Shown one piece after another: positions 1 through 64,000 of a DNA stretch of 64,000 nt. The DNA comes from an uncultured delta proteobacterium. Lineage in GTDB: Bacteria > Desulfobacterota > Binatia > UBA9968. The notes under the pieces were generated by a model. It had not been told where the DNA came from and ran no database searches. It worked only from the letters and a program-made list of their open reading frames with translations. A program made the position numbers and the translations under genes. Location: contig CAVUVW010000010.1 in NCBI GenBank assembly GCA_963745035.1, forward strand, positions 64,001 through 128,000, written 5' to 3'. The first letter of the stretch is position 1. Every line of letters starts with the position of its first letter.

Positions 1-1
1 G

Positions 2-136
2 ATCGGCGAAGTGGCGAATACGCCGACGGCGGCGGCAGTGGCGAACGCGGTAGCCGACGCCTGCGGCGTGCGCATCACGGACTTGCCGGTGACTTCGGAG
101 AAGGTGTATCGGGCGCTGAAGGCGCGGGGCGCGTAG
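2..136 (+). CDS. Xanthine dehydrogenase/CO dehydrogenase-family molybdopterin-binding subunit, C-terminal fragment (runs off window start)
   Basis: Manual translation of frame 2: IGEVANTPTAAAVANAVADACGVRITDLPVTSEKVYRALKARGA*, the typical GxGE...P.AAAVANA..DA.GVR...LP.T.EKV C-terminus of this family. Confidence 0.85.
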   Translation: MGEVANTPTAAAVANAVADACGVRITDLPVTSEKVYRALKARGA

Positions 137-247
137 AAAGGATAAAGGCGAAAGGATGAAGGATAAAGGAAAATTGGAATGACGGACGGTTGGGTTCCGG
201 ACTGAGATTCCGAACCTTCATCCCTCCGCCTCATCCTTCATCCTTTC
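137..247. repeat. Inverted pair of short 7-nt tandem repeats (AGGATGA/AGGATAA ... TCATCCT)
   Basis: gcgaaaggatgaaggataaagg is mirrored by cctcatccttcatcctttcg; the same unit recurs at about 57796-57865. Confidence 0.7.
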
Positions 248-264
248 GTTTACACGGAGGTTCT

Positions 265-1341
265 ATGGACTCGCTGCGCTATTACATCGCTCATAACGGC
301 GGCTTGAAGGTGATGGAGAATCGTGGCGGCTGCATTCGCGGCTGTCGGCGAATTCTTCCAGGGAAAGACTCTCGAGCACTTGATCGGCTGCACGAAAAGG
401 CCGGAAGTTGTTTTTGCCGCGGTGGCCTTCGACGGCGGCTACCGGACCGAGGACGCCGGCAAGACCTGGACGAAGATCATGGATGGCGACGTGCGCACGT
501 TCACCGTCGATCCGCACGACGAGCGCGTCGTCTATATGGGCATCGGTCCGATTCGACTTTTCCGCAGCGAGGACAATGGAAAGACCTGGGAGCCGCTCGA
601 CGGCATGCTCGACTTCGGCGACGACGTGAAAAAGAAATGGGGCGTGCCGCCCCGTCTCGTCGGCGTGGAGTTTCCCCACGTGCGCCATATCTTCATCCAT
701 CCCGAGGATCAGAATCTTATCTGGGTGCTGCTCGAGCATGGCGGCAACCTGCTCAGCCGCGACCGCGGCAAAACCTGGGAGGACCGGAGCGCGGGCATCG
801 ATTACGTCGATATGCACTACATCGAGAACTATCCCGGCAGCAAAGAACGCTACTACGTCTCGTCGGCGCGCGGCTTTTACCGCAGCGACGATGCGGGCAA
901 GCAGTGGCGCCGGGTCGAGACCGGCATGCCGTGGGCGTATACGGAGCTGCACAGCTATTCGCACGAGTGGCATTTTCTGCCGGGCGAAAAGCCGCGCATG
1001 GTGCTCTGTGGCGGGAAAGGTTCGCCGGGTGTGTGGGCACGCGAGAAAATGAATCCCAAAGGGCACATCATGCTCAGCGACGACGGCGGCGACAACTGGC
1101 GCATCGTCACCCAAGGATTGGAAAAAGAAAATCCCTGGATGCCGTGGGTGCTTGGTGCATCATCCGACGGATGCCAACTGCTCTTTTCTGCGGCATGGGC
1201 GACGGCGCGCGCGGCTACGGCTTCGACGCGCGGATCACGGGCAAGGGCGCTCTCTATACGACCCGGGACCGCGGCGAGTCTTGGGAGCCGGTGATGCAGG
1301 ACACGCCGTCGATTCTGACGGCCTGGGTCGCGAACTCATAG
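265..1341 (+). CDS. BNR/Asp-box repeat beta-propeller protein (Ycf48/sialidase-like), split by about 3 frameshifts
   Basis: GGAGG RBS before ATG265; repeated S/TxDxGxTW Asp-boxes (TEDAGKTW, SEDNGKTW, SRDRGKTW, SDDAGKQW, SDDGGDNW, TRDRGESW) across ORFs 190, 323 and 1152. Confidence 0.75.
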   Translation: MDSLRYYIAHNGGLKVMENRGGCIRGCRRILPGKDSRALDRLHEKAGSCFCRGGLRRRLPDRGRRQDLDEDHGWRRAHVHRRSARRARRLYGHRSDSTFPQRGQWKDLGAARRHARLRRRREKEMGRAAPSRRRGVSPRAPYLHPSRGSESYLGAARAWRQPAQPRPRQNLGGPERGHRLRRYALHRELSRQQRTLLRLVGARLLPQRRCGQAVAPGRDRHAVGVYGAAQLFARVAFSAGRKAAHGALWRERFAGCVGTRENESQRAHHAQRRRRRQLAHRHPRIGKRKSLDAVGAWCIIRRMPTALFCGMGDGARGYGFDARITGKGALYTTRDRGESWEPVMQDTPSILTAWVANS

Positions 1342-1399
1342 GATGCAATCCCAGCGACCGTAGTGCCGCATAACCGCAACCAAGAAGAGATGGATAGCT

Positions 1400-1533
1400 C
1401 ACCACGAAGCACGCGAAGGTCACGAAGGCTTTTTGTAGGGTGCGCTTGCGCACCGATCGTAGCCCGGATGTAGCTTAGCGGAATCCGGGTTCTTTCTGAC
1501 TCTTTCGTCGAACATGTGTTTTCGAGCGGCTAC
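1400..1533. repeat. Cluster of 9-mer repeats (CACGAAG) and GTAG-type REP-like palindromes
   Basis: accacgaagcacgcgaaggtcacgaag; gtagggtgcgcttgcgcacc; gtagcccggatgtagcttagcggaatccggg ... ggctac. Confidence 0.6.
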
Positions 1534-1736
1534 GTTTCTTGCATCACGTGTCCTTCGTCTACAATCTGCTGCTTAGCTTTGGCGTGCCTCGCGTCCAACA
1601 TAGAAACAGTTACGCATTCAGGTGAATTCAGATTTCCGCCATTCTTGCGGTTGCGCTTGGAATGAGTCAGATTTTTATATTCGGGCGGTGGGCATTTGCC
1701 TGAAGGTTCTTATCGGCATCGCATGCACGGATTCGC

Positions 1737-1768
1737 CTGGATTCCCGCTAAAAGCATGCGGGAATGAC
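1737..1768. repeat. REP-like palindrome of the GTCATTCCCGC..GCGGGAATCCAG family
   Basis: ctggattcccgctaaaagcatgcgggaatgac; its reverse complement is nearly identical to 16344-16374. Confidence 0.7.
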
Positions 1769-1823
1769 GGCAGTGACGAATAAGCACAAGGTCGCGCCAT
1801 AGTATACAGATAAATCCAAGACT

Positions 1824-2774
1824 TTGATGAACAAGCCAGCTTCATCTGCATCGCCCATTGTCGAGGCGAGGAAGATTTCGAAGAAATTCGGCGACCGAGT
1901 GGCGGTCGATCAGCTCGATCTCGATGTTCCGGCGCGGGTTTGTTTTGGGCTGCTAGGGCCCAACGGCGCGGGAAAGACCACGACTCTGCGGATGATCTAC
2001 GGCGTCACGGCGGCGACCAGCGGCACGATTCGCGTGTTCGGCATGGACATCGCGCGGCATACGCGCGCGGTGCGCTCCCGCCTCGGCGTTACTTTGCAGC
2101 AAAACGTTTTGATCGAAGCTTTGTCGCCGAAAGAAAACCTTTTGGTTTTTGGCCGGTATCATTTGCTGCGCGAACCGGAGCTTTCGCGGCGCGCCGAAGA
2201 ATTGATCGACTTTCTCGAGCTGCGCTCCCATGCCGACATCCCGGTGCGCCAGCTTTCGGGGGGATTCCAGCGGCGTTTGGCGCTGGCGCTTTCCTTGGTC
2301 AACGGCCCGGAGCTTTTGATCCTGGACGAGCCGACCACCGGGCTCGATCCTGCCGTGCGGCTGGCGTTATGGTCGCGCATCAGGGAACTGCGCGGGGCGG
2401 GAACGACCGTGCTCATCACGACCCACTACATGGACGAGGCGCAGCGGCTTTGCGATCAAGTCGCCATCGTCTCGGCGGGGAAGGTGATTGCGACCGGCGC
2501 TCCGGCAGAACTGATCGTCACCAAGCTGGCGCCGGAAGCGGTGGAGTTCGACTGCACGCCAAACGAAGAAGCAGCGCTGATTGACGGCGTTGCGCCGGGC
2601 CGGCGCCTGCGGGTCGGCAGGCGGCTCATGCTTTATCTCGACGACGCCGGCGATGTGATCGAGCAAATTCGCCGTCACGACAATGGAGACCGGCGCCCGG
2701 TTATCGTCCGGCCCACCAATCTCGAAGACGTCTACCTCTCGCTCACGGGCACCAGCCTGGAGGCCAATCCGTGA
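1824..2774 (+). CDS. ABC-2 exporter ATP-binding protein (NodI/DrrA-like)
   Basis: Walker A GPNGAGKTT, signature LSGGFQRR, Walker B LILDEPTTGLD, TTHYMDEA, C-terminal TNLEDVYL. Confidence 0.9.
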   Translation: MMNKPASSASPIVEARKISKKFGDRVAVDQLDLDVPARVCFGLLGPNGAGKTTTLRMIYGVTAATSGTIRVFGMDIARHTRAVRSRLGVTLQQNVLIEALSPKENLLVFGRYHLLREPELSRRAEELIDFLELRSHADIPVRQLSGGFQRRLALALSLVNGPELLILDEPTTGLDPAVRLALWSRIRELRGAGTTVLITTHYMDEAQRLCDQVAIVSAGKVIATGAPAELIVTKLAPEAVEFDCTPNEEAALIDGVAPGRRLRVGRRLMLYLDDAGDVIEQIRRHDNGDRRPVIVRPTNLEDVYLSLTGTSLEANP

Positions 2775-3538
2775 GCGTTTCGTTTCCCTACGCACTATCG
2801 GTATGGCGGCGCAACGCCGTCATGTACAAGCGGACCTGGAAGTGGAACATCCTGCCCAACTTCTTCGAGCCGGTTCTCTATCTTTTTTCTCTCGGTCTCG
2901 GCGTCGGCGCGTACATCTCGGAGATGGGCGGCACGAGCTATATCGCGTTTCTCGCGCCGGGACTGGTGTGTGTGGCGGCGATGAACGGTGCGAGCTTCGA
3001 GGTCACCTATAATATCTACGTGCGTCTGATCTTTGAAAAGACCTATGACGCCATGCTGACGACGCCCATCGAGCCCGATGACATCCTTGCCGGCGAGGTG
3101 CTGTGGGCGGTGACGCGCGCCAGCATCTACGGCGGCTGCTTCTTTCTTGTGCTGATGCTTTTCGGGTTGGCGCCGTTGCCGTCTTCGCTTTGGGTGATCC
3201 TGTTGATTCCCCTCACGGGGCTGCTCTTTGCCGCGATCGGTATGGTCTTCTCGCTGCGAATCCCCAACATCGATATGTTCAGCTTCTACTTTACTTTGTT
3301 TCTTACCCCGCTGTTTTTGTTTTCCGATGTTTTCTTTCCGCTGAAGGAAAGGTTGTCGGGCACGTGGCTCTGGGTCGCCGAAGCTCTGCCGCTTTTGCAC
3401 CCTGTGCGCTTGGCGCGCGCGTCCTTCAGCGGCGAGTTTTCCATGATCGTGCTGTGGGATCTCGCTTACATGATCGCGATGTCGGCATTGCTGCTCTTGT
3501 GGGCGCGCCGCGGCGTGCGCCACCGGCTGACGAACTAG
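2771..3538 (+). CDS. ABC-2 exporter permease (NodJ-like)
   Basis: About 6 TM helices, SYIAFLAPGL motif, 4-nt overlap with the ATPase gene. Confidence 0.9.
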   Translation: MSVSFPYALSVWRRNAVMYKRTWKWNILPNFFEPVLYLFSLGLGVGAYISEMGGTSYIAFLAPGLVCVAAMNGASFEVTYNIYVRLIFEKTYDAMLTTPIEPDDILAGEVLWAVTRASIYGGCFFLVLMLFGLAPLPSSLWVILLIPLTGLLFAAIGMVFSLRIPNIDMFSFYFTLFLTPLFLFSDVFFPLKERLSGTWLWVAEALPLLHPVRLARASFSGEFSMIVLWDLAYMIAMSALLLLWARRGVRHRLTN

Positions 3539-3753
3539 ACCGGCCGGCGACAACAGTACGCCTGCGGCAGTTTTATCCATATCCCCCCTTACTCGTACAT
3601 CGCGCCGTGTGCGGCGGTGACGCAGAGAAGCTATAAAAAAATTTAATCGGGTATGAATCTCTTGACTCTCGCCACGATTTGAAATTAAGTGCGTTAACTC
3701 GGCGGAAAACGTCGAGTGAATTTTCAATCATTCAACACCTGGAGCGAAGCAAC

Positions 3754-3954
3754 ATGGATCATCTCAAACACTCCTGGCCCGGTCTGGGGTTGGAGTGTCC
3801 TTTTTGTTCCCATTCGAAGTGTCGCGCCTGTCTCGAAGTTTCCGTCAATGTTCTCGCCTGTTGTGAGTGCAGAACGAGAGCGATCCGCCGGCTGGCGTAC
3901 CTAAAAGAAGTTCACGAACTACAAGATGTCGCTTCGAGAGGAAGGGCTTCGTGA
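3754..3954 (+). CDS. Small Cys-rich hypothetical protein (possible zinc finger), 66 aa
   Basis: GGAG before ATG3754; CPFCSHSKCRAC...CCEC pattern; followed by a hairpin. Confidence 0.45.
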   Translation: MDHLKHSWPGLGLECPFCSHSKCRACLEVSVNVLACCECRTRAIRRLAYLKEVHELQDVASRGRAS

Positions 3955-3971
3955 GCTTGTCCGCAGTGAAG

Positions 3972-3995
3972 GACATCCGGGATTTCCCGGATGTC
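3972..3995. terminator. Hairpin between convergent genes, probable terminator
   Basis: gacatccggga-tt-tcccggatgtc, perfect 11-bp stem but no clear U-tract. Confidence 0.55.
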
Positions 3996-3998
3996 TCC

Positions 3999-5147
3999 TC
4001 AAATTCGTAGATTGTAAAAGCGCCGGGCGTTTTCGCCGAGGAGGTCGGCTTTTTCAGCGCCGGTCAGGGCCGCGGATCTCTTGATCGTCGGCACGCGGTT
4101 CCAGTCCATGTCGCTGTGCGGATAATCGCTGGCGTACATGAAGCCTTTGCTGCCGAGCTGGTCGATGATCGCGCGCAGGTTCTCGTCGCCTTCGAAGCCG
4201 CTCAAGATCCTGCCTTCGAGAATGTCTTCACCGGGCTCATGCACGGTGGAGGGCAATTCGTAGGGTTCTCTTCCCCAATCGCTTTCTTTGCGGCCGGCGC
4301 GCGGCTCGAGGACATGCTCGATGTGCTTTCCCACCCACCAGTTCCAGTAGGGCAGCCAGCTCGCGCCGATCTCGAGAAATGCGCAGCGCAGTCGCGGCAG
4401 TTTTTTCAATAAGCCGGAGCGGACGAGCGACATCATCGCCACCATCATCGAAAACGGCATGGCGGTGACGTGGGTGGAGAAAAAATCCGTGAAGCAGTCA
4501 GCCCAGGGCGTGTAGTGCATGCCGGTCACGGCGTGAAATCCGACGGGAGCGTCGAGATCGTTCATGGTCTCGAAGAACGGCACGAATTCCTTGGCGTGAA
4601 GCGGTGTGTTTCCCACCGTGCCGGGAATGACGACGCCGTTGAGTCCGAGTTTTTGCACCGCGCGGCGGGCCTCTTCGGCGGCCGCGCTCGGATCCTGAAT
4701 CGGCACCAGAGCAACGCCGCCCAGACGTTTCGGCGCCTTCGCGCATTGCTCGGCGATGTAATTATTGTAGGCGCGGCACACGGCGGCGGCGAGTTCCTTG
4801 TTTTCGAGATCGAAGACCCAAACCAAAGCGGTCGGATAGACGATCTGAAAATCGATCTCCATGCGATCCATATCCTGCAGACGCCCCTCGATGTCGTCGA
4901 GGGAGTTGTCCTTGGCTTTCATTTCGGCGTGGCGCGGCGTCTGGTAGCGGAATCCGCCACCGCCCACGCCTTTGGTAAACGGTAGACGAGGCACGAGCCG
5001 TCCTTCCACGAGCCAGCGTCCGGTATCTCTCGGCTCGTCGCGCAGGTCGACGATGCGCGGACGCATGGAAAAGAATTCCTTCTCCATGTAGCGTTCGAAT
5101 AGATCAAATGGCTCGTGTAGATGGCCGTCCGAATCAATGACTTGCAT
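3999..5147 (-). CDS. Amidohydrolase_2 family metal-dependent hydrolase/decarboxylase
   Basis: IDSDGHLHE at N-terminus, FLEIGASWLP, ASDYPHSD, LLGENARRFY. Confidence 0.9.
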   Translation of the reverse strand: MQVIDSDGHLHEPFDLFERYMEKEFFSMRPRIVDLRDEPRDTGRWLVEGRLVPRLPFTKGVGGGGFRYQTPRHAEMKAKDNSLDDIEGRLQDMDRMEIDFQIVYPTALVWVFDLENKELAAAVCRAYNNYIAEQCAKAPKRLGGVALVPIQDPSAAAEEARRAVQKLGLNGVVIPGTVGNTPLHAKEFVPFFETMNDLDAPVGFHAVTGMHYTPWADCFTDFFSTHVTAMPFSMMVAMMSLVRSGLLKKLPRLRCAFLEIGASWLPYWNWWVGKHIEHVLEPRAGRKESDWGREPYELPSTVHEPGEDILEGRILSGFEGDENLRAIIDQLGSKGFMYASDYPHSDMDWNRVPTIKRSAALTGAEKADLLGENARRFYNLRI

Positions 5148-5263
5148 GAATGTTTCCTCCGCAGGCTGTCGTCCTAGACCTAGCGGATGGCCATCGCTTT
5201 TTCAACAAATATGAGCCGCCGCTTACGCCGCGGCGCGGTTTTAAGTACTATCCGTGTGGACCC

Positions 5264-6151
5264 ATGAGCGAGGCAAATTTCTATCAGATTCTCGGCGTCG
5301 GGCGCTCGGCGAGCGCCAATCAAATCCGATCGGCTTATCGCGAGCTCGTGAAACGCCATCATCCGGATCTGTTTTCCACGCCCGCGGAAAAGGCCCAAGC
5401 CACCGATAAACTCAGACAGATCAATGAAGCGTACGCCGTCCTTGGAAATTCCAAGCGACGCCACGATTACGATCAAAGCTTTGTGCAAAAGCCGAGGCCG
5501 CGCGCGCACGTTCGTCCGTCGCGGAGGGGACCTGGCGCAGCGCGGCCTCAACCAAAGGCGACCGCGCGCCGCAAGCCGCGGAAAATACCAATCGAGTGGC
5601 GGTCTTTTTCCAGAAAGCGCGCTGGGTACGCTCTGATCGCCGTCACGGCGGTTATGCTCTTTATTTACGCCGCCCGCAGCGTGCCGACATTGACCACGGC
5701 GTGGACCCTGGTGGAGAAAGTGGAAACCTCCTCGGCGGCGAGCACCGTTTCCTCACCGATGAGCATGCCGCCGGCAAGCGCGCAGGAGCGCGGTAAAGGT
5801 TGGTCGGCGGTAGCGCAGTTCGCGTCCGTCGCCGAATGCGCCGAAGCGCTCAAGAAAAAAGTGCGCGAGGACGAACGCGAAGGGGGCAAGGCGGTTTTTG
5901 ACGAACGGAACGGCATGATGGCCATCACAGTCCAGGTGAAAAAAGCCGAAAACCCATCCAATCCAAACGCAGAGTCGGAACGTGCGGCGGCGGCCGATGC
6001 TGCGCCCGGGGAGGGATCTTCGAAAGAGAGCGCGACGGCGTCCGTGAGCACTGTGAGCCGCGTGAGAAATCTCGAGTGCCGGGCAACGCAGCGCATGGAA
6101 ACGGAGCCCTGGTTTCAGCAAACCTTGCGCGGGTGGGGATTTCTTCAATAG
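5264..6151 (+). CDS. J-domain (DnaJ-type) membrane protein
   Basis: NFYQILGV...AYRELVKRHHPD...INEAYAVL..R..YD, then a basic linker, one TM helix and an unknown C-terminal domain. Confidence 0.85.
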   Translation: MSEANFYQILGVGRSASANQIRSAYRELVKRHHPDLFSTPAEKAQATDKLRQINEAYAVLGNSKRRHDYDQSFVQKPRPRAHVRPSRRGPGAARPQPKATARRKPRKIPIEWRSFSRKRAGYALIAVTAVMLFIYAARSVPTLTTAWTLVEKVETSSAASTVSSPMSMPPASAQERGKGWSAVAQFASVAECAEALKKKVREDEREGGKAVFDERNGMMAITVQVKKAENPSNPNAESERAAAADAAPGEGSSKESATASVSTVSRVRNLECRATQRMETEPWFQQTLRGWGFLQ

Positions 6152-6235
6152 CAGATTGCGGCCAACATCTCTCGGTTATCCAGGACGAACCGCGAAGACT
6201 TCAAATCGCTAAGAGTGGTTGAATACCTCGCCTTA

Positions 6236-6314
6236 GTCATGCCCGCGCAAGCGCACAGCTAGGCTATGCGGAGTAAAAATCCAAAAACCTGGATCCCGCT
6301 TTCGCGGCAATGAC
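6236..6314. repeat. GTCAT...ATGAC palindromic element between convergent genes
   Basis: gtcatgcccgcgcaagcg ... ctggatcccgctttcgcggcaatgac. Confidence 0.6.
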
Positions 6315-6361
6315 GCATAGACCAAATCGTCGCGGGTCGACGCTGACGAGAATCCAGGTCC

Positions 6362-7912
6362 TTATCGTGAGCGCTTGGTCTTGAGGAACAGCGCGATGAT
6401 CAGCAAAGCGACGTGCAGGACGCCGATCAGGAAAAACAGGTCCTGATAGGCCTGGGTCAGAGCCTGATTGATCAAGGTGTGCGCGAGCAAGGAGCGGGCG
6501 CGTTCCTCCAGGGCGAGGCCGTGCTGGCCCGCGTAGACCAGCATGTTTTGAATCTGCGAGAGCGCCTGCAGGCGCTCGCTTGCCGCGAAAGCGGCGCCTT
6601 GCAGCGGCGGGATCGAATACAAGTTGAAAAACGCGTAGCGCTCGAGCAGGAAAGTCAAAACCGCGATGCTGAAGGCGTCGCCGAGGCCGCGCGTCATGCC
6701 GATCATGCCGCTGCCCATGCGCGCGCGGCCTTCCGGAATGGCCGCGAGCGCGACGGTATTGAGCGGCGCGTTGAGGCTCGACTGGCCGACGCTTTTGACG
6801 CACATGAAAAAGAAGATAAATCCGACGGTGCTCCAGAGCGACAATTGCGACAACCCGTAAAGCGCGAAGATCAGAATCGCCAAGCCGCCGACGATCGGTA
6901 TGCGCGGCCCCACGCGGTCGGTCAGCTTGCCGGCGAGCGGGGACCACAGGCCGGTGATGACGGCGCCGGGGAGAAGAAAGATGCCTGCCTGGGTGGGCGT
7001 GTAGTTGAGGCCTTTTTGCAGGAAGATGGCGAGCAGATAGCTCGCGCCGCGAAAACCGAACACGCGAAAGAAGATCAAGAAGTTCGCCAAGCTGAAATTG
7101 AGATCGCGAAAATAGCGCAGCTCCAGAAACGGGTGATCGGATTTCAACTCCACGACGATGAACAACGCGACAAACAGGACCGACGCGCCGAACAAGGAGA
7201 CGATCAACCGGCTGCCCCAACCTTGCTCATGACCGAGATTGAGCGCGAGCAACAAGGTCACGGTGGCGATGGTCATCGTCACTAGGCCGAGGACGTCGAG
7301 CGGCGCCGCAACGGATTTCGCGGGCCTGTGTGGCAGCAGATAGTACCCGCTGATGATACTGAGCACGCCGGTCGGCAGGTTGATGTAAAAAATCGCGCGC
7401 CAGTGCACGTGCTCGGTGAGGTAGCCGCCAAACAAAGGCCCGAAGAACGGCCCGAGCGACCAGCCGGTCATGAACAGCCCCATGGCGAGACCGCGCTCAT
7501 GGCGGGGAAACGATTCAAACATGATCGCCATGGAAATGCCGAGCAGCGGTCCCGCGCCCACCGCCTGGATGATGCGAAAAACGATCAACGATTCGGCGTT
7601 CCACGAAAAGGAGCAGAGCAGCGAGCCTACCGTGAATATCGTCGTGCTGGCAATGAAAAGATTACGGTCGCCCATGCGGTCGCCAAGCCAGCCGACGGAT
7701 GGAGTCAGCACCGTGCGGGTAATCATGAAGCCGGTGAGCACCCACTGGATGCGATTGAGCGAAGTGCCGAGTGAAGACATGATCGTCGGAATGGCGACGT
7801 TCACCGCTGTGACGCTGAGTCCGATCGACAATGTGCCGAGGAACAGCGTGATCGCGATCCACCACTTGCGCATTCCGTCGGAGGTTGGCGAATCGGTCGC
7901 GGTGGTTTCCAT
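6362..7912 (-). CDS. DHA2 (EmrB/QacA) MFS efflux permease
   Basis: About 14 TM helices; VNVAIPTI, WVLTGF, GWLGDRMGDR, GPFFGPLFGG, WRAIFYINLP; likely start METTATD at 7912. Confidence 0.9.
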   Translation of the reverse strand: METTATDSPTSDGMRKWWIAITLFLGTLSIGLSVTAVNVAIPTIMSSLGTSLNRIQWVLTGFMITRTVLTPSVGWLGDRMGDRNLFIASTTIFTVGSLLCSFSWNAESLIVFRIIQAVGAGPLLGISMAIMFESFPRHERGLAMGLFMTGWSLGPFFGPLFGGYLTEHVHWRAIFYINLPTGVLSIISGYYLLPHRPAKSVAAPLDVLGLVTMTIATVTLLLALNLGHEQGWGSRLIVSLFGASVLFVALFIVVELKSDHPFLELRYFRDLNFSLANFLIFFRVFGFRGASYLLAIFLQKGLNYTPTQAGIFLLPGAVITGLWSPLAGKLTDRVGPRIPIVGGLAILIFALYGLSQLSLWSTVGFIFFFMCVKSVGQSSLNAPLNTVALAAIPEGRARMGSGMIGMTRGLGDAFSIAVLTFLLERYAFFNLYSIPPLQGAAFAASERLQALSQIQNMLVYAGQHGLALEERARSLLAHTLINQALTQAYQDLFFLIGVLHVALLIIALFLKTKRSR

Positions 7913-7920
7913 AGCGACGG

Positions 7921-9003
7921 TCAGTGGGAGCTTCTTTTGATCTGTACGACGGCGAGCATGCCGACCTTCAACAGACCGTCGCTGTTGACGACCGATATTT
8001 TGACCGGCAGCCGCTGGGTCGATTTGATGAACTGCCCGGTAAGCTTCTGCGGATTGAACAGTGAAAATTCGGAAACCGTGGCCCCGCCGACTTCCGTGAC
8101 CTTGCCGGCGAATTCCCGGTCGGGATAGGAATCGACTCGAATGATCACCGCGCGCCCCGCCTGCACGTAGCGAATCTCCGTTTCCTCGACATTGGCTTCG
8201 ACCCAGAAGCGGCTCGAGTCGACGATCATGTAAATCGGCTGGCCGACCTGAGTGACTTCGCCGCGATTGGCGCTCTTCTTGACCACCACGCCGTTGACCG
8301 GACTGCGAATCACCGTCAACGTCAGTTTGCGGCGCAAATCGGCAAGCACCGCGGTAGCGCGTCGCACCTCGGCTTGGCGCGCTTGCAGCTCCGCCTGCAT
8401 GACCGCGGTTTCTCGGGCTTTGATCCGCGCCAGATCCAGCATCGACTCGCCTTCCTTGATTTTCTCCAGCATAGCGGACATCTGCGCCTCGGATTGCCGC
8501 AGCATGGTCTTGGCGCGGTCGAGCTCCTGCGCGGGCACCAGTTGCTTCTCGAAGAGCTTGTGGTTGCGATGCCAATCGTCTTTGGTCTGGGCGGCATGGG
8601 CGAGGGCGTCGTCATAGCTGTAGCGCGAGGCGCGCAACGCCGCTTCCGCCTTTGCCACTTCCTCCTTCTGTCTGGCCAGATGCAGCTCGATGCCCATGGC
8701 TTCCTGCCGCGCCTTGCTGTTCAAGCGATCCAGATCTGCTTCGGCTTGTTGTATCTGGATATCGAGCTCGCGACGGTCGAGGGTGGCCAGGATTTCGTCA
8801 CGGGCGACCGTGTCGCCTTCGGTCTTGGTGAGAGAATCGATTTTCGCGGTCAATTCGGCGCTGATGGCGACGATATCGGCTTTGATTCGAGCGTCGTCCG
8901 TGGTCACGTAACCGGAGGTGAGCCACCACCAGAATCCAAATCCACCGAGCGCGGCGAGCACCGCCGCTGAAAGCAGCAGTGTCTTCCAGGGTTGTTTGAA
9001 CAT
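7921..9003 (-). CDS. HlyD/EmrA family membrane-fusion protein
   Basis: N-terminal TM helix, TTDDA, coiled coil, IRSPVNGVV, WVEANVEET, TGQFIKSTQRLPVKI. Confidence 0.9.
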   Translation of the reverse strand: MFKQPWKTLLLSAAVLAALGGFGFWWWLTSGYVTTDDARIKADIVAISAELTAKIDSLTKTEGDTVARDEILATLDRRELDIQIQQAEADLDRLNSKARQEAMGIELHLARQKEEVAKAEAALRASRYSYDDALAHAAQTKDDWHRNHKLFEKQLVPAQELDRAKTMLRQSEAQMSAMLEKIKEGESMLDLARIKARETAVMQAELQARQAEVRRATAVLADLRRKLTLTVIRSPVNGVVVKKSANRGEVTQVGQPIYMIVDSSRFWVEANVEETEIRYVQAGRAVIIRVDSYPDREFAGKVTEVGGATVSEFSLFNPQKLTGQFIKSTQRLPVKISVVNSDGLLKVGMLAVVQIKRSSH

Positions 9004-9075
9004 CAAAAGTCTTGGCGCCGCGCGGCATGGGCTAGCCTCACTCGCGCGGCGGCCTGAACCAACCAAAGCTGTGGT

Positions 9076-10197
9076 TCAGGCACCAAATCCGTAAAGCCGC
9101 GCGCAGTTGTCCCAGAGATACTTGCGCTTGGTCTGATCGCTGAACGGCAGCTTTAAAAACGTCTCCACCGCGTGCGGAAATTTGACGTCGAGGTGGGGAT
9201 AATCGGTAGAGAACACGATGTTGTCTTCAAGACCGAAGTCGGGGATGTTCTTGGCGACGATCTCATCGCATTCCACCGCGCCCCAGCATTGGCGCTGGAA
9301 ATATTCGAGCGGTTCGAGCTTCATTTCCGGATGCTCCGCGACGCCGGTCAATTCGGCGTACTCGCCCATGCGCCAGAGCAGCCAGGGAATCCACGCGCAG
9401 TTGCCTTCGAGATAGGCCACTTTGAGTTTGGGAAAACGCTCCATCACGCCGCCGTAAATCATATCGGCGCAGGCAAACATGTTGGCCATGGGGAACGACA
9501 GCGTGTTGAACATGGCGAAACTCGGAATGAACTCCGACAGCGCGGGCTGGGGCAGGTACACGCGTCCCGCTTCGTGGAAACCGATGGGAATGCCGAGCTT
9601 CTGGCATTCTTCCCAAAGCGGATTGTAATAGGGATCGCTCCACATGCGGCCGTTGACGTGATTGGGCCGCACCAGCACGCTGCGAAACCCCAGCTCTTTA
9701 ACGACACGGCGAGTTTCTTCGACCGCCGATGAGACGTCGTGCGGCGCGATGATGCCCGCGCCGTACATGCGGTTTGGATCGACTTTGCAGAAATCGTGCA
9801 GCCAATCGTTGTAGGCCCTCGCGATCGCCGCGGCCAATTCCGGATCAAGCCCGTCCACGGCGAGCACGAACAAGCCGCGGCTCGGGTAAAGAATCGCCAC
9901 GTCGAGGCCCTCTTTGTCCATGGCGCGGAGTTGCGCGACGTTGTCGAAGTCGCGCGCCTCTTCTTCGGGATACTTTTCGTTGAGAATGTTTTCGCGGATC
10001 GGTCTCAGCTCGGGATTGGGTTTCGGCGTCGGACGCGGCATGACTTTGCCGTCCACTTGAACGCCGAGGTCGCGCTTGTGGCGATTTAGGCCGACGGGCG
10101 CGCGGTCGGCGAACTTCCTGTCGATATATTTCTGCCACAGATCGCATGGCTCCATGACGTGCATGTCCGAATCCATCGCCCTGAATCCGTTTTTCAT
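9076..10197 (-). CDS. Amidohydrolase_2 family protein
   Basis: MDSDMHVME, LEGNCAWIP, FSTDYPHLD, LWDNCARLY; GGAGG RBS. Confidence 0.9.
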   Translation of the reverse strand: MKNGFRAMDSDMHVMEPCDLWQKYIDRKFADRAPVGLNRHKRDLGVQVDGKVMPRPTPKPNPELRPIRENILNEKYPEEEARDFDNVAQLRAMDKEGLDVAILYPSRGLFVLAVDGLDPELAAAIARAYNDWLHDFCKVDPNRMYGAGIIAPHDVSSAVEETRRVVKELGFRSVLVRPNHVNGRMWSDPYYNPLWEECQKLGIPIGFHEAGRVYLPQPALSEFIPSFAMFNTLSFPMANMFACADMIYGGVMERFPKLKVAYLEGNCAWIPWLLWRMGEYAELTGVAEHPEMKLEPLEYFQRQCWGAVECDEIVAKNIPDFGLEDNIVFSTDYPHLDVKFPHAVETFLKLPFSDQTKRKYLWDNCARLYGFGA

Positions 10198-10410
10198 AAT
10201 GTCCTCCAAGCCGCGACTCGTTCCTTCGAATAACAAAGGGGTGGGGCGGGTGTCAATTCGCGTACCGGGGAGCTAGTCGGAAAGACCCCATCATCGTTCG
10301 AGACTGCCAGCGTGAAGGGATGGAATTTCGTGAAGAGAATGATGCTACTCAGTGACTTTTGGCGTAGGTACATGTTCGCCGCGGGACAGCGAACCGTGGT
10401 TGGCGCCAAG

Positions 10411-11365
10411 TCAGCGACTCGCCTTTGCGAGAAAGCTGAAGTCGAAGACTTGTTCCGCGGAGACCGGCGCGCCTAGCTCGAGGCTTTTTCGCGTGAAATC
10501 GAGAACGCCGTTGATCCAAGCCTGGCTGGGCCGGCCTTCGTCGGCGAGAACCGTTTGATGCCAGTCGAACATTTGTGCCGCAAGGGATTCATCCGGACAT
10601 GCGCAGTTCCTTGGCGATGAACTTAATCGACTCGGCGCGGTTCTGGCGATAGTAGGCGATGCCTCGAAGAGTTGCCGTTACAAACGATTGGATGACCGCG
10701 GGATTGCTTTTTATCAACTCGTCTGTCACTCCCAGGCCGCCGATCGGATAGTGCGGCAGGTAATCGCCGGAAACCGCGAGTTTGTGAAAGCCGTCGCGGT
10801 AGAGCATCAGGCTTCTAGGCGGGCTGAAGATGGCGGCGGAAATTCTACCGGCTTTGAGCGCGAGATGGATATCGTCCTGACGGCCGAGGGCCAGGATCGT
10901 CAGGTCTTTGTCAGGATTCAACGAATTTCGCTCCAGGATGAGGCGGGTGATGTGCTCGAAGGTGCCGCCGCGTGTCGATATGCCGACGAGTTTGCCCTTG
11001 AGCTGCTGGAAATTTTGAATCTTCGGCTCGGAGATCAGATCGAAGGTCGGCTTCGATGTGATGACGGAGACGAGCTTTACCGGCACGCCGCGCGCCGCGG
11101 CGGCCAGAATCGATCCCGACGCTGTGGAAAACTCCACTGAGTTGCCGAGCACGGCGCGCACGCCCAACGCACCGGCGATCAGGATAATCTCGACCTCCAA
11201 TCCTTCTTTTTGATAGAAGCCTTTGGCTTGCGCCATCTTCAACGGCAAGGTGACGATATCGACGGTAGGAATCGCCAGGCGGACTTTCTTGAGCTGAGCG
11301 AAGCCTGGGCTAGCACTCAGCAATAAGCAGAGGAAGATGATTACGCTTGCGATCGCTCTCAACAT
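10411..11365 (-). CDS. ABC substrate-binding protein, SsuA/THI5/NMT1-like (frameshift near 10590)
   Basis: Signal peptide, GFYQKEGLEVE, LKGKLVGIS; C-terminus continues in another frame to AEQVFDFSFLAKASR*. Confidence 0.85.
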
Positions 11366-11377
11366 ACAGAATCACTC

Positions 11378-13000
11378 CTACGAAACTGCACCGCGGACTT
11401 TATCGATGATCGCGGCGGCGTTTTCGGGTAGCGCATCACCACGCCAGGCGACGTGACCGTCGGGCCGGATGAGGACAAAGTCGCGCTCATACGCTGCGCG
11501 CACGCCTGGTTCATCGAGGGTTATGAATTCCAGGGGCAAGCCAATCGCGCTCGCGACATTCGCTATCCTCGTCGTACCCGCGTTCTTGCCTGATAGGTTC
11601 AGCAACGTGAAGCCTTTGCCGAACAGGTCCAAGGTCGAGCGGCCATCTTTGAGCCAAGCATGCGGCGCGCGCACACCCGGCCACGTGGAAGCTGCATAGA
11701 GACCGTGATCGAGTGGCGGCGCCGGCGTGCCGTCGCTGACGCAAATCGGCGAGTTCTCGTAGCGGTAACCCAGCTCGATGCCAGCCGAGTCGTGCTGGAA
11801 TTCCTTGGCGCGCGTGCGCATGGTCGCCGCGCGGGCTTTTTCGCGCAGTTGCTTGCCGGTCTCTGTGTCGTCTTCGATCTGCGGCGAAAAAGGCGTTTGA
11901 TTGTCGAAGTTGGCGCGCATCTCGGCGGCTTCGTTGACGTTGATCATCGCGATCGGTTTGCGCTCGGCCGTGTAGCTATCGAGCAAATGGGCGCCGCCCC
12001 ATCCGTGAAGCACCGCCGCGAGCTTCCAGCCGATATCTACTGCATCGCCGACTCCTGTGTTCATGCCGAAACCGCCGGCCGGCCAGTTGAGATGCGCGGC
12101 GTCGCCGGCGAGGAACACGCGACCGTCTTGATAGCGCTCGGCCACGACGCAGTGGCCGGTCCACGGGCGCACGGCGAGGAGCTCGAAGGGAATGCTTTCG
12201 CCGAGGGCGTAGCGGATTTTCTGCGGCGCATCGAAGACATCGAGCTCTTCCTGCTTGACGTTGCGCACGTTCAAGCGCCACAACTCTTTGCCGTCAACCG
12301 CCGCGATGGCGCCGTTGATTTGTGAATTGATGATTTGATACTGGACCGCCGGACCGTGCTTGGTGTACTCGAGCAACGGCGAGCGGAACAGCACCGCCAC
12401 GTTCATGCCCTGGGAAAAGACGCCTTGGTATTTTATGTCCAGGGCGCGGCGAATGTTACTCCGGCCGCCGTCGCAGCCGACCAGGTAGTCTGCTTCGATG
12501 ATTTCTTTCCGTCCGGTTTTCTTATCGAGGATTTCGGCTTTGACCGATTGGCCGGGTTGGTCAAACGACTCGAAAGATGTTTCGTAACGGATCCTGACCT
12601 GCGGCAACGACTGGGCGTGAGCGCGCAGCACCGGATCGAAGTAAGGCTTGGAAATCCACAGGCGGCCCTCCGGACTGAAAGGCGAGCGCGCGGCGGGATC
12701 ACCGTTGGATGGGTGATCGAAGCGCGCGATCTCATAGCCGGTCATGCGCGTGACGAAAAGATAGTTGCGCGGGTAGTCGGTCGGGTAGCCGGATTCGTAG
12801 CGCATCTTGTCCGCAATACCCCAGCGGCGCAGGTGCTCGCAGGTGCGGGTATTGGCGAGATTAGTGGTCGGAAACTCGACGGTACCGTCGCTCTGCTCGA
12901 CGACGAGAGACTGTATGCCGCGATAGGCCAGCTCGATGGCCAGCGACAAACCCACAGGTCCCGCGCCGGCGATGAGAACGGGGTAGTGGTTGGAGGTCAT
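11378..13000 (-). CDS. FAD-dependent aromatic monooxygenase (PheA/TfdB/RdmE-like)
   Basis: GAGPVGL, GCDGGRS, RVFLAGDAAH, GGFGMNTG, C-terminal RAPHAWL...LIRPDGHVAWRG. Confidence 0.9.
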   Translation of the reverse strand: MTSNHYPVLIAGAGPVGLSLAIELAYRGIQSLVVEQSDGTVEFPTTNLANTRTCEHLRRWGIADKMRYESGYPTDYPRNYLFVTRMTGYEIARFDHPSNGDPAARSPFSPEGRLWISKPYFDPVLRAHAQSLPQVRIRYETSFESFDQPGQSVKAEILDKKTGRKEIIEADYLVGCDGGRSNIRRALDIKYQGVFSQGMNVAVLFRSPLLEYTKHGPAVQYQIINSQINGAIAAVDGKELWRLNVRNVKQEELDVFDAPQKIRYALGESIPFELLAVRPWTGHCVVAERYQDGRVFLAGDAAHLNWPAGGFGMNTGVGDAVDIGWKLAAVLHGWGGAHLLDSYTAERKPIAMINVNEAAEMRANFDNQTPFSPQIEDDTETGKQLREKARAATMRTRAKEFQHDSAGIELGYRYENSPICVSDGTPAPPLDHGLYAASTWPGVRAPHAWLKDGRSTLDLFGKGFTLLNLSGKNAGTTRIANVASAIGLPLEFITLDEPGVRAAYERDFVLIRPDGHVAWRGDALPENAAAIIDKVRGAVS

Positions 13001-13047
13001 CGATTCACCGGGGCGATTACGACCGGGATCAGATGCGCTCCATGGTT

Positions 13048-13125
13048 TGTCATCCCGAACGAATGTGAGGGATCTATTCTTTGCTTCGTACAAAAGAAAG
13101 ATTTCTCGCTCTGCTCGAAATGACA
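13048..13125. repeat. TGTCAT...AGAT..ATGACA palindromic element
   Basis: tgtcatcccgaacgaatgtgagggatct ... agatttctcgctctgctcgaaatgaca. Confidence 0.7.
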
Positions 13126-13157
13126 CCGCAAGTACATGCCGATGACTCCTTCGTTCA

Positions 13158-14114
13158 TCACCGCACAGCCTTCTGCACGAAGCTGAAATCGAAAACTTGC
13201 TTCGTTGGAATCTCTTTTTCTGCCCCGCCGAGACTTTTCTGGGTAAAGTCGATAGCGCCTTTCATCCACGCGTCATCCGCTGAACCGTTCGCGGGCAGGC
13301 GGCTCAAGTAGAGTTCGAAGAACTGCTCGCTCAAAGCTTGATCCTTGATGTGGAAATAGTCCGAAAGGATTTTCATCGCTTCGGCGCGATTCTGGCGGGC
13401 GAATTGAAGGCCGCGCACGCTGCCTTTGACGAACGCAAGCACGTCATTGGGAGCGGTTTTGATTTTTTCATCTGTCACGCCGATGCCGCCGCTCGGATAG
13501 GACGGCATGTAGTCACCGGAGTAGGCGATACGGTTGAAGCCCTCGCGCTGCAGGATCAAAGGACGGGGCGGCGTAAGCAAAGCGGCGGCGATGCGTCCGG
13601 CGCGCAGCGCAAGCACGGTGTCTTCCTGGCCGCCGACGACCAGGCTGACCACGTCTTTGTTCGGAATCAAGCCATTTTTCTGCACGATCAACTGCGTGAG
13701 CAGATCGACCGCGCCGCCGCGCGAAGAAATGCCGACGTGTTTGCCCTTCAGGTCCGCTACGGACTTGATTTGAGGCTGCGCGATCAAATCGAATTGCGGC
13801 TTGGCGGAAGCGATAAAGACGAGCTTGACCGGGATGCCGCGGACCGCAGCGGCGATCGTCGAGCCGGAAGCGGAGGTGTAATCCACCGAGCCGCCGAGCA
13901 GCGCCTGCATGCCCACGGCTCCGCGAATCAGGATCACTTCGACATCGAGGCCTTCATCTTTGTAGAAACCTTTGATGTTGGCGATGCGAAACGGGACTTC
14001 GGCAATGGACGCCGCGCTGACCGAAAAGCGCACCTTCTTAAGTTGCGCGGAGCCGGGTGAAATACTTGCGAGTAGAAAAATTGCCGTGAAGAAAGCGAAG
14101 GAGCCGAGTCTCAT
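13158..14114 (-). CDS. ABC substrate-binding protein, SsuA/THI5/NMT1-like
   Basis: Signal peptide, GFYKDEGLDVE, LKGKHVGISSRGG; close paralog of 10411-11365. Confidence 0.9.
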   Translation of the reverse strand: MRLGSFAFFTAIFLLASISPGSAQLKKVRFSVSAASIAEVPFRIANIKGFYKDEGLDVEVILIRGAVGMQALLGGSVDYTSASGSTIAAAVRGIPVKLVFIASAKPQFDLIAQPQIKSVADLKGKHVGISSRGGAVDLLTQLIVQKNGLIPNKDVVSLVVGGQEDTVLALRAGRIAAALLTPPRPLILQREGFNRIAYSGDYMPSYPSGGIGVTDEKIKTAPNDVLAFVKGSVRGLQFARQNRAEAMKILSDYFHIKDQALSEQFFELYLSRLPANGSADDAWMKGAIDFTQKSLGGAEKEIPTKQVFDFSFVQKAVR

Positions 14115-14200
14115 GGGTGAACCTCCCCGGCAAGTAAACACGCGGTCAGGATTGCTGTCAACATAGTGAGTGAGCGCTAGCGGCTAAGTTGGATCAAGAG

Positions 14201-14229
14201 AAAGATTTCTCGCGGTGCTCGAAATGACA
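14201..14229. repeat. Half palindromic element, direct repeat of 13097-13125
   Basis: aaagatttctcgcggtgctcgaaatgaca vs aaagatttctcgctctgctcgaaatgaca (27/29 identical). Confidence 0.75.
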
Positions 14230-14304
14230 ACCATCTCCTGTCAGAACGGACGGGGAGCGCCTTGACGGACTTACAGCGCTGGCATATGGAGGTTGTACGC
14301 TGCC

Positions 14305-15300
14305 ATGAAGATAGGTGAAGGTCTCGTCCTCTTCGCGCTGCTGCAATGTCTGCTCGAATCCGTGGCAGCGGCGCAGGCGCCGCAGAAAATTCGCATCGGC
14401 TATCCATCGATCAGCTCGCGTCAGGCGCAGCTCTGGATTGCCAAGGATGAAGGCATCTTTCGCAAGTACGGTCTCGACGTCGAGCTGATTTTCCTGCGCG
14501 GTGGGCAGGTGGCAATCCAGGCACTCACTGGCGGCGACCCGCCGCTCGTCACCATCGGCAACGTCATCATCGCCGGGCTGCAGGGGCACGATATCGTACT
14601 CGTCGGCTCCGTGGAAAATTCATACGATCAGACGGTGATGGCGCGGGCCGGCACCGTGGCGCGGATGGAGCAGCTCAAGGGCAAACGCTTCGGCATCAGC
14701 GGCTTCGGATCGGCGACACACAACGCCGCGCTGATTCTGTTCAAGAAATTCAATCTCGAGCCGAACAAAGATGTGCTGTTCGTGCCGACCGGCACGGGGC
14801 CGGAGCGGTTGGCCGCCATGGGCGCGGGCAGGATCGATGCGACGTTCTTCAATCCTTCGGAGGTGCCGCAAGCGTTAAAAGCAGGCTTCGTCGAAGTCAT
14901 TCAAATGGCGGACATCGGTTTCGAAGTGCAGGGCAGCGGCTTGGCGACTTCGCGGAGCTATATTAAAGCGCATCGGGAGACCGTCAAGTCGGCCCTCAAG
15001 GCGTACGTCGAAGGAATCTATTACGTTTTTGCGAACAAAGCTGCGACCGTCAAGAGTCTCGCGCGCTACATGCGCACGAACGATCAAGAAGTGCTCGAGT
15101 ATTCCTACCAGCACTATCTGAAACGCACGCCGAAAAAGCCGTACCCGACGATGAAAGGAATTCAGAATTTGATCGACATGTCGGCGCCACAGATCCCGCA
15201 GGCGAAGAGCGCCAAGCCCGAGCAATTCGTCGACTTGAGTTTTCTTCAGGAACTAGAGGCAGAAAAGTTTTTTGACGAGATGGCGAGGCGCTACAAATGA
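14305..15300 (+). CDS. ABC substrate-binding protein, SsuA/THI5/NMT1-like
   Basis: Signal peptide, GIFRKYGLDVELI, LKGKRFGISGFGS, KPEQFVDLSFL. Confidence 0.9.
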   Translation: MKIGEGLVLFALLQCLLESVAAAQAPQKIRIGYPSISSRQAQLWIAKDEGIFRKYGLDVELIFLRGGQVAIQALTGGDPPLVTIGNVIIAGLQGHDIVLVGSVENSYDQTVMARAGTVARMEQLKGKRFGISGFGSATHNAALILFKKFNLEPNKDVLFVPTGTGPERLAAMGAGRIDATFFNPSEVPQALKAGFVEVIQMADIGFEVQGSGLATSRSYIKAHRETVKSALKAYVEGIYYVFANKAATVKSLARYMRTNDQEVLEYSYQHYLKRTPKKPYPTMKGIQNLIDMSAPQIPQAKSAKPEQFVDLSFLQELEAEKFFDEMARRYK

Positions 15301-15333
15301 CGGCGGCAATCGATTAGCAAAGAGGTGCAAGCG

Positions 15334-16264
15334 ATGATCATCGATACTCACTTTCACGCCTTCCCGGGTAAATTCCTCGATCTCGTCCCAGACGCGCAAA
15401 ACGATGTGCGGGGCGTGGGGTTCCACGCCTTCGACCATAACGAGTACCTCAATACCATGGACAAGTACGAGATCGATATCGGTGTGCTCTCGAACACCGG
15501 CGGGCGGATCGAAAAGGCGGGAAACAAGGGCCGGGCTCTGGAGCTTTGCCGCATATTGAACGACTCCTTCGCCGACGCCCATGCCAAGCACCCCAAACGC
15601 TTCATGGCGTTTGCTCGTTTGCCCATGGTCGACATGGACGACTGCGTGCACGAGCTCGAACGCTGCTACAAGGATCTCAAGATGCACGGCGTCATGATGC
15701 CGACCAACGTGGCGGGAAAATATATTGACGAGCCCGAGTTCGAGCCATTCTGGAAAGCGCTCGCAGCGGGTCGGCAAACCGCTGTTTCTCCATCCGTGCA
15801 ACGCACCGTGCCAAGCGAACTGGGACAAGTATTCATTGCATCAAAAGATTCTTTGGCCGACCGACAGCACTTTGGCGATCTCACGCATCGTCTACGCGGG
15901 CGTCTTGGATCGTTATCCCGATCTCAAACTGATCGGCTCGCACCTGGGCGGCATGATTCTGCTTTATCTGGATCGCCTCAACTGGCGCGAAGGCAATCCG
16001 GTTTGCAAGCAGGAGCCCGAGTTCTATTTCAAGAAAATGTACTACGACACCGCCGGACCGATTCGCGCGGCGTTCATCAAGCTCGTCTACGACACGGTCG
16101 GCGCCGACCAGATTCTTTTTGGCGCCGACTATCCGCACGGCCGCGGCGGGCGCGACGATCAATTCTATCCGATGACTTTGAAGGAAATGGAACTGCTGGA
16201 CATTCCAAAGGGCGACAAGGAGAAGATTTATTCGCTCAACGCCAAAAAGCTTTTCGGAATATGA
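15334..16264 (+). CDS. Amidohydrolase_2 family (ACMSD/decarboxylase-like), frameshift near 15770
   Basis: IIDTHFH ... PLFLHP ... SHLGG ... YYDTA ... LFGADYPH ... NAKKLF across ORFs 15325 and 15725. Confidence 0.85.
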
Positions 16265-16274
16265 TTTAGAGTCT

Positions 16275-16310
16275 CGTTCAAGCCGTTCAAATCGTTCAAG
16301 ACGTTCAAAC
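16275..16310. repeat. 4 x 9-nt tandem repeat CGTTCAANN
   Basis: cgttcaagc cgttcaaat cgttcaaga cgttcaaac. Confidence 0.8.
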
Positions 16311-16343
16311 CGCTTGTGGGAGCGCTTCGCCGGTTCTAAGTCT

Positions 16344-16374
16344 GTCATTCCCGCATTTTTTGACGGGAATCCAG
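16344..16374. repeat. REP-like palindrome GTCATTCCCGC..CGGGAATCCAG
   Basis: gtcattcccgcattttttgacgggaatccag. Confidence 0.7.
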
Positions 16375-16422
16375 GTTCTCTTAGATTTGAATTCCGAATA
16401 GATGCACATTGTCGGAGGTTAA

Positions 16423-17062
16423 ATGGCCATCGTGCAGAGTCATGTCGTGCCGAAGAATTCTGGCGCGGCGTTCGAAATAAAAAAAGGGCAACGGTTGAGA
16501 ATCGCCGGCAGGAGCATCGTCGATTTCGTGGCGTTTAACCTGCACGATTTGAGCGAAAGGTTCGATCAGGCGCGGACGAAGACCAATCAGGTCAAGATTT
16601 TTGTTAGCACCGGAGATATTCTCTATTCAAAGCGCAATAATCCGATGTTGACGATCGTTGAAGATACCTTCAAAGAGGGGCGCCACGATTTGCAAAAAGG
16701 CATGTGCAGCCGCAAACGCTTTCAGATGGTCGCCGAGGGACAGTCGAAGAGAGTCTTTGCGGAGGGCGTCGATATCAATCCGAAGAAGGCGGAGGACATT
16801 CCGGATCACGGCTGCTGGGAAAATTTGAGTGATGCGCGTGAAGCCTTGGAATATCTTGCCCGACGACGTGCCGAGTCCATTCAATATCTTCCAGTGCATG
16901 CGCATCGATCCGGAGACGGGAATCATGTACGACACGATGATCCGCCCGAAAGACGAAGCCCACGTCGACTTCAGGGCCGAGATGGATTTGCTCGTCGCGG
17001 CGAGCGCCTGTCCGGAGTCAGGCAGGGGACAGGCGATTCGCGTGGAGATCTACGACGATTGA
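16423..17062 (+). CDS. DUF1989 (urea carboxylase-associated/CgdAB-like) protein, frameshift near 16835
   Basis: HDLQKGMCS, HGCWENL, PSPFNIF, FRAEMDLLVAASACP across ORFs 16423 and 16829. Confidence 0.85.
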
Positions 17063-17146
17063 GGATTGGATCTAACGCCAAGAACCCCAGAAACGCACTT
17101 GAGCCCGTTTAGGTAAAACGGCCGGGAGGATCGTGTTGAGCTTGGG

Positions 17147-17240
17147 CTGTCATCCTGAGGAGAGTCGAGCGACGAAGGATCTGTTTTTGAGCTGATTATT
17201 TTCAGTCAAAGCAGATGCTTCACTTCGTTCAGGATGACAG
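17147..17240. repeat. Palindromic element with 12-bp perfect terminal inverted repeat
   Basis: ctgtcatcctga ... gaaggatct ... agatgcttc ... tcaggatgacag. Confidence 0.8.
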
Positions 17241-17269
17241 TAGAGAAGCTCTCTAGCCTAGAAGTGAAA

Positions 17270-18091
17270 TCATGCCGATACTTGGAACTTCAGCAGCTCC
17301 CTAGCGGCCTTGTTATAGGCGTCGACACACGCCGCCTCGGACTTCTCCTTCGGCGGTGCGATGATGCGCGCGCGGGCCGAGAACTGCACCGGGCTCACAT
17401 CGAAAGGAAACGGGTCCATGATCGCCGATCCGGAGCCGTTGGGGCGAATGCTCAATCGCACGGTCTCGTCACTGTCGTATGACACGCGCACGGGCGCGAT
17501 TCCGTATTCCTTGAACTGATTATCCGCGGTGTAGCCGTCGCAGCAGAAGTAGAGCGAAAGCAAGTCGAAGATTTGCAGCGCCATGTAGTTGTACGCGAGC
17601 TCGTTTTCGAACTTGGGATTGTTCGCCGCCAGGGATTTTTTCATGGTTTCTTGCTTTGCTTCCAATTCTTTCTTGGCGTTTTGCACGGCTTGACTACGCT
17701 CGCGCAAGCGGCCGCCCGGCTCGGTGAAAATGTTGTAGCGGTTATGCCACAGCCCGGTGCGGTGCATGGAAACGAGCAGACCGGCGTAAGGGTCCTGCGA
17801 GCTCAACCAATCGACATTTTTCGCGTATGCCTTGAGCTCGATCGCTTCGAAGTTGGGCACGTCTTCGCGATGCGCATAGGGTCGGCCTTTCTCCACGTTC
17901 ATCGGCGGCTTGCCTTCCCACTCGCGATAGCCGCTGTCGTGATAGGTGGTGGCAAAGACCATGGTTTGATAAGGCCGCAGCCTGGAGAAACGATCATTGC
18001 CCCAGTGAGCGGCGAACTGGGCCGATAGCTCGGCATGATCTTCTTGGAGACTCACATAGCAGCGTCCGTCTTTGAGTTCGCGTATGACCAT
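17270..18091 (-). CDS. DUF3891 family protein (HD-like)
   Basis: QEDHAELSAQFAAHW, HDSGY.EWE, LLVSMH, DLLSLYFC, PFPF. Confidence 0.75.
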   Translation of the reverse strand: MVIRELKDGRCYVSLQEDHAELSAQFAAHWGNDRFSRLRPYQTMVFATTYHDSGYREWEGKPPMNVEKGRPYAHREDVPNFEAIELKAYAKNVDWLSSQDPYAGLLVSMHRTGLWHNRYNIFTEPGGRLRERSQAVQNAKKELEAKQETMKKSLAANNPKFENELAYNYMALQIFDLLSLYFCCDGYTADNQFKEYGIAPVRVSYDSDETVRLSIRPNGSGSAIMDPFPFDVSPVQFSARARIIAPPKEKSEAACVDAYNKAARELLKFQVSA

Positions 18092-18232
18092 TTTCGCCTC
18101 CTTAGTTACTGTGTGTTCAGAGTATGGTGCGCGGCAACTTCCGGCGGCTCGTGGTGTGGAAGAGAACTCACGGCCGAGGCGCGGAGTACGCCGAGAGAAA
18201 AGCTCGTCATCTAGAAAATCAGCTCCTTGTGA

Positions 18233-19285
18233 CTAAATGCGTTTGGGTACGTCTTCTACGCCAAGCTCGGCGGCGAGCTGCGTTAGCTCAGACCAGGTCT
18301 CTTCGTCGATCTCCACACCGCTTTCAAGTTGCGCCGCTTCGCGGCGCCTGCCGGATTCGCCCGGTAAAAGAATTTCGCTGAAACCCGGCGCGCGCGGGCT
18401 CGACTTGATGAACTCGATGAACTCTTCGACCTTATCATAAAAGGACTCGAGCGGTTGAAATTCCTCGACGGCGAAGGCCTGGAGAAAAACTCCGTTTACG
18501 CCATGGCCGCCGTTGTTCCACCATTGCTTTCCCGCGCCGGTGCCGGATAGCAGGCCGCCGAGCATCTCGGTGATGAGCGCGACGCCCGAGCCTTTGTAGC
18601 CGCCGAAGGGCAGGAAGACGCCGCGCGGCGGGCCGCGGAATTTTTTGAAATCGTTGGTCGGCTTGCCGTTGCCGTCAAGGAGAGTGCCGTCCGGAATGGT
18701 TTCGTTCCTTGCGACTCGTTTTTGGATTTCGCCCATGCTCATGGAAGCGGTCGCGAAGTCGAGGATGATGGGCTTGCCGCTGCGCGTCGGGATGCCGAAG
18801 GCCATCGGATTGGTGCCGGTGATCGGTTTCATGCCACCGTAAAGCGTCGTCGTTGGCGAGCCGACGCTTACGGCGCCCATGCCGATCAGTCCCTCATCTG
18901 TCGCCATTTCCATGTAGTCGGCCAGCCGCCCGGTGTGACCGGCGCGCCGCAGGCAAACGATGCCCGCGCCATGCTCTTTGGCTTTCTTGATGGCAATCTG
19001 CATGGCCATGTTCGCCGCGACCTGGCCGATGTAATGCTTGCCGTCCACGACGGCGGTGACTTTGCCTTCGCGCTCGACTGCAGGCCTGGCGCTGAGATCG
19101 TAAGTCTTGTTCCTGATGAACTGGAGATACTGCTCCACCCGAGTGCAGCCATGACCGGCGTAGCCGCGCAGTTCGGCTTTCACCAGCAGCCCTGCCACCA
19201 AATCGGCATCACCCGAAGGCACGCCGCCGGCATTCAGTAGTCGCCTGCAGAAATCTTTAAGTTGTTTGTGATCGACTTTCGGCAT
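18233..19285 (-). CDS. Ldh_2 family oxidoreductase (malate/L-lactate/ureidoglycolate dehydrogenase-like)
   Basis: AELRGYAGHG, HTGRLA, GTNPMAFG, LDFATA, LPFGGYKGSG, LLPGE. Confidence 0.9.
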   Translation of the reverse strand: MPKVDHKQLKDFCRRLLNAGGVPSGDADLVAGLLVKAELRGYAGHGCTRVEQYLQFIRNKTYDLSARPAVEREGKVTAVVDGKHYIGQVAANMAMQIAIKKAKEHGAGIVCLRRAGHTGRLADYMEMATDEGLIGMGAVSVGSPTTTLYGGMKPITGTNPMAFGIPTRSGKPIILDFATASMSMGEIQKRVARNETIPDGTLLDGNGKPTNDFKKFRGPPRGVFLPFGGYKGSGVALITEMLGGLLSGTGAGKQWWNNGGHGVNGVFLQAFAVEEFQPLESFYDKVEEFIEFIKSSPRAPGFSEILLPGESGRRREAAQLESGVEIDEETWSELTQLAAELGVEDVPKRI

Positions 19286-19319
19286 GTTGGTTTAGGTCAA
19301 AAGATTGGGTTGCATATTT

Positions 19320-19386
19320 ACCGCGGAGACGCAGAGGACGCGGAGGAGAGACACAAACTCTGCGAGCTCAGCGCCTCTGCGGTGAA
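19320..19386. repeat. Inverted 9-nt tandem repeats (CGCAGAG/CGCGGAG ... CTCTGCG)
   Basis: accgcggagacgcagaggacgcggagg ... ctctgcgagctcagcgcctctgcggtgaa; related units at about 18168-18197 and 61897-61920. Confidence 0.7.
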
Positions 19387-19433
19387 CCTTTCTCTTCTAT
19401 TTGATCGTGCTTTGCGCGCGTTGATGCTGCGAG

Positions 19434-20315
19434 TCATTTCTTCTGAACCGGGAAATAGCGTTCCAGCCAGTCGGCGACGATGCGTGTCAAGCGCTGATTC
19501 TCTTCGCTGAAGGTAAAATGATCGACATCCGACAGCAAATGAAGTTCCGCCGGTTGCCGGGCGCGTTTGAACATTTCGATCGACTCGTACGTTGGTGTGA
19601 CCGAATCGTTTGCGCTGTGCAGCAAGAGCACGGGACGCGGTGAAATATTGCCGATCTGGTCGTCGGCGCGGAAGTCGTTCATGCTCTGTGCGGTCTCGGC
19701 GGGAAATTCCATGATCGAGCCGCTGCTCATGCGATTGCGCAGTTTCTCCGGGATCGGCACGATGTCGTAGCGCGGCACCATGAGCGACTTGCCGGTGCGC
19801 TCGCGATGGCGTTTTCCCTCTTCGAGCATGTTGGTGAATTTTGCCCACGCTTCGGGAGTCGGATGCTGGCCGCGGAACTTCCGCTCGCCGTCGCCCCAAC
19901 CGCCGCAAGAGATTACTGCGGCCACCCGACTGTCCGCTCCTCCGGTGTAAACCGCGACCGCCGCTCCGAAGCTGCTGCCGACCAGGGCGATGCGTTGCGG
20001 GTCCACTTCCGGGCGCGCAGCCATGTAGGAGATTGCGTTGCGCGTGTCGGCGACCTGATCGAGGCAAATAATTCTGCCGTGCTCCCCCTCGCTGTCGCCG
20101 CAACCGCGAAAATCAATGCGCAAAGTCACGTAGCCCCATTGGACGAATTGCTTCGCCACAACGGCCTGGCCGTGGCCGTCCTTATTGCCGCCGAAGCCGT
20201 GCAGGACGATAAACGCCGGCCGGCGCTCGCCGGGCTTGTAGTCCGCAGGAACGTCGACGAGGCCGGCGATCCTAAGTCCGTCGGATTGAAAATTTATTTT
20301 CTCTTCCATAGTCAT
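19434..20315 (-). CDS. Alpha/beta-fold hydrolase
   Basis: LHGFGG, DFRGCGDSEG, GSSFGA nucleophile elbow, HSANDSV, DH; ATGA overlap with upstream SBP gene. Confidence 0.9.
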   Translation of the reverse strand: MTMEEKINFQSDGLRIAGLVDVPADYKPGERRPAFIVLHGFGGNKDGHGQAVVAKQFVQWGYVTLRIDFRGCGDSEGEHGRIICLDQVADTRNAISYMAARPEVDPQRIALVGSSFGAAVAVYTGGADSRVAAVISCGGWGDGERKFRGQHPTPEAWAKFTNMLEEGKRHRERTGKSLMVPRYDIVPIPEKLRNRMSSGSIMEFPAETAQSMNDFRADDQIGNISPRPVLLLHSANDSVTPTYESIEMFKRARQPAELHLLSDVDHFTFSEENQRLTRIVADWLERYFPVQKK

Positions 20316-21360
20316 GGCCCCTTTGTTTGGCTGGTCACAAGCCGGCGGCCCCAAAGCTCCTTCAAAAAGCCGCTTCTGTCCAACTGTTCGGCAAAGCTGT
20401 TATCGACGATCTCCGCGGGCGTTCGGCGGAGTTGCGTGCCTTCCTCCCGTGCTGTCTCGACCGCTTGCGCAACGGCCTGCGCCGGGACGATCAGGCGCCG
20501 GTTGACCAGTAGCTTGGCATAGGCATCGTAGGCGGACTGCAAGACTTCCTGATCGTTGATGCTCAGAACCTTCGACAGCGCGGCTTTGCCCTTTTCCGGA
20601 TTCATCTCGAGGAAATGAACCGATTCGGCGAGTGCGGCGACAAGTCGCTGCACGAGCAACTGGCGCTCTTTCAAGCCTTTCGCATTGGTGAACAGCGAGC
20701 TGTAAATCGATGGCACGCCGAGATCGTGCAAGTTGTAGATCAGCGGGAATCCGTCGCGCTTGGCGCGCACGTCCATGGGCGGCGTCAGAAACGTCGCCTG
20801 GGTGAGTCCTTGCACCATGGCGTTGTACGGCTCCAACTGGCCGGTGCCGCCGATATGAATGAGCTTCACGTCTTGGGTCGTCAAATTGAATTTCTTCATC
20901 ACCAACTTTGCCAGCTGGTCGGTGAGGCCGCCGGGACGCGACAATGCGATGCTCTTGCCCTTGAGATCCTGAGGCCGGCGAATGTCCTTCCGGCCGACCA
21001 AAACCCAAGGTAGACCGACGATGGGCGATCCGATCAACTTGGCGTCCGCGCCGGCAGCCATGCGCGGGATCATCGGATCGGCGGAGCAATAGATGAATTG
21101 AATCTCGTCCGCCGACAACGCGGCGAGACTGACAACGCCGCCGCGCAAGGTTACGTGTTCGACTTTGACGCCGTACTTGTCGAATAGCCCGTTGTAAAGC
21201 GCACTATAAAAATGAATGAACCCGCCGGTAATCGAGCAGGTGCCGACGCGCGCCGAGATCGGCAGCTTCGCCGGGTTTGGGCATGAAAGGGTTGGCGTGG
21301 ACGGCGCCGCTTAGGAAAATTGAAATCGCAGCGACAAGAAGATGTCTGTGGTATCCAGCG
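20312..21360 (-). CDS. ABC substrate-binding protein, SsuA/THI5/NMT1-like (start uncertain, frameshift near 21270)
   Basis: GLFDKYGVKVE, LKGKSIALSRPGG; signal-peptide-like RHLLVAAISIFLSGAVHA lies upstream in another frame. Confidence 0.75.
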
Positions 21361-21378
21361 CGCCGTAATCCGAATATT

Positions 21379-21480
21379 CCTTCCCCCTCGACGGGGGAAG
21401 GTTAGGATGGGGGTGACGAAGTGGCGCAAATTTGAGGGACATTCCACCCCTCTAACTCTCCCCTGTCGAGGGTGAGAGGA
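21379..21480. repeat. CCCCC/GGGGG-rich paired palindromic element
   Basis: ccttccccctcgacgggggaaggttaggatgggggtga ... cacccctctaactctcccctgtcgagggtgagagg. Confidence 0.7.
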
Positions 21481-21532
21481 TCGGAGTAGGGGAGCGAGAA
21501 GCGTCATTGCTGCCTCACAATGTTCTTCGAGG

Positions 21533-22756
21533 TCATGCCCACGGGCCGGAGAATGCTTCTCCAAGATATGCGTTGACGTCGTGTTCCAGCGTTTCCGGCC
21601 ATTCGTTCAGTTTGCGCGGTCGTCTCATGTCTTTCGGCCGCGATTTTCCATCCCAGCCGATCTGCTCCATCGCGTAGTAAAGCTGGATCGTGTGGCCGTC
21701 GGGGTCGCGCACCGTGGCGGAGTATTCGATGCCGGGGTGGAGCTCGTGCGGCAGCGCTTCGGCGACTTCCACGCCGTGGTCGCGGAAGAACTTGACCGCG
21801 TCTCTTAGCTGGCGGTAGTTCGCGAGTTGCAGGCCGAAGGCGCCGCACTTCGAGTGCGCGCTTAAACCGAGAGGCTCGCGTAAGTTAAGCGGCAACAGGC
21901 CGACCGAGTGATGCTCGGTATTGGCGCGCAGGAACAAGCAGCGCTCGCCGCGCCAGAGCACTTCTTCGGTCAACGTGAAGCCCAGCGTGTCGCGATAAAA
22001 CGCCGCGGCCGTATCGAGATTTTCCGTGAAAAGATAGACCGGGCCGAGCCTGACGATCTTGAAAGGGCGGGGCAGCAGCACGCCGTCCACGTCGTAACTT
22101 GCCGGAAGCTTATCGACGTGGCGATAGCCGGAAAAAATATCGATGCCCTTGGCGCGCGCCTGCTCGACTTCATCGAATTCCGCGATCTGCGGCAGCTCGG
22201 GCGGTTTGTCGAAGCCGCGATCGTACATCGCGCGCGGCTTGCTGTGGCCGTTCCAGCCGATCTGCTCGATGCCATAGTAAAGCTCGTTACTCTGGCCGTC
22301 GGGATCGTACAAATACGTGTGCCAGTTCGATCCCGGCATATCGCGGCCGGAACGCTGCTGTTTGATGCCGCGTTCGTTGAACCATTGGATCGCATTACCG
22401 ACTTCAGCCAGGCTGCCGACTTGCCAGGTGATCTGATTGACGGTGATGCCCGGCTGTTCACTGCGGCCGAGCGCGTCGCGCACGCGTTTGGGAAAAAGCA
22501 CCATAGCGTGATGATCCGTGCCGTAACGGGTGAAATATCCGTTGGGGTCGCCGAGGCCGGCTACCTGCGCCGGGTCCTTGGCGCGGCGCGAGTAGTCCAT
22601 CACGTCGGAAATGCGAAAGCCGAGGAGATCGACGTAAAAATGCACGCCGGCTTCCATGTTACTGAGGTTGAAACCGAAGTGGCCGAGCCGCCGGATCTTG
22701 AAGGGCTGGTTTAAGAGCACGCCGCCCACGTTGAATTTGGCTTGGGTCGCAGACAT
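21533..22756 (-). CDS. Tandem VOC/glyoxalase-domain protein (extradiol dioxygenase-like)
   Basis: Two repeats: RRLGHFG..FYVDLLGF..DHH..YDPDGQSNEL and RLGPV..FYRDTLGF..EHH..RDPDGHTIQL. Confidence 0.85.
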   Translation of the reverse strand: MSATQAKFNVGGVLLNQPFKIRRLGHFGFNLSNMEAGVHFYVDLLGFRISDVMDYSRRAKDPAQVAGLGDPNGYFTRYGTDHHAMVLFPKRVRDALGRSEQPGITVNQITWQVGSLAEVGNAIQWFNERGIKQQRSGRDMPGSNWHTYLYDPDGQSNELYYGIEQIGWNGHSKPRAMYDRGFDKPPELPQIAEFDEVEQARAKGIDIFSGYRHVDKLPASYDVDGVLLPRPFKIVRLGPVYLFTENLDTAAAFYRDTLGFTLTEEVLWRGERCLFLRANTEHHSVGLLPLNLREPLGLSAHSKCGAFGLQLANYRQLRDAVKFFRDHGVEVAEALPHELHPGIEYSATVRDPDGHTIQLYYAMEQIGWDGKSRPKDMRRPRKLNEWPETLEHDVNAYLGEAFSGPWA

Positions 22757-22916
22757 CGAGCACCTCCGCGGTGATCCGGCCTCTCTATACAATCTTTCGT
22801 GCGTGGTCACAACGTGGTTCTGACATTTAACTTGCATGTGCCGTATTGCTGGTCTATCAATAGTCTTGCTCGCAGGTGGCGGTACACCTTTCATTATCCG
22901 ACGACAGGAGGTCTCG

Positions 22917-23777
22917 ATGGCGTTACAAGAACTTCATTCCAATCGCAAAATCTATTGGCCGGGCGATGCGCGCATCGCGGTGTTTTTGAGCTTCGATTTC
23001 CAAGGCGGCGAGGACGTGCGGCCGGACAAGAACGGCAGGATGAACCACGAAGAATATACTCAGGCCGAATACGGTCCGAAAACCGGCATCTACCGGATTT
23101 TGCGCATCCTGGCTGCGCACGAGGTCAAGGCGACGTTCTTGACCTGCGGCGGCATCGCCGAACGTTATCCCGAAGCCGTCGCGCAAATCGTCGCTCAGGG
23201 ACATGAAGTCGCGGGCCACGGATATCATCATGAGGTGGCGCGCGATCTCAGCAAAGACGAAGAGCGCGACGTGATCAAGCGCACGACGGATATGATTTAC
23301 AATCGGGCGCAGAAGCGGCCCTTCGGCTGGCGTTCCTGCACGCAAAGTCCGAATAGCCTGGAGCTGCTGCTCGATCAGGCGTATTTGTGGAACAGCAATT
23401 CATTTTCCTACGATCTGCCGTTCGTCTGGCAGAACGGCAAGAAAAAACTCGTCGAATTGCCGCGGCAGCCCTTCGGCGATGGGCGCACTTACGGCCATCG
23501 TGATTCCGGCAACCCCAACGATACGCTGGTGATCTGGAAGGGCATGTTCGATCAATTCTACGAAGAGTCGAGCAGCGCGCCGACCTTTTGCCCGTTCCAG
23601 TTTCATCCGTATATTTCGAGCCGGCCGGGCCGTGCGAAAATCTTCTCCGAGATCATCGGCTACATGAAATCACACAAAGGTGTGTGGTTCGCCACCGGCA
23701 GCGAAGTGGCGCATTGGTGGCTGGAGAAGGAATTCTCCGTGGAGCCGGCGCGGGAGCGGGTATCGAAAGTGGCGTAA
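22917..23777 (+). CDS. Polysaccharide deacetylase family (PuuE allantoinase-like)
   Basis: WPGDARIAVFLSFDF, EYG...G..RIL, GHEVAGHGYHH, FHPYISSRPGR, GVWFAT. Confidence 0.88.
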   Translation: MALQELHSNRKIYWPGDARIAVFLSFDFQGGEDVRPDKNGRMNHEEYTQAEYGPKTGIYRILRILAAHEVKATFLTCGGIAERYPEAVAQIVAQGHEVAGHGYHHEVARDLSKDEERDVIKRTTDMIYNRAQKRPFGWRSCTQSPNSLELLLDQAYLWNSNSFSYDLPFVWQNGKKKLVELPRQPFGDGRTYGHRDSGNPNDTLVIWKGMFDQFYEESSSAPTFCPFQFHPYISSRPGRAKIFSEIIGYMKSHKGVWFATGSEVAHWWLEKEFSVEPARERVSKVA

Positions 23778-23785
23778 CAAAGATC

Positions 23786-23860
23786 GGGTACTGGAGTATT
23801 GGAGTGATGGAGTGTTGGGTGGGAAGCAATACTCCACTACTCCATTACTCCAACACTCCA
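23786..23860. repeat. Inverted arrays of 8-nt tandem repeats (TGGAGTNN / NNACTCCA) between convergent genes
   Basis: ctggagtattggagtgatggagtgttgg ... caatactccactactccattactccaacactcca. Confidence 0.85.
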
Positions 23861-23864
23861 CGCC

Positions 23865-24401
23865 TTATGACCTGAACCAGTAGCGAATTCTTTTTCTCAT
23901 TCCCCGTCCCATCCGCCTTTTTAGCTCGAACCAGATCCGCAAGAACCAGTTGCGCGAAAACCACGCGAAGGATGTCGAGGTGGTGATCCATTGGTGGTTG
24001 AATTCGAAAGCTGTTTTGAACTTGCGGATCTGCAGAGTTTTGCCGAACTTGCGCTTGAAGATCGCTTTCACGCTGACGGCGTTGCGGGTCTCGACGAAGA
24101 CCGTGATCGTTTCCACCGGCACGATGGCGCGCACGCGGGCGATTTTTTGCGCCAGCCCGACTTCATTCTTGGCGCTGACCTCGACGATATTTCCTAAAAG
24201 CTCCGGCTCCTGAATCGTGGCTTCGACGATTTCCCGGCGCAGTTTGATCTCCTCGCCATGATCGAGATCGTAGCCGGCCAGCACGAAATAGGTTTTGTGC
24301 TTGGTCGTCTGCATCGACTTCTGCCACCAGTCGAGCGCCCGTTCCAAGCTTGTGCGCGATGCATGGGAGAGCCGCCGCGGGTCCAAGATCCCGTAGGGCA
24401 T
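23865..24401 (-). CDS. Hypothetical protein (weak DUF218/YdcF-like pattern)
   Basis: Fills the gap directly downstream of DUF1989; basic/aromatic C-terminus; start uncertain. Confidence 0.6.
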   Translation of the reverse strand: MPYGILDPRRLSHASRTSLERALDWWQKSMQTTKHKTYFVLAGYDLDHGEEIKLRREIVEATIQEPELLGNIVEVSAKNEVGLAQKIARVRAIVPVETITVFVETRNAVSVKAIFKRKFGKTLQIRKFKTAFEFNHQWITTSTSFAWFSRNWFLRIWFELKRRMGRGMRKRIRYWFRS

Positions 24402-24455
24402 GGCGACGATGACGATGGAAATGGCGCAATACTCCTTGCCGACGAGACTTGGCGA

Positions 24456-25088
24456 TCAGGGCTGGTAGATCATGGCGTCGACGGATTTGCCGCCGACCGC
24501 GAGATCCGGGCATGCGCTGAGCGCCACCAGCAAATCCATTTCGGCGCGGATGTCCATGTAGTTGCCTTCGGGCGGGCGGACCTGGGTGTGTTCCATCTTT
24601 CCGGTGGCGCCGTCGATCTTCATGTGCTGATTCAAATTAAACGGGCTCGGGATGTCTTCGGGAATGATGCCGTATGGCGCCAGCGCCTTGGACAGATTCT
24701 CGTAGCAGCCGTGGTCGGGAATCTCCGCGATCGCGCGCGGATAATATTCCGCCAGGCGGTTTTCCTGTTGCGCCAGGCGAAAGCGATAGCCGCTGCACAT
24801 GCCTTTTTGCAGATCGTGGGTGCCGGTCTTGTTGCCGTCATAGACGATCGTCATCATGTGCTGGTTGTCGCGCCCCATGAGCTTGTGACCGGCGGTGACG
24901 AAGAGCGTCATGTTGTAGACTTTGGTGCGCGCCTGATCGAAGCGCTCGCGCAGGTTCTGAAGCTTGAAGAAGACGAAATCCACCGTGGTCGTGGCGGTGA
25001 TCCGAATCACTTGGCCTTGTTTCATCTCCGCCGACCAGCCGGTGTTGTGCGCCACGTGGGACTGGCAAATGGTATTCATCGCAATCAC
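24456..25088 (-). CDS. DUF1989 (urea carboxylase-associated/CgdAB-like) protein
   Basis: ERFDQARTK, HDLQKGMCS, HGCYENL, PSPFNL, IRAEMDLLVALSACP. Confidence 0.88.
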   Translation of the reverse strand: MIAMNTICQSHVAHNTGWSAEMKQGQVIRITATTTVDFVFFKLQNLRERFDQARTKVYNMTLFVTAGHKLMGRDNQHMMTIVYDGNKTGTHDLQKGMCSGYRFRLAQQENRLAEYYPRAIAEIPDHGCYENLSKALAPYGIIPEDIPSPFNLNQHMKIDGATGKMEHTQVRPPEGNYMDIRAEMDLLVALSACPDLAVGGKSVDAMIYQP

Positions 25089-25102
25089 CCTTTCTATTTC
25101 AG

Positions 25103-26125
25103 CTAACGATTCTTGTAGAGCGCGTCGACATAGCCGCTGTTCACCAGCTCGCGGATGAAGCGCGACTCGGTGAAGCGCTGCGGCGCCACTCCTGCAGGGA
25201 GGGGGCGGCTGGCGGAAATCTCTTCGAGAATGGTCTGGATCGCCGCCGGCGTGGCTTCGGGAGCGCGCTTGAAATACTTGGCCGCGTAGAGCTCGTAGAT
25301 CTTTTCCGTCGCCGGCGTGGTTTTTTGTTTGGTGTATTTCTCCAGCACCGCGAGGGCGGCGGCTTTGTCGGTTTTGAAGCGGTGAATGCCTTCGACGTAG
25401 GCCTTCATGAAGCGCGCGACCAATTCGGGCTGGCTCTTGAGGAATGACTGGCGTGCCGCGAACGGGCCGAAGGGATAGACCAAGCCCGACGCCGATACGT
25501 CGGCAAGCCTCGAATAGCCGGCCGCTTCGGCGTTGAGCGTCTCCGGCCCGGTGGAAAGAACCCCGCTCTGCACCGATCCGCCTTTTAGCGCGGCGAACAC
25601 TTGCGGGCCGGAGCCCGTTTGAAAAATGGCGACGTCTTTATCGGGGTGCAGGTTCCATTTCTTGAGCAGATAACGGGCGACGAAATCGGTGGTCGCGCCA
25701 ATGCGGCTGACGCCGAGCCGGGTTCCTTTGAGCTGGGCCGGCTCCTTGATGTGGGCAAGCGACCAGAGTTCGAAGGGCAGCGAGTCGATGCTGGCGCCGA
25801 GCAGCACCACGTCGGAGCCCTGCAAGTTGGCGGCAACGGTGGCGCCGGCGGCGGTAAAAGAAATCGAAACATCGCCGGCGATCAGTGCCTGCAGCGAGGG
25901 CGGCCCGCCGGCGATGTAAATGAACTCGGGTTCGATATTGTACTTCTTGAATATTCCCGCATCATTGGTCAGCCACAGCGGGCCGTAAACCACGGCAATG
26001 GAAGTATACGCAATGCGCAGAGATTCAGCCCCGGCGGGAAGCGCGGGAACGAGCAGCGCCGCGACGGTCAGCCAGCGCGCGATGCCGAGCTTGGCGCGCC
26101 GAAAAAGAGCTGAAAAAAATCGCAT
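25103..26125 (-). CDS. ABC substrate-binding protein, SsuA/THI5/NMT1-like
   Basis: Signal peptide, GIFKKYNIEPE, LKGTRLGVSRIGA. Confidence 0.9.
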   Translation of the reverse strand: MRFFSALFRRAKLGIARWLTVAALLVPALPAGAESLRIAYTSIAVVYGPLWLTNDAGIFKKYNIEPEFIYIAGGPPSLQALIAGDVSISFTAAGATVAANLQGSDVVLLGASIDSLPFELWSLAHIKEPAQLKGTRLGVSRIGATTDFVARYLLKKWNLHPDKDVAIFQTGSGPQVFAALKGGSVQSGVLSTGPETLNAEAAGYSRLADVSASGLVYPFGPFAARQSFLKSQPELVARFMKAYVEGIHRFKTDKAAALAVLEKYTKQKTTPATEKIYELYAAKYFKRAPEATPAAIQTILEEISASRPLPAGVAPQRFTESRFIRELVNSGYVDALYKNR

Positions 26126-26231
26126 GGCCGTTTTCTCGTGAGCAATCTGTAAGTGAGATTGCTCATCCTGTCAAGCAATCCGGCGCCATGACGGCAGCGC
26201 CCGCGCCGAGCAAAAATGAAGCTCTGCGCAT

Positions 26232-26271
26232 AAAAAAGCCTGGACGAAAGCAGTGACGTCCAGGCTTTTTT
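26232..26271. terminator. Rho-independent terminator (symmetric, A- and T-tracts)
   Basis: aaaaaagcctggacg-aaagcagtga-cgtccaggctttttt. Confidence 0.85.
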
Positions 26272-26289
26272 GCGTGCTTGTCGGCGCGC

Positions 26290-27552
26290 TCAGCCGCGGA
26301 AGTATTCTTTGAATCCCGTGACCATGACGTTGGCGAGCCGCTCGTTGTAGCTCTCGACATGGCCGTAATGGGTCAGGTTCGGCACCACGATCAGGCGCAG
26401 CTCTTCAGCGAACGGCTTGAAGCGGTTAAAGGCGTAGACTTCACGGCGAAATTCCAGCCCCCTCTCACCGCCTTCGATCCAGTGGCCTTTGTCGCGCTCG
26501 CCGACGATGTGGAGCAGTTTCTTGCCGCGCAGCCGGCTCAAATCGGATTGGTAGGTGATAAACAATTCCTCATCGGGAAGACCGGAAACTTTTTTGATTT
26601 CCGGCAGCAGCGTGTCGTGGGCGCTGTGCTCGATGTCTTGCAAAAACGGCTTGAACTGCGGCCGGCGGTGATTTTCCAACTCGAACCAGCGCTCCACGTC
26701 GCCCCACGGTTGGTTCGGTCCGACGTAGCCGCTTTTCGCGTAGCCCTTGGGCGATCTGCGGCTCAAGTCGGTCAGATTGCGAAACGGCGCCGCGCGCTCC
26801 TCCGGCGATTTCTCCGCGCAAGCGAGGTCCCATTCTTTGCGCACCCATGCCGGCATGCCGGTGCCGAAGCCGAGACCGCCGATCAATTTGTTTTTCAAGC
26901 CGTGTTGCTCCATCAGATAAAAATACTCGCCGCCCGTCGAATGACCCCACATGAAGATCGATTGCGTGAGATTCTTTTCGACCAGCGCCTTGATCGCTTC
27001 AACGCACATGCGAAAGGTGTAGACCGCGAGGCGATTCTTAAGCTCCGTGTCGCTCGGGATTTCGCCGATGATGAATTCGGGGCGGCGCTCGGCTATCGGC
27101 GGCCAAGGTTTGCGGCTGTAATGGCCCGGCAGCGAGATGGCGAGCATGGGAATGCCGAGCGACGCGATATGCTGCGCGACGCCGACGCGGGCTTTCTCCG
27201 GATCGCTTTTCGTGAGGTCCGGATATTCTTCCGGGCCGTCGGGTGTAAAGATGAATTCGTACTCGTTGGCGGCGCCGCCGTGGATCATGACGACGGCCAT
27301 GTCGGGAATGGAAACGTTGGCCGGTGTGAACAGCCGGCCATGAATATCCCAGGCAAATAATTTGCCGGGCTTTTCAGGGTTGGGGTAACTCTCGATGCGT
27401 TCCTGGACTTCTTTCACCGTGAATGGCGTGCGCGGAAGAGGATCGCGAAGATTTTTGTAGTCCTCGAAGGGCATGTAATAAATGAAATCGTCTTTCAGGC
27501 CGCTGCCGTGCTTCAGCGCTTTGACTAGATTGTCCATTGCTTGTTGGCTCAT
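26290..27552 (-). CDS. Hypothetical alpha/beta-hydrolase-fold protein
   Basis: MIHGGA, GHSTGG elbow, VGERD, THYGH; GGAG RBS before MSQQAMD. Confidence 0.75.
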   Translation of the reverse strand: MSQQAMDNLVKALKHGSGLKDDFIYYMPFEDYKNLRDPLPRTPFTVKEVQERIESYPNPEKPGKLFAWDIHGRLFTPANVSIPDMAVVMIHGGAANEYEFIFTPDGPEEYPDLTKSDPEKARVGVAQHIASLGIPMLAISLPGHYSRKPWPPIAERRPEFIIGEIPSDTELKNRLAVYTFRMCVEAIKALVEKNLTQSIFMWGHSTGGEYFYLMEQHGLKNKLIGGLGFGTGMPAWVRKEWDLACAEKSPEERAAPFRNLTDLSRRSPKGYAKSGYVGPNQPWGDVERWFELENHRRPQFKPFLQDIEHSAHDTLLPEIKKVSGLPDEELFITYQSDLSRLRGKKLLHIVGERDKGHWIEGGERGLEFRREVYAFNRFKPFAEELRLIVVPNLTHYGHVESYNERLANVMVTGFKEYFRG

Positions 27553-27660
27553 TTCGTTCTCCTCATTTCGAATGTCGTTACAGAGATATGCGTTCAGCTC
27601 GATGGATGTCAACTTCCTGAGAAAATCTCTTGCCTCCGGTGAGCATGGCACAGCTCAGAA

Positions 27661-27748
27661 TGTCATTCTGAGTGCGAGTAGCCGAAGAATCTGCTTGTTC
27701 TCGCGGGCCATTCGAAAATGCAGATCTTCGCCAGGCGCTTAGGATGAC
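27661..27748. repeat. TGTCAT...ATGAC palindromic element between divergent genes
   Basis: tgtcattctgagtgcgagtagccgaagaatct ... agatcttcgccaggcgcttaggatgac. Confidence 0.7.
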
Positions 27749-27841
27749 TACCCCTTCGTTAGGGTAGAATGACGGCTCCCAGCTTGATGCTGCGTGCGAA
27801 TCTGAGATAAATAAACCCAAGCACTTCGGCGGAGGTCTTTC

Positions 27842-28943
27842 ATGGCAGAGAACGGCGCGCGCCCTTCCTATGACAAAGTGGATCGTAAAGTGGAGGTGAT
27901 GGACACACCCTACGATCGCTGGATTTCATCCCAGGGGATCGATGTGATCCGCGGGTTTTTCGTCGACAATCTTTACACGGTGCCGCTCAAATGGTGGGAC
28001 CGCATGGGCGGGAACGGCGTGTATATCATGCTCGATGGGACGGGATATCTCGACGATGCGTACGTTGTCGGCATTCCGCCGGGCAAGAACCTCAACCCGC
28101 AGCGGCATATCTACGAGGCGCTCTACTATGTTCTCGACGGCCGCGGCGCGACCAGCGTGTGGCAAAACAACGGCCCCAAGCAGAGCTTCGAGTGGCAAAC
28201 CGGAAGCTTGTTCGCGATCCCGCTCAACGCCCAGTACCAGCATTTCAACGGCCAGGGCGACAAGGAAGCAAGATTGCTGGCGGTCACTACTGCGCCGCTC
28301 GTCTTCAATTTATTCCACTGCGAAGATTTCGTCATCAATAACCCGTATTCCTTCACGGACCGCTTCAAAGGGGAAGAAGGATTCTTCGCGGGCAACGGCA
28401 AGCTCTACAGCGATCGTGTGGTGGAAACGAATTTCGTCGCCGACGCCGATCAACATCGAGCCGGTGGCGTGGACGGAAAGAGGCAAGGGCAACGCCACGA
28501 TCTTTTTCGAGATGTCGGAAAGCATGATGGGCTCCCATGTGTCGCGCTTTCCCGTGGGGATTTACAAGAAGGCGCACCGCCACGGTCCGGGCGCGCACGT
28601 GTTTATTCTTACCGGCAAGGGTTATTCGCTGCTCTGGCCCGAGGGCAAAGAGATGACGCGCGTCGATTGGAAGCCAGGCTCGATCGTGGTACCGCCCGAG
28701 GGGTGGTTCCACCAGCACTTCAATTCGAGCGCCGAGCCTGCGCGATATTTGGCGCTAAAGATTCTCAGCCGCAAGTACAAGCTTCAGCCCGGGAAGATCC
28801 AGTCCGACGTGCCGCTGGCGTATGGCGGGTGGCAGATCGAATATGAGGATGAAGACCCGATCATTCGGAAGATATTCGAGGAGGAATGCGCCAAGTCCGG
28901 CGCCGAAGTGAGGATGCCGCCGATCGAGAGGCGCGCCAATTGA
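27842..28943 (+). CDS. Bicupin protein (gentisate dioxygenase/EutQ-like), frameshift near 28450
   Basis: Cupin 1 QRHIYE..GRG..IPLNAQYQHFN; cupin 2 KAHRHGPGAH..GKG..VPPEGWFHQHFN. Confidence 0.85.
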
Positions 28944-29013
28944 CAAGCCTGAGCGTGTTTTTTAATAATGGTTTATAAGTTGCCTAAAAGGCTCGTTTCT
29001 CCAAGGAGAGAAT

Positions 29014-29844
29014 ATGCTTAAACCTATCGGGCTTACTGAGGGTCACTACGAATGCCGGTCGCTGGACGAGACCCTGCCGATCTTTACGGATCTGTTGGCC
29101 GCCGAGATCGTCGAGCGCACGGAAAAGCAAGCCATCGTCAAACATCCGAATACTGCTTGGAGACTGGTGATTCACGAGGGCGGGCCGGACGCCAAGAACA
29201 AGCCGCACACGAACCATTACGGATTCCGCGTGGCTAATTCGAAGGAAATCCCCAAAGCTCACGAATACATTTCCGACCACAAGGCGCAGTACAAGATCAA
29301 GAGCGTCACCAAGCCCCACGAAGCGCACTTCGCTTACTCGATTTATTTTAAAGAACCCGGCGGCAACGATCTCGAAATCGAATACTATAATCCCGCGGCG
29401 ATCAAGCAAGGCCGGAAGATCGCCGCGCCGCACTGGAAGACGCCGATGCCGGAAGAGCGGTTTCCGGGCAAAGGCTACGTGCCCCAGGCGATGACCCACG
29501 GTACCCTCAATTGTGACGACAAGGAAGTCAGCGACAAGTTTCTTGCCAACGTGCTTGGCCTCGACATCATCGGCGGCGGGCGCACGTCCACTTATATCAG
29601 CGTGCCGAACATGGGGCCGTGGTACGTGGTCGTTCTGCCGACTACCCATCGCGATTATCTCTCGGAAGCGAATCGATTTACGCTGCAACTCGCCACGTCA
29701 GAGGAAGTCGAAGACGCGCACAAGGAGTTTTCCAAGAAGGGCAAAGAGCTCGGCATCACGGAGCTGCGCGACCTTCAAACCAACGGCCGCGCACACTTTC
29801 TGCTGAGCGACATCAGCAAGAACTGGTGGGAGATCACGTCGTAG
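29014..29844 (+). CDS. Tandem VOC/glyoxalase-domain protein
   Basis: HYGFRV, YFKEPGGNDLEI, THGTL, LSDISKNWWEI. Confidence 0.85.
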   Translation: MLKPIGLTEGHYECRSLDETLPIFTDLLAAEIVERTEKQAIVKHPNTAWRLVIHEGGPDAKNKPHTNHYGFRVANSKEIPKAHEYISDHKAQYKIKSVTKPHEAHFAYSIYFKEPGGNDLEIEYYNPAAIKQGRKIAAPHWKTPMPEERFPGKGYVPQAMTHGTLNCDDKEVSDKFLANVLGLDIIGGGRTSTYISVPNMGPWYVVVLPTTHRDYLSEANRFTLQLATSEEVEDAHKEFSKKGKELGITELRDLQTNGRAHFLLSDISKNWWEITS

Positions 29845-29868
29845 TATCGATTCTCTAACATTGCAGAG

Positions 29869-29908
29869 AACGCCGCTAACGGGAAACTGCTAGCGGCGTT
29901 TTTATTTT
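29869..29908 (+). terminator. Rho-independent terminator
   Basis: aacgccgcta ... tagcggcgtt followed by tttatttt. Confidence 0.75.
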
Positions 29909-29982
29909 GGGAGACGCGGTTGCAGGAATTGTCGAGTCATCGATCCGCGAGTTAACCAAAAATCTTAGGGAGGATGATTGCT

Positions 29983-30327
29983 ATGCCGGAACAAATATCA
30001 AAATACCCTGACGTGACACTTCAGGTTTTGAGAGAGAGCGGCGCCGTTTGCGGTCAGGGCGCGCCACAGAACATCCTGAAGCAATGCCCTCGTGACCGTT
30101 TCTGTTCGCTCAAGACGGGAGAGATTTGCGTCTACGGCATCAACGATATTCCGAAGATGACTCAGGTGACAACGCAGGAGCTGGCCAAGGTCGTCTGTCC
30201 GCTCGCGCCGAAGGCGGCGTCGGTTTTTCCGGCCGGCGTCCCGGCGCTCGAAGCGGCTCTTGTTCTCGCCGTGTTTCTTTCCGGCGTCGGGCTCGGCAAG
30301 GTGTGGCGCAAGGGGCCGAGCAATTAA
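29983..30327 (+). CDS. Small Cys-rich hypothetical protein with C-terminal TM anchor
   Basis: GGAGG RBS; 5 Cys; hydrophobic tail followed by KVWRK. Confidence 0.65.
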   Translation: MPEQISKYPDVTLQVLRESGAVCGQGAPQNILKQCPRDRFCSLKTGEICVYGINDIPKMTQVTTQELAKVVCPLAPKAASVFPAGVPALEAALVLAVFLSGVGLGKVWRKGPSN

Positions 30328-30348
30328 AGCGATTGAGGCGCGTGAATC

Positions 30349-30392
30349 GCTTGTCAGCGCGCCGGTGGGTCCACTACACTGCGGAAAATCTT
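30349..30392 (+). promoter_or_regulatory. Copy 1 of a 44-bp direct repeat containing a sigma70-like promoter (TTGTCA-N18-TACACT)
   Basis: 37/44 identical to 31228-31271 by manual alignment. Confidence 0.6.
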
Positions 30393-30400
30393 GGCTGAGC

Positions 30401-30552
30401 ATGAACGAGCCGCTGACGACGGCCGACTTGGCCGAGTTGGAGCGGATGCTCGCCGAGAGCGGAATCGGCACGGCGGAAGATCTGGAAAAAGCCAAATTGG
30501 GCTGCGATGGGTGGATCTCTTCGTCCGCTCGGTGGCGGCCTAGATCGAAAGC
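30401..30552 (+). pseudogene. hsdR: Decayed fragment of the type I R-M restriction subunit C-terminus (EcoEI_R_C-like)
   Basis: MNEPLTTADLAELERMLAESGIGTAEDLEKAK, then frameshifted DLFVRSV-GLDR; resembles HsdR C-terminal regions as recalled. Confidence 0.55.
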
Positions 30553-30695
30553 TTTTGTAGCAGCGTGCTCGATAGGATGTTTGTTCGTCAAACAATGAAG
30601 ATATAGGACGGTCCGTCCAAGCGATTCGGTAAGCGTCGATTGTCCTGAAACGTGCTATACTCGGCCCTGAGCTGACAACGGCAGAGCTTGTATCA

Positions 30696-30977
30696 ATGCT
30701 CAATCGCAAGATGAAAATGGTTTATGTGTTCATTGCTGCCGCCTGCGTGCTATCCGGGTGTGCGCAGATTAAAGAGACTTTCCGCACCATCGGCCACACG
30801 ACGCGGGATGTGACTACCGAGATAGGGCACGGTGCCCGCGACGTCACCAGAGAGATCGGCCACGGCACCCGCGATGTAGTCCGCGACATCGGCGAGGGAA
30901 CGCGCGACGCGACCAAAGCCGCGAGCGAGCAAGTGAAAAAGGCCGTGCGGCCGGCGCCGGCGTCACCCGACTACTGA
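30696..30977 (+). CDS. Small lipoprotein with four 11-aa repeats
   Basis: Lipobox LSGC; IGHTTRDVTTE IGHGARDVTRE IGHGTRDVVRD IGEGTRDATKA. Confidence 0.75.
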   Translation: MLNRKMKMVYVFIAAACVLSGCAQIKETFRTIGHTTRDVTTEIGHGARDVTREIGHGTRDVVRDIGEGTRDATKAASEQVKKAVRPAPASPDY

Positions 30978-31227
30978 GTCGCCCATAGCAACGCGGCCAG
31001 CGGGAGATTGCGGCGTTTTTTATGTGGTTCATTGCCGAGCGACTCCCGTTTCATCCGGTATCCCGTCGAGCGACAAACGATGTGAGAATACGTTCCTGGC
31101 CTCCTTCAGTCCCGCTCAGACCAGCTAGAGCGCAAAATGTTTTTATCGGGGCGTCCAGCGCCGGACCCCACCGGTATTTCCGCTTGAGAACGGCGAAACG
31201 ACGGTTTCCGCGCGCGGCTGCTGCGGT

Positions 31228-31271
31228 GCTTGTCAGGGCAGCGGTGGCTCCGGTACACTGCGGCAAATCTT
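31228..31271 (+). promoter_or_regulatory. Copy 2 of the 44-bp promoter-like direct repeat
   Basis: gcttgtcagggcagcggtggctccggtacactgcggcaaatctt. Confidence 0.6.
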
Positions 31272-31295
31272 TGTCATGAAACTCAGTTAACGCTC

Positions 31296-31394
31296 ATGCT
31301 CACCAATGAAATTCGCAGCCAAATCGATCAAATCTGGAATGCCTTCTGGTCCGGCGGTATTTCCAATCCGCTGGAGGTGATCGAGCAGATCACC
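31296..31394 (+). pseudogene. hsdM: N-terminal 33-aa fragment of a type I R-M methyltransferase subunit
   Basis: MLTNEIRSQIDQIWNAFWSGGISNPLEVIEQIT is a characteristic HsdM N-terminus; similarity stops where YLLF.. is expected. Confidence 0.8.
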
Positions 31395-31458
31395 AATCCT
31401 CGAAGACGTGCGCAAGAAGGCGCTTGGGTAAGCTCTCGCTTGGACTGGCAAATCTTCG

Positions 31459-32451
31459 TTACGTGCGGAAATGCGGGATGACCTTCGTTGCGAAGGCTTC
31501 CACGCTTTCGTCATAGACTTTGCGCGCCGCGGTGAGCATCAGGTGTTCGACGCCGGCGGCTTTTAGCTCTTCGATTCTTGCAATGCATTCCTTCGGTGTG
31601 CCGGCGATGGAGAAGCGGTGCACGAGGTAGTCGTTGACCAGGTCGGGATCGACGCGGTCTTCCATCGGCTTCATGACGTCGAAGCCGGCGACGAATTTCT
31701 TGACGCCTTCCAATTCCTCGGGCGGCACGGTTTCGTAGGTAAAGCGGAAATTATGATGGGCGCGGTTGGCGATGCGGTTGCGGACGATCTTGCGCGCTTC
31801 GTTGCCGTCGTCGCGCACGCAGAGCATGCCCGCCGCGAGGATCGCGATGTCGCTCTCCTTGCGCCCGGCTTCCGCAGCGCCGGCTCGAATTTTTCGTTTG
31901 GCCCAATCATAAACGCGGAGATCGAAACCGGTGCCGAGGATGACGCCGTCGGCGCAGCGGCCGGCGAGCTGCAGTCCTTTGGGGCCTTCGGCGGAAACGT
32001 AGATGGATGCCGGCTTGTTGATCGTGAAGCCGATGCCGACTTTGCCGGTCGGGAAGGTAGCGGGATTTCCCTGAACGAGATGGCGGATCAGCTTCACGCC
32101 TTCTTCGAATTCTTTCAGCGGCGTCGCTTTCAATCCCTGGCCGTACACCGGGCCGTCGCCGGTGCCGAGTCCCAGAATGGCACGGCCTTTGGAGATTTCA
32201 TTGAGCGATGCTGCGGCGCCGGCGAGCACGGTGGGGTGGCGAAACACCATGTTTGTGACGGCGATGCCGAGCAGCACGCGATTGGTAATCATCGCGCAGC
32301 TCGCCAGAGTCTGAAACGAATCGATGGAGCTCAAGTGGCTTTCGCCGAGAAAAATCCCGTCGTAGCCGAGCTCTTCGGCGCGCTTGGCGCGCCGGTGAAT
32401 CTCGTCGATGTTTTTGACGCCGCCGTGGACGCTATGGAGACTGAATTTCAT
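31459..32451 (-). CDS. LLM-class flavin-dependent oxidoreductase (Mer-like, possibly F420)
   Basis: AEELGYDGIFLGESH, LGIAVTN..RHP, GRAILGLGTGD, GPKGLQLAGRCADG, IAGTP. Confidence 0.9.
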   Translation of the reverse strand: MKFSLHSVHGGVKNIDEIHRRAKRAEELGYDGIFLGESHLSSIDSFQTLASCAMITNRVLLGIAVTNMVFRHPTVLAGAAASLNEISKGRAILGLGTGDGPVYGQGLKATPLKEFEEGVKLIRHLVQGNPATFPTGKVGIGFTINKPASIYVSAEGPKGLQLAGRCADGVILGTGFDLRVYDWAKRKIRAGAAEAGRKESDIAILAAGMLCVRDDGNEARKIVRNRIANRAHHNFRFTYETVPPEELEGVKKFVAGFDVMKPMEDRVDPDLVNDYLVHRFSIAGTPKECIARIEELKAAGVEHLMLTAARKVYDESVEAFATKVIPHFRT

Positions 32452-32456
32452 TTTGA

Positions 32457-32485
32457 GGCAACAGGCATTAGGCAACAGGCAACAG
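32457..32485. repeat. 7-nt tandem repeat (GGCAACA)
   Basis: ggcaacaggcattaggcaacaggcaacag. Confidence 0.65.
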
Positions 32486-32523
32486 TAAGAATTACTAAAA
32501 GATTCGGCAAAGGTGCTCGCTTA

Positions 32524-33339
32524 TCAGCGGGAGAATTCGACGAGGCCGCAGCCCGTCGCCCACGGGATTACCGGCTCGTAGGCGACGACTTGGGCCTTCC
32601 AGCTTTGCACGGCGCCGGCCAGCGCGATCCACGTGCGGATCTCGTGGCCGCCGGAGCCGGCCTCGCTGTTGATTTCTTCGTGCGTATATTCGGTCAACTT
32701 GGAGCGCTCGCCGCCGATCAACGTCTCCAAGAATTTCTTATCGAACGGAATATTGATCTTGCCGTGTTTGGCCTCGCCCGGCCAATGGGAAAGCCCGCCG
32801 GTCGCGATCACCGCGATCCGCTTTGGGCTTTTTTCGAGGACGCCGCCAAGGAATTGGCCAAAGGCAAAACAGCGCTTCGCCGTCGGCATCGGCGGGGTCA
32901 GCGTATTCAGGATGATCGGCACCACGGGCGCTGCCATGTGCGGATTCAGGAAATGCAGAGGCAAGAACGTCGCATGATCGAACAACAGCTCGTCCGAAAA
33001 AGTCGGATCGAAACCGCCGTCGAGGCAGGCGTCGATGAGCTCGACGGCGAGATCTTTATCGCCGGGTACGCGGGCTTTGGGGATGCGCAGCCATTCCTCG
33101 ATCGGGCCGTCATAATGGGCCGCGCGGCCGATGCAGAAAGTCGGCATGCTGTTGAGGAAGAAATTCGCCCAGTGCTCCACCGTCAGCGCCACGATAACGT
33201 CCGGCTTGGACGCGGCGAGTCTCTCGCCGAGACGGCGATAGTTGCCGAGGAAGTTATCCGCTTGTTCCTTGGGCGCAGCCTCGGTCCAGGCGGTCATCCC
33301 CGGCGCGTGGCTGGCGGCGCAGGCAAATACGATCGGCAT
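32524..33339 (-). CDS. Class III extradiol ring-cleavage dioxygenase, catalytic (LigB/MhpB-like) subunit
   Basis: SHAPG, EHWANF, FDHA, GGLSHWP, EIRTWIA. Confidence 0.9.
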   Translation of the reverse strand: MPIVFACAASHAPGMTAWTEAAPKEQADNFLGNYRRLGERLAASKPDVIVALTVEHWANFFLNSMPTFCIGRAAHYDGPIEEWLRIPKARVPGDKDLAVELIDACLDGGFDPTFSDELLFDHATFLPLHFLNPHMAAPVVPIILNTLTPPMPTAKRCFAFGQFLGGVLEKSPKRIAVIATGGLSHWPGEAKHGKINIPFDKKFLETLIGGERSKLTEYTHEEINSEAGSGGHEIRTWIALAGAVQSWKAQVVAYEPVIPWATGCGLVEFSR

Positions 33340-33342
33340 GGC

Positions 33343-33597
33343 TCACTCCAATCCCTTCAGGGCTTTGGCGTAATCTTCGTTGGAAACTTTGTGCAGCAAG
33401 CTGAACGGTCGGAGCAGCAGCGAATGGACGCCCATGCTGTACAGCGCGCGCACGTCGACGTCGAGCGCCGCCTTCGCCTCGGCTTCGCTGAGCTCGTAGT
33501 TTTTGACGAAGGTCGCCGGGTCCTGGCGATAGCGCTCGCGCTGGGCGCTGTCGCGGTTCACGTGATAGATCAGCTTCTGCAATTGATAGAGGCTCAT
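33343..33597 (-). CDS. LigA-like small subunit of ring-cleavage dioxygenase
   Basis: 84-aa helical protein with DP....YELSEAE..A....DV..L...GVH, directly upstream of the LigB-like gene. Confidence 0.8.
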   Translation of the reverse strand: MSLYQLQKLIYHVNRDSAQRERYRQDPATFVKNYELSEAEAKAALDVDVRALYSMGVHSLLLRPFSLLHKVSNEDYAKALKGLE

Positions 33598-33617
33598 CGG
33601 GTGCTACCTTGCTCAAG

Positions 33618-33760
33618 AAAATCCGAAATACGAATATCGAAATTCGAAACTTCAAACGCTAAGAGCGACGTACCAATCAGGAAACGACCGAGTTTTGAGC
33701 ATTCTCTTCCTTGTTTGGGGTTATTCGAATTTGTTTCGGATTTCGAGCTTCGAATTTGGA
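33618..33760. repeat. Inverted arrays of 7-nt repeats (ATTCGAA-like)
   Basis: aaatccgaaatacgaatatcgaaattcgaaac ... gaatttgtttcggatttcgagcttcgaattt. Confidence 0.8.
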
Positions 33761-33778
33761 TCTCTCCGTTGACGCTCT

Positions 33779-34870
33779 TTAGTCCAATTTCTCGTGCAAC
33801 CAGCCCAAGACGGTCTTGAAGATATTCGGAATCGCCCCCATGTGGCCGCCGGAAAAGAGCCGGATCGTTTTCGGATTACCGTGCTCCAAAAGCAAATAAA
33901 AATCCTCCAGCGGCACCTGCTTGTCTTCTTTGCCGTTGACGATCAGCAGCGGCGCGCAGGGTTTGTCGAGCCAGCCTTGATCGAGCAACGATAGCGCGGG
34001 CATGACGGCGCAAAGCTCGTTGAAGGTTTTCTTGCCGAAAAGATTGGCGCGGGCCTCAATCAAATCGAACAGGTACGAATCGGCATGGCGCGAGCGTTCC
34101 TGCCACTCGGGTTGAAAGAAATAGTGGATGCCGCCTCCCCAGTTGACCGCCGCGCGCAATTTCTCCGGCGCGAGATGGGCGAGCTTGGTCGACCAGTGAC
34201 CGCCGAAGCTGGCGCCGACGACGGCAACCTTGTTCCGATTCACTTCAGGCCTTTGAAGAAGATAATCGAGCACGGCGGTGTGGACTTGGTGCGCATCGGG
34301 TCCGGCGAGCAGCGGGCATTCGCCTGTGCCGGGGCTGTCGATGATAAAACAGCCCCAGCCTTCCTTGACGAAGGCTTCGCCGAACGAATGGCGCTCTTCT
34401 TTCCAGTTGTCGATTCCGCCCCAGTGCATGATCATCGGCGCCGGAAGATTTGTCGGCAGGCGCAGATGGCCGACGATCGCCTTTCCTTGGAACGGGATCG
34501 ACACGCGCTCGACGGGAACTTCGAAATATTTGGAAGCGGCCAAAAACATGTCGCGAGTCTTGGCATAGCCGTGGTGCTTGCCCGGCGTGCTGGGAAACGG
34601 ATGGCGGGCGATGCCGTAGTAGCCGTAGGATTTCAAGAACGCCTCTTTTGCCTGGCTGGCGTTGTGGCTCTTTTCCGCGGCGACCGCCTTTTCTTCCCAG
34701 CGAGCGCCGAGCGCATTCCAAGCGCCGGCCCAGCTTTCGCCTTCGAAATCGGCCATTTTCGCCAGCGCTTCTTCCGCTTCGTTTTTGTCGGCGTGAAGAA
34801 AGGGGGCGCGGCGGCCGACGCGGTCGCGGATGTCGTCTTTTACTTCTGCAACGGTGCGTGGCTTGCTCAT
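33779..34870 (-). CDS. Alpha/beta hydrolase (FrsA/2,6-dihydroxypseudooxynicotine hydrolase-like)
   Basis: GGIDNWKEE, DSPGTGE, GASFGG, NGKED, GH. Confidence 0.85.
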   Translation of the reverse strand: MSKPRTVAEVKDDIRDRVGRRAPFLHADKNEAEEALAKMADFEGESWAGAWNALGARWEEKAVAAEKSHNASQAKEAFLKSYGYYGIARHPFPSTPGKHHGYAKTRDMFLAASKYFEVPVERVSIPFQGKAIVGHLRLPTNLPAPMIMHWGGIDNWKEERHSFGEAFVKEGWGCFIIDSPGTGECPLLAGPDAHQVHTAVLDYLLQRPEVNRNKVAVVGASFGGHWSTKLAHLAPEKLRAAVNWGGGIHYFFQPEWQERSRHADSYLFDLIEARANLFGKKTFNELCAVMPALSLLDQGWLDKPCAPLLIVNGKEDKQVPLEDFYLLLEHGNPKTIRLFSGGHMGAIPNIFKTVLGWLHEKLD

Positions 34871-35176
34871 CGCTTCGAACCTCTGACGGACTCTGCGCAA
34901 TTTCAGATGGGTGCCGATCGGCGCCGTCTTTGTCGCGCGAACTAATGTGATCGCCAAAGTCAGGCTATAAAGGGTCACTTTCCGCTTGTCAACTGGCGCA
35001 GCGCCGGTCTCGTTTGCGTGCGCGCGGGAAGCGCAAACGCGCTCTGCAACAGAGCGGCGGCTTGCGCGGCGAATTGCCGGACAAAAAGGTGTTGCATGTC
35101 ATGCGATTAATTTATAACAGTTCTTTACAGGGTTTTTCTTCTTGTGTAGATTCTGCAAACTTGTGACGGAGCAGTC

Positions 35177-36037
35177 ATGGGCGTGATCATCGACGGAAAA
35201 GCCGTCGCCAAGGAAGTCCAGAAACAAATCAAAGACGACGTGGATGGGCTGGAACGGCGCTGGGGACTGGCGCCGGGGCTGGCGGTGGTGTTGGTTGGTG
35301 ACGATCCCGCTTCGCACATTTACGTGCGCAACAAAGAGAAGGCGTGCAAGGAAGTCGGCATCAAATCCTTCGAGCACCTGCTGCCGGCGACGATCACCGA
35401 AAGAGATTTGCTCGCGCTGGTGCATCAGCTCAATAAAGATAAACGGATCCACGGCATTCTCGTCCAATTGCCGCTGCCGCCGCACATTCGCGCCGAGAAA
35501 ATTCTCGAAGCGATCTCGCCCAATAAAGACATCGACGGCTTTCATCCGGTTAATCAGGGATTGCTCGCGCTCGGCGCCGACGGCTTCAAGCCGTGCACGC
35601 CGATGGGCATCATGAAGCTGCTCGAGTCGGTCCACTGCGATCCGAAGGGCAGGAACGCGGTCGTGGTCGGGCGCAGCAACATTGTCGGCAAGCCGGTGGC
35701 GCTGATGCTCCTCGCCAAGCATGCCACGGTGACGATCTGTCACTCGCGCACGGCGAGCCTGCGCGACGAGGTCGGCCGCGCGGATATTTTAATCGTCGCG
35801 ATCGGCAAGGCAGGTCTGGTGCGAGGCGATTGGGTGAAGCCCGGCGCGGTGGTGATCGATGTCGGCGTGAATCGCTCGCCGAGCGGCAAGCTGTGCGGCG
35901 ACGTCGAGTTTGACACGGCCAAGGACCGCGCCTCGGCGATCTCGCCGGTGCCGGGCGGGGTGGGACCGATGACCATCTGCATGCTGCTGTACAATACGCT
36001 CAAAGCCGCGAAAGAATCGCTCCAGCGCGAGCGCTAG
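35177..36037 (+). CDS. folD: Methylenetetrahydrofolate dehydrogenase/cyclohydrolase
   Basis: [45 protein letters not shown]. Confidence 0.97.
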
Positions 36038-36065
36038 AACTCCCGTTCACCTCCGTGGCGCTGGG

Positions 36066-37152
36066 ATGAAAAGAACGCCGCTTTATTCGGCGCACCGCCG
36101 GGCGGGCGCGAAAATGGTCGAGTTCGCCGGCTGGGAAATGCCGGTCCAGTATCACGGCGTCATCGACGAGCATCGCGCCGTGCGCCAAGCGCGCGGGGCT
36201 GTTCGACGTGAGCCACATGGGTGAGATCGAAGTTCGCGGCGAGAGCGCCCTGGAGTTCTGCCAGCGCATGACGGCCAACGATATTTCGCGCATGCAAGCC
36301 TCGTTCCAAGCCCAGTACAACTTGTTGCTCAACGAACACGGCGGTGTGATCGACGACGTCATTTTTTATCGTCTAGAGCAGGATAGTTTTTTCATCTGCG
36401 TCAACGCTTCGAACAGCGACAAGGATTTTGCCTGGCTGCGCACGCAGGCCGCGGGGGCGGCGTCGAGGTCGAGAACGTCAGCGACAAGTATGCACAATTG
36501 GCGCTGCAAGGGCCGCACGCGGCCAAAATTCTCCAGCCCCTGACCGCTGTCTCCTTGGCCGAGGTGAAAAGCTTCTCGTTCGTATTCGCCGACGTCGCGT
36601 CGGTGCGCTGCCTGGCGGCGCGCACCGGTTATACCGGCGAGGACGGCTTCGAGCTTTACTGCGCCGCCGAAAACGCTCCGCGGCTATGGACGGCTCTCCT
36701 CGATGCGGGTGCGGCGGACGGGCTGGTCCCGGCCGGTCTCGGCGCGCGCGATACTCTGAGATTGGAAAAGGCCTATCCGCTTTACGGCCATGAGCTCGAC
36801 GACACCACGACGCCGCTCGAAGCGGGCTTGGAGTGGGTGACAAAGTTTTCCAAGCCCGACTTCATCGGCCGGGATGTGTTGTTGAAACAAAAGGAAGCGG
36901 GGCGTGGAGCGCAAGCTGGTCGGACTGGAAATGCTCGAGCCCGGCATCGCGCGCGGCGGCTACCCGCTCTTTAAAAATTCGATCAACATCGGTCGAGTGA
37001 CGAGCGGCACCCATTCGCCGTCGCTCGGCAAAGCGATCGCGTTGGGCTACGTCGGCGCCGAGCACGCCGGGGTCGGCGAAGTCGTCGACGTGGAAATCCG
37101 TAGCCGGAAGGTTCCGGCGAAAATCGTTTCTTTGCCGTTCTATCGCCGTTGA
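36066..37152 (+). CDS. gcvT: Glycine cleavage aminomethyltransferase T (about 3 frameshifts)
   Basis: [17 protein letters not shown]; FDVSHMGE; ALQGP; [11 protein letters not shown]; [11 protein letters not shown]; VTSG..SP; LPFY. Confidence 0.92.
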
Positions 37153-37182
37153 GGGCGCAGCCAGAGTGTAAGGAGGTTTGTG

Positions 37183-37644
37183 ATGGAGTTTCCCGAAGGA
37201 CTTAAATATTCAAAAGAACACGAATGGGTGCTGGTCGAGGGCAATACGGCTACGATCGGCATCACCGAGTATGCTCAGGAAGAGCTGGGCGATATCGTTT
37301 ACGTGGAGCTGCCGGAGGTCGGCGAAAAAGTCGTCAAGGACGATCCCTTCGGCGCCGTCGAGTCGGTCAAGGCGGTTTCGGATGTTTACGCGCCGGTCAG
37401 CGGCGCGGTTCTCGAAATCAACGACGTGCTGCCCGACAACCCGGAGACGATCAACGATGATCCTTACGGCGACGGCTGGATGATTCGCGTCGAGCTCGCC
37501 GACAAGGACGATCTCACCGATCTGATGGACGCCGAAGAATACGCCGAGTACGTCCAGCAGCAAAAGGAGAACGACGAGGAAGAAGGGGAGGAGGAGGACG
37601 ACGAGGAAGACATCGATGAGGAAGAAGAAGAGAAGGATAAGTAA
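37183..37644 (+). CDS. gcvH: Glycine cleavage H protein with poly-acidic C-terminal tail
   Basis: EHEW, lipoyl-Lys motif VESVKAVSD, PYGDGW; AAGGAGG RBS. Confidence 0.97.
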   Translation: MEFPEGLKYSKEHEWVLVEGNTATIGITEYAQEELGDIVYVELPEVGEKVVKDDPFGAVESVKAVSDVYAPVSGAVLEINDVLPDNPETINDDPYGDGWMIRVELADKDDLTDLMDAEEYAEYVQQQKENDEEEGEEEDDEEDIDEEEEEKDK

Positions 37645-37658
37645 ATAGCCCCGGCTTC

Positions 37659-39007
37659 ATGCGCTACACTCCGCACACGGCAGCCGACCAGGAGCGCATG
37701 CTCCACGCCATCGGTCTGGATGCGATCGATGATCTCTACCGTCATGTTCCCAAATCGCTGCGGGAGCGCGCCAAAATTCATCTGCCCGACGGGCTGAGCG
37801 AACTGGCGGTGCGCAAGCGCCTGGCGGCTTTTGCCGCGCAGAACGCCACGGCGGCGGACTGGAGCCTGTTTCTCGGCGGCGGGATCTACAACCATTTCAT
37901 TCCGAGCGCGGTGGACGCGGTCATTTCCCGCTCGGAGTTCTCGACTTCGTATACGCCGTATCAGCCGGAGGTGAGTCAGGGCACGTTGCAGGCGCTGTTC
38001 GAGTACCAGACGCTGATCTGCCAGCTCACCGGCATGGAAGTTTCCAATGCCGCGGTATACGACGGCGCGTCGGCGGCCGCCGAGGCGGTGCTGATGTCGC
38101 GGCGAATTCAACCGTCGAGCCGCCGCCGCGTGCTGCTTTCCCGGGCGCTTCATCCGCAGTATCGCGCCGTGGTCCGCGTCGTATTTGAAAAATCTCACCG
38201 ACGTTGTCCTCGAAGAAGTTGCCTTCGACGCCGGCGGGATGACCGACCCGGCTCGTCTGGCGGAGCGGCTCGACGATCGCGCGATGTGCGTCGTCGTCGG
38301 CTACCCGAACTTCTTCGGCGTCGTCGAGGACCTCGCGCCGGTGCAATCCGCCTGCGCCACCGCCGGCGCCCAACTGATTTCCGTCACCACCGAGCCCTTG
38401 TCGCTGGGCATGCTCAAGCCGCCGGGCGAATTCGGCGTCGATATCGCCGTCGGGAGAAGGCCAGAGTTTGGGCGTGCCGATGAATCTCGGCGGGCCCGCT
38501 TTCGGCTTTTTCGCCTGTCAAAAGAAATTTGTCCGCAACATTCCCGGACGGCTCGTCGGCGAAACCGTCGACAGCGACGGCCGGCGGGGTTTCGTCTTGA
38601 CCCTCGCCACGCGCGAGCAGCATATCCGGCGCGAAAAAGCGACGTCGAATATCTGCACGAGCCAGACGCTCTGCGCTCTCGGCGCAACCGTGTTCATGGC
38701 GCTGCTGGGCAAGAGCGGCATGCGCCGGCTCGCCGAGATCAATCTCGCGCGCGCGCACCGGGCGCGCGCGCAGCTCGTCGGCGACGCCGGTTTGTCCGAG
38801 GTTTTTCCCGGTCCTTTTTTCAACGAATTCGTCGTGCGCGCGCCGAACCTCAAGCAGCTTCTGGCCAAGTGCGCCGCGGAGAAAATGATCCCCGGCATCG
38901 AACTAGCAAAATGGTACCCGGAGCTGAGCGATTGCCTGCTCGTCTGCGTGACCGAAATGAACGAGCAAGAGGAGATCGATCGACTTGTCCGAATCATCCG
39001 CGACTAG
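37659..39007 (+). CDS. gcvPA: Glycine dehydrogenase subunit 1 (2 frameshifts)
   Basis: YTPYQPEVSQG, YDGASA, REQHIRREKATSNICT across three frames. Confidence 0.93.
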
Positions 39008-40476
39008 GCAGCCCGCGCCCGCGGCCGAGCCAAAGCTGCTCTTCGAGAGCGGCTCGCCGGGCCGCAGCGCGTTTTTCTGGCCGGAAGAGGCCGGCGGCCG
39101 ATGCCGTTCCGGCGGCGCTGCTGCGCTCGGAGATCGCCGGATTCCCCGAGTTGGGCGAGCTGGAAACCCTCCGGCATTTCACCCGGCTGTCGCAGCGAAA
39201 CTTCGCCATCGAGAGCCAATTCTATCCGCTCGGCTCGTGCACGATGAAATACAATCCCAAGATCAACGAAGTCGTCGCGCGCCTGCCGGGGTTCGCGCAG
39301 GTCCATCCGATGGCGCCCGCCGATCGATTGCAGGGCGCGCTGGCGCTGCTCTTCGAGCTCGAGCGCATGTTGGCGGAGATCAGCGGCATGGAGCAGGTGA
39401 GCCTGCAGCCGTCGGCCGGCGCGCAGGGCGAGCTCACCGGCTTGATGCTGATCCGCGCCTGCCTGACGGATCGGGGCAATCCGCGCAAGAAAATTATCGT
39501 TCCCGACACCGCGCACGGCACCAATCCGGCGAGCTCGACCTTGTGCGGCTACGAGGTCGTGCAGATTTCTTCCACCGAGCGCGGCGTGATCGATGCCGCG
39601 GCCGTGGCGGCGGCCATGGACGAAGAGGTCGCCGCGTTGATGATCACCAATCCGAACACGCTCGGGCTGTTCGAAACCAACATCGAAGCCATCGCCGCAG
39701 CGGTTCACGCGCGCGGCGGCATGGTCTATCTCGACGGCGCCAACCTGAACGCGCTCATGGGGATTGCCAAGCCGGGACACATGGGCGTCGACGTGCTGCA
39801 CATGAACCTGCACAAGACGTTTTCCACGCCGCACGGCGGCGGCGGTCCGGGAGCCGGCCCGGTGGCGGTCAAAAACCATTTGGCCGCCTATCTGCCGGTG
39901 CCGCGCGTCGTCCAAGCCGGCGAGCGCTTCGCGTTGCAAGAAGATTGTGACAAATCGATCGGCCGCGTGCGCTCGTTCTTCGGTAACTTCGGCGTGCTCG
40001 TGCGCGCCTACGCTTATATTCTCTCGCTCGGCGGCGACGGGCTGGAGGAGGTGAGCCGGATGGCGCTGCTCAACGCCAACTATATCCGCAAGAAATTGGA
40101 AAAGACCTACCAGCTCGCCTACAACGAGCCGTGCATGCACGAGTGCATCTTCACCGACCGCGCGCAACAGAAACAGGGCGTGAGCACCCTCGACATCGCC
40201 AAGCGCTTGCTCGACTACGGCTACCATCCGCCGACAATTTATTTCCCGCTGGTTGTTTCCGGCGCGCTCATGATCGAGCCGACGGAGACCGAGACGAGCG
40301 AAACTCTCGACGGCTTTATCGAGGCGATGGTCGCCATCGCCCAGGAGGCGAAAACCGACCCCGCGCTGGTCAAAACCGCGCCGCATACAACACCGGTCAA
40401 ACGGCTCGACGAAGCGCGCGCGGCAAGAAAACCCGTGCTTCGGTGGGAGCCGCGCTCACCTTCCGGAGAGTCTTAG
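38985..40476 (+). CDS. gcvPB: Glycine dehydrogenase subunit 2 (frameshift near 39090)
   Basis: LGSCTMKYNP, AHGTNPAS, NLHKTFSTPHGGGGPG (PLP Lys), MIEPTETE. Confidence 0.93.
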
Positions 40477-40575
40477 ATTTTTCCATGCAGATGGAACCCG
40501 ACAACCGCGGTTAACAATGACTTGCCCCGCGGAGGCCGAGCCAACTTACGACTGCGCAAACCGGGTTGAAACGCG

Positions 40576-41367
40576 TCAGCGGACGATCTGATAGTTGACG
40601 CGATTGTCGTGATACTCCATCGCGGCCAAAATCGACAGCGGGTTCGGCTTTACCCACGGTGGAATGGGCGGAAACGGGGCCGCGGCTTTGATGGCTCGCA
40701 GGGCCTCGTCGTCCAAGAGCTGGGAGCCGGAGGAGCGGATGACCCGCGCGCGTTCGAGCTGGCCATGGGGGCCGATGGTGAATTCCAGCGAGAGCTTGCC
40801 TTGCAGGCCATAGCGGAGCGCCAACTCGGGATATTCCCAGTTGGCCTCGATCAGTTGCTTGATCTTGGTGAAATAGCTGACATAGATCGGGTCGTTCGTG
40901 TTGAGCCTGACCGGAGCGTCGCTGCTCGAGCGGGATGACCCGCTCGCCGGCGGCAATAGCTCTTTGATCGTCGGCAAGGGCCGCTCGGCGACGATGCTCC
41001 GCTCGGGCACGACTTCACGCGGCGCTGGAGACGGCTGCGGCGGTGCGGGAGGCGGCGGTTCGGCAGGCTCGATAGCTTCGCGCTTTGCTCGCTGTGTATT
41101 CTGCGCCGGATCCGCTTTCGTCCGCGGTCTGGGCGAATCCTTTTTGGCAATAATGGCGGGAAGATCGCGCGCACGAGCGGGTGGTGTTTTCGGCGCCCGC
41201 GGCACCGGCGGCGATTCTCTTTCCGGAGGCGGCAGAATGGAAACCGGAATGATTTCCGGCGCGCTGCCGCTGCGCAGGTGGCGCGGATAAGCCATCAGAA
41301 ACACGATGCCGTGGAGCGCGATGGATACCGCAAAAAAGCGCAGATAGGATAGGTTCCGCAGCGCCAT
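40576..41367 (-). CDS. TonB-family energy transducer
   Basis: TM helix with SIALH, Pro-rich linker, YP..A...G.QG, SSG...LD..A..AI..AAPFPP. Confidence 0.85.
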   Translation of the reverse strand: MALRNLSYLRFFAVSIALHGIVFLMAYPRHLRSGSAPEIIPVSILPPPERESPPVPRAPKTPPARARDLPAIIAKKDSPRPRTKADPAQNTQRAKREAIEPAEPPPPAPPQPSPAPREVVPERSIVAERPLPTIKELLPPASGSSRSSSDAPVRLNTNDPIYVSYFTKIKQLIEANWEYPELALRYGLQGKLSLEFTIGPHGQLERARVIRSSGSQLLDDEALRAIKAAAPFPPIPPWVKPNPLSILAAMEYHDNRVNYQIVR

Positions 41368-41450
41368 GATTGTATGATATATGCTCACGTAGGCGGGCGG
41401 AAGAGAAGCGCGGATCGCGATCTCATCGTCTCGCCGCGACAGGAGGTTGC

Positions 41451-41630
41451 ATGTTTGGCTTCGGTATCGGCGAGCTGCTGATTGTCCTGGTGATCGTCGT
41501 CGTTCTCTTCAGCCGGCGCTTGCCCGATCTCGGCGAGGGGCTGGGCAAGAGCATCAAGAAGTTTCGTAGAGCGGTGAACGATTCCGACGAAATTGACGTC
41601 ACGCCGAAGAAAGATTCCCAGGATCGCTAA
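41451..41630 (+). CDS. tatA: Twin-arginine translocase TatA/E subunit
   Basis: MFGFGIGELLIVLVIVVVLF..RLPDLGEGLGKSIKKFR; AGGAGG RBS. Confidence 0.92.
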   Translation: MFGFGIGELLIVLVIVVVLFSRRLPDLGEGLGKSIKKFRRAVNDSDEIDVTPKKDSQDR

Positions 41631-41645
41631 AGTTCCCGACCGCGA

Positions 41646-42695
41646 TTAGATCGCGCCTTCAGCCGCCAGTACCTCGCAGCTAAACGCCTTGGCGCTCTTC
41701 GCGGATTTCAAGAAAACAATCGTAAACGACATCGAATCGCCGGGCGGGATTTCGAAAGTCTTGAGCGGCTTGAGGTCCTGCAAATGCGGTATGTCTTCGA
41801 TGGTCATGCCGCGAATGATCTTCGGCGACATCGTGTTGCCGACCCAGATGGTCTGTCGCTCGATCTCCTTGCCTTCCTCGTTGTACGTGATGCCGGAGAG
41901 CTGAATTTCCCGCACCACTTCAGCGTTCTGATTGAGCGCGACGCCGCTGATCAGGAATACCTCGCGATTGCCCTGAATGGTCTGATAGCCGGAGCGCAAC
42001 GATTGCACCAGGATGCCTTCGCGCAAGTGGTTGTTGCGCAGTACCGACCTGCCGATCAGCGGAATTCTCCGGATGATCTCCTCCGAGGTCTGCGGATTCG
42101 CATAGCTGATGACCGAGAAGAGCGTAAAGCCGATGATCAACAGACAAAAAAGCGAGACAAAGGGCAGGATCGACGCTCGTTGGTCACGATACGAAGCGAT
42201 GGCCAGAATGTTGTTGGCGTCCTCGGGCTCTTCGCGGGCTTCGGTTTTCGAGAAAAACGGATCGTTGTCGGGAAAATCCTCGGCGCCGTCGATGATCTTG
42301 CGCAATGCGATCGGCGGATCTTTCTCCGGTAGAACAAAATCCCCCTCGCTCCCGCCGGCGGCTCCGTGGATCGACCAATCATCGCCGGCGTCCAAGCGAG
42401 TTTCACTTGATTCGTGCTCGTGCAGCGGCGGCTGGGCCGGGTTGTGCTCCGCGTTCTTGTCCGGGGAAAGATCGTCCCTGGCGTCGAACGGCAGGCTCAG
42501 CTCTTCGTCGCCGGCTGCGGTTGCGGCCCACGATTCCGCCGGCAGTGCCGCTTCGGGCGCGGGTTCCTGCGCGCTTTGCGACTCCGGCTCAAACGTATGT
42601 TTGCACCGCGAGCAGCGAAACGCCGGCGCCATACCCTTCAGGAGCTCGTCGGAAACTTTGTACGTCGTGCGGCATTTCGGGCAACGAACCAGCAT
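41646..42695 (-). CDS. Zinc-ribbon (MJ0042-type) plus DUF3426 membrane protein
   Basis: CPKC...CSRC, acidic linker, one TM helix, C-terminal PPG...FTIVF domain. Confidence 0.8.
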   Translation of the reverse strand: MLVRCPKCRTTYKVSDELLKGMAPAFRCSRCKHTFEPESQSAQEPAPEAALPAESWAATAAGDEELSLPFDARDDLSPDKNAEHNPAQPPLHEHESSETRLDAGDDWSIHGAAGGSEGDFVLPEKDPPIALRKIIDGAEDFPDNDPFFSKTEAREEPEDANNILAIASYRDQRASILPFVSLFCLLIIGFTLFSVISYANPQTSEEIIRRIPLIGRSVLRNNHLREGILVQSLRSGYQTIQGNREVFLISGVALNQNAEVVREIQLSGITYNEEGKEIERQTIWVGNTMSPKIIRGMTIEDIPHLQDLKPLKTFEIPPGDSMSFTIVFLKSAKSAKAFSCEVLAAEGAI

Positions 42696-42852
42696 GGAAG
42701 ATCTTTCTATGACCTGCGGGGAGGCGCTCAATACTTAAGAGAATCAAGGTGATCTTAGAGGAATTCGCGAAAACGTCAAGGTTTCGTGCTAGTAAGTGCT
42801 TTTGCGCTCTGAATAAACCCAATTTTTGTGGCGTCTAAAGGACAGGATCACC

Positions 42853-43407
42853 GTGGAGCCGAGTGACTGGGAGCTAGTTCAAAAGTGCCAATCCGGGGAG
42901 ATGAGCGCTTTTCAGGAGCTGGTGTCCCGCTACCATCAGAAAGTTTATCTGGTGATTCTGGGATTGTTACGAAATCGTGAAGACGCGCTGGAAGTGGCCC
43001 AGGAAACGTTTTTGCGAGCGTATCGAAAAATCGGCGGCTTCCAAGGCGGCTCTTCGTTTTACACATGGATCTATCGCATCGGCGTCAACCTTGCCATCGA
43101 CGCCCAGCGCCGGCAAAAGCGCAATCCGCTGGATTTTCGCGACAGCATGGATGGCGTTTTCGAATCGCAGAACGAAGTGGCGCGGGATCCGTTCGCCGAG
43201 GAGCACGATCGGGAGCTACGTGAAGGCTTGATCAAGGCGATCAATGATTTGACACCTGAACACAAAGCCGTCATCGTGCTGAGAACCGTCGAAGGACTTT
43301 CTTACAAAGAAATCGCCGCGATTCTCGGCTGCTCGGAAGGCACGGTGATGAGCCGGCTTCACTACGCGCGGAAAAAATTGCAAGAGAAGTTGAGTCCGTT
43401 TTTATGA
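42853..43407 (+). CDS. ECF sigma-70 factor (RpoE-like)
   Basis: AFQELVSRY, QETF, SFYTWIYRI, GLSYKEIA, GTVMSRLHYAR. Confidence 0.93.
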   Translation: MEPSDWELVQKCQSGEMSAFQELVSRYHQKVYLVILGLLRNREDALEVAQETFLRAYRKIGGFQGGSSFYTWIYRIGVNLAIDAQRRQKRNPLDFRDSMDGVFESQNEVARDPFAEEHDRELREGLIKAINDLTPEHKAVIVLRTVEGLSYKEIAAILGCSEGTVMSRLHYARKKLQEKLSPFL

Positions 43408-43937
43408 ACGAGTGTGAAAGCATCGAGCCGTTTATAGAGCGCTGGCTTGACGGCGAACTAAGCGGCGCCGAGAATGAACGGGTGCGCGGTCATGTGGACG
43501 GCTGCGCAAACTGCCGCGCGGCGCAGCGCCGGCTGGAACACATCGGCCACGCCCTCAACCGCGCGCTCGTCGCCGATGCTCCGAAGATCGAGCTCGCGCC
43601 TTTCTGGCGTGAGATCGATCGGCGCATTCATGAGAAGACGCCGTGGCATCAGGAACTCGTGGAGCGGGCGCGCGTCTGGATCGCCGCACCGAGAGCGGCT
43701 TGGGCGGTGCCCGCGCTGATCGCCGTGTTGATCGGGATACTTTCCTACGAGTGGTATTTTCCTGGGGCAAGGTCGCGCAACAATCTCGCGACCGTGGAAT
43801 CGATCGACTCGTATGGGCGCAGTGTCGCACTGCTGCGCGAAGACGAGAGCAAAACGACGGTTATCTGGCTGTACCAAAATCCCGAGGATGATGATGAAGC
43901 TGCTGAAGAAACTCCCCAGCCGAGTCCTGCTTTTTAG
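43404..43937 (+). CDS. zf-HC2 anti-sigma factor
   Basis: C...LDGEL....HVDGCANC, one TM helix, 4-nt overlap with the sigma gene. Confidence 0.88.
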   Translation: MNECESIEPFIERWLDGELSGAENERVRGHVDGCANCRAAQRRLEHIGHALNRALVADAPKIELAPFWREIDRRIHEKTPWHQELVERARVWIAAPRAAWAVPALIAVLIGILSYEWYFPGARSRNNLATVESIDSYGRSVALLREDESKTTVIWLYQNPEDDDEAAEETPQPSPAF

Positions 43938-44358
43938 CTGGCTGACTCTTGCCGCCGGAATGCTTTGTGCGGCGGAAAAACAGCCGCAATCGGTTCAAGT
44001 GAGCATCGGAACGATCCTGGCAAGCAATCAGAGCGATGAATTCGACGCTAAGCTCAAGGGGATGGAAAACCAGCTCAGAGTGCTGAAATATCGCTCTTAT
44101 CGCCTGCTCAAAAGCGAGAGTCAAACCGTGCCCTGGCGAGGCGAGAGGGTTTTCGAGATTCCCGGCGGCCGTTCTCTGACCGTCACGCCGCAAGAATTTC
44201 AAGACAATCGGGTTTCGGTGAAGGTTCGCTTGACGCAGGGGCAGAAACCGCTGCTCGACACCACGGTCAAGATACCCAACAAAGGCAATTTCATTCTGGG
44301 CGGGCCGCCCCACGAAGGCGGTGCTCTGGTATTGTCGATCTCCGCCGGGACGGATTAG
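43888..44358 (+). CDS. Hypothetical exported protein
   Basis: Signal-peptide-like N-terminus; third gene of the ECF operon. Confidence 0.7.
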   Translation: MMMKLLKKLPSRVLLFSWLTLAAGMLCAAEKQPQSVQVSIGTILASNQSDEFDAKLKGMENQLRVLKYRSYRLLKSESQTVPWRGERVFEIPGGRSLTVTPQEFQDNRVSVKVRLTQGQKPLLDTTVKIPNKGNFILGGPPHEGGALVLSISAGTD

Positions 44359-44427
44359 CGCGCCGGCGCGTTTTCTCATCTCACCAAAGATCTCACAAGT
44401 AGGGGTAAAGCGGGCCTTCCCTAAAGA

Positions 44428-45432
44428 TCAGATCGCGAATTTCAGATTTCCCACCGCCATCCGATCGCGCCATCCGACCCAGAGATTGGTGGTCAAATAT
44501 TTGTCGCCGAAATCGGGAAAGATGGTGACGATGGTGCCGCGTCGCAGTCTGCGCGCGAGCTTGATCGCGCCGAACAGGGCGGCCCCGGAAGACTGCCCGA
44601 CGAGAATTCCCTCTTCCTGACTCAAGCGATACACCATCGAGTAGGCGTCTTCCGTGGACACCGGCATCTTCTCGTCCAATTCTTCCTCGTGGTAAATCCC
44701 CGGCACGATCGACGTCGCCATGTGCTTCAAGCCTTCGAGACCGTGCAGCGCGTCGTCGGGCTCGACGGCGATGATGCGAATCTCCGGGTTTACTTCCTTC
44801 AAGTAGCGTCCAGTGCCCATCACCGTGCCGCCGGTGCCGATGCCGGCCACGAAGTGAGTCACGGCGCCGCCGGTCTGGCGGTAAATCTCCGGCCCGGTGT
44901 TTTCGTAGTGGGCCTGGGGGTTCATCGGATTGAAATATTGATCGGGCTTAAAATACTTCTCCACGTCGGCTTCAAGAATCTTGCGGCAGAGACGGATCGC
45001 GCCGTCCGACCCCTCCATCGGATCGCTATAAGTGACTTTGGCGCCGTAGGCGTCGATGATCCGCTTACGCTCGGCGCTGACGTTGCCGGGCATGACCAAT
45101 TCTACGGGATAGTGGAGCACGCTGCTGCCGATCATCGCCAGGGCGATGCCGGTGTTGCCGGAAGTGGAGTCGAGTATGGTTTTCCCCGGACGCAGCTTCC
45201 CGGTTTTGATTCCTTCTTGCACCATTCTCAAGGCCGGCCGGTCTTTCACCGATCCGCCGGGATTCATGCCCTCCAACTTGGCGTAGATCTTCACATCGGC
45301 AGGTAGGCCCTGGGTGATATTGACGATCTCCAGCAGCGGCGTGTTGCCGATCAAGTCGAGGATCGACTCGACTTTGGCGGGCTCTGCGCCGCGGGCAGGG
45401 ACCAGGCGCAAGTTGGGTGACGTGATGGCCAT
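44428..45432 (-). CDS. cysM: PLP-dependent cysteine synthase family (CysM-like)
   Basis: IGNTPL, NPGGSVKDR, TSGNTG, QYFNP.N..AH, GIGTGGT, GQSSGA, PDFG.KY. Confidence 0.88.
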   Translation of the reverse strand: MAITSPNLRLVPARGAEPAKVESILDLIGNTPLLEIVNITQGLPADVKIYAKLEGMNPGGSVKDRPALRMVQEGIKTGKLRPGKTILDSTSGNTGIALAMIGSSVLHYPVELVMPGNVSAERKRIIDAYGAKVTYSDPMEGSDGAIRLCRKILEADVEKYFKPDQYFNPMNPQAHYENTGPEIYRQTGGAVTHFVAGIGTGGTVMGTGRYLKEVNPEIRIIAVEPDDALHGLEGLKHMATSIVPGIYHEEELDEKMPVSTEDAYSMVYRLSQEEGILVGQSSGAALFGAIKLARRLRRGTIVTIFPDFGDKYLTTNLWVGWRDRMAVGNLKFAI

Positions 45433-45450
45433 TACCGGACTTTGGACCGC

Positions 45451-45729
45451 TCAGCATCCGCCCGCGATCGCCGGCACGATGGAAATGCTGTCGCCTTCTT
45501 TCAACGCCGTTTCCATGTTTTGCAGGAACCGGATGTCGTCGCCGTTCACGTACACGTTGACGAAGCGGCGCACTTTGCCGCTCTCGTCGCAGATCCGTTC
45601 TTTGATGCCTGGATAGTTTTTTTCCAGGTCATCGACGAGCGCTTTGACGCTGGCGCCTTGGCCGTCGACCTCATCGACGCCTTGGGTGAATTTTCTCAGT
45701 GGTGTGGGGACGCGAACTCGCACCGACAT
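45451..45729 (-). CDS. MoaD/ThiS/CysO-family sulfur carrier, C-terminus GG-C
   Basis: VPTPLR, FVNVYVN, IVPAIAGGC*; AGGAGG RBS. Confidence 0.93.
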   Translation of the reverse strand: MSVRVRVPTPLRKFTQGVDEVDGQGASVKALVDDLEKNYPGIKERICDESGKVRRFVNVYVNGDDIRFLQNMETALKEGDSISIVPAIAGGC

Positions 45730-45833
45730 ACAATCCTCCTCAAATGAACTCGATTTAGAATAGTCCGCTGATTCAAGGCGCGCAAGACGGAGTCGCGCGA
45801 CTGTACCATTCATCCCGGCCGCTTGATCTCGCT

Positions 45834-47096
45834 CTAGCCCGCGGCCGCCCGACGCGAAGCCGCCGGCGTCAGCTCGCGAAACAAGTCGTCGAATTTGTCC
45901 AGCGCCGCCGCGATCGTGTACGGCTTTTCGACGCTTCCCGCCACCGCTTCCAAGGTCTTGTAACCGTTGCCGGTGATGCTGATGACGATCGATTCATCGC
46001 GCGGAATGCGGCCGCTGTCGATCAACTTCTTCGTCACGGCTACTTCGGTGCCGCCGGCGGGCTCGGTAAAGATCCCTTCGGTGCGGGCGAGCAGCTTGAT
46101 GCCTTCGAGAATCTCCTCGTCGGTGACGCTCTCGCCCCAGCCGCCGGAGTCCTTCACCGCCTGGATCACGTAGTAGCCGTCGGCTGGGTTGCCGATCGCG
46201 ATGGAGCTCGCGATGGTGTTGGGCTTGACCGGATTCACGACGTCGGTGCCCCGGTGCAGCGCCTCGATGATCGGCGCGCAGCCCGCCGCTTGCGCCGAAT
46301 AGATTTTACAGCCGGTGTCTTCGACCAGCCCGACTTTGACCAGCTCGCCGAACCCCTTGGCTAGCTTTGGCAGGATTGTGCCGCCCGCCGAGGCGACCAC
46401 GATATGCCGCGGCAGCTTCCATCCCAGTTGCTCGGCGATTTCGAATCCGTGGGTCTTGGCGCCTTCGGAATAGTACGGCCGCAGGTTTACGTTGACGAAC
46501 GCCCAGCCGTATTTGTCGCCGATTTCGCTGCACAGCCGGTTCACGTCGTCGTAGTTGCCCTTGACGGCGACGGTCTTGGGGCCGTAGATCGCCGAGCCAA
46601 TAATTTTTCCCTGCTCGAGGCCGTCGGGGATAAACACGTAGCATTCGAGTCCCGCGCGCGCGGCGTGCGCCGCCACCGAGTTCGCCAGGTTGCCCGTCGA
46701 AGCGCAGGACACGGTATCGAAGCCGAACTCGATCGCTTTGGAAATTGCCACCGCTACCACCCGATCTTTGTACGAGAAGCTTGGATGATTGACGGAGTCG
46801 TCCTTGACGTAGAGTTCGCTGACGCCGAGGGCCTCGCCAAGTCGGTGGGCGCGGACCAGCGGGGTAAAACCGGAATACAATCCGACCTTCGGCTCGCCGT
46901 CGATCGGCAACAGCTCGTGATACCGCCACAGATTGCGCGCGCGTCCGGCGATCGCTTCGCGATCGATATTTTTTTTGATCGCCGCGTAGTCGTACTGGAT
47001 TTCCAGCGGACCGAAGCAGACGTCGCAGACGTGCAGCGGCTCCTGCGGATATTGCTTGCCGCACTCCCGGCATTGCAGTCCTGTGACAAAACTCAT
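45834..47096 (-). CDS. thrC: Threonine synthase-like PLP enzyme (possibly an O-phosphohomoserine sulfur-transferring paralog)
   Basis: N-terminal CRECG..CDVC, SFSYKDR, ASTGN, GNYDD, EGAKT, TGNGYK. Confidence 0.85.
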   Translation of the reverse strand: MSFVTGLQCRECGKQYPQEPLHVCDVCFGPLEIQYDYAAIKKNIDREAIAGRARNLWRYHELLPIDGEPKVGLYSGFTPLVRAHRLGEALGVSELYVKDDSVNHPSFSYKDRVVAVAISKAIEFGFDTVSCASTGNLANSVAAHAARAGLECYVFIPDGLEQGKIIGSAIYGPKTVAVKGNYDDVNRLCSEIGDKYGWAFVNVNLRPYYSEGAKTHGFEIAEQLGWKLPRHIVVASAGGTILPKLAKGFGELVKVGLVEDTGCKIYSAQAAGCAPIIEALHRGTDVVNPVKPNTIASSIAIGNPADGYYVIQAVKDSGGWGESVTDEEILEGIKLLARTEGIFTEPAGGTEVAVTKKLIDSGRIPRDESIVISITGNGYKTLEAVAGSVEKPYTIAAALDKFDDLFRELTPAASRRAAAG

Positions 47097-47911
47097 GAAA
47101 TTTCTTTTTCTGGCGCGTCAAGCCCGGCGGGCGCCGTCGACCGGGAGGCGCCCTCGTCGCCGCAGGCGGCGCAGTTGCGACTTCTAGTTACTTCCACGGT
47201 GTGAAATTTCATTCGCTTGGCGTCGTAGGTGAGCAGCCGGTCGGTGAGCAGTCCCTCTTCGAAGCCCGCGAGATATTTGATCGCTTCGGTCGCCTGGATC
47301 GTACCGAGCGTCCCGGCCACGGCACCGAGAATGCCGGACTGCTGACAGTTGAGAATTTCCTCCGGCGGCGGCGGCGTCTGAAACAGGCAGCGGTAACAGG
47401 CGGTTTGACGCGGCAGCACGGTCATAGTCTGACCCTGCAAACGCACGATGCCGGCGTGAGAGAAGGCGATACCGAGACGAATGGCGATATCGTTGATGAG
47501 AAATTTCGTGTCGAAGTTGTCGCTGCCGTCGACGATAAAATTGTAACCTGCGGCGATCTCCGCGGCGTTGCTCTCTTCGAAGCGCGCGGCGTAGGTTTTG
47601 ATTTCCACGTCGGGATTGAGCTGGTTGAGCTTCGCTTGTGCCGATGCGACCTTTTGGCGGCCGATGTCGGCGGTTGCGTGCAGGATTTGTCTTTGCAGAT
47701 TGGAGAGCTCAACGTTGTCGGGGTCGATGATGCCGAGAGTCCCCACTCCGGCGGCGGCGAGATAGAAGGCCGCGGGCGACCCCAGCCCGCCGGCGCCGAT
47801 CACCAGCACCCGCGCCTGGCGCAAATGGAGTTGCCCTTTGCCGCCGATGTCCGGCACCATGATCTGGCGGCTGTAGCGCTCGATCTGTTCGGTGGTAAGC
47901 CGTGTGTTCAT
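47093..47911 (-). CDS. moeB: MoeB/ThiF-family sulfur-carrier adenylyltransferase
   Basis: RYSRQ, GAGGLG, SNLQRQ, DNF, CYRC, CAAC; no rhodanese domain. Confidence 0.9.
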   Translation of the reverse strand: MNTRLTTEQIERYSRQIMVPDIGGKGQLHLRQARVLVIGAGGLGSPAAFYLAAAGVGTLGIIDPDNVELSNLQRQILHATADIGRQKVASAQAKLNQLNPDVEIKTYAARFEESNAAEIAAGYNFIVDGSDNFDTKFLINDIAIRLGIAFSHAGIVRLQGQTMTVLPRQTACYRCLFQTPPPPEEILNCQQSGILGAVAGTLGTIQATEAIKYLAGFEEGLLTDRLLTYDAKRMKFHTVEVTRSRNCAACGDEGASRSTAPAGLDAPEKEIS

Positions 47912-47921
47912 AGCTCCAGTC

Positions 47922-47960
47922 AAAAAAAAGCCTCTTCTTACATAAGATAAGAAGAGGTTT
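47922..47960 (-). terminator. Intrinsic terminator of the riboswitch expression platform
   Basis: Minus strand aaacctcttctta-tcttatg-taagaagaggc followed by a U-tract. Confidence 0.85.
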
Positions 47961-47972
47961 TAAAAAACCTCA

Positions 47973-48084
47973 CCTTATCTTTACTCCCGACGGTCGGGAG
48001 CGGGAATTAGCACCTGCGTTTCGTATTTGAAAACGCGGTTGCTGTGGCTTCGAAGGGCCTATCCCTCCACCACTCTGGATAAGG
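47973..48084 (-). promoter_or_regulatory. SAM-I (S-box) riboswitch
   Basis: Minus strand ccttatccagagtggtggagggataggcccttcgaagccacagcaacc...ggtgctaattcc...aaagataagg matches the S-box pattern with P1 CCTTATC/GATAAGG. Confidence 0.93.
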
Positions 48085-48234
48085 TTCCAGTTGCAGAAAA
48101 ACTATCCCACGGCGCAGGGACTGTCAAGGATCAAGGGAAATCGGCTTCTTTCCGCCCTTGAACTTGCGTTTAAGCCGGGGCAATGTTGCGCGAGCCTGTA
48201 GAAGCGTTCGACTTTATCAGTCAACAATAAAGCG

Positions 48235-49705
48235 ATGGCAAGGGATGAAATGGGCCTGACGCAAGAAGTAGCGAGTTATGTCGCGCGTAGCCGTTATCGT
48301 GACATTCCCAAAGATGTCGTGCAGCTGGCGCGCGGATTTATTCTCGACGGGTTGGGTGTGGCGCTGGCGGGATCGACCGATGAATGTTCGCGCATCGTGC
48401 AGCGCCACATTCGCCAAGCGGCGGGGCGCCGCGAATCGTCGATTCTCGGCACAGCCCTTGCGGCGCCGGCTCCGAAAGCGGCGCTCGCCAACGGCGTGGC
48501 CGGTCACGCCATGGATTACGACGACACGCAGCTTTCGACTTCCAAGGAGGCCGTCTATGGCTTGCTCACGCACCCGACCACGCCCGTGCTGGCCGCGGCT
48601 TTGGCCATTGGTGAGACGGAAAAAGTCAGCGGCGAGGAATTCGTTTTGGCCTACATTCTCGGTGTCGAGGTGGAGTGCCGCATCGCCGACGCGATCAATC
48701 CACGCCACTATCAGTCAGGGTTTCATTCCACCGCGACGATGGGCGGGCTGGGCGCGGCCATGTCGGTTGGAAAACTGCTCCGCCTCAAGGAGGAACAGCT
48801 GATTCGCACACTGGGGATCGCCGCGAGCATGGCGTCGGGATTGCGGGAAAACTTCGGCACCATGACCAAGCCGCTGCACGCTGGGCGCGCGGCCGAAAAC
48901 GGTCGTCAACGCCGCGCTGCTCGCGCGCGACGGCTTTACGGCGGCGAACAACATTCTCGAGGCGCGCCGCGGTTTCTTCAATGCCATGGCCGGCGGCTAC
49001 GATGAGACGAAAATCGGCGGGCGCCTGGGCGCGCCTTACTTCATGAAGGAGCCGGGCATCTCGATCAAGCCCTATCCGTCGGGATCGCTGTCGCATCCAG
49101 CTCAAGATCTGATTCTCGATCTGGTCCGCCAGCACGATCTAAAGCCAGCGGATATCGAGCGCATCGACGTCGGTACCAATTCAAACGTGCCCAATGCGCT
49201 CATCTATCCGATGCCCAAGACGGCGCTCGAAGGGAAATTCAGCATACCGTTCTGCATGGCCATTGCCGTGCTCGAGCGCAGGGCCGGCATCGCGCAGTTC
49301 CAGGACCGCAAGGTGCGCGACAAGAAAGTGATCGAATTGATGAAGCGGGTGACCCTCTACGTCGATGATGAGCTGGAAAAGCTCGGCTACGATCAGGTGC
49401 GCTCGCGCGTGCGCATCGCGCTCAAAGACGGCCGCGCCATCGAAGGGCGTTACGACGTGGCGCGCGGCCATCCGCAAAAACCGATGAGCTGGGCAGAGCT
49501 CGGCGACAAGTTTCGCGACTGCGCCGCGCTCGTGCTGCCCGATAAGAATGCGGAAGACATCGTTGAACTGATCGCCAGGGTGGAGGAACTTAAAAGCCTG
49601 AGCCCGCTGATTCGCGCGCTCACTGGCGGACGCGCCAAAAGCGCCCAAAAAACCAAAGTAGGGAAACCGGGGAGTAGAAAGTGGAGCCGTACTCGCAGAG
49701 CATAG
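48235..49705 (+). CDS. MmgE/PrpD family protein 1 (frameshift near 48903)
   Basis: NGVAGHAMDYDD, GFHST, FGTMTKPLHAG, IKPYP, KFSIPF, RGHP. Confidence 0.88.
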
Positions 49706-51073
49706 GGCGCTTCGCGCGTGAATTGAAGCTTGCAGACGTGCCGGCGGCCGTCGTCGATAAAGCGAAGCTGGTTTTTCTCGACACCTTGGGCATCGCCCTG
49801 GCGTCATCGACGATGGATTTCGGCGCCATGGTGACCAAGGTGGCGGAGAAGCTCGGTGGCCGAAGCATAGTTTGCTGATCGGTTCGCGACCCGGGTCGCA
49901 GCCGCCAATGCGGTGATCGCCAATGGCACTTTGGCTCACGGATTGGACTATGACGATACGCTGGAAGAAGCGATCGTTCACACCGGTTCCTGCGCGTGGA
50001 TGACCGCGCTCGCGGTCGGCGAAGAAATTGGCGCCAGCGGGACAGCTGTGCTCGAAGCGGCTATCGCCGGCACCGAAGTTTTGTGCAAAGTCGGTCTGGT
50101 AGCGCCGGGAAAGTTTCACGCGCGCGGTTTTCACCCGACCGCGATCTGTTCGACCTTCGGCGCCGCGGCGGCGGCGGGGAAACTTTACGGCCTCAATCTC
50201 GACCAATGGGTTGACGCGTTCGGTCTCTGCGGCAGCCAAAGCTCAGGCATCATCGAGTACCTCGCCGACGGTACCTGGACCAAGCGTATGCATCCCGGCT
50301 GGTCGGCGCACGGCGGGGTTATCGCGACCATGCTGGCCAAGGAAGGCTTCCGCGGGCCGGCAAAGGTTTTCGAGGGCACCCACGGGTTTTTTAGTGGCTT
50401 CGGCGGCAAGAACGATTATCGATTCGAAAAGCTGCTCGAACTCGGCAAGGACTGGGAGATTCCGCGGCTGACTTTTAAATCTTACCCCTGCGGCTCGATC
50501 TCGCATCCCTATATGGACTGCGCACTCAAGATCAGACAGAAACATGCACCCGATCCGAAAGAGATCGCCGAAATCGTTTGCCGGACGGCCGAAGGACCGG
50601 TGCACCGGCTCTGGGAGCCGCTCGCCGACAAGCAGAAGCCGGTGAGCTCTTATGGCGCGAAGTTCAGTCTGCCTTACAGTATCGCGGTCATGATCGTGCG
50701 CGGCCGCGCCGGGCTCGACGAGTTCACCGAAGAAGCGATTCGCGATTCGGCTGTCCTCGACCTGGCTCGTAAAGTTCGCTACGAGCTCGATCCGACTATC
50801 GATTATCCGCGCCACTTCTCGGGCCACGTCAAGGTGTTGATGAAAGACGGCATGGCGCTCGAAGAGAACCAGCCCCATCCTCGCGGCGGCTTCGAAGACC
50901 CTTTGCCGCCCGCTGAGATCGAAGAAAAATTTCGCGCCAACGCCAGGCTCGCGCTTTCACATGAGCAGGTCGAGGATGCGCTGGGCGCGGTCAAGCGTCT
51001 AGAGGAGTTGCCGTCGGTGCGCATATTGACTGAAACGTTGATTCCGGGTAACCGTGGCTCCACTGGTGGTTGA
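49681..51073 (+). CDS. MmgE/PrpD family protein 2 (frameshift near 49860-49895)
   Basis: NGTLAHGLDYDD, GFHPT, TKRMHPG, FKSYPC, KFSLPY. Confidence 0.88.
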
Positions 51074-51115
51074 CATGTGACTGGTTTCAAAATCTCGCGA
51101 GAAGGAGAAACACCT

Positions 51116-52136
51116 ATGAAAAAGAGTGTTTACTTCGTTACTTTGATCGTCGCGCTGTTCTGCGCATCTGTCCTGGCGGCTCAGGATGCCGCGTTGATTC
51201 AGGCGGCGCGAAAAGAAGGCAAGGTCGTTTGGTACACCTCGCTGGCGATTCCCTCATCCACCGCCATCGCCCATTATTTTCAGAATAAATATAAAGGCAT
51301 CGAAGTCGAGGTGCACCGCAGCGGCTCCCAGCGGGTGTTGCAGCGCACCATGCAGGAAGCGACCGCGGGAATCAAAAATGGCGATATCATTCACACCTCG
51401 GATGCCGGCCATTTCGAGCTACTCAAAGACAAAGGGTTGCTGCTCAAGTTTACGCCGGCGGCCGTGGCTGGGTTTCCCGATGGTTTCAAAGACAAGGCCG
51501 GTTTTTACTACGGTATGCGCGCAACATTATCGGTGATCGCACACAACCCGAAGATCGTCACGGAGAAAGACGCGCCGAAAACCTGGAAGGATTTGTTGAA
51601 CAACCGCTGGAGCGGAAAGCTCGTCACGGCTCATCCGGGTTACAGCGGCATCATCATGACCCACGTGCTGGCATTGGTGAACGCCTACGGTTGGGACTAC
51701 TTTCGCGACCTGGCGAAAAACAAAGTGCACATCACGCAGTCCGCCAACGATCCCGCCGGCGTCGTGGCATCGGGCGAGCGGCCGATCGGGGTGAACGGCG
51801 CGGAATATTTCTATTACAAGACTCAGAAACAGGGTAATCCCGATCAAAATAGTTTATCCAAAGGAGGGCGTGCCGCTAGTCGTTTCGCCGACGGCCATCG
51901 CTAAAGACGCGCCCCATCCCAACGCGGCGAGACTCTTCACCGAGTTCATGTTCTCCAAAGAATCGCAGCAGCTCTTGGCCGACAAGGAAGGTCTTTATAC
52001 CGGGCATCCGGAGGTGACTTATCCAAATGACAAGCCCAAACTTAAGGAATTGAAGCTGCTGCCGGCGGACGCCGACGAGCTGGAAAAGCGCAACAGCGAG
52101 ATCAAGAAGCGCTTCACCGAGTATTTCGGCGCATAG
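51116..52136 (+). CDS. AfuA/FbpA-type ABC substrate-binding protein (frameshift near 51840)
   Basis: AARKEGKVVWYTS, PKTWKDLL, APHPNAARLF..F..SKE.Q. Confidence 0.85.
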
Positions 52137-52154
52137 GCGCCGCTAGCTCGATTC

Positions 52155-53879
52155 ATGGCTATACAAACCGGGACGCTCGATCGGGCCGGCCACGCCGGCT
52201 GGTCCGCGTGGCGTTTCAAAGATCCGACGTTTCCCGTCTGGATCGGCGCGGCGGTGCTGCTGGTTTTTCTCATGCTCCTGCCGCTCGGTGCGATCTTTCG
52301 CACCAGCCTGTGGGATGACAAGGGCTTCACCTTCACTCGTTATCTCGAGGTCTTCACCAACGCGCCATTCCTCAAGGCGATCTGGAACACGCTGATTATT
52401 TCGATCTGGGTGGGGGCCATCTCGGTGGTCATCGGTGGTCTGCTCGCTTGGCTCGTCACGCGCACGGACTTGCCGTGGAAAAAACCGATTCGTGCGCTCG
52501 TCATGGCATCGTTCGTGACGCCGCCGTTTCTCGGCGCCTTTGCCTGGACGTTGCTTGCCGGCCCCAACGCAGGCGCGCTGAACAAATTTTATCGCTTTGT
52601 CACCGGCTCGGAAGAAGCGCTCTTCAATATCTTCACCATGTCGGGGCTGATCTTCGTGATGGCGCTTTATAGCTTTCCGTACGTTTTTTCGATGATCGCG
52701 AACGTCTGCGAGCTGATCTCCTCCGATCTCGAGGACGCCGCGGAAATATTGGGCGCGAACAAGTGGCGCATCGCCTGGAGCGTTACCTTGCCGCTGGCGA
52801 TGCCGGCGCTGATCGGCGGGTTTATTCTCGCGTTTCTCCAGTCGCTCTCGCTGTTCGGCGCGCCCGCGATTCTTGGGTTGCCCGCCGGCTTGCACACGAT
52901 CACCACGCAGATCTGGGCGCTTTTTCAGTATCCGCCGCGACTGGATATGGCGGCCGCGTTTTCGGTGCCGCTGCTGCTGGCGACGATGGGTTTAATCGCC
53001 TTGCAGAAGAAAATCCTCGGGCGCAAGGGCTACAGCACCGTGGGCGGTAAGGGTGCGCAAAAGCGCTTGATTCGCCTCGGCTGGGGTCGCATTCCCGTGC
53101 TCTTGTTCGTGTTTGGAATTCTCTCGCTTTCGGTCTTTCTACCGTACTGGATTCTGCTCAAAGCGGCGCTCTCTCAGGCATGGGCGCTGCCGCTCACCTG
53201 GGATAACTTCACGCTCAAAAATTTGTCCTTCGCTTTTTTCGAGTACGGGGATACCCAACTGGCGATCTACAATACGTTCAAGTTAGGAATACTCACCGCC
53301 ACGATCGGCACCGTGCTCGCAACCATGATTGCCTACATCACCAATCGCAATCTCTTTCGCGGCGCGCGCTATTTGTCCTTCTTCGCTCTCGCGCCGGTAG
53401 TCATCCCGGGAATCGTGTTGGCTGTCGGATTGTTTATTGCCTACACGCGGCCGCCGCTGGTGCTTTACGGCACGGTGTGGATTCTTTTCGTGGCCTACTT
53501 GACGAAGGAGATGCCCATCGGTTTTTCCCAGGCCGAATCGACCTTTAAGAGTATCCACCCGGAGCTCGAAGACGCGAGCCGGATTATCGGCGCCAATCGA
53601 TTGACTTCGCTGATCGACGTCACCGCGCCGCTGGCGCGCTCGGGACTGATCGCGGCGTGGTCGTTTATCTTCATAGGCGTCATCCGGGAGCTGAGCGCGT
53701 CGATTCTGCTTTTTGCGCCCAAGTCGAAGGTCGTCTCCGTCGTTATCTTCGATCTCAAAGAAGAAGGGCAGATCGGCGTGATCGCGGTTTTGGGCATTCT
53801 GCTCTTGCTCGTTTCCTTCGCGGTGATTCTCGCCGTCCATGCGCTCGCGGCGCGGGACGTAGTGGCGACTCGGGAGTAA
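52155..53879 (+). CDS. FbpB-type ABC permease (fused double domain)
   Basis: Two EAA loops (LEDAAEILGA, LEDASRIIGA), about 12 TM helices. Confidence 0.9.
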   Translation: MAIQTGTLDRAGHAGWSAWRFKDPTFPVWIGAAVLLVFLMLLPLGAIFRTSLWDDKGFTFTRYLEVFTNAPFLKAIWNTLIISIWVGAISVVIGGLLAWLVTRTDLPWKKPIRALVMASFVTPPFLGAFAWTLLAGPNAGALNKFYRFVTGSEEALFNIFTMSGLIFVMALYSFPYVFSMIANVCELISSDLEDAAEILGANKWRIAWSVTLPLAMPALIGGFILAFLQSLSLFGAPAILGLPAGLHTITTQIWALFQYPPRLDMAAAFSVPLLLATMGLIALQKKILGRKGYSTVGGKGAQKRLIRLGWGRIPVLLFVFGILSLSVFLPYWILLKAALSQAWALPLTWDNFTLKNLSFAFFEYGDTQLAIYNTFKLGILTATIGTVLATMIAYITNRNLFRGARYLSFFALAPVVIPGIVLAVGLFIAYTRPPLVLYGTVWILFVAYLTKEMPIGFSQAESTFKSIHPELEDASRIIGANRLTSLIDVTAPLARSGLIAAWSFIFIGVIRELSASILLFAPKSKVVSVVIFDLKEEGQIGVIAVLGILLLLVSFAVILAVHALAARDVVATRE

Positions 53880-53882
53880 TTT

Positions 53883-54968
53883 ATGGCGGTGGTTTCGCTC
53901 CGCGGTCTTACGAAAAAATTTACCGATGCTGCCGCCGTCGATGCGCTCGATCTCGAAATCGGCGACGGGGAATTCGTTTCACTGCTTGGGCCTTCCGGCT
54001 GCGGCAAGACCACGACGCTACGCCTCGTAGCGGGCTTTTTGCAGCCCGACAGCGGCGAGATTCGCGTCGACGGCAATGTGATCTCGTCGTCCGCGCTGCT
54101 CGTGCCGCCCGAGCGCCGCAACATGTCGATGATCTTTCAGAGCTACGCGGTCTGGCCGCACATGACCGTGGCGCAAAACGTCGCCTACGGCCTCAAGTTC
54201 AAAAAACTTTCCAAGCAGGAAATCGATGTCAAAGTGGCCAAGCTGCTAAGTGTCGTCCACTTGGGGGAGCTGAAGGACCGCTATTCCGCCGAGCTGTCCG
54301 GCGGCCAGCAGCAGCGGGTCGCGCTGGCGCGCGCTTTGGTCGTCGAGCCGCAGATTCTCCTGATGGACGAGCCGCTGAGCAACCTGGACGCGAATCTGCG
54401 CGAAGAGATGCGCTTCGAGATTCGCCGGCTGCACGAAGAATTCAGGATCACGACGATTTACGTCACCCACGATCAGGCCGAAGCGATGGCGACCTCGGAT
54501 CGGATTGCGGTGCTCGACCGCGGCCGGTTGGTTCAAGTCGGCCGGCCCGCGGAAATATTCGATCGGCCGAAGACCCGTTTCGTCGCCGAGTTCGTCGGCA
54601 AAGCCAATATCTTGACGGGACGCATGGACGGCGCCGGCCGGCTGGTCTTGCCGGACGGCTCGAGCATTCGCCTGAACGGCGCCGGCGCGGCGGCTGCGAG
54701 CGAAGTGTCCGTCTGCCTGCGCCCGCACAACATCATGCTCGTCGCCGATGCGGCGGCGGCGCGAGATTTTGCGGACCAGGGCTACAATCTCTTTTCCGGC
54801 GCGATTCGGCGCTCGATCTATTTTGGCGACGCGGTCGATTACGCGGTCGAGCTTCCTTCGGGCGCGTTGCTGCGCGTGATTGCGGCGCCGTCTCAGCGCT
54901 TCGATTCCGGCCAGTCGATCCACGCCGCCGCCCATCCCGATCACTGCGTCGTCGTGCGCGACGACTGA
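53883..54968 (+). CDS. FbpC/PotA-type ABC ATP-binding protein
   Basis: GPSGCGKTT, LSGGQQQR, MDEPLSNLD, C-terminal TOBE-like region. Confidence 0.92.
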   Translation: MAVVSLRGLTKKFTDAAAVDALDLEIGDGEFVSLLGPSGCGKTTTLRLVAGFLQPDSGEIRVDGNVISSSALLVPPERRNMSMIFQSYAVWPHMTVAQNVAYGLKFKKLSKQEIDVKVAKLLSVVHLGELKDRYSAELSGGQQQRVALARALVVEPQILLMDEPLSNLDANLREEMRFEIRRLHEEFRITTIYVTHDQAEAMATSDRIAVLDRGRLVQVGRPAEIFDRPKTRFVAEFVGKANILTGRMDGAGRLVLPDGSSIRLNGAGAAAASEVSVCLRPHNIMLVADAAAARDFADQGYNLFSGAIRRSIYFGDAVDYAVELPSGALLRVIAAPSQRFDSGQSIHAAAHPDHCVVVRDD

Positions 54969-55134
54969 TCCCAACGGATTGTTTCGATTTCGCGGATTTA
55001 GCGAAGAGAATTTCTCCGGACGCCCGCGATTTTCTTAAAGACCAGACCCGCCCATGCGCGCTTCGCCCAGCGCGGTCCGGAATTTTTCCGGCGAGTCGAA
55101 ACGAAAAAGGCAGAGCTCTTGCTGAAACGACAGA

Positions 55135-55797
55135 TCAGTGGCCAGGACTTTCCCACACGTTCATCGCGGCGCGGCAGCAGAGCGCGTCTTGCTCGGGCCG
55201 GCTGGCGCCGGCGACGCCGATGGCGCCGACGATGGTCACGCCGTTGAGGATGGGCAAGGCGCCGCCCACGGGCATCATGCGGCCGCGGTGGGAAATCATC
55301 AGGCTGCGCAGCCAGGGTTCGCGCGCCTGGGGAGCGAGCTCCGTGGTCGCCATGTGCAGCGCCGCCGCGGTGTAGGCTTTATGGAATGCGAGCTCCGCCG
55401 AGCGCGGCTCGGCTTTGTCCATGCGCCCGACTGCGATGGGCGCGCCGGCTTCGTCCACGACCACCGCGCTCACCGCGAGTCCGACCATCTGGGCGTATTC
55501 CTGGGCCGAATGAATCATCTCCCAGGCCATGTCGAACGGGACCGGACCGACCGCCGCTTTGTTCTTGCGGAAAAAAGCGGCGTTGACTTCGATCGATCCC
55601 ACATGTTCGGCGGGAATGTCGATGTCTTTGAAGATCGCGTCCACCGGGCAAACGATCTCGCACTGCTCGCAATCGATGCAGACTTCGGGATCGATGTAGA
55701 ACTGCGGCGCGCCCGGCGTGGTGTGGATGCAGGCGACCGGACAGACTTCGACGCACGCGCCGTCGTTGGTGCACAGGCTGGTGATGATGTAGGGCAT
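55135..55797 (-). CDS. Ferredoxin (7Fe/8Fe type) fused to a GlcG/HbpS heme-binding domain
   Basis: CTNDGACVEVCP and CIDCEQCEIVCP, then AVVVDEAG..RMD..KAYTA..GGALPI..GAIGVAG..QD. Confidence 0.88.
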   Translation of the reverse strand: MPYIITSLCTNDGACVEVCPVACIHTTPGAPQFYIDPEVCIDCEQCEIVCPVDAIFKDIDIPAEHVGSIEVNAAFFRKNKAAVGPVPFDMAWEMIHSAQEYAQMVGLAVSAVVVDEAGAPIAVGRMDKAEPRSAELAFHKAYTAAALHMATTELAPQAREPWLRSLMISHRGRMMPVGGALPILNGVTIVGAIGVAGASRPEQDALCCRAAMNVWESPGH

Positions 55798-55887
55798 GGG
55801 TCCTCGCGTTGCTCGGAATCTCACATCTCAGATGTTGAGACGGCCATATGTGAAATTTGAAATTTGCAATCTGTCATGGCCGAAGGG

Positions 55888-56459
55888 CTAGCCGTCGGCC
55901 GCGAGCGGCAGGTCGGTGCGGATCGCGTTGGCGACGTACACGTCAAGCGCCGAATTGCGGCGTGACCAAGCGGCCGTCGGCGTTGAGCGTGCCTAACTTC
56001 GCCCGCACGGCAAGCTTCTCATCGCCAGGCTGCGGCGCCGCCGTGGCGCGAAAGCCCAGCTCTCTGATCCACGCGCTCAAAACGAAGGTGATGAACAAGC
56101 CGTTTTGCACCGGTACTTGGCCGCCGATCCCCGGCGACGTGCGCGGATCGTACTCGGCGCGCACGGCGCAGAGCACGGCAAAAGGCAGGCCTTCGGGATT
56201 TGCGGGGTCGTCGGTATCGAGCTTGGCGATCCCCGTCATGGCAGCGCCGAAGTACTCGGCCATGCCTTTGACGTGCTGCGCGGTAATCTCCGGCGTGTGC
56301 AGCTCGGTTCGCGTCGGGAATATATTCCCTTCGGGGGCCTTGCGGATCATCTCGGTCACCGTATTGGCGAGATCCGCGGGCGGCGTGTTGATGAAAAAAT
56401 CCCAGTAAGGATCGTCCCGGCGCGGGTTTTTCCCGAGTCCAGGGAAGTCGCAAAGCCAC
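55888..56459 (-). CDS. Mini reductive-dehalogenase-like protein: cobalamin-domain paralog without Fe-S motifs (2 frameshifts)
   Basis: GTG overlaps the upstream TAG; TAQHVKGMAEYFGAAMTGIA, WIRELGF, LGTLNADGRLVTPQFGA, then shifted VYVANAIRTDLPLAADG*. Confidence 0.7.
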
Positions 56460-57776
56460 TAGGCGTCCCGTTTGACGAAGCGGTTGGTGTTCTCCTTGAG
56501 CGGCGCATAGTAACCGACGTTTCCGGTCACGGGAGCCGCCGATTTCTTTTCGTGCGACGCGTTGCAGCCGGCGACGGTGCAGGCGTGCTCGCCCGGCTTG
56601 ACGCCGGAGTCGTAGCCCAGCCAAGTGACGCGGCTGCTGCGCACCACGCCCCAGTAGCGGTCGTCGATCCATTTGAGGAAACGCACGAGAGTCGGCCGCG
56701 CGAAGTAAGGACAGGCATGAAGCAGGGAGACCGTCATCGTGTGCCACCAAACATTGGGTTTAGTGAACGGGCAAACTGCGGCGCAGGTCAGGCAACTGCC
56801 CCAGTGCTCGTGCACGTAGGGTCTCAGCTTGTAGCAGGTGAGCCAGTTGATCTTGTATTTTTCGATGCCGTTGAACACGACCTTGTCGCCGAACGGAATG
56901 CTGTTGGTCGGGCAGGTATTGGCGCATTTGCGGCAGATCTTGCAGAAGTCATCGACGCCGATGTCCACCGGCTCGTCGGCAACGAGCGGCAGGTCGGTCA
57001 GGATCGGGTCCGGCATGTGCACGCGGGCGCCGAAATTTTTGTTGATCACTAGGCCGTTTCTGCCCAGCTCGCCGATGCCGCCGGCGACCCCCGCCGCCTG
57101 CGGCGTCACCACACCGCGCAGGGCCGTATAACCCATTTCTTTGATGTAGCCTTCGAGGGCTTTCAGCACCATCACGCCTTTCATTTGCGAAACGTGATAG
57201 GCGGCGTCGCCGACGTGATGGCGGTGCGCTTGCAGCTTGTTGTAATCCCACGCGGTGGTCGCCTGAATGATGTAGGGAAAGCGGCGCACCAGCTCTTCGG
57301 GCGAATTGCTTTGGAAGTCATCTTTGGCCGTGCCGTCCTGCACATAGCGGCCGCCGCCGGCGGCGTAGAGAAACGACGGATGCGCCTTGGCGATGCCGAC
57401 CACGTCGGCGCCCATGTAAAGAGCGACGGCTTTGATGTGGCGGGCCATCGCCGCCGGATCGTCCACCGCCATTCTCCGTGTATTGATTTTGCCGTTGCTC
57501 GACCGGTTGATGACATTGGTCAGAAAGTGTTTGCGGTCCGCGAAGTGATTCGGCGCGGAGACACGGGTCAGAGGATCTTTGGACACCGTGTTGCGATACC
57601 AGTTGAACAGCGGTTTGCCGAGCTCGCCGCGCTGGTTTTTCGGATGGGGCGACTGGTTCATGTCGACGTTGACGTGCTCGCCGACGATTTTAACGGAACG
57701 TCCCAGATAAGGCGTGGGAAATTCGGCGCTGCCGTTGGCGCGCTTGTGATGGTTCCCGGCTTTGTGCTTTGGACAT
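56459..57776 (-). CDS. Reductive dehalogenase-like cobalamin/2x[4Fe-4S] protein, no Tat signal (1-nt frameshift near 57768)
   Basis: IKAVALYMGADVVGIA, GIGELGRNGLVI..FGAR, LTDLPL..D.P.D.G...FCKICRKCANTCP, C..GSCLTCAAVCPF; GGAGGG RBS before ATG57776. Confidence 0.88.
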
Positions 57777-57871
57777 GTCAGGCCCTCCGTTGTTTAAGGA
57801 TGAAGGATGAAAGCCGCGGGGTCAAATGGCGCCCGAACGGCAAATAAGATCATCCTCTAGCCTTGCGGTTT

Positions 57872-58273
57872 TTACCCTTGGTACGCCGCCAGCGCCACCT
57901 CGGCGCATTTCTGGTCCTGGTCTTCGGTGCCGCCGGACACGGCGATGGCGCCGACTACGTTACCGCCTTCGACAATCGGCAGTGCGCCACCTCCCGGCAT
58001 AATGCGGCCACTGCTCGAAACCACAAGACTCTGAAACCAGGTTTGTCCGGCGACGCCAGCCAGTTCCTTGGTGGGTTGCTGGAAGCTTGCTGCAGTGTAG
58101 GCCTTGTTGAGAGCGATTTCGACCGTGATTGGACGCGCCTTATCCATGCGTCCCAAGGCGATCATGCGGCCGCTTTGATCAACCACAGCCGCGGTCACCG
58201 CAATATCCAGTTGGGTCGCCTGGCTGTGGGCGTTGCGCACCATTTGGATCGCTTTTTCTCCGGGAATAGCCAT
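57872..58273 (-). CDS. GlcG/HbpS (Haem_degrading, PduO C-terminal-like) protein
   Basis: AAVVDQSG..RMD..A.NKAYTA..GGGALPI..GAIAVSGG..QD. Confidence 0.9.
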   Translation of the reverse strand: MAIPGEKAIQMVRNAHSQATQLDIAVTAAVVDQSGRMIALGRMDKARPITVEIALNKAYTAASFQQPTKELAGVAGQTWFQSLVVSSSGRIMPGGGALPIVEGGNVVGAIAVSGGTEDQDQKCAEVALAAYQG

Positions 58274-58467
58274 TGTCGCTGCGGTCCTCCTCGGTGTCGA
58301 TGTCGATTGTCTACTTTAGCAGAGATACGCCATGGTGCGTCAAGGGGATAGGTGCTTGGATCAATGTGTACCGCCCTGTCTTGATTGATTGCCACGCGCG
58401 GAGTCACTATGGAAGAGCGCGGCAGTCTCGCCGAAACTCGTCTACTGCTCACGAACGGAGGTTACCG

Positions 58468-58962
58468 ATGTATTTGCGCACGGTGCTGATTATCCTAGTG
58501 CTCGGCTTGGTGGCGATCTTTGCAATTTTTAACTGGAGCGCCTTCTCGGCGCCGACGACGCTGACCCTGGGCTTTGCCACGGTCGAGGCGCCACTCGGGC
58601 TCATTTTGCTCGGCGTCGTCGGGGTGGTGACCGCGCTGTTTCTCGTCTACGTGGTTTTCTTGCAGTCATCCACCCTTATGGAGAGCCGGCGGCAGGCGCG
58701 CGAGCTGCAGGCGCAGCGTGAGATCGCGGACCGCGCCGAGGCGTCGCGCTTCGAGCAGCTACGATCCGCCATGGAAGACGCACTCAAACAGCTGCAGAAC
58801 CAATCTGCAGAATCCAAAACCATCATACTCACCAGGCTCGACCAACTTGAGAACGACTTGCGCGCAGCGGTGGAGCAGTCGGGCAACACGCTGGCGGCCT
58901 ATATCGGCGAAATTGAAGATCGTCTGGAACGAGCCGGCGGTGGAAAGATCTCGCCTCCATGA
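58468..58962 (+). CDS. LapA-family membrane protein with coiled-coil tail
   Basis: Two TM helices (IFAIFNW...APLGLILL), then a coiled coil; GGAGG RBS. Confidence 0.78.
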   Translation: MYLRTVLIILVLGLVAIFAIFNWSAFSAPTTLTLGFATVEAPLGLILLGVVGVVTALFLVYVVFLQSSTLMESRRQARELQAQREIADRAEASRFEQLRSAMEDALKQLQNQSAESKTIILTRLDQLENDLRAAVEQSGNTLAAYIGEIEDRLERAGGGKISPP

Positions 58963-59012
58963 CGCTAGGATAGCTAGTCGGATTTGTGCCGATCAACGGC
59001 CTACCCTTGCAT

Positions 59013-60314
59013 CTACTTCTTGGCGCTGACGCGCCACACTTTGTCTCCGGCGTCATCGGCAACCAGCAGCGAGCCATCGGGCGCGACGGTAACGCCCACC
59101 GGCCGACCATATGCTTCGAACTTCGACTCATCGGAGACAAATCCGGTTAAAATATCTTCGATCGGTCCAGCCGGCCTACCATTGGCAAATGGAATAAACG
59201 CGACTTTGTAGCCGACCATCTTCGAGCGATTCCACGAACCGTGCATGCCGATAAAAGCGCCGCCGTGATACCTTTGTGGCAAGCTCTTGCCGTTGTAGAA
59301 CGCCAACCCTAGAGCGGCGGTGTGGGATCCAAGAGCGTAGTCAGGTTTGATCGCTTTGGCGACCAGATCCGGCCGCTGGCCTTTCTTGCGCGGATCTTCG
59401 ATTTGCCCGAAGTAGGAATAGGGCCAACCATAAAAAGCGCCTTCCTTAACGCTTGTGAGGTAGTCCGGAACCAAATCGTCGCCGAGCAGATCGCGCTCGT
59501 TCACCACCGTCCAGAGGCTCTTGGTTGTTGGCTCCCAATCCATGCCGACCGGGTTGCGCAGTCCGCCGGCGAGCACGCGCATCGCGCTGCCGTCGGGATT
59601 GATTTCCAGAATCGCTGCACGCCGCGGGTCTTTCGCGTCGGCGCCGTCTTCGTCGACATTCGAACTCGAGCCAACCGCGATATAAAGTTTTTTCCCCGCC
59701 GGATCGGCGATGAGATTACGGGTGTAATGCCCGCCCGCGGGTAGATCGAGAACTTTTTGCGGTTGTGCGTCGATTTTCGTTTGTCCGGCTTTGTAGGGAA
59801 AGCGCACTACGCCGTCGGTGTTGCCGACGTAAAACCAGTCGCCCAACAATGCCATACCGTGCGGCATATTCAGTCCCGTCAAGAAAGTCTCGCGCAAATC
59901 CGGCTTGCCGTCCTGATTGGTGTCGCGAAAAAGTGTGATGCGATTGGCCGATTTTTCCGGCCGGTCGGCGCGGCCCGGCCATTCACGGGTGGCTTCCACG
60001 ACCAGGATATCACCGTTCGGCAAAACGTAAGCTTGACGTGGATTGTCGAGTTTGTCCGCGAACAGAGCGACTTCGAGGCCGGCAGCCGCTGTCGGCATCT
60101 TTCCCTGCGGCCACCCGATAACCTTCGAATTATTGCGGGTGGACGGGGTGGCGAAAGGCGGGGGCAGTTGCAGCTGGTCGGCAGGGCCGGTACCCGGAGC
60201 ATAAGAAACTCGAACCGCCTTTTGCTGATCCGCCGCGCAAGAAACAATCAGCATCACAATGACGCTCGCCATTGCGGTGGCCATTGCACTGGATAGATAT
60301 CGATCGAACATCAT
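59013..60314 (-). CDS. Sorbosone/PQQ-dependent sugar dehydrogenase family lipoprotein
   Basis: Lipobox IVSC, GLRNPVG, VNERD.LGD..VPDY, FYGWPY, HGSWNRS, GRPVGV. Confidence 0.9.
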   Translation of the reverse strand: MMFDRYLSSAMATAMASVIVMLIVSCAADQQKAVRVSYAPGTGPADQLQLPPPFATPSTRNNSKVIGWPQGKMPTAAAGLEVALFADKLDNPRQAYVLPNGDILVVEATREWPGRADRPEKSANRITLFRDTNQDGKPDLRETFLTGLNMPHGMALLGDWFYVGNTDGVVRFPYKAGQTKIDAQPQKVLDLPAGGHYTRNLIADPAGKKLYIAVGSSSNVDEDGADAKDPRRAAILEINPDGSAMRVLAGGLRNPVGMDWEPTTKSLWTVVNERDLLGDDLVPDYLTSVKEGAFYGWPYSYFGQIEDPRKKGQRPDLVAKAIKPDYALGSHTAALGLAFYNGKSLPQRYHGGAFIGMHGSWNRSKMVGYKVAFIPFANGRPAGPIEDILTGFVSDESKFEAYGRPVGVTVAPDGSLLVADDAGDKVWRVSAKK

Positions 60315-60468
60315 ATCATCCTCCTTTTTCTTTCAACTGCCCGATTGCTCGATACGCGTGGAGCGCCGCGATATACAACAATCATGATGGCTCAGCGAAG
60401 GCGGTCGATTCAAGGGTTGTGCGCCGGAGGGCTCCATTCTAATATCGGCAAACTTTGAGGGCATAACC

Positions 60469-61894
60469 ATGCATTACCGGGATTTGCGCGAATGGGTGAA
60501 AGGCGTCGATTCATTCGGCGAGCTGCGTGTCGTCGAAGGCGCCGACTGGAATCAGGAGATCGGCGCGGTGGCCGAGGTCGCGGCGCAGTCCCAGCCGCCG
60601 CCCGCGGTGCTGTTCGATAAGATCAAAGACTATCCTGCGGGCCGGCGCGTGCTCACCGGCATTCACAACCCGACCCTGAAGCGCCAGTGCCTGACCAATC
60701 ACCTGCCGCTCGATTACAGCGCGCGATCAATTCATCGATGCCTGGAAGAAGCGCCTGGACCGTCCGAAGCTGATCCCGCCGCGCGAAGTCGCCTCGGGAC
60801 CGGTGATGGAAAACGTATTCGAAGGCAAGGACATCGATCTTTTGTCCTTGCCGGCGCCACATTGGCATGAAGGCGACGGCGGGCGTTATTTGGGCTCCCT
60901 CGATATCACGATCAGCCGCGATCTCGACGAAGGCTGGATCAATCTCGGCTGCTACCGAGTCATGGTGCATGACCGCGACACTTTGGCGCTTTACATTTCG
61001 CCGGGCCATCACGGCAACATCCACCGGCAAAAATATTTCGACAAGGGGCAGCCGTTTCCAGTGGCGATCAGCTTCGGACCCGGATCCGCTGCTTTGGTTC
61101 TTCGGCCAAATGGACGTGCCGGCGGGCGAGTCGGAGTACGATTATGCCGGCGGCGTGCGTGGCGAAGCCATTCGAGATTATCGCCGGCAAGCACACCGGG
61201 CTGCCGATTCCGGCTTATTCCGGAGATCGCCATCGAAGGCGAAGTGATTCCTGGAACGAAAATTCCCGAGGGACCGTTCGGCGAATTCACCGGCTACTAC
61301 GCCGGCGGGCTGCGCGCCGAGCCGATGCTCAAAGTGAAGCGGCTGATGTACCGCAACGACCCGATCATCACCGGCGCGCCGCCGTTCAAGCCCGCGCCGG
61401 GCGCGGAGAACAATCTGATCCGCGCCGCCTACATCTGGAACTATCTCGACAAGGCTGGGGTGCCGGACGTGCGCGGCGTCGCCTATTATCAGACGCGGCT
61501 GCTGGTCGCGGTGTCGATCAAGCAGCGCTATCCCGGCCATGCGCGCCAGGCGGCGCTGATCGCTTCGCAATGCCGCGCCGCGGCGCTGCTCACGCGCTAC
61601 GTCATCGTGGTCGACGAAGACATCGACATCTGGGACAGCAACGAGCTTTTGTGGGCGCTCTGCACGCGTACGGATCCGGCGAAAGACATCGACATCCTGC
61701 GGCGCTGCTGGAGCAACCCCATCGACCCGATCATTCCGCCGAGTGAGCGCGGCTTTCAGTCGCGCGGCATCATCGACGCCTGCCGGCCCTACGAATGGAT
61801 GAATGATTTTCCGAAAGTCTCCGGCGCAAGCGCGGAGTTGAAGGCAAAGGTGGCGGAGAAGTTCGGCGCGAGTCTAGCGGGGAAGAAGAACTAG
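60469..61894 (+). CDS. UbiD-family (prFMN) decarboxylase (at least 3 frameshifts)
   Basis: YRDLREW, DGGRY, NLGCYR, EGPFGEFTGY, VVDEDID, WALCTR.DP, IIDAC. Confidence 0.88.
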
Positions 61895-61977
61895 GAATTC
61901 ACCGGAGAGAACGCAGAGAAAAGATCATCACGAAAGATGAAGGGCGGAATTTTACCTTGATGAATGCGACGCACACG

Positions 61978-62934
61978 ATGAAATCCATTGCCCACTTCGT
62001 TGCGCTCGTGGCGCTGTTGTTTTTCGCCCCGCGGGACGCGCACGCGCAGCAAGAAAAGAAAACGCTGGAGCGAGTGCGGCTCACGGTGCCGGCCAAGTCG
62101 CTGACCTTTTTGCCGTACTATTTCGGCAAGGCGCAGGGCATCTTCGCGCGCGAGGGCGTCGATCTGGAGATTATCGTTATGCGCCCGCCGCTCGGCGTCA
62201 CGGCGCTGGTCGCCGGCGACCTCGATTACACGGCCGCGGGCGGCTTGTCGATTCGCGCGGCGATGAAGGGCGCATCGATTCGCACGGTCACCTTTATCCA
62301 AACGCGCTTGAGCTTCAGTCTGATCGGCCAGCCGGGCATGACGCCGGCGCGCATCCGTAACGTCGCGGTAAGCGGCATCGGTTCCTTGGCGCACTACGCG
62401 GCGACCACTGTGATGAAAAGACTGGGTAACGAAAAGGTCGCTTATATTTCGACCAACACGACCGGCAACAGTTACACGGCGCTGCTGGGTAAAGCGACGG
62501 ACGCTGCGATACTCTCGCCGCCTTTTACTTCCATGGCGGTGTTGGCGGGCTACCCGGATCTCGGCAACACCTTTGACGTGCGCGACCTGCAGGGCGGCCT
62601 GGTCGCGCGGATATCGCATATTCAAGAGCGGCGTGAGCAGGTAAGAGCCGTCATTCGCGCCACGCTGCGCAGCATGGACAGTCTTGTGAAAAACGAAAAC
62701 GAAGTGATTCTGTATCTACAAAAAGATTTCGGCCTGGAGCCGAAAATTGCCGCCGATACTTTCAAAATCCTCAAGCAGGTGGTCAATACCGACGGCGATA
62801 TCGAGGAACCTGTGCTGAAATCGATCGTCGATAAGATCAGGCAAGAGTCGGGCTACGCCGCCGAGGTCTCCCTCGATCGTCTCGTCGATCTATCGGTGCT
62901 GCGGGAGGTTCGGGGCGAGCTGCGCAAGCGATAA
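61978..62934 (+). CDS. ABC substrate-binding protein, SsuA/THI5/NMT1-like
   Basis: Signal peptide, GIFAREGVDLEI, ALVAGDLDY, VDLSVLREV. Confidence 0.85.
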   Translation: MKSIAHFVALVALLFFAPRDAHAQQEKKTLERVRLTVPAKSLTFLPYYFGKAQGIFAREGVDLEIIVMRPPLGVTALVAGDLDYTAAGGLSIRAAMKGASIRTVTFIQTRLSFSLIGQPGMTPARIRNVAVSGIGSLAHYAATTVMKRLGNEKVAYISTNTTGNSYTALLGKATDAAILSPPFTSMAVLAGYPDLGNTFDVRDLQGGLVARISHIQERREQVRAVIRATLRSMDSLVKNENEVILYLQKDFGLEPKIAADTFKILKQVVNTDGDIEEPVLKSIVDKIRQESGYAAEVSLDRLVDLSVLREVRGELRKR

Positions 62935-63004
62935 AGTCTTGCATAATTGAGCGATGGTTGAGTAAGATCATTGTGCTTGAAACCAAGCGCAATGGAGGTG
63001 CCAT

Positions 63005-63475
63005 ATGAAGTATTTATTGGTTGTGGCGACACTGGTAATCAGCTTGGCGCTGGGGCAGAGCGCGGCGCTCGCGGACATGTCTCCGCCGCCGAAGGACAAA
63101 CCGGAGAACGCCAATATTGCCGCGGGACGGAAGGCGATCGAGGGCAAGGATTTCAAGGCTGCCGTGGGGCATCTGGCAAAGGCTGTCCAGGAAGAGCCGA
63201 GAAACGCCGACGCGCACAGCATGTTGGGCTACAGCTATCGCAAGGTCGGCACCTTCGACAAGTCGATGGAGCACTATCAAGCCGCGCTCAAGCTCGACGC
63301 CAATCATCGCAGTGCGCATGAGTATCTCGGCGAGCTTTATCTCGATATGAACCAGCTCGACAACGCCGAAAAGCAGCTTGCCTCCTTGAAGAAGGCCTGC
63401 CCGTTCTTCGGCCGTTGCGATGAGTTCGATGACCTGAAAAAGGCCATCGACGCCTACAAAGCCAAGAAAAAGTAG
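63005..63475 (+). CDS. Exported tetratricopeptide-repeat protein
   Basis: Signal peptide; TPRs (PRNADAHSMLGYSYRK, HRSAHEYLGELYL). Confidence 0.88.
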   Translation: MKYLLVVATLVISLALGQSAALADMSPPPKDKPENANIAAGRKAIEGKDFKAAVGHLAKAVQEEPRNADAHSMLGYSYRKVGTFDKSMEHYQAALKLDANHRSAHEYLGELYLDMNQLDNAEKQLASLKKACPFFGRCDEFDDLKKAIDAYKAKKK

Positions 63476-63529
63476 TAACAGTTCGATTTCGGGTTCGCGT
63501 TGGCTAGGAGAGAAGTCGAAGGAGATTCC

Positions 63530-64000
63530 ATGGCTGACGGAAGAGCGCGGATAGGGTTTGTCAGCGGCGGCGCCGGCTCGATGCCGCATTACAATAGTTT
63601 TTTGCCGATCGTTCCGAGAGAGATCGAGATCGATTTCCAAGGCTTGGAGCTTTACGGCAAATCGCTTTACGAAATCGCCAACAAAAAGGATTATATCGTC
63701 GGACGAGTTGCACAGCTCGCCGAGCAGCGTGGTTGGCATGGCGTCATTCTCACCGCCGCGCCGACCGAAGTTTTGAACCCCGGGCTCTTTGCCTCTCTTC
63801 AATCGGCGCTGTCGGTTCCATTCACCACAGCTTTGAACGCCTGCGTGGCGGCCCTGCGTGTGTACGCGGCGCCGCGCGTACTGCTGCTCACGCCTTTCGA
63901 TGACCGACTGAACAGGCTGATCGTCGATCACCTGGAGAGGGCCGGTGTGGCCGCGCTCGCGCCGCAGTCGTTTGACGAGCTGGCCGTGCCCAAGCGCATG
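63530..64000 (+). CDS. Maleate isomerase/arylmalonate decarboxylase (Asp/Glu racemase superfamily), runs off window end
   Basis: Not in the ORF track; AAGGAG RBS; manual translation MADGRARIGFVS...VPFTTALNACVAALRVYAAPRVLLLTPFDDRLN. Confidence 0.75.
   Translation, partial: MADGRARIGFVSGGAGSMPHYNSFLPIVPREIEIDFQGLELYGKSLYEIANKKDYIVGRVAQLAEQRGWHGVILTAAPTEVLNPGLFASLQSALSVPFTTALNACVAALRVYAAPRVLLLTPFDDRLNRLIVDHLERAGVAALAPQSFDELAVPKRM

Follow-up and report, generated by a model that had tools for sequence, protein, structure and literature searches.

To our knowledge, the reductive dehalogenase (RdhA) superfamily is the only class of cobalamin enzymes in which reductive chemistry at cobalt is supported by Fe-S clusters, and we know of few members that have been characterised, namely the respiratory dehalogenases, enzymes of the NpRdhA/BhbA type, and QueG. 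NpRdhA (4ras, 6zy0) and BhbA are cytoplasmic, have neither a Tat signal nor an RdhB partner, and combine a cobalamin-core fold with two [4Fe-4S] clusters. Their N-terminal part is a fused, degenerate copy of the core domain, which forms a pseudo-dimer with the catalytic core, and they need an external low-potential electron donor. In the available text of one study, the vestigial domain of NpRdhA is described as lacking cobalamin and as mimicking the dimer interface of respiratory RdhAs, and Y426, K488 and R552 are given as the substrate-binding and catalytic residues of the NpRdhA type (PMC10463259).

The four-gene cassette examined here has, or is predicted to have, each of these general features. 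It differs from NpRdhA/BhbA in that a gene of its own, lying downstream, encodes the degenerate domain, in that its family forms a separate clade with Y426 replaced by Gln, K488 by His, and a Tyr-His pair at S422/M423, and in having a dedicated ferredoxin::GlcG fusion, a free GlcG protein and a conserved C-terminal tail on the large protein. With the respiratory RdhA/RdhB systems (PceA, 4uqu; the RDH complex, 8q4h) the cassette shares the catalytic fold and the two Fe-S motifs; it lacks their Tat signal, membrane anchor gene and canonical Tyr, and whereas respiratory RdhAs are homodimers, a heterodimer with a degenerate paralog is predicted here. QueG belongs to the same superfamily and also uses cobalamin and two [4Fe-4S] clusters, as the cassette enzyme probably does, but the latter is only distantly similar to it.

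Three further groups of proteins bear on the cassette. RdhA-like proteins of a “simplified cytosolic type”, reported from Desulfobacterota and Chloroflexota, are like the cassette enzyme in being short (~395 aa), cytosolic and without a fused vestigial domain; the available text of the source makes no mention of a trans-encoded vestigial subunit, GlcG or ferredoxin::GlcG, a comparison made by description with a set that may include the cassette family (Microbiome 2025, PMC12219181). MMACHC-MMADHC (CblC-CblD) resembles the cassette in pairing a B12-binding, nitroreductase-like subunit with a degenerate look-alike, and gives weak fold matches, but it has no Fe-S domain and B12 is its cargo or substrate. 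The DUF336/HbpS-like proteins (OrfY 2a2l, NahX, the PduO C-terminal domain or PduOC, HbpS and EfgA) include two, PduOC and OrfY, that adjoin a cobalamin enzyme as the cassette GlcG domains do; the ferredoxin fusion and the pairing with an RdhA were not found described for this group in the literature.

Gene organization and frame breaks

The cassette occupies positions 55135-58273 of the window, by which we mean the whole 64,000-nucleotide stretch of DNA that was analysed. It consists of four genes, all co-oriented on the minus strand as the earlier note had mapped them, with the following features.

57872..58273, minus strand: GlcG1, a free-standing HbpS-like/GlcG (DUF336) protein of 133 aa (PF03928, E 5.9e-31)
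57774..57788, minus strand: start of the RdhA-like gene, an ATG preceded by the ribosome-binding site GGAGG (from the sequence)
56459..57776, minus strand: putative RdhA-like catalytic subunit, ~438 aa with the extra base near 57742 read through (TIGR02486 and fold)
56459..57661, minus strand: uninterrupted reading frame of the RdhA-like gene as it stands, 400 aa
56457..56461, minus strand: TAGTG, overlap of the RdhA stop with GTG, the mini start codon (from the sequence)
55888..56459, minus strand: mini-RdhA, a core paralog without the Fe-S domain, ~189 aa with extra bases read through (stop codon at 55888-55890)
55943..56359, minus strand: uninterrupted reading frame of the mini gene as it stands, 138 aa
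55546..55797, minus strand: FdxA-like dicluster ferredoxin domain of the fusion protein (Fer4 Pfam matches)
55135..55533, minus strand: GlcG2, the HbpS-like/GlcG domain fused to the ferredoxin (PF03928, E 5e-28)

The RdhA-like protein starts at ATG 57776, with GGAGG ahead of it. The first 11 residues read from this codon agree with the N-terminus of one relative (L004), and the relatives are 437-447 aa long with N-termini of the form M-S/A-K/L. The fusion reading frame extends over 55135-55824, and its most likely start is ATG 55797, giving 55135-55797 and 220 aa; this choice follows the length of most of the best 120 of 1379 fusion relatives, which measure 204-235 aa (mostly 220-221) and all contain PF03928 and Fer4.

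Three extra single bases break the reading frames within 1.9 kb of the window. Such indels had been suspected at the outset, and two of the three bases are missing from independent short-read contigs. The base near 57742, which affects the N-terminus of the RdhA-like protein, is missing from a near-identical 1737-nt contig of run X5, and the base near 55948, at the C-terminus of the mini protein, is missing from near-identical contigs of runs X1, X15 and X16. The base near 56438, at the mini N-terminus, was placed by alignment with four relatives and lies outside the short-read contigs compared. The frame breaks could be taken as decay, making pseudogenes of the RdhA-like and mini genes, and their number in so short a stretch is what speaks for this. 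Against it stand the near-identical contigs from other runs, the intact genes of relatives, and a median dN/dS of 0.128 over 780 pairs of mini sequences, indicative of purifying selection; a nearby UbiD gene is split in the same way, which suggests assembly error. We regard decay as very improbable.

The large protein and its family

The large protein had been read as reductive-dehalogenase-like with both Fe-S motifs, and this reading stands. A profile search placed a two-[4Fe-4S] domain within 56459-57661, and the protein scored 148 bits against the “reductive dehalogenase” model TIGR02486, below its cut-off of 160.35. The eight Cys residues of the two [4Fe-4S] motifs (C278, C281, C284, C288, C314, C328, C331 and C335 in the numbering of relative L007) follow the core domain and are invariant in 70/70 aligned sequences. 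Among solved structures the best sequence match is NpRdhA (E 4e-31). A predicted model (pLDDT 81.3) superimposed on residues 270-616 of NpRdhA (4ras_B) with Z 34.0 and an rmsd of 2.5 over 331 aligned residues, and on PceA-type chains with Z of about 30-33. The protein spans only this part of NpRdhA, the counterpart of residues 38-218 being the separate mini protein. Its C-terminal tail is conserved and predicted to be disordered.

The lack of a Tat peptide and of an rdhB anchor had been noted at the outset, and both were borne out. Neither a Tat-like motif, nor an RR in the first 35 residues, nor a hydrophobic 19-residue window occurred in any of 115 full-length family proteins (0/115), and no rdhB-like or other small membrane gene is conserved beside the cluster among related loci.

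In a quick maximum-likelihood tree of 76 rows that included BhbA, NpRdhA, the respiratory enzymes and QueG, the family formed a separate clade. Together with L052/P0241 (support 100) it was sister to ferredoxin-only paralogs (support 99), and the clade of BhbA and Nitratireductor sequences (support 100) and the respiratory enzymes lay apart from it, with QueG as a long-branch outgroup.

An ordinary epoxyqueuosine reductase was considered as the identity of the large protein and rejected. There is a weak match to the QueG model TIGR00276, and one database relative carries the source annotation “epoxyqueuosine reductase QueG”; the score is 57 bits, however, far under the cut-off of 200, and the fold resembles QueG with Z 14.3 as against 34.0 for NpRdhA. 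A true QueG (401 bits) is encoded elsewhere in this genome, on contig C13, and QueA and CobQ are encoded as well. As far as sequence can tell, the likelihood that the large protein is a QueG is close to nil when these points are taken with the outgroup position of QueG in the tree. Sequence comparison and the predicted fold support assigning the large protein to the RdhA superfamily, as a member located in the cytoplasm, and from homology it would bind both cobalamin and Fe-S clusters.

A remodelled active site

The family departs from its relatives at residues that define the NpRdhA pocket. The column of NpRdhA Y426, whose counterpart in PceA we take to be Y246, holds Gln in 19/19 family members, including the 54%-identity member P0241, as against Tyr in 48/51 representatives outside the family (55/58 with named references added). 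The position of K488 is His in 19/19 members, and the Arg of R552 is retained in 19/19; Comamonas BhbA and the Nitratireductor sequences read Tyr, Lys and Arg at these three positions. All 19 family members have a Tyr four residues before the Y426 column, within a Tyr-His pair at the S422/M423 positions, one helical turn earlier. The exchange of Tyr for Gln and of Lys/Arg for His, together with the new Tyr-His pair, suggests that the substrate, and possibly the chemistry, differs from that of characterised dehalogenases; with the near-universal catalytic Tyr missing, the usual dehalogenase reaction cannot be taken for granted. The change of the canonical Tyr to Gln had been missed in the earlier note.

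The mini subunit and a predicted heterodimer

The mini protein is recognisable as a paralog of the RdhA core chiefly by profile and fold. Its reading frame at 55943-56359 gave no match in a Pfam search, no Pfam domain was found in the best 120 of 1613 mini relatives, and the match to the N-terminus of TIGR02486 is weak (18.9 bits). Profile alignment with hhalign placed mini residues 36-189 on RdhA 87-269 with a probability of 99.9% (E 2.3e-31). The predicted model (pLDDT 84.4) best matched NpRdhA 38-218, the vestigial N-terminal domain (Z 15.1, rmsd 3.6, 160 residues aligned), followed by PceA cores (Z about 12) and MMADHC/CblD (Z 8.2).

In 46/50 related loci a start codon is found no more than 12 nt from the RdhA stop, 32 of these being the overlapping TAGTG; from this arrangement the two genes are judged to be translationally coupled. 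Complex modelling predicted an RdhA:mini heterodimer with an ipSAE of 0.87 (best of three controls, 0.01), a score that may reflect the model's memory of the NpRdhA and PceA structures. In a benchmark that mark was reached by 58/80 solved complexes and 2/110 mismatched pairs, counts that are only roughly valid because the alignments were self-made. At least 63% of contacts agreed between runs, the partners had pLDDT of at least 84, and the predicted interface brings together central helices, RdhA 191-214 against mini 111-134.

The earlier description of the mini protein as a coupled, B12-domain-only paralog stands as to ancestry and coupling. By its predicted fold and by analogy with the vestigial domain of NpRdhA, the mini protein is better read as a structural pseudo-dimer partner, probably free of cobalamin, than as a second B12 site.

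GlcG domains and ferredoxin

Both GlcG domains match PF03928 well above its cut-off of 25, with 107.6 bits for GlcG1 and 98.1 bits for the fused GlcG2. The nearest solved relatives of GlcG1 are Klebsiella pneumoniae OrfY (2a2l, E 5.6e-21), NahX (9jth) and the PduO C-terminal domain (5cx7), with EfgA (6bws) more distant at E 1e-9. The 2a2l protein belongs to the Klebsiella dha region and is named OrfY in the available text of PMC8153426. For PduOC, the available text of PMC4923194 reports bis-His heme ligation with His18 as a ligand, and “extremely weak” binding of aquocobalamin. His18 aligns with Ile9 of GlcG1, the one GlcG domain of the cassette that was compared in this respect.

That a ferredoxin is fused to the second GlcG domain was likewise confirmed. 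The ferredoxin passes generic Fer4 Pfam models and, among the FdxA-type models (NF045480 and related), scores 69.5 bits against FdxA_Actino (cut-off 125) and 46.7 against FdxA_fam (cut-off 65); the spacing of its first Cys motif is presumably of the 7Fe type. Its proposed part as the redox partner gains from the RdhA paralogs of ~40% identity found in relatives, where a stand-alone ferredoxin gene comes next in 3/5 copies examined. A reductase for charging the ferredoxin is absent from the cassette.

Conservation of the four-gene arrangement

All four genes occur together in 38/39 related loci with enough flanking sequence, bearing out an expectation of conserved synteny. Counted one by one, in loci whose flanks reach far enough, GlcG precedes the RdhA gene in 49/50, mini follows it in 47/47, and Fd::GlcG is found downstream of mini in 40/41. 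The exceptions are L052, which lacks the upstream GlcG, and L022, which has a pyruvate kinase where Fd::GlcG is expected. The arrangement is far beyond chance. No flanking gene is conserved over 52 loci, the commonest cluster outside the cassette being present in 13/52 when judged by the coordinates of that cluster's example member. Catabolic genes, an adenosyltransferase and a transporter have no conserved link to the cassette in the related loci.

Discussion

The reading that we favour, with a probability of roughly 0.55, is that the four genes form one operon whose product is a multi-subunit reductase of the RdhA superfamily, soluble and located in the cytoplasm. The ~438-aa protein would be the catalytic subunit, housing two [4Fe-4S] clusters besides the cobalamin-binding core, and the ~189-aa mini protein, a degenerate copy of the core, would pack on it as a pseudo-dimer partner, a task that falls to the fused vestigial domain in NpRdhA and to a second monomer in respiratory RdhAs. 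Low-potential electrons would pass from the FdxA-like ferredoxin domain through the Fe-S clusters to cobalt. The free and fused GlcG domains probably form a hetero-oligomer that keeps the ferredoxin at the enzyme, and they may also help to handle or reductively reactivate the cofactor. What the analysis shows directly is the order of the genes, their coupling and homology, the folds and the heterodimer predicted for the products, and the altered residues; from these we infer cobalamin binding, the electron path, the GlcG role and any substrate. A multi-subunit enzyme had been proposed at the outset; of that interpretation the conserved four-gene unit and, as plausible, the multi-subunit enzyme (coupling, predicted heterodimer) remain. 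So too does the statement that no described system has this composition, since no such paper was found; specifically, the literature search found none joining “reductive dehalogenase” with GlcG or DUF336.

The cassette might instead encode an ordinary organohalide dehalogenase of the NpRdhA/BhbA kind, acting for instance on natural soil halophenols, merely split into two polypeptides and with dispensable GlcG proteins. NpRdhA is the best match in both sequence and fold, the R552 Arg is retained, soil and rhizosphere metagenomes contain the cassette, and its cytoplasmic, ferredoxin-dependent layout is that given for catabolic RdhAs in the available text of PMC10463259. We consider this unlikely in view of the separation from the BhbA/Nitratireductor clade (100 each in the quick tree), the invariant Gln and His at Y426 and K488, and the lack of conserved catabolic neighbours among related loci. 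The large-protein family, moreover, keeps 75-93% protein identity across many MAG lineages, which is unusual for substrate-diversifying dehalogenases, and the near-constant retention of GlcG and Fd::GlcG argues against dispensability. Cobalamin could also be the substrate, in a B12-processing or B12-reducing system like CblC/CblD, with RdhA:mini answering to MMACHC:MMADHC and GlcG to the PduO C-terminal domain or OrfY. The cassette has no pathway neighbours, OrfY and PduOC come from B12-linked operons, and there are fold matches of the RdhA-like model to MMACHC (Z 6.5) and of the mini model to MMADHC/CblD, including the MMACHC-MMADHC-B12 complex 9mrs. True RdhAs nevertheless fit far better (Z 30-34), the two [4Fe-4S] motifs and RdhA-type pocket residues are retained, no adenosyltransferase or transporter is linked in the related loci, and a patchy distribution, with the cassette in 9/201 genomes of the class, is ill-suited to a housekeeping cofactor pathway; such a system is quite unlikely.

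A narrower alternative concerns the GlcG domains, which might be neither tetrapyrrole carriers nor scaffolds but small-molecule sensors or regulators gating electron flow or expression. The model would be EfgA, a DUF336 protein described as a formaldehyde sensor in the available text of PMC8153426, which GlcG1 matches; the missing His18 equivalent in GlcG1 and the very weak aquocobalamin binding of PduOC point the same way. GlcG1 is nearer to OrfY, NahX and PduOC than to EfgA, however, and the covalent ferredoxin fusion, ~220 aa in most of the best 120 relatives, argues for a part in transferring electrons or in assembly, so that sensing appears unlikely.

Returning to the multi-subunit reductase, a bolder version can be sketched, which is tentative and on balance improbable as a whole. 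It would be an undescribed cobalamin system in which an alpha-beta RdhA-type reductase, its proton-donor Tyr moved by one helical turn, carries out a non-dehalogenation reduction of a common soil metabolite, with the ferredoxin held on a GlcG hetero-oligomer and DUF336/GlcG, docked on the conserved C-terminal tail, handling or reductively reactivating the corrinoid. If the GlcG docking and corrinoid reading were true, the DUF336 domains of PduO and OrfY, long a puzzle, would gain a defined role.

The cassette, conserved in uncultured soil bacteria, is a variant form of the RdhA system: its active site is altered, its degenerate partner is encoded separately, and it brings its own ferredoxin::GlcG. 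Its family is tightly conserved, yet without the catalytic Tyr common to almost all relatives, and it indicates that the vestigial domain found fused in NpRdhA can also take the form of an independent subunit. With a ferredoxin::GlcG and a free GlcG beside a putative B12 enzyme, it offers a compact genetic system for probing DUF336/GlcG function in cobalamin pathways.

Occurrence and RNA-library contigs

Among 90%-identity cluster representatives, relatives numbered 641 for the large protein, 1613 for the mini protein and 1379 for the fusion. In two RNA-library runs there are contigs that match stretches of GlcG1, RdhA and mini with 95-99+% likeness; these contigs may hold DNA and do not demonstrate a single transcript. 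Near-identical DNA was present in runs from 10 studies, and the cassette family is common in soil metagenomes.

The cassette and its reading frames

The four-gene cassette at 55135-58273 is real and widespread in soils, and is probably functional. The domain content that the earlier note had read there was borne out by ORF and domain searches, which gave four minus-strand ORFs:

57872-58273, minus strand: GlcG1, an HbpS-like/GlcG protein of 133 aa (PF03928, E 5.9e-31)
56459-57776, minus strand: RdhA-like protein, uninterrupted ORF of 400 aa (56459-57661), with a dicluster Fe-S domain; TIGR02486 'reductive dehalogenase' 148 bits (cut-off 160.35); QueG 57 bits (cut-off 200)
55888-56459, minus strand: mini, a core-only paralog of the RdhA-like protein, uninterrupted ORF of 138 aa (55943-56359); no match in Pfam, faint similarity to the beginning of TIGR02486
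55135-55797, minus strand: Fd::GlcG, by domain matches a fusion of a ferredoxin with another HbpS-like domain (GlcG2)

Reading of the DNA and comparison with relatives revealed three one-base insertions that truncate two of the four ORFs. One, near 57742, parts the RdhA body from its real start, an ATG at 57776 with GGAGG ahead of it; another, near 56438, lies directly downstream of the real mini start; and the third, near 55948, removes the final ~18 codons of the mini gene. The indels suspected in the earlier note are therefore present, and two of them are absent from near-identical short-read contigs of public sequencing runs, that at 57742 in run X5 and that at 55948 in runs X1, X15 and X16. 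The insertion near 56438 rests on comparison with relatives, as short-read contigs barely cover 56277-56490. Corrected, the RdhA-like protein has ~438 aa and mini ~189 aa, the same sizes as their relatives. We rejected the reading of these breaks as pseudogenes, because the two extra bases are missing from the contigs of other runs and mini shows purifying selection: of 903 pairs, the 780 whose dS falls in the range 0.2 to 2.5 have a median dN/dS of 0.128. A UbiD-family decarboxylase gene at 60469-61894 (plus strand) is also split over two overlapping frames (UbiD_N, 60469-60870; UbiD and UbiD_C, 60803-61894), probably by another one-base assembly indel, and this split, like those of the cassette genes, points to scattered indel errors in the assembly.

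Conservation, distribution and genomic setting

A scan of species-representative genomes identified 53 related loci, all in MAGs. Most are labeled Binatia or 'delta proteobacterium', and others Acidiferrales, Rokubacteria, Eisenbacteria, Udaeobacter, Syntrophobacter, Chloroflexota or Gammaproteobacteria. Only Binatia-type loci and one Acidiferrales locus lie on contigs above 50 kb, so that the remaining non-Binatia labels rest on binning. Synteny, which the earlier note had proposed to look for elsewhere, was counted by tblastn among loci with enough flank: GlcG precedes RdhA in 49 of 50, mini lies downstream of it in all 47, Fd::GlcG likewise in 40 of 41, and the complete set occurs in 38 of 39. 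In one exception, L022, pyruvate kinase comes after mini. The other, L052, is a 52%-identity variant that has RdhA, mini and Fd::GlcG and lacks the upstream GlcG. This locus (1406-4229) comes from a different, marine-type MAG; its mini gene does not overlap RdhA, and the place of GlcG is taken by a multi-pass membrane protein in divergent orientation that may be a transporter.

Distribution of the RdhA in the window's class is patchy (9 of 201 genomes at E up to 1e-80), with 7 of the 13 genomes of the window's family carrying it. Searches against representatives of 90%-identity clusters (E up to 0.001) returned 641 relatives of the large protein, 1613 of mini and 1379 of the fusion, named at source 'reductive dehalogenase', 'hypothetical protein', and 'ferredoxin' or 'heme-binding protein', respectively; in the ESM Atlas, mini matched 'hypothetical protein' clusters only. 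Near-identical DNA was found in soil, rhizosphere and winery metagenomes (10 studies), and contigs from two RNA libraries span parts of three cassette genes, a hint of expression. A plasmid collection held no member of the cassette's RdhA family; its 10 records, all below 30% identity, are known catabolic or respiratory RdhAs.

No conserved neighbor names a pathway, the largest flank cluster being present in 13 of 52 loci. The window's own neighbors (an ABC transporter, a PQQ-type dehydrogenase, UbiD, MmgE/PrpD and an NMT1-like binding protein) are not common to other loci. Two genes lie upstream of the cassette, neither kept beside it elsewhere:

58273-58962, plus strand: membrane/coiled-coil protein with weak LapA-domain and T2SS-M matches
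59013-60314, minus strand: PQQ-type glucose/sorbosone dehydrogenase-like protein

Between 54500 and 59500 there were 0 matches to riboswitches or other RNA families at E up to 1. A promoter scan gave three weak promoter-like sites, one of them 216 nt upstream of GlcG1, and a terminator scan of the cassette region gave no minus-strand terminator-like site.

The large RdhA-like protein

All eight Cys of the two [4Fe-4S] motifs are invariant among aligned relatives, and none of 115 full-length relatives has a Tat motif or hydrophobic segment. The AlphaFold model (pLDDT 81.3, pTM 0.84) most resembles the catalytic part of NpRdhA, a catabolic RdhA.

Structural matches of the large-protein model
NpRdhA (4ras) residues 270-616: Z 34.0, rmsd 2.5, 331 aligned
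RDH complex 8q4h: Z 32.8
PceA (respiratory RdhA) chains: Z about 30
QueG (epoxyqueuosine reductase): Z 14.3
MMACHC: Z 6.5

The earlier note had allowed that the large protein might be an ordinary QueG. This does not apply, because the window's own genome encodes a true QueG (401 bits), together with QueA and CobQ; the large protein itself reaches 57 bits against the QueG cut-off of 200, and its Z to QueG is 14.3 against 34.0 to NpRdhA.

A search covering 1.84 billion cluster representatives showed the family to be sharply bounded: its own fragments are followed by one form at 54% identity, one at 39%, and then generic RdhAs at ~30-36%. In a quick ML tree of 76 rows (SH-aLRT support only), with the genome's own QueG as outgroup and named references from plasmid records (Comamonas BhbA, Nitratireductor RdhA, and Sulfurospirillum and Trichlorobacter RdhAs), the cassette family and its distant variants form a clade (support 100). 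This clade is sister (support 99) to ~40%-identity paralogs of related genomes, and is apart from both the BhbA/Nitratireductor clade and the respiratory clade. In 3 of 5 copies of these paralogs, the next gene encodes a ferredoxin alone, without mini and without GlcG:

L059 4057-5542: RdhA paralog, then a stand-alone FdxA-like ferredoxin
L059 6836-8393: RdhA paralog, then a stand-alone FdxA-like ferredoxin
L060 3982-5480: RdhA paralog, then a stand-alone FdxA-like ferredoxin

Ferredoxin is thus the recurrent partner of the wider clade, with mini and GlcG as additions in the cassette family. The neighbors of the paralogs at these two loci include solute-binding proteins, a cupin and EutA.

Mini and the predicted heterodimer

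Mini and the core of the large protein are homologs (hhalign probability 99.9%, E 2.3e-31; mini 36-189 on RdhA 87-269), and the homology stops just ahead of the first Fe-S Cys. At 32 of 50 loci the GTG that opens mini shares bases with the RdhA stop (TAGTG), and at 46 of 50 no more than 12 nt lie between start and stop, which reads as a junction of classic translational coupling. The mini model (pLDDT 84.4) best matches NpRdhA 38-218 (Z 15.1, rmsd 3.6, 160 aligned), followed by PceA cores (Z about 12), QueG (about 10) and CblD/MMADHC (about 8). The matched part of NpRdhA is described (PMC10463259) as a vestigial core duplicate that does not bind cobalamin and mimics the respiratory RdhA dimer interface. 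Since mini matches this vestigial domain and the large protein the catalytic part, both halves of NpRdhA are rebuilt in the cassette, split over two chains and with the order of the genes reversed.

Complex prediction for RdhA and mini gave an ipSAE of 0.87, as compared to 0.01 for the best of 3 controls; 58 of 80 solved complexes attain the ipSAE mark, as do 2 of 110 mismatched pairs, counts that hold only roughly as our own alignments were used. Runs agree in at least 63% of contacts, with a partner pLDDT of at least 84, and the central helices of the two proteins pack together in the model. The predictor therefore supports an RdhA:mini heterodimer, although the score may owe to likeness to solved RdhA structures.

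The C-terminal tail of the large protein (~45 residues; 56459-56595, minus strand) is predicted to be disordered, with pLDDT under 50, yet is nearly invariant across the family, and might serve for docking or hold a metal. It holds a Cys-x4-Cys-x3-His stretch and a terminal Tyr-Tyr/Lys-Glu-Asn motif. The tail is present in the cassette family and in L052 and absent from the ferredoxin-only paralogs, and this co-occurrence with mini and GlcG suggests docking on one of them. Because the tail barely contacts mini in the predicted heterodimer, GlcG would be the better guess, as judged from two lineages only.

Active-site columns

Residues named for NpRdhA are F291, S422, M423, Y426, K488 and R552 (PMC10463259). 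Two independent MAFFT alignments, with many RdhAs and the named references, agree on the corresponding columns.

Active-site columns, by NpRdhA residue
Y426: cassette family Gln, 19/19; others Tyr, 48/51 representatives, or 55/58 with references
K488: cassette family His, 19/19; others Arg or Lys, 55/58
R552: cassette family Arg, 19/19; Arg in BhbA and Nitratireductor, Trp in most others
S422/M423: cassette family invariant Tyr-His pair, 19/19; others varied

The pairwise HMMER register to NpRdhA, which sets Y426 beside the family's Tyr, was rejected in favor of the MAFFT register because in the latter the helix is gapless from the Y426 column to the conserved LGY motif. The large protein thus lacks the catalytic Tyr expected of RdhAs in general. 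The ~40% paralogs have the shifted Tyr and the His in common with the cassette family, and Asn at the canonical Tyr column; Gln or Asn at this position implies that the whole clade lost a near-universal residue. The shifted Tyr, one turn away, is a candidate replacement. Mini lacks the Tyr-His pair.

Comparison with known systems

In its way of working, the cassette system is most like the ferredoxin-dependent catabolic RdhAs, but it differs from them in clade, in having no fused vestigial domain, and at Y426/K488. Short 'simplified cytosolic' RdhA-like proteins that lack the vestigial domain were reported in a 2025 survey (PMC12219181); in the part of that survey available we found no mention of GlcG, of its fusion to ferredoxin, or of a vestigial domain encoded as its own subunit. 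Literature searches for 'reductive dehalogenase' with GlcG or DUF336, and with Binatia or Binatota, returned no paper on such a system.

Ferredoxin and GlcG domains

The first ~80 residues of the fusion score best on FdxA-type ferredoxins, below cut-off. The first Cys motif is without the second Cys of the clostridial motif, which we take to be a mark of 7Fe ferredoxins.

Among solved relatives, the nearest to GlcG1 is OrfY (2a2l) from the Klebsiella dha region, followed by NahX, the PduO C-domain (PduOC), EfgA and HbpS. In the literature, the 2a2l protein carries the name OrfY and EfgA is a formaldehyde sensor (PMC8153426), HbpS is an aquocobalamin binder, and PduOC binds heme tightly via His18 and aquocobalamin 'with extremely weak affinity', if at all (PMC4923194); for NahX, a search gave nothing on the protein's function. 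PduOC His18 is opposite Ile9 in the GlcG1 alignment, and the tetrapyrrole delivery proposed in the earlier note is therefore a putative role, to be treated as a lead. That GlcG is fused to ferredoxin speaks for a part in assembly or in holding the ferredoxin in place. The single, fused GlcG of L052 resembles the window's free GlcG1 (56%) more than the fused GlcG2 (43%), a likeness that fits duplication followed by hetero-oligomer formation. The window's genome encodes seven HbpS-like/GlcG domains, three of them in near-identical 161-aa open frames on contigs C3, C6 and C7.

Follow-up and report, generated by a model that had tools for sequence, protein, structure and literature searches.

A conserved free-standing cobalamin-domain protein as the probable non-catalytic partner of a short cytoplasmic RdhA-like reductase

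A small gene at 55888..56459 (-) of the window (the whole 64,000-nucleotide stretch of DNA analysed here) probably encodes a beta subunit that is not itself catalytic and belongs to a cytoplasmic RdhA-like cobalamin/[4Fe-4S] reductase. In this reading, to which we assign a probability of roughly 0.7, the gene of about 189 codons is intact, and the frameshifts that appear to break it are insertion errors. The gene is real and conserved. Its product has the fold of a class-III cobalamin core but none of the parts needed for catalysis, and it is encoded directly downstream of a larger RdhA-like protein with which it would form an alpha-beta heterodimer.

The small gene spans 572 nt on the minus strand, that is 189 codons, a stop codon and two extra bases. 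It runs from a GTG at 56459, whose G is common to the TAG of the large gene, to its own TAG at 55890-55888, and is spread over three frames. The first frame yields VALRLPWT from the GTG, the next frame a middle piece of 171 aa (55946-56458) and the third frame a tail, DVYVANAIRTDLPLAADG and a stop, which reaches 55888 and ends in ...IRTDLPLAADG. An earlier reading of this DNA, made from the sequence only, had noted that the ORF track shows just the middle 138 aa; indeed, only 55943-56359 (-) is found there. It had also proposed a protein of about 190 aa once two 1-nt shifts are bridged. When bases 56436 and 55947 are skipped, a stop-free product of 189 aa is obtained, identical at 185/189 positions to its closest intact homologue, P0004 (189 aa), which is continuous across all three pieces. 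The likeness to the upstream neighbour, until then seen by eye, exceeds chance. With the middle piece as query and the 400-aa neighbour as target, BLASTP gave 24% identity over 176 columns (E 6e-11, neighbour residues 41-212), and profile-profile alignment of the small and large proteins gave a probability of 99.9 (E 2.7e-31, 28% identity, 189 columns). Two further details of that reading held, namely the overlap of the GTG with the neighbour's TAG, which share one G, and the end of the chain just ahead of the Fe-S domain, where ...TDLPLAADG stops 10 residues short of the first Cys motif in the neighbour. One detail is corrected: past the first shift, the middle piece and the neighbour share one frame, a by-product of the extra base.

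Both shifts are almost certainly assembly errors, judging by the sequences of close strains. Contigs of four runs (X1, X5, X8, X11) from four different metagenome studies were compared over 55600-56900; these represent other strains, 90-99% alike, and not the source reads. The first extra base lies at 56436 (-), where the coding strand reads TGG ACT CGG here versus TGG ACC GGG in close strains, and it changes the frame after codon 8 of the small gene. This base is absent in the bridging contigs of X5, X8 and X11, whilst the X1 contigs break at 56435/56437 and carry the shorter form on their loose ends. The second lies at 55947..55948 (-), where GGC GCT TGA is found here versus GGC GTT GAC (X5, X8) or GGC CTT GAC (X1). 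One base is absent, at 55947 (X5, X8) or 55948 (X1), in 3/3 covering runs, X11 being without cover at this site and at 55952-56083. A closer inspection of the window at this position reveals GGC-G-C-TT-GAC, in which the natural alleles GTT and CTT stand side by side and thereby produce a false TGA at 55943-55945. Only two indels in 55600-56900 are common to several runs, those at 56436 and 55947/8, and third codon positions make up 12 of the 18 variable sites listed in the middle frame. The intact frame on which the sequence-only reading depended is therefore present in relatives, both in strain contigs without the two extra bases and in P0004. Read-through of the TAG and programmed frameshifting were also considered and were ruled out, since close strains do not have the extra bases.

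Single-base insertions are found throughout this assembly (G000). The 27 kb that are syntenic with genomes G013 and G015 contain three further shifts, one in the large gene and the others in two split genes, each of which has one extra base in G000. For a wider count, 165 ORFs (at least 150 codons, GC3 at least 0.70) were taken from 400 kb of G015, out of 684, the other 519 having a GC3 under 0.70; 46 of the 165 were then left out, their best G000 match being under 60% identity or under 80 aa. Frameshift junctions were present in 21 of the 119 conserved ORFs (139.7 kb) on four contigs of G000. There were 25 such junctions, and 24 of them consist of an extra single base in G000, a rate of about one inserted base per 5-6 kb of coding sequence. 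With one gene in six broken, and nearly always by insertion, the cause is an artefact rather than biology, and broken genes in G000 should not be taken as pseudogenes. The rpoB and rpoC genes of G000 (8.3 kb), checked for indels, are unbroken, so the error rate is not uniform. The contigs with systematic single-base insertions are C13, C14, C17, C27 and C10. Two loci from public MAG records, L097 and L099, likewise have the small gene in two frames, and the large gene of L099 has a shift at its end too.

The small protein belongs to a sizeable family. At E<=1e-3, 1461 proteins match, and the best 120 of these 1461 are 187-194 aa long. Clustering at 50% identity gave 166 clusters, 31 of them at E<=1e-30, and free-standing members reach down to about 31% identity. 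The small protein matched no family in Pfam, Fer4 included, and in the ESM Atlas it matched only 'hypothetical protein' clusters without a Pfam family. Strong matches were found in 19/24 genomes of the window's genus (the match in G019 is in two pieces; G005 is unpublished) and in 2/2 genomes of a second genus, whilst the 11 genomes of a third genus contained none. Among species-representative genomes, a search with a 13-row alignment returned 53 loci. Their taxon labels are Binatia/'delta proteobacterium', Rokuibacteriota/Methylomirabilota, Acidoferrales, Udaeobacter, Chloroflexota/Dehalococcoidia, Syntrophobacter and MAGs of Gammaproteobacteria. An even draw across the phylum yielded no further small subunit; the matches listed, the one in G000 aside, lie in open frames of 277-922 aa and are therefore RdhA-like genes. 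Genome G331, from the same family, contains 8 RdhA-like matches, every one in an open frame of 308-485 aa with no short frame among them, and thus the partner is not found throughout the wider clade. Where the small gene occurs it is under purifying selection: the median dN/dS is 0.146 (range 0.075-0.209; 45 pairs from 10 loci), compared with 0.089 for the large gene, with dS near saturation.

An AF2 model of the small protein, built on a 36-row alignment, reached a pLDDT of 90.6 and a pTM of 0.84. Foldseek placed NpRdhA, PceA and QueG first, followed by CblD and nitroreductases. By VIA-align, the closest structure is the vestigial N-domain of NpRdhA (residues 38-220; Z 15.9-18.2, rmsd of about 3 A over 158-164 residues), ahead of the PceA cores (Z 12.2-13.7), QueG (Z 11.6-11.9), CblD/MMADHC (Z 7.4-7.9) and MMACHC (Z 6.5-7.1). 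The small protein therefore has the class-III cobalamin core fold, that is the nitroreductase-like B12-binding domain of RdhA and QueG, and the supposition that it most resembles the vestigial domain of NpRdhA is borne out, with a Z of up to 18.2 that exceeds those of the PceA cores. A search with the single sequence of P0004 likewise gave NpRdhA residues 75-225 as its top match (E 4.7e-4). On the two domains of NpRdhA the small-family profile scored 37.2 and 44.8 bits (E 7.3e-23 on NpRdhA), versus 108.6 bits on its own large subunit.

The small protein matched TIGR02486 at 17.9 bits over 29 residues only, without reaching the cut-off of 160.35. The two [4Fe-4S] motifs were sought and are absent, as the chain ends before the neighbour's first CxxCxxC; it is, as the sequence-only reading had it, a free-standing copy of the cobalamin-domain core without the Fe-S domain. 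Equivalents of the catalytic Tyr and Lys(Arg) are also absent from the small family, the Tyr loop being deleted and the R552 region falling within the missing Fe-S part. Profile-profile alignment with the partner shows that about 22 residues of loop are deleted, that a GIGGQ turn, rich in glycine, stands in for the invariant HRHH..D..YH.SQ loop of the large subunit, and that the ELGRNG motif is altered. As regards catalysis, the term 'vestigial' fits the small protein on these sequence grounds. The family retains the motifs AGLG...GR and TDLP, which resemble those of catalytic subunits, and ligand binding by the small protein is therefore possible.

The small gene is the third of four co-directional minus-strand genes. 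The operon begins with an HbpS-like/DUF336 protein at 57872-58273 (-) (133 aa; PF03928, 107.6 bits), continues with the large RdhA-like catalytic subunit at 56459-57776 (-) and the small gene, and ends with a fusion of a ferredoxin and an HbpS-like/DUF336 domain at 55135-55824 (-) (229 aa; Fer4 and PF03928), the ferredoxin part of which is of the 2x[4Fe-4S] type with an FdxA-type match. The listed ORF of the large gene (56459-57661) gives 400 aa from its ATG, whilst homologues are 438-447 aa long; its true start is likely, from the sequence, to be the ATG at 57776 behind a GGAGGG. The conserved segment EFPTPYLGRSVKIVG.HVNVD is out of frame with that ATG, which places a third shift somewhere between about 57776 and 57735. 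The large protein scored 148 bits against TIGR02486 (cut-off 160.35) and matched NpRdhA residues 346-573 at E 2e-30. There is no TAT signal, and no RdhB adjoins the pair.

This gene order is conserved. Immediately upstream of the small gene, the large gene was present at 52/52 assessable loci (of 53). The ferredoxin-HbpS gene is downstream of the small gene at 48/50 assessable loci and, in another count, at 10/10 loci, and the HbpS-like gene precedes the large one at 40/47 assessable loci. At all 10 close loci the stop and start codons adjoin, the GTG overlapping the stop (TAGTG) in 6 and following it directly in 4. Two HbpS-like/DUF336 proteins thus bracket the pair, and both are conserved with it across MAGs of several phyla. 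At L093, from a Chloroflexia-labelled MAG, a second, divergently oriented RdhA-like paralogue (L093:4-936 (-)) sits just upstream of the pair, and neither the HbpS gene nor the ferredoxin-HbpS gene was found within 3 kb. P0231 (685 aa) consists of two complete RdhA-like modules fused in tandem, with Fe-S motifs in each.

In the passages of PMC7565698 on the active site of NpRdhA, Y426 and K488 act as a pair to donate the proton, and the hydroxyl of the substrate is bound by R552. When the large subunit was aligned to NpRdhA, the R552 equivalent was kept, an invariant Tyr was found 4-5 residues off the Y426 position, and an invariant His occupied the position of K488. With His in place of Lys, the enzyme may not be a dehalogenase, as far as the alignment indicates. 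About 2 kb from the operon, in a region syntenic in G013 and G015, lies a gene for a UbiD-family (prFMN-type) decarboxylase (60457-61891 (+)), split by one extra base near 60720; such a neighbour hints at aromatic-acid metabolism.

To place the small subunit among other vestigial domains, core domains were excised with the small-family HMM and a tree was built from 57 rows and 219 columns under LG+G4, with NpRdhA itself left out. Twenty-four rows had been dropped from 81 (16 small, 2 large, both domains of P0396, 2 catalytic domains of the NpRdhA family and 2 other catalytic domains), and the N-domains of P0402 and P0407 had been excluded earlier by a length filter. The hypothesis of a single origin was set before any tree was made, and the AU tests were run after a quick tree had been inspected. 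Small subunits were recovered as sister (99/95) to the partner clade together with two further catalytic sequences. In the NpRdhA family, of which P0401 matches 4RAS end to end (E 4.8e-203), the N-domains group with the catalytic domains of the same family (100/98); in a fused family of 564-617 aa (the 600-aa family), they fall with P0400 and the catalytic domain of that family (87/96). A single clade for every vestigial domain was rejected (lnL 66.1 lower, p-AU 0.0026), as was a clade of the small subunits with the N-domains of the 600-aa family (lnL 49.9 lower, p-AU 0.0069), whilst a clade of the small subunits with the N-domains of the NpRdhA family was 31.5 lnL units lower at p-AU 0.082. 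Its place beside its own partner makes the free-standing subunit most likely a parallel invention, and not a split NpRdhA. The suggestion of a split or intermediate form, taken in the sense of descent, is therefore not supported. If the invention was parallel, the closer structural likeness to the NpRdhA N-domain would be a convergence through similar losses.

For the model of the complex, the two chains that occur together at locus L005 were used, with an alignment for each. The heterodimer that the sequence-only reading had suggested is predicted with confidence: ipSAE was 0.89 in three runs, versus 0.00 for the best of 3 controls, and in a benchmark the 0.89 mark was attained by 58/80 solved complexes and by 2/110 mismatched pairs. 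The runs had at least 76% of contacts in common, with a partner pLDDT of 86 and 143-179 contacts. The predicted interface is pseudo-symmetric, formed by helices 113-128 and 196-219 and an arm (75-109) of the large subunit and by helices 66-75 and 116-139 and an arm (18-56) of the small one, the latter including the family-conserved DPYWDxFIN. At this modelled interface, the near-invariant residues of the small family show no clear enrichment (7/22, versus 42/189 overall, by hand count), and the score may lean on the solved structures of PceA dimers and NpRdhA. In the passages of PMC10463259 on this contact, the vestigial domain of NpRdhA mimics the monomer-monomer interface of PceA. With this account, the model and the coupling of stop and start codons taken together, the best reading is a stoichiometric alpha-beta heterodimer that has a single active site.

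We propose that the subunit arose when the partner lineage's own nitroreductase-like cobalamin-binding core was duplicated, and that the copy would then have lost the Fe-S domain, the loop of about 22 residues and the catalytic loop. Translation of the small gene would be coupled to that of the large gene, as the stop codon and the GTG adjoin or overlap. According to the model, the two long core helices of the small subunit and its N-terminal arm (DPYWDxFIN...) would pack on their counterparts in the large subunit, giving a pseudo-two-fold alpha-beta heterodimer. The small subunit would thereby replace the second protomer of the PceA homodimer, or the fused vestigial domain of the monomeric NpRdhA, and would itself carry no cofactor, so that each heterodimer would contain one cobalamin and two clusters. 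Electrons would come from the neighbouring ferredoxin-DUF336 fusion, the likely donor.

Other explanations must be weighed against this. A genuine pseudogene, in which the frameshifts are real and the duplicate or the whole operon is decaying in this strain, might be suspected from three shifts within 1.9 kb of the operon whilst rpoB and rpoC are intact, and the compared contigs come from other strains, so that decay specific to this one is conceivable. However, shifts by one extra base also affect the 21/119 conserved ORFs on four contigs, near-identical strains are all intact, the copy is stop-free and 185/189 identical to an intact homologue once two bases are set aside, and the second site holds both natural alleles. 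Real frameshifts with absent or decaying homologues were the outcome that the sequence-only reading had named as fatal to it; homologues are instead abundant and intact and the shifts are assembly-wide, and we regard decay as very improbable. Descent poses a different question, for the small subunit could be the NpRdhA vestigial domain itself, either split off a fused ancestor or being the unfused precursor from which the fused form arose. That domain does top the structural matches, above any catalytic core, the single-sequence search reaches NpRdhA 75-225 first, and a clade with the NpRdhA-family N-domains was not rejected by the AU test (p-AU 0.082, lnL 31.5 lower). Yet the tree has each kind of vestigial domain by its own catalytic partner (99/95 for the small subunits, 100/98 for the NpRdhA family), the two broader groupings are rejected (p 0.0026 and 0.0069), the small profile scores far higher on its own large subunit than on either NpRdhA domain (108.6 versus 37.2/44.8 bits), and the order is reversed, the small gene being downstream where the NpRdhA domain is N-terminal. 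Common descent with the NpRdhA domain is accordingly unlikely.

The main rival to the heterodimer concerns function. The small protein could be a B12 escort or chaperone that transiently binds corrinoid or the apo large subunit and hands over or inserts the cofactor, much as in MMADHC-MMACHC. Behind RdhA and QueG, the next structural matches are CblD/MMADHC (Z 7.4-7.9) and MMACHC (Z 6.5-7.1). Motifs resembling those of catalytic subunits (AGLG..GR and TDLP) are kept, the pair is flanked by two DUF336 proteins, and MMADHC has an MMACHC-like fold and forms a heterodimer (PMC4705923). These Z-scores nevertheless fall within the 'common arrangement' range of VIA-align, and the Fe-S and C-terminal parts that form the pocket are missing. 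Moreover, the stop/start overlap suggests 1:1 production, and the large predicted interface (143-179 contacts, through the canonical dimer helices) looks permanent in the model. A chaperone-like role is in our judgement improbable, and a heterodimer with one active site remains the best reading.

Reductive dehalogenases are difficult to express; those that are cytosolic and tolerate oxygen serve as the tractable models and are candidates for bioremediation and for PFAS work. If a widespread soil clade needs a separate dummy subunit, the large gene alone would fail in expression trials, and gene surveys limited to rdhA would misread the architecture of the enzyme. The arrangement would also offer a natural test of the cobalamin core's need for a partner, met by a homodimer, a fused copy or a separate copy. 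A full-text search of the openly accessible literature returned no paper that describes a vestigial subunit as a separate protein, or such an operon. If the vestigial partner was invented at least three times (two fused at the N-terminus and one free-standing), a lone RdhA core would need a partner and many short cytosolic RdhA-like proteins would be obligate alpha-beta heterodimers; this generalisation is tentative, and we hold it to be rather doubtful. Were it true, the small gene would be required for solubility and activity of those enzymes in another host, and surveys that score them as single-subunit would be wrong. In a bolder version of this generalisation, the small subunit would still bind corrinoid and serve as a built-in cofactor reserve or hand-over site.

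Lastly, we compared the pair with known systems. The closest is the N-domain of NpRdhA (PDB 4RAS, 6ZXU, 6ZY0), which has the same fold and has neither catalytic residues nor an Fe-S domain. Its proposed place, in the passages of PMC10463259 concerned, is the dimer-partner position of the catalytic core, and the small subunit is predicted to sit likewise. In contrast, the small subunit is not fused N-terminally but is a polypeptide in its own right, with its gene downstream of the catalytic one at every assessable locus, the tree favours an independent duplication, and it keeps AGLG..GR and TDLP, which are lost in the NpRdhA N-domain, and has its own arm, DPYWDxFIN. The fused relatives of 564-617 aa (P0194, P0394-P0398) also join a degenerate N-terminal copy of the core to a catalytic RdhA-like part, and the small profile scores 72.8-83.4 bits on their N-domain; unlike the small subunit, this domain is fused and groups with its own catalytic domain and P0400. 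The PceA homodimer of Sulfurospirillum multivorans, together with other respiratory RdhA (PDB 4UQU, 8Q4H), shares the core fold (Z 12.2-13.7), and the contact predicted here runs through the core helices, as expected for a core dimer. However, the partners here are unequal, with just one of them catalytic, and there is neither a TAT signal nor an adjoining RdhB. The human MMACHC-MMADHC pair (CblC-CblD; PDB 5CV0, 9MRS; PMC4705923) similarly combines a B12-processing nitroreductase-like protein with a degenerate paralogue, but its sequence relation is far more distant and it serves trafficking rather than an Fe-S reductase, so the likeness is an analogy only. By description, the large subunit resembles the 'simplified cytosolic' RdhA-like proteins of Desulfobacterota and Chloroflexota, which are about 395 aa long and are presented without a vestigial domain in the passages of a 2025 survey (PMC12219181) that describe them. 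It too is short, cytosolic and free of a fused vestigial domain; here, however, the next gene supplies that domain.
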